Assembly (NCBI RefSeq): GCF_000372725.1
Contig: NW_005202113.1
Span: forward strand, 433,125 to 453,124
Reading direction: 5' to 3'
DNA length: 20,000 bases
From: Emiliania huxleyi CCMP1516
Taxonomy: Eukaryota
Below, piece after piece: positions 1 to 20,000 of the stretch. Within the stretch, counting starts at the first letter, position 1. The number at the start of each line of letters is the position of its first letter. The position numbers were made by a program, and so were the translations under genes. Under the pieces are notes generated by a model. That model was not told the origin of the DNA. It saw only the letters and a program-made list of their open reading frames with translations, and did no database searches.

Positions 1-259
1 CTTTGCGAGAATCGTCTGAGATTCCTCTGGCGGCAGCGGCAGTTGGCTGTGGCCGAGCAAGGCGCGACACACACGCGCTTCGCCCGAGGGGCGGCCGATT
101 TCTTTTTTGGTGTTTTGCCAAAGAGAGCCAGTCCATGCCCAGTGTTGTGCGAGGGAGTTTGGTTGTAAAATTCTTTTTTGGCAGTTCTCGCATCACCTAA
201 CGAGCAAAATTCCTCCCAGACCCGTTCGTTGTACGTCGAAGTTCCCTGCAGGTTCCGTC

Positions 260-707
260 TTGGCCTGTCCGAGGGTTTCCTCTCGCACCCTACCTGGTTT
301 CCTTTCCGTGTTTCCTGCTCGTTTCCCTACAACACCCTCTAGTTTCCTCGGGAAACCCCGGGGAAACTCCGTGGAATTCGTCATTTTGGGGGGGCTCTGA
401 GCCGTGTCTGAGGCTGTTTTGGGGCCAAAATCGGCAAAATACCGGGTATTTTGCGGGTATACCTGGAAAACCCCGGTATACCTGGAAAATACCTGGGTAT
501 CGTGCCGATTTCCTCAATTTTGCCCCAGATTTTGCCCCAGACCAGCTCTCAGACTCAGGGAAACTCGCGAGTTTCCCGAGGGAAACTCGAGAGAAACAGA
601 ATGGAGCACCAAACACCCTCTGGTTTCCCTGGAAACTTCCGGAAACGCAAAGTGCTGGGGACCCTCTGGTTTCCCTCTGGGTTGCCGGAAACCCTCGGAC
701 AGGCCAA
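260..707. mobile_element. Non-autonomous TIR DNA transposon (MITE, hAT-like), 448 bp
   Basis: Perfect 21-bp TIR: TTGGCCTGTCCGAGGGTTTCC (260-280) and GGAAACCCTCGGACAGGCCAA (687-707). Perfect 8-bp flanking duplication GTTCCGTC at 252-259 and 708-715. Interior is rich in GGAAAC/GTTTCC motifs with no credible ORF. An 8-bp TSD is typical of hAT (also P) elements. Confidence 0.9.
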
Positions 708-818
708 GTTCCGTCCCTTGGTGGGATGAAAGCAGAAAGAAAGGGGGGTCCGCCGCACAAGCCGGCTCCGCCGCTCACGGGGTTTTGCCCTCTCCTGAGT
801 TACCCTAGCCGTCCCAAC

Positions 819-2212
819 CTACCGGAGGGGCGGCGGGTCGTCGTCGCCGTCGAGCGCGGGCACGTCGTCCTCGACGACGTCGAAGCTGCACTCGAAGGCG
901 AGGTCCACCCCGGTCACCGACGTCGAGAGCACGTGCACCGCGAGGCGGTACGTCCCCGCCTTGTCCGGCGCCGTGAAGCCGCACTCCTGCGACGGCTCGA
1001 CCGTCTGCGCGTTCAGGTCTTTGACGACCATCGGCTGCGCCGAGAGCAACGAGTTCGGCGTCTTTGGCTCGTCCTTGAGCCCCTCGACGTACAGCCTACA
1101 GCGAGACGGCTCCGGCACGGCTCCGGACTAGGCTCTCCGAGCAGGCGGCGGGCGCGGCCTACGTCGGCGTTGCCAATACGCCTCGTAGATGCCGTCTTGA
1201 CTGCTGGCCGGCGGCGGCTCGTCGCCGTCGATGCCAGCATGGTGCCGCAGCAGCGCAACCTTGACACGGAGCTGAGGCGCGCGGGGCGGAGCGGCGTGAG
1301 CGGCGGGAGGCGGCGGGCGTACAGGCGCCGCAAGCAGGGGGAGGAACGGGTGGAGGCGGCAGGGCGGCGGCAGAGGCGGCGGCGGATGGAGGGGCAGCGG
1401 AGCGCGAGGGGCCGGGACAAACCTGCGCTCCCGCCATCACCTCCTTGGGCTCGCAAAACGCCTCGAGGCGCAGCTTTGGGCGGCGGAGGCCCTCATTCTT
1501 GAGGATCTTCGCCATCAGCACCTGCGCCTCGAGCTCGTCGGGCGACCTACAGGAAGGTTCCAGGAAGGTTCCAGGAAGAGCTCCTCTCCACATCCACCGC
1601 GAGCGCGTCGTGCTGCCAGAGCTGGTTCGCGATGAGCGCCGAGGTGCGCGCGACCGCGAGGATGGCGTGCACCCACCGGTACTGCGGCAGGTACATCTGC
1701 GCCTATCGCAGACAGCATCCGAGAAGCTTTAGCGGCGGCACGAGGCGGGGGTTGCAGCGCGCGGCAGCAGCATCCGGCGCCTGCACGAGCAGTTTGGTCG
1801 CCAGCTGCACCGCGACCGAGGCGTGCTGCGCGGTCGGACCGTCCAGATCCGCGTCCTTCTCCTTCAGCGCCGCCCGCTGCCGGTTGATCTGCCACAGCAT
1901 CGCGATGGCGTGGTTGCGCGCGGCGCCGCTCGCTTTGTCCACCCAGTCCATGTCAACCTTCTCCGCACGCATCGCCTCCTCCAGCTCGCTGATCTTGGAA
2001 GGCACGTCCGCAGGGATGATCCGGCACATGCACGGCGCGGTCGCCAGCGCGAGCAGCACTTCGTTGACCGGGATCGTCCTGTTCGGGTCCTCTGGAAGCG
2101 GCTTGAGCGCCTCGCTCATGTGAGTCACGTCCTCCATCGCCTTCTTCATATGGTCCTCCGAGGGCATCTTCATGCCCGGCGGGAGGTGCTGGGCCATCTG
2201 CGAGAGGTCCAT
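819..2212 (-). CDS. Sec63/Brl-domain-like protein, about 5 exons, with no J-domain or TM segments seen
   Basis: ATG at 2212 (MDLSQMAQ...). The spliced C-terminus ...LRVKVALLR...IYEAYW|LYVEG...NSLLSAQP...FTAPDKAGTYRLAVHVLSTSVTGVDLAFECSFDVVEDD resembles the Ig-like C-terminal subdomain of Sec63/Brr2. Introns near 1703-1780, 1548-1616, 1273-1422 and 1097-1171 keep the frame (3 GC-AG, 1 GT-AG). TAG at 819-821. Confidence 0.65.
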
Positions 2213-4151
2213 CCTGAGTCGACTGGGACAGCGAGCTCGTCTCGGAATGGCTGCGACAAAAGAATCCATGCACCTTCTTCCCTTGGGTTGTCCGTTTTCT
2301 TTCTTTCTTTCTTTTCTTTCTTTCTTTTTTTATTGAGAAGGAAATACCTCCTTGCACCTTCTATAGCCTCATCTCACATCTGGCCGGGTGTGGCAAGGTT
2401 GAGTTTCTGTGACTGTGTTTCTATGGGCGTACACCGTTAGTTTATTCCAGCCTGCGCCGTCATCTTCCCTACTCCTGTGGCCCGCCCGCGTCCACTCACA
2501 CCGCGCTGGTGACTGTCGCTGTGGTGTCCTGTCCGAACTGGAACCTTCGATACACACAAATTGTATCATACATACATTTAAACATACGGACTAAGGTAAG
2601 GTCACCGTCATCTACAAGGTGTGGAACGAGGCGAAGAACAGAGATGTCTCTGGGCGAGATGGTCGCTTTGCTGACTGCTCTCGTCAGTGAGCCGGCAGCG
2701 GCAGCGGCAGCGGCGGCAGCCGTGGATTGAGGCCGATCTTGGCAGTAGCTTCGAGTCTGGGCTTCCTCGGCGGGATGAGGGATCCCGATGGCGGCATCGC
2801 TCGACAAACCACATGACATTGAGAACCATCTTTGCGCGCATCACCATCACCATCAGCCATCACGTTTTCACGTTCCTCGAGTCACGTTCCACGACCCGGG
2901 ATGCGGGCTCCGGGGTGGTTTTGCGAGTAGATCATTCTCGTCCGTAAAGCCGTAGGCGTAGCGGGTTGTGGCGTCGAAGAGTAAGGGGGGAGCGAAACAC
3001 CGGAGCTAAGTGTGTGTGTACGGATAGGGCTGTCAAACGTTAAGAGCTGAACAGTGTTGCTAGTGTTAACAGTAACAACAGAACAACAGTGTGGGGCTCC
3101 CCAACAACAGTAGCTAACGTTAGGCCGGCTGAACAACAATACCAACGAGAGCTAGGGAGCGCGAACAACACTTGCGCCTGCCCCAGCCACTAGCAGATAG
3201 CAGATACAGCCCACAGGCCACAGGCCACAGCTCAAAATTTGCTTCGGCTCGCTGCGCTCGCGTGGCTCCGGCGGACGGAACGCCGCCACATCGTACCCGC
3301 TCAGAGACCCGAGATCATAGTCTGAGGTTATCCTAAAAGTTCGGCCGATTTGGGTCAAAACGCTAAAAGCACGGCTAGCCGTAGATTTGGGGCAAAACGA
3401 CAAAAGTGGGCCCGCCCGGGGCAAAATGGTAAAAGTCGCGCCGCCGCAGGCGCGCGAAAATTTTGGACATTATACTCTCCGGCGAATGCCACTAGCCCCC
3501 CCAAGCCGGCAGATGGTACCTCGGCAGCTGCAACCAAGCCAGCGGGTGAAGTGTTGTGGGAGGATGCGTCCTTATGTGTCACAAACTTGTAGCGCTACAT
3601 GTTTGGACACACACCGGCGGGCGCTTTCGAGGGGCGAGCGGCAGCATTTTTTTAGCCATAGTGTGCGGGAACTACTTTGCCGTTGCGGGACGATAGGGAT
3701 AGCTAGTACTTGCTGCACCCGCGGCGCGCAGCGCCGAAGAAATTTTTGAAACATGCTAAAAGTTGGGCGCTCCGAGACGACCAAAGTGGTAAAAGTCGCA
3801 CTCTCCCCTGACCCAATCAAAAGCGTAAAAGCACCCGAGGCTCCAGCAGAAACCTAACCCTCAGACTATGCCCGAGATGATCTCCGATGGCTCCCGGTAA
3901 CCGTCTACGAGGGGCGGGCGTGGAGCAAGTGGGTCCGCCCTTGCACGAGAGCACGACGGTGGTACGAGAAACCCCAACCTAGAGCACTCGAGCTGTGATG
4001 CGGCTCAGTCCACGATCACGAGCTGATCGTCCTCGGCCACGAGTTCACAATGAAGTGCACAATGAACTCGGCGATCCTCTGCACGTTGCGCAGAAAGGCT
4101 GTGCGGTCCACGCGGCGGCAAACAATGTAATCTCTGATGCTCTGCACATGC

Positions 4152-4645
4152 TCATTCGTCAATGCCCTCCTCACACTCGGCAATTGCCGCATCTGCAGCC
4201 CCCTGCTCCATATCCCGATACTTCTTGAGTGCTCGGTTTAGCGGCGCCTTGCCGCCGCACTTCTCGTACAGCTCCTCGAGCTCGACCCAGCGTGTGTCGG
4301 TGAAGCCTGTGTCGTGCTGGTCCTCTTTGAAAGTGCCGCGCGTGAGGTAACAAATTGTCTTGTCGGCAGCAGCCAGCTTATTGCGCCGCTTCTTTGCAAT
4401 GAGCTGCTCGGGATCACAGCAGCCGAGCAGCGCGGCATGCCGAGCACCGCCTCAATCTTGTAGCAGAATGTCGGCGCGACTGCGTCGTCCGCACCGCCGT
4501 CTGCAAGCCGCGCGCGGCGCTGCGCCGCAGCCACCTTCTGGCACGCGTAGCGGCAACAGATGGTGCGGTGTGCGTACTTGAGCACCCGGTGCGCACCGCA
4601 GTTGGCGCAGGAGCCCCTTGGGCGGGAGTAGGGCGTGCGCGGCAT
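4152..4645 (-). pseudogene. Frameshifted transposon cargo ORF: Cys cluster (possible Zn finger) plus chromodomain-like region
   Basis: MPRTPYSRPRGSCANCG...TICCRYACQK...FCYKIEAVLG, then in a shifted frame CCDPEQLIAKKRRNKLAAADKTICYLTRGTFKEDQHDTGFTDTRWVELEELYEKCGGKAPLNRALKKYRD...GIDE*. The frameshift coincides with an 8-bp direct repeat (4422-4429 and 4439-4446); removing 17 nt restores the frame. Confidence 0.5.
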
Positions 4646-4658
4646 GTGTGGCGCGGCG

Positions 4659-4712
4659 CGGGTAAAACCCGGGTATACCTGAAACGTTTCGGGTATACCC
4701 GGGTTTTACCCG
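4659..4712. repeat. 54-bp near-perfect palindrome
   Basis: CGGGTAAAACCCGGGTATACCTGAAAC|GTTTCGGGTATACCCGGGTTTTACCCG, with a single mismatch (4680/4691). Confidence 0.9.
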
Positions 4713-5000
4713 GGGTGCTCAACGTTAACAACAGGAGCGGCGCTTGAACAACAGTAACAATAACAGAAGCGGGGCCCGGCCAACAATAAACAACGTTGGT
4801 GATTTCAGCCAACAGCAACACTAGCGCAACTGTTAGGCCCCAAATTAACGTTTGACAGCCCTATGTACGGAACCTGTGCATCGTCAAAGCGCCTGGATTT
4901 TTATTCGTGTCGTAAGGGGCGTTACCTGATACCTCGTGTCGTAGGCGCGTCTCCACGTTACCTTCTTTCTACGGAGGACCCCAGTGCAGTCACTGTGTGA

Positions 5001-8000
5001 TCAGAGCTCCTCCTTCCCCCCGCCACCCGCGGCGCCTCCCTCTGCGCCCGCGCCGCACCCCTCCTGCTGGAACATGTCCGCGAGGGCCGAGAGCCCCTGG
5101 CCCTGGCCGCTCGCCGACGCGGCGTACCAGAGGTTGACCGCGAGGTTTCGCCTCGCGCCCCGGGAGGTCGAAATGACGGCGTGGTGCCAGCCGCGCGGCA
5201 GGAAGAGTGCGTCGCCCCTCCGCACCTCGCAGAGGGAGGGCGACGCCCTTGCGACGGCGGGGTGCGTGCTCGCCACGTCGTCCGCAAAGACGTTGAGCTT
5301 GGCGACGTTGTGCCGCACCTGAATGAATGAGGGACTCCATTTACACAGTCATGCATTCGTCCATAGCTTGGCGACGTTGTGCCGCACCTTGTCGAAAGTG
5401 GTCTCGTTGGTCACGCCGCCGGCCTACGCGCTGTGAGCACACCAACCTCGGGGCGGGAAGAGCGGCCTCGTGCGGCGTATTCAGAGCACCGCGTGAGCAC
5501 GAGGGTACGAATACAGCGAATACAGCGGAAGACGTGTCCTCACGAGCGCTAGTTGGAGTACAAGAATACGTGTCCTTCCGCGTCTAGTGCCGCCGGCCGC
5601 GAGGTCGAAGCCGTGCCTATACCCGTTGTTTAATTAGTGAGTCACGCAGTTCGATTAGTTCGACCTCGCCGCGAGGTCGAAGCCGTGCCTCCGGATGGTG
5701 GCGGCGCCGTAGTAGAGGTGCTTCGCGTCGGCGGGCGGGAAGAGCAGCGCGCGCTTCGTGCCGCGGAGCTGGTAGAGTAGGATATCGTACAGGTCAGAGT
5801 ATTATTAGTACTATTATCATCATTACTATCTCCACCTGGTAGAGCAGGTTGTCGTACAGGTCAAAGTGGAGCCCGTTCTTCATGAGCGCGCCGCCCACCC
5901 ACAAGTTGGCGATGGAGAGCGACGAGGGCGGCAGCGCGGTAGAGAGGCAGACCCCGCGCAGCAGCGGCGGGAGGCGGAGCAGGTTGAGCTGCGCGAGGTA
6001 CGCCTCGAATGGGACCGCCTCCGCCGCCTACAGACACCAGGGCGGGCTCCAAACGGGCCCCGCAAGGGCGCGATCGAGGCAAACCCGCCTCCGCCGCCTC
6101 GCCAGTCAGCTTGAGGAAGTCGGCCACGTACACGGAGCAGCGCGCCGGCTCCACGAGCGCGTCGGCGGCGGCGTCGAGGGTGGGGTGGGTGGTGGTGGGC
6201 ATCGCCTAGAAGGCTCCTAGAAGGCTCCTAGAAAGGCTCCTAGAAGGCTCCTAGAGGGGGGGGGGGTTGGGCATCGCCATCATCTCGACGAGCGTCTCGC
6301 CCACCGCGGCTGCGATGGCGGCGTCGTCCCACGCGTTCGCCGCCCAGCCGGCGGTCGCGTTCCGCAGCAGCAGAGGCCCGCCGGTGAGCAGCGCCTGAGG
6401 AAGGTTCCGGGGAAGCTCGGGGAAGGGTCCGAGCAGGTGCCAACGCCCCGAACACGAGCACGGCGCCTCTGGCCCCGCCGCCAGCACAGCCTCGAGCGTC
6501 GACTCGGAGCAGCGCGGCGCCTCCTCGAAGATGGGCGGGTACCTCGCCTCCGCACCCACCTCCACACCCACCTCCGCACCCGCCCCCGCCAGCCTCGACT
6601 CGCCGAGCCTTGCGGAGTCTCCTCCGCCGCCGCCTCCGCCGCCGCCGCCGCCTCCGCCTCCGCCGCCGCCGCCTCCGCCTCCGCCGCCGCCGCCGCCGCC
6701 GCCTCCTCCGCCGCCCACCTCGGCCGCCCTGCCCGCCGACTTGCGCTGCGCTAGCCAGTCGCGCAGCGCAGTCGCGGAGCTGACCGCCGCCTAGAAGGTT
6801 CCTAGACGGCTCCTGGAAGGTCCTGGAAGGCTCCTAGAGGGCGGAGCTGACCGCCGCCTCGTCCGCCGTGGAGGCGGCGGCGAAGGCCTCCGCGGCGGCG
6901 GCGGGGTCGGAGGCCTTGAGCGCCGAGGCGAGGCCCGCCAGCGCGTTCGCTTGCTTCGGGTTGTGCTGCAGCGCCTCGCGAAAGGCGGCGGCGGCGGCGG
7001 CGGTGTCGCCGGCAGAGCGCAGGGAGAAGCCGAGGGCGGCGTGCGTGGCCTGCAGGGAGACGCCCATGACATGTCCGGGACATGTCCGCACCTCAGCCAT
7101 GTCTCTGCGCACGTCGCCCGCCGCGTCGGTCGGGTCGAGGGCGAGGGCCGCTCGCAGGGCCGCCGCCGCCTCGCCGTGCCTGCCGGACACGCCAAAGACA
7201 CGTCACGTCTTCGAGCTCCGCCGCCGCCACCGCCGCGTCGGTCGGTTTTTGGTCTGTCGTCTGTCGGTGTCTGTCGGTGTGTCTGTCGGTGTGGCGGTCT
7301 GTCGGTCTCTAAGAGACCCAAGGAGCAAGAGACGCTGGCCCGGCGCCTGCTCGCCGCATCGAGCGCGAGGCCGAGGTTGGAGTGGGCCGCCGCCCGCCGC
7401 GGCGAGAGCGCGATGGTCGCCTGGTAGGCCGCAACCGCCTCCTCGCTCCTCCCGAGGGAGGCGAGCGCGTTGGCGCGGTTGTACGTCGCGTCCGCGTCCG
7501 CCTAGTACCATGCCTCCAGAGTATCGAATCCAGTGTGGGTTCAGGTCTTCCGGTGGTGGTGTCCGCGTCGGCCGGGTTGAGCTCGAGCGCCGCGGCAAAG
7601 GCGTCGGCGGCGCCGGCGTGGTCGCCGCCCATCGCGAGCGCGTTGCCTCGCCCAAAGTGCGACTCGAAGTCGCGCGGGTTTAGCCTGACGGCGGCGGCAA
7701 ACGCGTCCGCCGCCTCGGCGTGCCTCGCGGCCTTGTGCAGAGCAACGCCGCGGTTGTGGTGCGCGTCGGCGTTGGCCGGGTAAGCCTTCAGCACGCGGTC
7801 AAACATGCCGAGCGCCTCGTCGAGCCGCCCGAGGCCCTGCAGCGAGAGGCCGAGGTTGGTCGCCACCGCGAGCTGCTGCGCAGCGGGCACGGCGCCGGTG
7901 GCAATCGCAGCCTCGTAGGACTCGATCGCCTCGCTCCATTTTCCAGCCGCCTGGAAGCTCGAGCCGCGCTGCGCGAGAGAGACCCACTCGGGCGCAGTCT

Positions 8001-8076
8001 GCTGCGCAGCGGCGGAAGCGAGAATCGAAAACAGGAGGGCGCCGGAGCAGCCCGCGGGCCACATGTCGACTCTCAT
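5001..8076 (-). CDS. Signal peptide + TPR repeats + JmjC (cupin_8/FIH-like) 2-oxoglutarate/Fe(II) hydroxylase with C-terminal KEEL; multi-exon (about 12)
   Basis: N-terminus MRVDMWPAGCSGALLFSILASAAAQ (start 8076 or 8064). Many TPR motifs (e.g. NADAHHNRGVALHKAARHAEAADAFAAAVRLNP). JmjC core NLWVGGALMKNGLHFDLYDNLLYQ|LRGTKRALLFPP ... GDALFLPRGWHHAV...NLAVNLWY with the HxD...H triad intact. Ends GGKEEL* (TGA 5001-5003). Structure around the poly-Gly tract (6600-6718) is uncertain. Confidence 0.82.
6619..6716. repeat. (CCG/CCT)n trinucleotide tract; poly-Gly in frame on the - strand, or intronic
   Basis: About 33 consecutive CCN triplets. Confidence 0.9.
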
Positions 8077-8261
8077 CGAAGCTGGTCGCGAGAGGTGGGA
8101 TGAGAGACGCGAAAAAAAGACGGCTTGATGAATAAAGAAGAAAAAGAAACAAGAAAAAGAAACAGTACTGGAGCTTGCCGCGACCATTCTGGTCGCCGCG
8201 TGCTGCCCGTCTGTCTCGCCGCACGGCTCTTCCTATTCGCCGGCACAGAGCGCGGAATTGG
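8077..8261. promoter_or_regulatory. Putative bidirectional promoter between the divergent TPR-JmjC and SHMT genes
   Basis: 185-bp head-to-head spacer with an A-rich tract (about 8111-8163) in otherwise very GC-rich DNA. Inferred from gene geometry only. Confidence 0.5.
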
Positions 8262-10646
8262 ATGCTCTTCGGCCTGCTCGCCTTGACGCCGGCACCGACC
8301 GGCGGGCGAGCACCCGCCGCCCGCGCCTCGGCGTCGGCCGCATCGCCCGGCGCGGCGACGGCGTCGGCGGAGCCGCACGCGGCGGCGGGCGGCAGCGCCC
8401 TCGAGCGCGAGGACGGCACGGTGTGGGAGCTGATCGAGGCGGAGGGCCGCCGGCAGCGCGATGGCCTCGAGCTCATCGCGAGCGAGAACTTTGCGTCTGC
8501 CGCCGTCCGCGAGGCGCTCGGGTCTGTGATGACGAACAAGTACTCCGAGGGGCTGCCGGGCGCGCGGTACTATGGCGGCAACGAGCACGTGGACGCGCTC
8601 GAGCGGCTCTGCCAGGCGCGCGCGCTCGAGCTCTTCGGGCTCGACCCCGACGAGTGGGGCGTCAACGTGCAGCCCTACTCCGGCTCGCCCGCAAACTTTG
8701 CCGCCTTCACGGCGCTGCTCGAGCCGCACGACCGAATCATGGGGCTTGACCTGCCGTCGGGGGGGCACTTGACGCACGGGTACTACAACGAGCGCCGGCG
8801 CGTCTCGGCAACCTCCATCTACTTCGAGTCGCTCCCGTACGAGGCGAGAGCGCGCGCACCCGCCACCCTGCACCGCCCCGCCCGGAATCTGTCCCACATC
8901 TGCCCCTATCTGCCCCTACCTGCCCCCAGGTGTCGGCCGAGACTGGCCTGATCGACTACGACGGCCTCGAAGAGCGCGCTCGGCTCTTCCGCCCAAAGCT
9001 GCTCATCGCAGGCGAGGGAGGGAGAGGGAGGGATAAGGGAGAGGGAGAGGGAGAGGGAGAGGGAGAGGGAGAGGGAGAGGGAGAGGGAGAGGGAGGGAGG
9101 GGGAGGGAGAGGGAGGGAGAGGGAGGGAGGGAGAGGGAGGGAGGCCGATCTGCCGCCGCGCCCGCGCGCAGGGGCGTCGGCCTACCCTCGGGACTGGGAC
9201 TACGCGCGGATGAGGCGGATCGCCGACTCGGTCGGCGCGCTGCTGATGAACGACATGGCGCACGTCTCGGGCGGAGAGGCACGTCCACGACACGTCCGCG
9301 ACACGTCCGCGACACGTCCACGACATGTCCACAGGCGCACATCTCGGGCCTCGTCGCGGCGGAGCAAGCCGCCGACCCGTTCGAGCACTGCGACGTGGTC
9401 ACGTCGACCACGCACAAGTCGCTACGCGGGCCGCGCGCCGGCGTCATCTTTTACCGCAAGCGGTTCGAGAGCGCGGTCAACTTCGCCGTCTTCCCGTGCC
9501 TGCAGGCCCCTCCCCCTCCCTCCCTCCCTCCCTCCCTCCCTCCCTCCCTCCCTCCCTCTCAACGTCGCCGTCTCCGCGTGCCTGCAGGGAGGGCCGCACA
9601 ACCACCAGATCGCGGCGCTGGCCGTCGCGTTGCGAGAGGCTCGCCCATCTCTCCCCCATCTCTCCCCATCTCACACACCACTGTCTTGAATCGGGAGGCG
9701 TCTTCTTCTCTCCCAACCAGCGCTCGAGAGGACACGCACTCAAACTTCTTCCCGCCGTAAACCGCGGTCTAACTACTCATGAGTAGGCGGGGCAGCCAGC
9801 TTTTCCGAGATCACCCGAGATCACCCGACATCACCCGACATCACCCGACATCACCCGACGTTGTAGGCGCAGCAGCCAGCCTTCCGCGAGTACATCCGGC
9901 GTGTCAAGGCGAACGCGAAGGCGCTCGCCGCCGCGCTCGTGGCGAGAGGCTACACCATCGTCACGGGCGGTACCGACAACCACCTCGTGCTCTGGGACTT
10001 GCGGCCGCAGCGCCTGACCGGCTCGAAGCTCGAGAAGCTCGCCGAGGCCTTCCGCCCTCCTCCCTCCGCCCTCCTCCCTCGCCTTCCGCCCTCCACCCAC
10101 TCCTTCCGCCCTCCGCCCTCTTCCTCCTCCTCCTCCCTCTTCCCTCCTCCCTCTTCCCTTCTCCCTCCGCCCTCCACCCTCCTCCCTCCTCCTCCCTCCG
10201 CCCTCTTTTCTCCGCCCTCTGCCCTCCGCCCTCCGCCCTCCTCCCTCTGCCCTCTGCGAGAAGGTTCCGAGAAGGGTCCGAGGCGGGCGCTACCACGCCC
10301 CGCCCGAGAGAGAACCTTCTCGGAACCTTCTCGGAACCTGCTCGGAGCCTTCCTGCAGGCGGTCGGCATCACGCTCAACAAGAACGCGGTGCGCGGCGAC
10401 GTCTCCGCCGCCACGCCCGGCGGGGTTCGCATCGGCACGCCGGCGCTGACAACGCGCGGTTTCGGCGAGGCCGATTTCGTGAGGGTGGCGGAGTACTTGC
10501 ACGAGGCCGTCGAGCTGGCGCTTGCGCTGCAGCAGCGCTCCGGAACAAAGCTCAAGGACTTCGTCGCGGAGATGGAGGCGGAGCCCGCCGTCGCCGACTT
10601 GCGAGAGCGGGTGCGCGCGTTCGCGACCGAGTTCCCGATGCCCTGA
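8262..10646 (+). CDS. SHMT: Serine hydroxymethyltransferase, 7 exons, with an N-terminal targeting extension
   Basis: Motifs [58 protein letters not shown]-lysine motif [41 protein letters not shown]. Exons about 8262-8843, 8930-9011, 9172-9257, 9335-9505, 9588-9638, 9867-10046, 10359-10646. All six introns are GC-AG. Confidence 0.97.
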
Positions 10647-11989
10647 GAGTCTCAGTGAGAGAGGAGAGTGGCCGTGTGGCCGTGACGCACGAGCGGCGTG
10701 CGCCGTGCGGGGAGACGTGCAGAGAAGTGGGCACTCTCTCATTTCCATGCCCTTCGCGTTTCCACGCGCCGCCGTTGATCAACGCCGTTGTGTTCCCTGC
10801 TCATGGTAGACGGCCGCAAGCGAGTCGCTGAAAAAAAGAAATTTGGCTCACTGGCATCACACCTCGTCGCTCTGGGGGGAGGCGAGGGCCCTAGGGGGTA
10901 CCCATGCGGGGGGGAGATGGGGTCCCCCAGCCCGCCGCAGGCGCCGTGGCATTTTTTCTTTTCTGCTCAATTTTTTACTTGTTTTCATGGGAATTCGGCG
11001 TACTTGCGGCCATGCTATCACGCCTTGCGACATCCTTTCGGCGCTGCTGACCGTGCCATGCTGCTCAACTGACCGCCTGCATAGCTCGCGGCCTTAGTCT
11101 TCGGCATTCAGTGACGACCTGATCGTACGGCCAGTAGGAAGGTGTCCTTCCATCGTGTGCACGCTTCTGACGCAATGCGCGTCACAAACTGCCTCGGATT
11201 GGCTGCTGGCACTCTCGAAGCTATGCCTACACAGCCTCGCGCGCATGGGCAGTCAAGAGGGACCACGCACCTTCTCAGGACAGCGCCGGTGCCTCTCTCT
11301 TGGACCGGCAAACGTGGTGGTCTCGTGTCACCGATGTGGGACCAGTGCGGCATCGCGCCATCGACAGCTCTGAACTGCGCCTCACCACTGACCGGGAAGG
11401 CCGCCAAGTGGGTCAGCATCGGTCGCACATTGTGGCAGCAGTCAGCAGCGCATGTCTGATAGCTAGAGCAGCAGCGTCAGGGTCGCAGGGTCGGATCGTG
11501 TCAAGCCTCTCGCCCGGCCGGCCGTGTGCAGACGTCGCGGCCTGTCTGCTGTCTGGAGTGATCTGTCGGCGGTCAGTACGACCGATCAGGTTGGAAGGTT
11601 CTTATGGTTAGAGGGTCTATCTGTATGTACTCCTCGAGATCTCTCCAAATCTGCCCTCTGATCAACCGTGATCATTCGGGAAGTCGGTGCTAGTAGAGAC
11701 TAGTAGAGCCGGAGCCCCGTTTTTCCGCACTGCTGCGCGGCGCACGGTGCCTCCGGGGGCCCCCGCCTCCCCCCAGAGCCTCGTCGGGGGAGGTGTGCTC
11801 AGCAGGCTGTGCAGCGCAGCCTGCCTCACTCAGAGCGCCGCTGACGCGGCGCGGGGCCGCCGTCGGCGCTGCTGCCGCGCACGCTGCGCTGCCGTGCGGG
11901 GCCTGTGCGTCACCATCGAGCATCGTGTCCTCTGGCCGCGTTGCCGACGCCACTTGCCGCTCGCCGCTGCTGCCCTTTCCTGCCATCGC

Positions 11990-11993
<4 letters not shown>

Positions 11994-12069
<76 letters not shown>
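11994..12069. repeat. (AC)n microsatellite, about 38 units
   Basis: Directly visible perfect dinucleotide run. Confidence 0.97.
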
Positions 12070-12070
<1 letters not shown>

Positions 12071-12189
12071 ATAGTTTTTGAATAAGAGGCGAGTCCCGCG
12101 CCCCAGATGCCAGTCAGGGCCTCCGCGGGAGATTTCTCATTTGTTACCGTGCTCTACCGCGCGTCCGCGCCTCTCTAGACCCTGACCCT

Positions 12190-12936
12190 CTAGAGGGTTG
12201 GCGCGGCAGTGTCGAGGGCGCGCGCCTCCGCTGCGAGACTGCGCGCGGCGGCGGCGGCCTCCTCTGGCGAGCGGCACACCACCACCCTGTCGAAGCCCTC
12301 CGAGGTGCGCGGAGCCACTATCCACGACGAGATGCGCCGCACTATCTGCTGCAGCTCTCGCGCCGACTTTGAGCCTGAGTCGACGTGCCCCTCGTGCGTG
12401 GCGCGGCGGAGCACGCGCCGCCGCGCCACGTGCTCCGGCACGTCGAGAAAGACGGCGACGCGCGAGGCGGGCCTCGCCCCACCCAAGTTGAGCCAGTGCG
12501 CACGCTGGTCGGGGTCAAAGTTGCAGCGGTCGATCAGGACGTGGCGCCGCTGCCTCAGCGCCTCGCGCGCGGCACGGATGCACTGCTTGCGCGAGCCAAG
12601 GACGTCCTGGGAGATGCGGGACCAGCGCTCCCTGCTGCTGCCGCCGCCGTCAGCGCTGCAGCTGTGTGCGAGGAGCAGCTCCGCAAAGGTGCTCTTACCC
12701 GCGCCGGGCATACCAACCATGACCACGAGCAAGCCTGGCACAGCCGTTGATTCGGTCGGCAAAGCTGCAGATGTCCCGGCTGGTTGTCCGCTCTCTCCCT
12801 CCACACACGCACACGCGAGGGAGTGTGGAGGTCGCTGCGTGCGCGGTGCCAGGTGTACCCAGTGTGCCGGAGCGCGCTCCGATCGGTGATGCGCCGTTGG
12901 AAGCATGCTAGCGTAGAGCTGGACGAGTGGGAGCAT
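12190..12936 (-). CDS. P-loop kinase of AAA_33 / polynucleotide-kinase-like type, single exon, 248 aa
   Basis: Walker A LVVMVGMPGAGKST, then RISQDVLGSRKQC, HVLIDRCNFDPDQRAHW, VFLDVP..VARRRVLRRATHEG, P..SEGFDRV. This is the typical motif order of AAA_33/PNK-like kinases. Confidence 0.85.
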   Translation of the reverse strand: MLPLVQLYASMLPTAHHRSERAPAHWVHLAPRTQRPPHSLACACVEGESGQPAGTSAALPTESTAVPGLLVVMVGMPGAGKSTFAELLLAHSCSADGGGSSRERWSRISQDVLGSRKQCIRAAREALRQRRHVLIDRCNFDPDQRAHWLNLGGARPASRVAVFLDVPEHVARRRVLRRATHEGHVDSGSKSARELQQIVRRISSWIVAPRTSEGFDRVVVCRSPEEAAAAARSLAAEARALDTAAPTL

Positions 12937-13888
12937 GATCGCTGGGAAACCTTGGGTTCGGGCTCCTTGCCGCTGGGGGGCTGCGTACGTTGTATTGTCG
13001 AGTATTGTAACTTGTACGTACTTTTAGCTTACTGGGAGAGAAGGGAGAGGGGGTTGTACGCGCGGCGTGAGAGCTTGGAAGCGAGCTTTGAACGGCGATC
13101 GAGGATGGCGCGGTTCTCTCATATATAACACTCTCTCTCTCTCATATATAGGGTGCCCACAGGGCCCAAAAAAGAAAGGAAAAAAGAAATGGGGCAAGCC
13201 CGATCGCAGCACTTCGTGTTGTACAGTCGAAATATTGAGATTGTGACCAGGAGGGAGGGACGCAGGGGATCTCAAAGGTATACCCTTGGAATGGCCGGAT
13301 GCAGCCTTGAAAGTACGAGATCGCGCGCGCTTCGCGCGCTGCACCGCCTGTTCTCCGCGGCTGTGTGACGACGCGTGTGCCGTGTGCCAGCAGAGTTGGG
13401 CGCGCGCGGCGCGACGGCGCCCGCGAGGGAAGGCGCGGGTGCAGCGGCCGCCGGCGGTCGTACCGCTCGCCAGCCGGCGCAGCAGTGGCCAGCGCAGCGG
13501 CCGCCGGCGCAGCAGCCAGAGCAGCCGGTACGCGCCTTGCGAGGCGAGTACTCAGAGGCGGCCAGGCGGCAGTACTCGCTCGAACTTTGCGAGCTGTGCG
13601 CGCGCCGAGGCGCGCGCGGCGCGCGCCCGCCCGGCTGCCAGTAGGAGGCGGCGCAATATGGCCTATAGTACAGCCCTTGAGGAAGAGGAAGAGGCTGGCT
13701 GGCAGTGCTGTATGCCGCCGGGGGGCAGTTTTGGGGTGCTGACCCACGCCCAGGGGGCTGCAGAAGGCGTCCGCAACCGTGACAACCCGCCCCCCCAGCC
13801 GAGGCCGGTCGAAGCCCACTTGAGCACAGGCAGCCATGAGGAGTCCTCTTGGTGCTCCTGGCGGCCGTTCAAAGCTCGGGCGCACGCC

Positions 13889-13963
13889 GATGGGAGGTGG
13901 GTGTGTCTTGCTTGCTCCACACCGAGCGCCACCGGTCCGGACCGGCGTGCTCAATGAGGGTCG
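13889..13963 (+). pseudogene. Possible decayed RanBP2-type zinc finger remnant
   Basis: DGRWVCLACSTPSATGPDRRAQ*GS fits the W-x-C-x2-C-x3-N-x6-C-x2-C spacing if AGC>AAC, CGT>TGT and TGA>TGY, each a single substitution. Confidence 0.35.
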
Positions 13964-14074
13964 GCCTGCACAAGGATCAAGGTCTGTGCCGCGGCCGCTC
14001 GGCGCCAAGTGCAGTGTCACGCTCGCACGCGAGCGGGTCACAATGGGAAACCCCCGTTTCCTATTCACTCGCTG

Positions 14075-14226
14075 AGCCCTGGTCTCGACACCTCGACACC
14101 AAACCTCGACACCAACTCGACACCTCGTCCTCGACACCCCGTGCCAACTCGACACCCCTCGACACCCCTCGACACCCCTCGAGGTCGTAAAATACAAACA
14201 AATCAACCGAAACAAGTGCGCAAGAA
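14075..14226. repeat. CTCGACAC repeat cluster (8 copies, 14084-14175), probable transposon-end remnant
   Basis: Eight CTCGACAC copies with variable spacers. The segment is bracketed by an 8-bp direct repeat ACTCGCTG (14067-14074 and 14227-14234). No partner TIR found in the window. Confidence 0.6.
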
Positions 14227-14413
14227 ACTCGCTGTGAGCATATTGGCCGGTTCGTTCGCCCTACCCTTGGTGTGAGTGAGTGAGTGAGTATTCTTGGTAC
14301 AACGCTGGCATCTGCGCTTCTTTTACTTCTTCGCGCGGCCACCGATCGCCATATTGCACTCACGCGCGAACACGCGCACGCAAAAACGCGCGTGCACGGA
14401 ACGATCATCGAGC

Positions 14414-16775
14414 ATGCACGGGCTGATCCATGTGGTCCTGAAGGGCTTCGTGGTGGAGCGGTTCGGCGCGGAGAAGTGGTCTGACATCCTGCGAATTGCC
14501 AATGTCGAGGACGAGGCGAGCATCATACGCATGGAGCAGTACGATGACGCGCTGAGCCTGGCGGTGGTCGGGATCGCCCTGGAGGCGATAGAGGAGGTGG
14601 CATCGGTTATGGGCGTTTCTTTTTCGAAGAATCGCTTACTATTACTAGGTGCTCGACGTGACCAAGGTGGATGCGCTGGAGCTGATCGGGGGCTATTTTG
14701 TGGAATTCGTTGTCAGAGCGGGGTACAGCAAGATGCTCCGCTCCCTCGGAACGACGCTGGACGAGTTTCTGCTGAACCTGAACCAGCTCCACCACAACCT
14801 CGAGCGGGAGTTCCGGACGGCAGTGTTCCCGAGTTTCGAGATTTCCCGGGTCAAGACCAACCATGACCACGATCAGGAGGAGGAGGAGGAGTTCCTCCTG
14901 CGCTACTCCTCCATGCGCGCGGGGCTGGGGCTGGCCCCGCTGGCAAAGGGCGTGGTGCAAAAGGTGGCGTCGGTACTCTTCGACATGCAGATCGAGATCG
15001 AGGAGCTCAGCCGCGTGGAGTCGGAGCAGGTGGAGAGGAGGCTCGAGCAGCCGCTCGAGAGCTCCCTGGCGACACAGCGGGCGCCGGCGGAGGACGAGGA
15101 TGCGGACGGCGGCGACGATGATGACGCCGCCGCCATCTCTCAGGGCGTGAGCTGGCTCATCAGGATCCCGCGGCCGCCTTCGCCCATAACGCCGCACTCG
15201 CCACCGCCAGTCGGGAATGCCCCCCAGCAAGCCGGCGCGGCGACGGGTCGTGCCGCCGAAGCATCATCATCGTCACCGTCCCTGTTCTCGTCCTTCGACC
15301 TGCACCAGGCGCTCTGCTCCGTGGGCAGGTGCTGCACTTCGGCTGCCTCCGCGGTGTGCTGCACTGTGGACTGTTCCGCCGAGTGTGCTGCGCCGCCGAG
15401 TGCGCAGGCCGCTCTCGACGACGTCGACGCCGCCATCTTCACCGCCCGCGGGGTGGAGATCGCGGCAGGGGAGCGGCTGTTTGTCGCCGCGGAGCTTTTC
15501 CGGGGCGTCCTCGCCTCCCAGGTGGCCGGTGCGTGGAGCGAGCCGGAGGCGCTCGAGCGGGCGGGCGACTTCTGGTCGAAGGACTTGCTGGCAAGTGCGG
15601 CGGCGGCGAGCAGGCGGCAGCGGGTGCTCGAGCGGGCAGGGGAGCAGCCGCCGCAGCCAACGGAGGACGAGGGGGGCGGCGGGTGCTACTACGCGTGGTC
15701 GAGAGAGGTCCTACTGCCACGCTGCGGCGGGCGCTACTACCACGCTGCGGCGGCGGAGGAGTGGATCCCGGGGTGGCAGCGAGTGCTCTTCGTCTCTCAC
15801 GCCTGGTCGCCCCCGCCTGGCTGGGCGGAGCTGATGGGGGCCCAGTGCCGGTACGGCGACGTGAAGGCGGCAGAGGTGTGCATCGCCGCGAAGGATCTGG
15901 CCGGCCAGGCGAGCGGTAGGGGGGCGGCCGCTCGGGCGGACGCCGTGGCCGCTGGCGACGCCGTGCGTTGGGGGGAGGTGCGGCTCTGGATCGACAAGTG
16001 CTGCGTGCAGCAGGGTGACGCGGTGCAGGTCGCCACCTGCGTGGAGCTCTTCGAGGAGTTCATCCAACTCAGCGACGGCGTGCTGGTCTTGCCCGCCTGG
16101 AACTACTTCGAGCGGCTCTGGTGCGTCTACGAGTGGGCATGCTTCACCATGTTCCACGAGCCCGAGGATGTGGTGCTGTGCGCCGACGCTTTCTTGCGGC
16201 CGAAGTCCCTGCCGCTGTTCCTCAAGTCCATCAGGAACTTCTCGCTGGATCGCTGCCAGTGCTTCCATGCCCCAGACCGGGAGATCCTCCGCCGGAAGGT
16301 GGACCAGTACTACACCTCTGTCCGGGCGTTCGAGACCTTCGTGCGCTTCACCGCCGTTGCGTTCTTCGGCCGGTGCATGACCCACCGGGCCGGCCGCGCC
16401 TCCGCGCAGCTGGCGCCGTGGGCCGACCTCGCAGAGGAGTTCGGCTTCGCCGCTCTGGCGAGGGAGCTCCGCACAGCCGACCAGAGCTCCAAGCGGTGGC
16501 GCCGGGAGGCCTACCGAAGCGCCAGCGGGAGCCATTGGGAGGAGGCGGCGGGGGGCAAGAAGCTTCCGAACAGGGAGCCAGATCAGCCAACGGCAGCGCG
16601 GGCCTCCTCCTCGGGCGTGCAGGCGCTGATCTGCGAGAAATCGGACGCTTGGTTTTCGCGGCACATCGCGCCGCTGGTGGAGGTGGCCCGCAACGAAGCG
16701 GCGAATCCGGACGCGCTGCGGCTTGTGGCCCGGGGCCGATGCCAGGGCCGGCGTCGTCTCTTTTGTTACGCGTGA
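14414..16775 (+). CDS. H-NOX (HNOB haem NO-binding) domain fused to a TIR/HET-like domain, about 765 aa, 2 exons
   Basis: Exon 1 14414-14584, GC-AG intron 14585-14648, exon 2 14649-16775. H-NOX: MHGLIHVVLKGFVVERFGAEKW...YDD...G..FVEF...GYSKMLRSLG..L.EFLLNLNQLHHNL...FPSF...YSSMR..LAPLAKGVV. C-terminal part: LFVSHAW...LWIDKCCVQQ...FIQLSDGVLVL...YFERLWCVYEW...FSLDRCQCF..PDREIL. Confidence 0.88.
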
Positions 16776-17285
16776 CGTCTCCAAAAGTGCGTGTGTCTTT
16801 TTATGATAATACTTAAGGCCGCGACGCGTCTCATCATGCGTGCGTAATAGGCCGTGAAGACTGAGAGAGTGTTTTGCCTGCGCGCACTTACCCGGGGAGC
16901 ACCCAACAAACTGGTAATGCTCAAAATCCCGGGGCGAGTCTTGCTGAGGGCGGGGCGCGGGGAGGTCTCCGGTAGTATGTGCTATGTCCGCTCGACTGCT
17001 GGACTGCGGCTACTCCCGGTGGGGTAGAGTTGCTGATCGGATGGCCCATAGTGCGGACCTCGTTAAAAGAAAGATAAAACAGACAACCCAAGGGAGGGAG
17101 ACAGGCGTTCAATTCTGTGAGGTGCAAAATTCTATTAGAAGCCGTCGTCCTCGCTTTGCCTGTTGTGTGAATCGTGCCCTGTGCGAGAGAGGTTTTGGAA
17201 AAATTCTTTTTGGCGAGGTCGGCTCCAGAGCCTGAGGCCGCGGCGACTTGCCTGTAGCACACGTGCTGGTGCTCTCAAGGGGGCG

Positions 17286-20000
17286 ATGCTCACACGTCGG
17301 GCCCTGCTGCGGCGCTCCTTACAAGTACAGCGCGCACTGCTTCGGTCGGCGCGGATTCCTCCTGCCAGCCTGAGGCGCGGCGTCGTCCTGCTACCGCGCC
17401 GGCCGCCGCTGCTGCTTCACTCGCGTGCGCTCGCTTCCAAGTCGAAGTCTGAGAAGGCACCTCCACCGGCGCGGTGGTCGCCGCAGTGGGTGTGGGACCA
17501 CGCAAAGGAGATGGCGTCGCACTACTGGCACGGGAGCAAGCTGCTCGCCGCCGACACGCGGATCGCCTCGCAGCTGCTGGTGAAGATGATGCGCGGTCGC
17601 GTCCTCTCGCGGCGCGAGCACAGCCTGCTGGTGCGGGTGCTGGGCGATCTGCTGCGCGTCATCCCGCTCGCCTTCTTCCTCCTCGTGCCGATGATGGAGT
17701 TTGCGCTGCCGTTTGCGATCCGGCTCTTCCCAAACCTGCTGCCGTCCACGTTCGAGGAGAAGCACCAGATCGAAGAGAAGCGGATCAAGCTCCTCAAGGT
17801 GCGCGCGAGGGCGGCGCCGGCGGCACCTTGAGGGCGGCGGGGCGGCCGGCGGTGGCAGCTCCCACGGCGTCCCGATCCACCGACGTCCTCGGCTCACGGC
17901 GCCGGCGCTCGCCTCTGCGCAGGTGCGTCTTGAGGTGGCCAAGGTGCTGGAGCACACTCTGGAGGAGCGTGCGAAGGAGCTGAACAGGGCGACCAAGGCG
18001 AAGGCGGAGGCGGGCGGCGGCGACGCGGAGGAGCCGTACCCGCGCGACCTGTTTAGCAAGTTCATGCGACGGATGAGGGAGGGTGCGCGCAGCCGAGAGA
18101 CAGCCGGGATGTGCGCGAGGTACGGCGAGAGATAGGGAGAGGAGAGGAGGGCAGGGGGCGCGTCAGGCCGGCAGTGCTGGCGCAGGCCATCGCCGTGGGG
18201 AGGCGGGGGTCCTAGGCAGGCTCCTCGAGACTTCACGCGGGGTCTGGGGGGAGTGCAGTCCAGAGCAGCGGGAGATGTGGGGAGATGTGGGGAGATGTGG
18301 GGAGATGTGGGGAGTGCAGTCCAGAGCAGCGGCGATGCGAGTGGCCCTTGTGGTTGCGACTCGCAGACTCTCGTCACCTGCTGGGGAGATCTGCGGAGAT
18401 AGCGGAGATCTGGGAAGATCTGGGGAGAGATGCTTTTCTCTTCTCGCACCTGCTGCTGGCGCAGGCGAGCGTCTGTCGCGGGAGGAGACGCTGCAGGTCA
18501 TGTCGCACTTCAAGCATGTCGACTCACCAGACGCGCTCAACAGGCGAGACACGCCGCCCCGCCCCATCTCTCCCCACATCTCCCCGCATCTCCCCGCATC
18601 TCCCCCAATCTCCCCGACAGGCAGCAGCTCACCCTGCTCTGCAACTTCCTCGGCATGCCTTCCTTCGGCCCCGACCCGGTCCTCCGCTTCCAGCTCCGCA
18701 CCAAGCTGCGCCAGCTCCGCAACGACGACAAGGAGAGCATGTGGGAGGGCGTCGGCCACATCTTCCCACATCTCGCCACATCTCGCCACATCTCGCCACA
18801 TCTCGCCACATCTCGCCACATCTCGCCACATCTCGCCACATCTCGCCACATCTCGCCACATCTCGCCACATCTCGCCACATCTCCCTCCGCAGGAGATCA
18901 TGTGGGAGGGCGTCGGCTCGCTCACCCGAGACGAGCTCCTCGCGGCCATGCGCGCGAGAGGGCTGCCGAGCGCGGGGCTCGGCCAGGCGCAGATGGCGGC
19001 TGCGCTGCAGGAGTGGCTGCAGCTGTCGCAGAACCGCGAGATCCCGTCCGTGTTGCTGCTGCTCTCCAACGCGCTCCGCTTCGCGCGCGTGCGCGGCCGT
19101 AGAAGCGGAGCGCGTACTCTAGCGGAGTGCGTCCTCTTGCCGTCCACCCAGCGCTCGAGAGGACGCGCACACCGGCGCCGCACACGTGTGCGCCTCCCGC
19201 CTACTCGCGCGGTGCGTGAGAGAGGACACTGCACCCTCCTCCCCTGAGGCTGTTGGCGTGAGCACCACGCAGGTGCGCGACTACCAGCAAGAGGCCCAGG
19301 CGGAGAGGGAGGCGGCGGCGGCGTCGAAGGTGCTCGACGACGAGGCCGCGCAGGTCACATCTCTCCCCATCTCTCCCCATCTCTCCCCATCTCTCCCCAT
19401 CTCTCTCCCCACCTCTCCCGCCACCAGGTCGCGCTCTCGTCGATGCGCGAGGAGGTGATCGACTCGGCGGGCAGCGGTGCGGCCAAGGGGGCGGCGACCA
19501 CCACCAAGGAGGCGCTGGCGTCGCTCGAGCGCGAGGCGGAGCTGGTCGAGGAGGAGAGATGGGGAGAGATGGGGAGGGATGGGGAGGTGTGAGGAGGTCT
19601 AGGCGGAGCTGGTCGAGGAGGAGAGGCAGCTCAAGCGCGCAGGCGTCGACAAGGTCCCGTCGAGCGTGCGGCCGGCGGAGGCTGTGACGTGGAGCGGGGG
19701 CGGGAGCGGCGACAAGGCGGCGGCGGAGAAGGCGTCGCCCGCGGCTGCCGACGGCGCGGCGACGGCGGAGGAGGTGGAGGAGGAGGAGGCGACGCGGCTG
19801 TCGCGGGAGCAGGTGCGCGACATCGCGGCGGCGGTGGAGACGCTGTCCGCGACGAGCGCGCTGGAGGGCGAGACGACGGAGTGGCAGGAGCGAAGTCACA
19901 CTACTCAGCACTACTCAGCACGCCATTGCTAATCAGGCGAGAAGAAGGAGTGGCAGAAGCTCGAGGCGGAGAGGCTGGAGAGCGCGACCGAGATCGAGGA
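17286..20000 (+). CDS. LETM1: LETM1/MDM38 mitochondrial inner-membrane protein, at least 9 exons, truncated by the window end
   Basis: Arg/Leu-rich presequence MLTRRALLRRSL. Core HYWHGSKLLAADTRIAS...LSRREHSLLVRVLGDLLRVIPLAFFLLVPMMEFALPFAIRLFPNLLPSTF; LRFQLRTKLRQLRNDDK|EIMWEGVGSLTRDELLAAMRARG; LQEWLQLSQNREIPSVLLLLS. Exons about 17286-17798, 17923-18082, 18465-18543, 18621-18732, 18894-19088, 19273-19353, 19428-19535, 19603-19867, 19937->20000. Confidence 0.95.
18771..18880. repeat. Intronic 10-bp tandem repeat (TCTCGCCACA)x11
   Basis: Eleven perfect copies inside LETM1 intron 18733-18893. Confidence 0.95.

What the first reader, a model, noticed from the sequence alone, without database searches (positions are those of the whole stretch)
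5296..7572. TPR-JmjC introns carry copies of the adjacent exon at their boundaries
Seen: most introns here start with a copy of the next exon's start or end with a copy of the previous exon's end. Examples: AGCTTGGCGACGTTGTGCCGCACCT at 5296-5320 and 5365-5389 (25 bp perfect); GCCGCGAGGTCGAAGCCGTGCCT at 5596-5618 and 5668-5690; a degenerate 28-bp pair near 5769-5796 and 5836-5863; GCGGAGCTGACCGCCGCCT at 6774-6792 and 6841-6859; shorter pairs near 6016/6087, 6196/6268 and 7490/7561. Established: duplication of an AG|GY proto-splice site and staggered double-strand-break repair are proposed but rarely observed intron-gain routes. Inference: ongoing intron creation (or boundary homogenisation) by duplication plus filler DNA. 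This would also explain the GC donors, since the donor is simply the copied exon start.
Basis: partly seen in the sequence, partly recalled or inferred. Interest (0 to 1): 0.72.

Follow-up and report, generated by a model that had tools for sequence, protein, structure and literature searches.

The report
Introns that copy their neighbouring exon
About half of the introns examined in this marine alga (likely the coccolithophore Emiliania huxleyi) begin or end with a 9-32-base copy of the neighbouring exon, likely the scar of a DNA-repair insertion that made or remade the intron, so this genome could be a large natural test of how introns arise without jumping genes.

Summary
Confirmed and wider than reported. 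All seven repeat pairs are exact at the stated places. RNA contigs skip the predicted introns; DNA contigs of other samples keep the repeats, so they are no assembly artefact. 8 of 11 introns of the TPR-cupin gene and 13 of 25 in three window genes carry an in-register exon copy, against 3 of 600 mismatched pairs; 5 of 7 filler-defined sites in other genes do too. Copies are one-sided (11 at the intron start, 2 at the end), and the rest of the intron is repeat-family or patchwork filler; one filler opens with an 11-bp fold-back. Orthologues lack introns at these positions, while two SHMT introns at positions shared with vertebrates have no copy. One DNA run lacks one 72-nt intron exactly, most likely a derived loss between the repeats. 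Best reading: insertions with long target duplication at staggered breaks, kept when spliceable (0.5). Ongoing gain is not shown, an AG|GY site is not required, and GC donors also occur without copies. Not found in 10 literature searches; the scan noted single similar introns in other marine microbes.

The parts
5001..8064 (-). TPR + Cupin_8 (JmjC-like) gene, 12 exons, 696 aa
   Evidence: ORF; Pfam TPR and Cupin_8; orthologue alignment
7502..7572 (-). Intron 1, 71 nt, GC-AG; first 12 nt copy next exon start (1 mismatch); filler belongs to a family also found at the 3' end of an intron in L001
7180..7346 (-). Intron 2, 167 nt, GC-AG, no edge copy; holds an internal 16-nt copy (7230-7245) of the exon 3 end/donor (7118-7133)
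   Evidence: RNA 58-nt exon
7050..7121 (-). Intron 3, 72 nt, GC-AG, no copy
6791..6857 (-). Intron 4, 67 nt, GC-AG; 17-nt exact start copy (6841-6857 of 6774-6790) + 11-nt-unit satellite filler
6395..6466 (-). Intron 5, 72 nt, GC-AG; only 6 nt in register (below threshold)
   Evidence: RNA joint
6206..6277 (-). Intron 6, 72 nt, GC-AG; 10-nt start copy + satellite filler
   Evidence: RNA joint; allele in L012
6028..6097 (-). Intron 7, 70 nt, GC-AG; 13-nt start copy
   Evidence: RNA joint; two GC-AG registers possible
5769..5835 (-). Intron 8, 67 nt, GT-AG; last 32 nt copy the previous exon end (4 mismatches)
   Evidence: RNA joint
5617..5688 (-). Intron/insert 9, 72 nt, GC-AG; 21-nt start copy; absent in DNA run X7; removed from mRNA together with intron 10
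5659..5681 (.). 11-bp fold-back palindrome joining the copy to the filler of intron 9
5598..5616 (-). 19-nt micro-exon, wholly copied inside intron 9 (the mRNA is the same whichever copy is used)
5424..5597 (-). Intron 10, 174 nt, GC-AG; 9-nt start copy; filler of a multi-copy intron family
5319..5387 (-). Intron 11, 69 nt, GT-AG; 23-nt exact start copy; single-copy filler
   Evidence: RNA joint
9258..9334 (+). SHMT intron 3; 15-nt start copy (1 mismatch); position not shared with 33 homologues
   Evidence: ORF-defined, no RNA laid
9506..9587 (+). SHMT intron 4; last 29 nt copy the previous exon end (3 mismatches)
   Evidence: no RNA laid
9639..9866 (+). SHMT intron 5; stacked: a first unit, then a second (about 9787-9866) that starts with a degenerate copy of the next exon
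   Evidence: sequence
18733..18893 (+). LETM1-like intron; 24-nt start copy (1 mismatch) with GA donor
   Evidence: ORF-defined
19536..19602 (+). LETM1-like intron; 23-nt exact start copy
   Evidence: ORF-defined
19868..19936 (+). LETM1-like intron; 24-nt start copy (3 mismatches)
   Evidence: donor chosen by ORF near the window end, weakest model

Best explanation
These spliced introns begin or end with a copy of 9-32 bases of the neighbouring exon, and each was likely born as a DNA-repair insertion at a staggered break that duplicated those bases on both sides of a filler. The steps: (1, inferred) a staggered break or paired nicks in coding DNA; (2, inferred) fill-in leaves a target duplication of variable length; (3, partly shown) 32-62 nt, sometimes more, of filler lies between the copies, taken from repeat families of other introns in the same sense or made on the spot (fold-back in intron 9); (4, inferred) only insertions of about 60 nt or more survive, and only if the copy starts with G[C/T/A] and the filler ends in AG, or the copy ends in CAG and the filler starts with G[C/T]; this would put one edge of the copy exactly on a splice site, and the organism's acceptance of bare GC donors makes it frequent; (5, shown) the mRNA is unchanged; (6, shown once each way) the repeats make units unstable: exact loss in run X7, tandem doubling in L004 and L011; otherwise copies decay by point mutation.
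For: 13 of 25 window introns against 3 of 600 mismatched pairs; 5 of 14 outside the focal gene, p=3e-5. 6 of 8 filler-defined acceptors in metagenome contigs (5 of 7 without the orthologue L012) against 2 of 56. 36 of 79 non-satellite exact repeats of 12 nt or more in 41.9 kb are spaced 60-79 nt (some are pieces of one event). 11 of 13 copy-bearing window introns are 67-82 nt. P0012 (contigs 5.5-10.2 kb) and P0014 (10.8 kb) are unbroken ORFs across all 11 positions; P0039/P0041 read into an intron elsewhere but cross positions 8-11 unbroken; P0036 breaks about 4 nt from position 7. SHMT positions 194 and 221 (no copy) are read-through break points in vertebrate and other homologues (P0147, P0122, P0096); position 250 (copy) in 0 of 33. 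Fillers of introns 1 and 10 align with other introns in the same sense and are multi-copy by contig depth. The 11-bp fold-back at the copy end of intron 9 is the only such stem in 7925 positions; Pol theta makes such stem-loop insertions (PMC11292364, abstract).
Against: No empty ancestral allele was seen: the one absence lies on a haplotype identical to the window over about 1290 nt, while more distant haplotypes carry the intron. No excess microhomology at the copy/filler joint (mean 1.4 against 1.16, P=0.30, 10 events). Fold-back in only 1 of 13, found post hoc. The filler of intron 11 (perfect, hence young, copy) shows single-copy depth, so no donor is evident. Stacked units at one junction (SHMT 5, L001, L008) show that some events occur at existing introns. 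The outgroups are distant (38-63% identity) and two of them are intron-free in this gene, so positions could be older than the copies. Only 2 old introns were tested.
Confidence: 0.5

Rival explanations
1. Turnover at existing introns: a short tandem duplication spans an existing acceptor (intron 3' end plus exon start); the older upstream unit is later lost exactly, leaving a 'new' intron at an old position.
For: Stacked units with shared 3' ends of 4-11 nt in L001 and SHMT intron 5, identical tandem units in L004 and L011; exact loss of a unit in X7; a like event made an intron in potato (PMC4974935, abstract).
Against: Needs an exact loss at each of 11 unstacked sites; positions not shared with tested orthologues; stacked units often have different fillers (L008, SHMT 5).
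Confidence: 0.18
2. Abortive repair on spliced mRNA or cDNA: a break in an existing intron is extended across the exon-exon junction for 9-32 nt and rejoined to the intron remainder, rewriting one end (and turning donors into whatever the next exon starts with).
For: Explains without selection why the copy starts exactly at the junction, is one-sided and needs no match on the exon side; fits single-copy AT-rich fillers (introns 8, 11).
Against: Both testable old introns lack copies (n=2, weak); no allele with the same 3' part and another 5' end in 7 DNA sources; it does not make stacked units or create positions.
Confidence: 0.13
3. Retroposition: a LINE-type enzyme primes on the 3' AG end of excised intron RNA or satellite transcripts and inserts 5'-truncated copies with variable target duplications.
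For: Variable 9-27-nt duplications, fillers that end at an acceptor and start at different repeat phases, same sense as the gene, no microhomology.
Against: No element or enzyme was looked for; end-copy introns, fold-back and single-copy fillers are not explained; ending at AG was imposed by my search pattern for the satellite class.
Confidence: 0.12
4. The copies are kept or homogenised for a splicing function rather than being birth scars.
For: Several copies are perfect although shared by strains that differ by up to about 1% nearby.
Against: Copies range from perfect to 4 mismatches in 32; strain SNPs fall inside copies (5377, 6852); 12 of 25 introns have none; direct repeats do not pair (established knowledge).
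Confidence: 0.05
5. Assembly artefact or chance echo of the splice consensus in GC-rich DNA.
For: GC 64-75% and low-complexity coding DNA.
Against: Contigs of six DNA runs and L012 carry the repeats; mismatched-pair controls keep consensus and composition and do not exceed score 10-11.
Confidence: 0.01

Closest known systems
[quoted passage not shown]
   Same: New introns flanked by direct repeats, read as filler at staggered breaks.
   Different: There: short repeats on 43% of gained introns, 5 events counted as identified, and in Drosophila no excess over old introns at 5 bp or more. Here: 9-32 nt, one edge on the splice site, about half of the introns examined, far above control.
Introners with target-site duplications (PMC9860276, passages; PMC12130899, passages; Amoebophrya PMC7789003, passages)
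   Same: One splice site comes from the duplication, the other from the insert, in both orientations; mRNA unchanged; some fillers are multi-copy.
   Different: Introner duplications are 3-9 bp and family-specific, elements near-identical end to end, often with inverted termini. Here the duplication varies 9-32 nt and fillers are satellites, several families or unique. 'Emiliania' and 'haptophyte' do not occur in the main text of the two surveys.
[quoted passage not shown]
   Same: Intron made partly of duplicated exon; stacked units resemble the potato case.
   Different: The whole intron is not duplicated exon: copies are one-sided and most of the intron is filler; no AG|GY is needed inside the copy.
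GC-AG-rich introns of Emiliania huxleyi (PMC4028052, passages)
   Same: Donors 56% GC, 40% GT, 4% GA there; 18 GC, 6 GT, 1 GA of 25 here.
   Different: The 12 of 16 passages shown ascribe GC donors to genome GC content and do not mention junction repeats.

Membership tests
Spliceosomal introns | Removed from mRNA, reading frame restored | tested here: met
   6 RNA joints covering 7 introns plus a 58-nt exon; intact ORF and orthologue alignment. Intron 9 is not shown to be spliced on its own.
Spliceosomal introns | G[T/C]-AG ends in a register that gives the mRNA | tested here: met
   One such register in 10 of 11 introns, two in intron 7
Introners (TE-derived introns) | Families of near-identical introns end to end | tested here: not met
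   Shared satellites or cores only; 5' parts are locus-specific, lengths differ
Introners (TE-derived introns) | Short target duplication of fixed length (3-9 bp) | tested here: not met
   9-32 nt, variable, also within one filler family
Introners (TE-derived introns) | Terminal inverted repeats | tested here: inconclusive
   Four introns folded show no end-to-end pairing; no systematic search; many Introners lack them
Introners (TE-derived introns) | One splice site co-opted from the duplication | tested here: met
   11 donors and 2 acceptors lie in the copy
Intron gain by break repair | Direct repeats at junctions above background | tested here: met
Intron gain by break repair | Ancestral empty allele or outgroup | tested here: inconclusive
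   Distant orthologues empty; within-species absence looks derived; no close outgroup reachable
Intron gain by break repair | Repair signatures (microhomology, templated filler) | tested here: inconclusive
   Microhomology not enriched; fold-back in 1 of 13
Tandem duplication of an AG|GY segment | Intron wholly made of duplicated exon, both sites from the copy | tested here: not met
   One-sided copies with 32-62 nt or more of filler
Non-LTR retroposition | Active element and endonuclease target consensus | not testable with these tools
   No genome held

The most novel reading that the evidence does not exclude
This alga runs a transposase-free intron factory: error-prone repair inserts filler between long target duplications, a GC-tolerant spliceosome turns these scars into introns, and the same repeats later delete or double them, so that a large share (about half in this sample) of its introns are recent products of one birth-and-death cycle whose age can be read from the copies.
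Probability: 0.4. Interest if true: 0.9.

Novelty: new variant of a known kind. Interest (0 to 1): 0.77.

Why it matters
How introns arise outside transposon bursts is an open question; a 2012 review counted 5 identified gains by break repair (PMC3443670). If about half of this alga's introns carry dated duplication scars, it offers a very large set of events in a cultured species with many sequenced strains, enough to tell gain, replacement and RNA-templated rewriting apart. It also matters in practice: the repeats make splice registers ambiguous by up to 25 nt and can mislead annotation and intron-retention counts.

Tried and rejected
No whole genome is held, so no genome-wide count. Viral contigs: three filler patterns and one orthologue search found nothing. 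Genome contigs gave one hit (L013), a satellite in AT-rich DNA without an exon copy in view, not used. Microhomology at the copy/filler joint: not enriched. Local templating of fillers: 1 of 13 significant. Rfam: 3 weak matches below gathering score, none on a filler. Allele pairs L004/L006, L004/L007, L003/L010, L011/L005: no intron presence/absence. X9 has a half-depth contig ending at 5697, which would fit heterozygosity for the intron 9 absence, but depth sums are ambiguous; not counted. L005, L006, L007, L010 were dropped from counts as alleles, and L003 or L010 used once. L008 and L009 are the 2 misses (by eye both have degenerate copies; not counted). No RNA was laid on SHMT or LETM1-like genes. 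The gene at 830-2212 was not modelled. L001's ten junctions were picked by eye, one wrongly, and are used only as examples. Literature: 10 searches found no description of these repeats; passages of two recent genome papers and an EST paper do not mention them. The 2013 genome paper, the 2009 Daphnia paper and the 2016 Introner paper were not held; no supplements were read, and they may bear on novelty.

Full report
Organism. No genome is held. The window is 56-75% GC, is found in marine metagenomes and cultures, its nearest named orthologue is from Prymnesium polylepis, and its donor spectrum (18 GC, 6 GT, 1 GA of 25) matches that published for Emiliania huxleyi (PMC4028052, passages). I therefore infer the Emiliania/Gephyrocapsa huxleyi complex; no tool named it.

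Observation. The gene runs on the minus strand from 8064 to 5001 in 12 exons and gives 696 aa without a stop, with TPR repeats and a Cupin_8 domain. The spliced protein aligns to up to nine orthologues with at most three-residue gaps near the 11 junctions. RNA contigs of X11 and X12 (one study) skip 69, 246, 67, 70, 72 and 72 nt at the modelled places, and DNA runs X1 and X7 show none of these joints (15 of 37 joints shown). The 246-nt skip equals introns 9 and 10 together; because intron 9 copies the whole 19-nt exon between them, the mRNA cannot tell two introns from one. The repeats leave up to 26 equivalent registers, of which one (two for intron 7) reads G[C/T]-AG.

Not chance, not artefact. 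Pairing each donor with its own acceptor gives scores far above 110 mismatched pairs (p=1e-6). Over the TPR-cupin, SHMT and LETM1-like genes 13 of 25 introns score 10 or more, against 3 of 600 mismatched pairs; 8 of 11, 2 of 6 and 3 of 8 by gene. Contigs of X1, X7, X8, X9, X10, X3 and L012 carry the repeats wherever they bridge them; X1 may be the window's own source, and X1, X8, X9 and X10 are one study.

Beyond the window. A scan for one filler gave 12 metagenome contigs, 8 distinct sites. At 6 of 8 the exon start is copied 59-74 nt upstream (10-27 nt), against 2 of 56 mismatched pairs; one of the six is the orthologue of intron 6. In 41.9 kb of distinct DNA, 36 of 79 non-satellite exact repeats are spaced 60-79 nt. 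The contigs were chosen for a filler, so this is not an unbiased genome fraction.

Anatomy. Eleven window introns start with the next exon's first 9-24 nt and match only 1-2 nt on the exon side; two end with the previous exon's last 29-32 nt. At four sites in other genes no base matches on the exon side. So one splice site lies in the copy and the other in the filler. Fillers are 10-11-nt satellites, members of multi-copy intron families in the same sense (intron 1 with an L001 intron; intron 10 with three others), or single-copy by depth (intron 11). The filler of intron 9 starts with an 11-bp fold-back of the copy's end, unique among 7925 positions but seen in 1 of 13 introns. Microhomology at the copy/filler joint is not above chance. 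Some junctions hold stacked units, with different fillers (SHMT intron 5, L001, L008) or near-identical ones (L004, L011).

Age of positions. In SHMT, homologues including a bat, a wrasse and a lizard read into introns at the positions of introns 1 and 2, which have no copy; none of 33 breaks at the position of copy-bearing intron 3. This fits gain, but the outgroups are distant and only two old introns were tested.

Polymorphism. X7 joins 5595 to 5668 in a 685-nt contig at depth 109 that keeps introns 7 and 8, so it lacks intron 9 exactly. Six other DNA sources carry it. X7 has no difference from the window over 4900-5504 and 5476-6232, whereas X8, X9, X10, X3 and L012 differ at 2-7 places in 4933-5572; the absence is thus most likely a recent deletion between the 23-nt repeats, not the ancestral state (inference; recombination could mislead). 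No other presence/absence was seen.

Mechanism. I favour insertion at staggered breaks with long target duplication and captured or patchwork filler, filtered by splicing (0.5). Shown: duplication plus filler, splicing, lineage-restricted positions in the tested relatives, one fold-back, loss and doubling of units. Inferred: the break, the enzyme, the selection that fixes the register. Rivals are turnover at existing acceptors (0.18), abortive repair on spliced RNA or cDNA (0.13) and retroposition of intron RNA (0.12); they give the same end state and need close outgroups to separate. GC donors are as common without a copy (8 of 12) as with one (9 of 11), so copying uses GC tolerance rather than explains it.

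Comparison. It works like break-repair gain (PMC3443670, passages) and shares the Introner logic of co-opting one site from the duplication (PMC9860276, passages), but fails the Introner tests of fixed short duplication and end-to-end families, and the AG|GY duplication test. Ten searches found no report of these repeats; key subscription papers and all supplements were not seen. Earlier notes of this scan describe single exon-duplication-plus-filler candidate introns in other marine microbes and one protist where edge repeats were only consensus; none concerns this DNA.

Verdict. Real, spliced, widespread in this genome; a new variant of a known route, at a scale that would make intron birth by repair testable. 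Interest 0.77.

Noticed in passing
window 3024-4864: A 1.84-kb element bounded by 20-nt perfect inverted repeats that include TA at both outer ends; looks like a DNA transposon or its relic.
   Followed up: partly
window 18733-18893: ORF-defined intron of the LETM1-like gene with a GA donor supplied by a 24-nt exon copy; not RNA-tested.
   Followed up: partly
window 14414-16770: Gene starting with an HNOB domain that seems to have a single short AT-rich intron, unlike its intron-rich neighbours; read from sequence only.
   Followed up: no
window 5424-5597, 9639-9786, 19089-19272; L001 2714-2858: Four long introns share a core of about 30 nt in the same sense; multi-copy by depth; no Rfam match. 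Could be a separate intron-resident element.
   Followed up: partly
L001 2317-2666: Array of about ten 32-nt units inside an intron; window intron 1 holds one unit with the same flanks.
   Followed up: partly
window 7771-7778 in run X7: 5-nt gap with two substitutions in exon 1: frameshift allele or misaligned in-frame change.
   Followed up: no
protein P0036: An orthologue's read-through tail (KPSPEP) suggests telomere-like repeats in its intron (inferred from the peptide), echoing earlier notes on telomere-repeat introns.
   Followed up: no
window 18248-18332: 24-nt direct repeat around a 10-nt satellite, spaced 61 nt, wholly inside an intron: the same duplication-plus-filler form away from a splice site, a possible unselected example.
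   Followed up: no

Follow-up and report, generated by a model that had tools for sequence, protein, structure and literature searches.

Analysis of a 20,000-nt window of contig NW_005202113.1 from Emiliania huxleyi CCMP1516 (the whole stretch of DNA that was analyzed; all coordinates below are positions in it) revealed that the gene EMIHUDRAFT_108611 joins an animal-type NO-sensing haem domain (H-NOX) to a TIR-like domain for which NAD+ cleavage is predicted, and its product is therefore likely to be an undescribed kind of NO receptor, which would signal via NAD+ breakdown products in place of cGMP. Because the H-NOX domain is fused to the TIR-like domain, the protein would likely act as a one-component NO receptor. 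In our preferred reading, to which we assign a probability of roughly 0.45, a single 765-aa chain combines a haem-binding, NO-selective H-NOX domain with an NAD+-cleaving TIR-like domain that produces an ADPR/cADPR-type messenger. No description of an H-NOX/TIR-like fusion was found in the open-access literature, in agreement with the initial annotation, which knew of no characterized example of this architecture.

Gene structure and transcription

EMIHUDRAFT_108611 lies on the plus strand, as do all features given here, and extends from its ATG at 14414 to the end of the stop codon at 16775. A single frame with one 64-nt intron, linking H-NOX to the effector, had been proposed in the initial annotation; all of its coordinates were correct, and the intron was seen in spliced contigs. 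The coding part of exon 1 (14414..14584, aa 1-57) is followed by a GC-AG intron (14585..14648) and by exon 2 (14649..16775), which holds aa 58-765 and the stop in a single open frame, giving a protein of 765 aa versus the 769 aa annotated. The 64-nt skip was found in RNA contigs from five of eight runs (X1, X2, X4, X5, and X7), representing two studies and two organism labels, while among the remaining three runs X6 had no coverage of the intron, X9 yielded an unspliced contig, and X3 yielded one unspliced contig and one whose loose end fits the spliced form. The public 769-aa model is identical to a version with a 52-nt GT-AG intron (GT donor at 14597), which was shown by none of the RNA contigs examined, and its alignment with sGC beta1 has a 4-residue gap exactly at the intron site.

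The transcript reaches at least to 14288-14353 on the 5' side, upstream of the exon 1 coding part, and at least to 16909 on the 3' side. The expectation that one transcript would carry both domains was borne out at the 64-nt joint; among the RNA contigs examined from E. huxleyi, the longest ends at 15638 and none reaches from H-NOX to Glu552. A split gene or a chimeric assembly was ruled out by the one open frame, by an independent environmental contig (L001) that covers 14300-17196 at 99.4% with a coding part free of indels, and by the best 26 metagenome loci, 22 of which hold both parts in one open frame. An Rfam search gave no match.

H-NOX domain and linker

Judged by its profile matches, a complete sGC-type H-NOX domain makes up the N-terminus (14414..15014; aa 1-179, with the intron inside). 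Pfam HNOB (PF07700), which had been expected at this end, exceeds its gathering score in both exons (E = 2.8e-7 for exon 1, over profile positions 1-55, and 5.4e-17), and the annotated protein covers profile positions 1-162 of 163 (E = 1.5e-28; 100.2 bits versus a cut-off of 25.5). The best PDB sequence matches of this part were sGC beta1 (E = 5e-15) and Nostoc Alr2278 (E = 1e-13), and the family profile was matched equally by Nostoc H-NOX (E = 6.5e-29) and sGC (E = 4.7e-29).

The proximal His, the Pro, and the YxSxR motif named in the initial annotation were all confirmed. His105 (14790..14792), within the LNQLH motif, occupies the proximal haem ligand position and is present in 46/46 fused proteins; with the 64-nt intron, its number matches that of sGC beta1. 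Pro118 (14829..14831, in FPSF at 14826-14837), at the haem-distorting proline position, is likewise kept in 46/46, and the haem-propionate motif YSSMR (14904..14918) is conserved at Tyr143 (44/46), Ser145 (Ser in 41 and Thr in 3 of 46), and Arg147 (46/46), as are the hinge glycines Gly71 (43/44) and Gly158 (43/46). In the distal pocket, Leu155 (14940..14942) aligns with sGC Ile145 in a column of L/F/V/I/A; the distal Tyr that is required for O2 binding by H-NOX (PMC8738867) and marks the O2-binding subgroup occurs there in none of the 46 proteins, and a Tyr stands at a neighboring position in 2 of them. Such a pocket is predicted to bind haem and is likely selective for NO.

Other conserved residues distinguish the family. 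Helix alphaA (14414..14443) carries His2, His6, and Lys10 (33/38, 38/39, and 32/41 of the rows with a residue), whereas sGC beta1 and Nostoc H-NOX have Tyr2 and Asn6, as read from alignments; the end of helix alphaF carries the family-specific pair Glu109-Arg110 (14802..14807; 38/46 and 42/46). Bacterial H-NOX proteins contact their partners through alphaA-alphaC and alphaF (PMC7108781). The linker that follows (15030..15479) is variable, of low complexity, and about 80-200 aa long across the family. It contains a conserved helix motif with His276 (15303-15305) and then a Cys cluster (together 15294..15383), and the pattern [WFLYM]Hxx[LIVMF] was found in 42/46 linkers, where shuffling predicts 5.6. 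One or more Cys residues lie within 15 aa of the motif in 33 of these 42 linkers and no Cys is nearby in 9, with Cys count and spacing differing among linkers. As a sequence pattern, this His motif is new.

Effector module

The effector module (15480..16712; aa 335-745) is predicted to comprise an N-terminal extension, a TIR-like alpha/beta core, and C-terminal helices, and the AF2 model of the C-terminal ~410 aa reached a pLDDT of 87 and a pTM of 0.88. The initial annotation had placed a TIR/HET-like domain at about aa 430-630; a TIR-like core is indeed predicted, but the conserved module is larger (about aa 335-745), and the protein has no match to Pfam TIR, TIR_2, or HET. The three motifs on which that annotation relied, and the intact Glu, have all been confirmed at their coordinates. 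FVSHAW (15789..15806; Phe438, Ser440, His441, and Trp443) forms the first core strand, with F in 103, S/T in 106, H in 102, and W in 102 of 116 rows, 10-11 rows being gapped; WIDKCCVQQ (15987..16013) forms the second core strand and a loop, with Trp504, Asp506, Lys507, and Cys509 kept in 111, 113, 102, and 108 of 116. YFERLWCVYE (16104..16133) lies in helix alphaC, after the third core strand, and ends in Glu552 (16131-16133) at the TIR catalytic position; this Glu is present in 116/116 aligned relatives and is the sole invariant column in the alignments of both 100 and 116 rows. A CxxxxDR motif (16260..16280) adds Cys595, Asp600, and Arg601 (113, 115, and 101 of 116), and Lys463, Lys507, Arg546, and Arg601 are conserved among the same relatives. 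This motif conservation is partly selected for, because the relatives were found with EMIHUDRAFT_108611 as the query.

The core is predicted to adopt a TIR-like fold. TIR domains topped two of three fold searches, all of whose matches had Z < 8; in the unbiased search they drew level with nucleoside deoxyribosyltransferases (Z 6.7 versus 6.8 and 6.7); the latter enzymes also appear in both TIR-led searches. The top 19 VIA rows were TIR chains only (Z 7.1-5.5; rmsd 4.7 over 144 aligned residues at Z 7.1), and Foldseek on the core gave the RPP1 TIR (E = 3.5e-3, probability 0.97), with no fold match at Z 8 or Foldseek E ≤ 0.001, the 420-aa model included. The PDB profile matches of the effector were mostly TIRs, and in this search WCvYE of the effector profile aligned with WCLDE of the plant TIR 7xoz; a single-sequence PDB search gave no match. 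Weak Pfam TIR, TIR_2, or HET matches occurred in 27/79 relatives, two of which passed the gathering score (P0133 for TIR and P0108 for HET), NCBIfam gave weak matches to the TIR-like FxsC in only 4/11, and PADLOC gave none for the EMIHUDRAFT_108611 protein and weak PDC-S66 matches in 6/73 relatives. HET clusters were among the Atlas structural neighbors (TM 0.59-0.64 between predicted models, a similarity too low for the Atlas to assign a family; feature score 0.93), and a feature search among named Atlas clusters found nothing above 0.8.

Distribution of the fusion and other sensor partners

The fusion was found in E. huxleyi, another haptophyte, dinoflagellates (including coral symbionts of the Symbiodiniaceae), and a pelagophyte; it defines a family conserved in three algal lineages, far beyond one alga. 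Of the 75 relatives closest to the effector, 43 carry H-NOX, and of the 40 among them with room for a sensor, 39 do. In a second search PF07700 was present in 32 of 41 matches, 9 of these 32 being complete transcript ORFs, and a profile word-search with four sequences returned two proteins. Consistent with the earlier claim that HNOBA and guanylyl cyclase are missing, no HNOBA or cyclase Pfam domain was detected in the EMIHUDRAFT_108611 protein or in 79 + 22 scanned relatives, which include some named "Guanylate cyclase soluble subunit beta-1" or gcy-34. Some dinoflagellate members are mislabeled as guanylate cyclase, and NO-cGMP inferences drawn from such labels therefore need rechecking. H-NOX and effector identities correlate across the family (0.61), which we do not count as support because shared ancestry explains it.

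Elsewhere the same effector module occurs with EF-hands, with an ion channel plus EF-hands, and with FIST-like domains, as would be expected of a sensor-controlled signaling enzyme; the module is common in full to the FIST-like fusions (hhalign 99.95%), and FIST is the NosP NO/haem sensor (PMC8846402). One exact peptide pattern, a narrow test, retrieved no viral or prokaryotic effector relatives.

Comparison with known systems and alternative explanations

Among known proteins, sGC beta1 (PDB 6jt0, 6pas) is the best PDB sequence match and shares the N-terminal H-NOX, His105, Pro118, YxSxR, the lack of a distal Tyr, and probably a design in which one chain both receives NO and provides the enzyme output. 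However, sGC beta1 is built as H-NOX, HNOBA/PAS, coiled coil, and cyclase, whereas the algal fusion has no HNOBA or cyclase and its predicted output is TIR-like; in addition, sGC Asp102 is replaced by Asn in 44/46 fusion proteins, and alphaA/alphaF surface residues also differ. Bacterial systems (HnoX-HnoK kinase, H-NOX-diguanylate cyclase, H-NOX-MCP, and Nostoc Alr2278) use the same sensor domain, but their outputs are kinases, c-di-GMP enzymes, and chemoreceptors. The enzymatic TIRs (RPP1/RUN1/RPS4, SPARTA TIR-APAZ, AbTir, ThsB, and SARM1) resemble the fusion in predicted core fold, WCxxE Glu, and sensor-fused architecture, at an identity of 8-18% and Z < 8; their inputs are a pathogen, nucleic acid, or nucleotide rather than a haem gas sensor, and the fusion core is flanked by N- and C-terminal extensions within a ~410-aa module. 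Fungal HET (PF06985) is likewise TIR-related with extensions, while the fusion has no NACHT/WD40 or allorecognition context. The resistance-linked TIR genes of G. huxleyi, the same species, also have a conserved Glu, but these are Pfam-defined domains of 76-128 aa in receptor-like or cytoplasmic proteins, no mention is made of a haem domain, and EMIHUDRAFT_108611 was not found in the tables (PMC12489294).

Several other readings draw on the same evidence. The initial annotation also raised cell death or an antiviral response, in which the same switch would kill the cell by bulk NAD+ depletion, as a HET/SARM1-like executioner. The HET clusters among the Atlas neighbors point that way, as do the deaths caused by HET domains in fungi (PMC12881547, PMC10890737), the early NO rise in EhV infection (PMC6461841), and the association of other G. 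huxleyi TIR genes with resistance (PMC12489294). We nevertheless regard it as unlikely, considering that NO protected against H2O2 and virus yield fell when NO was scavenged (PMC6461841), and that the architecture is stable in three algal lineages with no NLR, LRR, or repeat sensor. Moreover, none of the full supplementary tables of the EhV infection study (PMC12489294), the 2,178-row differential-expression table included, lists the gene name, HNOB, or PF07700, although this absence relies on that study's annotation and induction is not required of an enzyme switch. It is similarly improbable that the input is haem occupancy, redox state, CO, or O2, with His276 and the Cys cluster joining His2/His6 in a zinc/redox site or serving with them as a displaceable haem ligand. 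A Cys/Zn site allows haem-free V. cholerae H-NOX to detect oxidation (PMC7108781), and both the enrichment of the linker His motif and the near-constancy of His6 would fit, yet the complete haem pocket lacking a distal Tyr is invariant, and the Cys residues vary and are missing near the motif in 9 of 42 linkers.

Regarding the output, there is a small chance that a nucleotide other than NAD+ is the substrate, the effector then being a gas-regulated N-glycosidase or transferase instead of an NADase. Nucleoside 2'-deoxyribosyltransferase/DNPH1 enzymes, which perform Glu-based N-glycosidic cleavage, share the top rank of the unbiased fold search, and the core matches span about 100-145 residues, TIRs being without the large extensions of the module. 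However, the sequence-level signals are all TIR/HET, and no Pfam or PDB-sequence match to a nucleoside deoxyribosyltransferase was obtained for the effector. Quite doubtful is the idea of a noncatalytic scaffold, or of two domains that share a chain but have no direct gating between them. In its favor are the long, variable linker, a whole-protein Atlas model with a pTM of 0.50, and the many TIRs that carry the Glu but gave no product, cADPR isomers being made in Escherichia coli by only 4/29 such TIRs from unicellular eukaryotes (bioRxiv 2026.04.20.719644). Against it stand the invariance of Glu552 with several near-invariant residues around it, the retention of the fusion across three lineages, and the family-specific surface residues on the H-NOX signaling helices.

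Proposed mechanism and significance

In the preferred reading, an NO-regulated NAD+ glycohydrolase, NO would break the bond between Fe and His105, and the distal subdomain would shift along with helix alphaF, as in known H-NOX chemistry; alphaA His2/His6/Lys10, alphaF Glu109/Arg110, and the linker His276 helix would relay this movement to the effector. Glu552 would then attack the nicotinamide-ribose bond, as in TIR chemistry, so that NO would release an enzyme held off at rest, with signaling rather than killing as the output. E. huxleyi makes NO (PMC6461841), and NADase activity occurs in some protist TIRs (bioRxiv 2026.04.20.719644). By extension, and with a tentativeness equal to that of the single-protein reading, chlorophyll-c algae (haptophytes, dinoflagellates including Symbiodiniaceae, and pelagophytes) may possess their own NO receptor class, in which H-NOX coupled directly to a TIR/HET-type NADase would yield an ADPR/cADPR-type messenger in response to NO, with no part played by cGMP; the enzyme module would have been joined, separately, to Ca2+ sensors and to a FIST/NosP-like sensor of NO or haem.

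NO is implicated in coral-symbiont stress and in diatom signaling. Before choanoflagellates, chlorophytes were called the only protists known with animal-like sGC. In E. huxleyi, NO is produced during viral infection, and that report names no receptor (PMC6461841). The fusion family offers a concrete, purifiable candidate NO receptor in bloom-formers and coral symbionts, with His105, Glu552, and His276 as clear single-residue test points. HET-domain biochemistry is described in the literature as unknown. If the proposal is true, this family would provide a handle on HET-like domain biochemistry and the first gas-gated TIR enzyme, representing a new output class for H-NOX sensors and a new input class for TIR enzymes.

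Gene structure and transcription of the fusion

EMIHUDRAFT_108611 (14414..16775, forward strand) is an H-NOX protein and not a soluble guanylate cyclase (sGC), and its fusion of H-NOX to a TIR/HET-like effector module is real, transcribed, and conserved. Re-checking of the sequence bore out all coordinates and motifs of the initial annotation: the ATG at 14414 opens a 57-codon first exon, followed by a 708-codon open frame (14649-16775). The proposed single 64-nt intron was found in use, with contigs from five of eight public runs (two studies, two organism labels) skipping 14585-14648 (GC..AG); at this site, X6 had no cover, X9 was unspliced, and X3 contained both forms. The RNA status of these runs is presumed, and the spliced joint itself backs it. 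Since the contigs use this intron, the real product is 765 aa long. The public model splices from a GT donor at 14597, whereas the donor seen in the contigs is the GC at 14585, and the protein version with the resulting 52-nt intron is identical to that of Emiliania huxleyi CCMP1516 (XP_005792858.1). Aligned with sGC beta1, the public model has four additional residues opposite a gap; leaving them out gives the proximal His and the Pro the same numbers as in sGC, 105 and 118.

The longest reported spliced contig (14353-15638) covers the H-NOX and the linker and extends ∼50 aa into the effector module, but no single RNA contig from the eight mapped runs reaches Glu552. One environmental contig spanned the gene from end to end at 99.4% and was free of coding indels. 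One low-depth contig of run X2 skipped 79 nt within 15324-15404 (GT..AG possible, out of frame), a region unspliced in X1 and X7. Single-base indels in the H-NOX part of one metagenome contig (near 14960) and of a low-depth X9 contig (at 14766) are errors or rare broken alleles.

The neighboring genes encode a TPR protein (6794-8232, reverse), serine hydroxymethyltransferase (8136-10646, forward), an AAA_33 P-loop protein (12190-13023, reverse), and LETM1 (17139-19247, forward), and no NO- or NAD-related neighbor was recognized within the 20,000-nt window. Multi-copy repeats with very high contig depth flank the gene at 14000-14182, including tandem units of 10 to 14 nt at 14090-14182, and at 17100-17300. 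Many 10- to 11-nt tandem arrays (6205-6255, 6790-6842, and 17 kb to 20 kb), among them one 11-mer array occurring twice ∼590 nt apart, are probably intronic.

Distribution of the fusion family

With the C-terminal 420 aa as query, phmmer found 510 representatives of 50%-identity clusters (E ≤ 0.001). A four-sequence HMM detected H-NOX in 45 of the best 150, own cluster included, and in 43 of the top 75, where 39 of the 40 with room for a sensor carried it. Pfam HNOB was confirmed in 43 of the 79 longer matches scanned, and a second search yielded PF07700 in 32 of 41 matches, nine of them labeled complete transcript ORFs. Among 80 metagenome loci, the best 26 included 24 with H-NOX on the contig (22 in the same open frame), and the 54 weaker loci had none; these weaker loci (L027-L080) form a much larger set of more distant relatives that have the RLWCxYE motif in common. 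Named members occur in Diacronema lutheri (three genes), Prorocentrum cordatum, Symbiodinium spp., Durusdinium trenchii, Apocalathium hangoei, and Chrysophaeum taylorii, and one Atlas cluster with this architecture has 89 members. A short-chain dehydrogenase or RSN1_TM/PHM7_cyt domains are attached to family members P0207 and P0175, which are likely merged gene models. PADLOC PDC-S66 matched 6 of 73 relatives weakly.

Database labels for the family read haem-NO-binding only or, wrongly, guanylate cyclase. EMIHUDRAFT_108611 has no cyclase, and the domain is absent from the dinoflagellate (Durusdinium and Symbiodinium) members labeled "Guanylate cyclase soluble subunit beta-1" or gcy-34 (P0189, P0193, and P0194). 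No H-NOX-TIR fusion was found in the open full-text literature, the scope of the search, in line with the initial annotation, which knew of no characterization of this architecture; bioRxiv supplements, which with subscription journals lay outside that scope, may list it. The fusion of a known gas sensor to a TIR/HET-like domain is apparently undescribed.

H-NOX sensor and linker

The H-NOX is complete, with Pfam HNOB above cut-off on both exons. The haem-pocket residues are kept across 46 fused proteins selected for having H-NOX (His105, Pro118, and Arg147 in all 46; Tyr143 and Ser/Thr145 in 44 each), and we infer that haem is bound. His2, His6, Lys10, Glu109, and Arg110, conserved in the family, differ in sGC beta1 and Nostoc H-NOX and presumably lie, by homology, on helices alphaA and alphaF. 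Bacterial H-NOX domains contact kinases via alphaA and alphaF surfaces, according to PMC7108781. Tyr never occupies the position aligned with sGC Ile145 in the 46 proteins; since O2 binding requires a distal Tyr (PMC8738867), the residue pattern suggests that the sensor is likely NO-selective. The linker, otherwise variable (about 80 to 200 aa), has a His-containing motif (His276) that recurs in 42 of 46 proteins (5.6 expected by shuffling) and is followed by Cys in 33 of the 42. This motif may be a docking helix, a zinc/redox site, or a haem ligand.

Effector module and its other partners

The effector is predicted to adopt a TIR-like fold. In confident AlphaFold2 models (420 aa, pLDDT 87, pTM 0.88; 187-aa core, pLDDT 91.6), FVSHAW lies on the first strand, WIDK on the second, and WCVYE on the helix after the third, the same placement as in TIR domains. 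Foldseek with the 420-aa model gave no significant match; upon re-alignment of this model, TIR chains took the first 19 ranks (Z 7.1 to 5.5), and Foldseek with the core placed RPP1, SPARTA, and other TIRs on top (best E, 3.5e-3). In an unbiased fold search, deoxyribosyltransferases (6.8) tied with TIRs (6.7), none reaching Z 8. PDB profile matches were mostly TIRs, with WCvYE aligned on WCLDE. TIR, TIR_2, or HET matches at E ≤ 0.01 occurred in 27 of 79 relatives, two above a cut-off; HET clusters lay among the Atlas neighbors, and Pfam gave no match on the C-terminal part of EMIHUDRAFT_108611. The sequence signal is one-sided and argues weakly for TIR/HET. The protein falls outside the Pfam TIR and HET definitions. 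The Glu at the catalytic position, Glu552, is intact and is the one column without any variation in alignments of 100 and 116 rows, although these rows were gathered with the same query.

It is the whole module, not the core alone, that is found again downstream of EF-hands, of an ion channel, and of a FIST-like domain. In a quick effector tree (113 rows; 3 of 116 left out as short), most H-NOX rows formed one 76-row group (SH-aLRT 86, not starred), separate from the branches of the EF-hand/ion-channel and FIST-like fusions. Five relatives (P0078, P0084, P0089, P0100, and P0190) carry EF-hands, with or without an ion-transport domain, which hints at a connection to Ca2+. Four others (P0112, P0128, P0141, and P0162), on their own branch, have a ∼330-aa FIST-like (NosP-like) N terminus with a conserved His-Ser motif (FIST_C E 3e-4 to 1e-2 in three; FBXO22 match weak), and hhalign gives 99.95% for the match of their effector to that of the H-NOX fusions. 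The NO/haem sensor NosP is FIST-FIST_C (PMC8846402). These relatives are possibly a second, independent NO/haem-sensor coupling.

Proposed mechanism

The tie with deoxyribosyltransferases would suit action on another nucleotide substrate, but the mostly TIR profile matches make this unlikely. An output of NAD+ depletion for death or antiviral defence is improbable: neither the gene name nor an HNOB label occurs in two supplements of PMC12489294, and NO was protective and pro-viral in E. huxleyi, according to PMC6461841. Beside a pocket read as NO-selective, redox, haem, or another gas as the input is doubtful, and a scaffold role for a module with invariant Glu552 is very unlikely. An NADase is itself not easily accepted, because only 4 of 29 Glu-bearing TIRs from unicellular eukaryotes gave cADPR isomers in E. 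coli (bioRxiv 2026.04.20.719644).

EMIHUDRAFT_108611 likely functions in the manner of a TIR enzyme gated by a sensor, and we give a probability of roughly 0.45 to its being an NO-released NADase: NO at the H-NOX would release the effector, whose Glu552 would cleave NAD+ to yield an ADPR/cADPR-type messenger. In animals and plants, cADPR acts downstream of NO as a Ca2+-mobilizing messenger, and the EF-hand and channel fusions of the effector would fit such a role.
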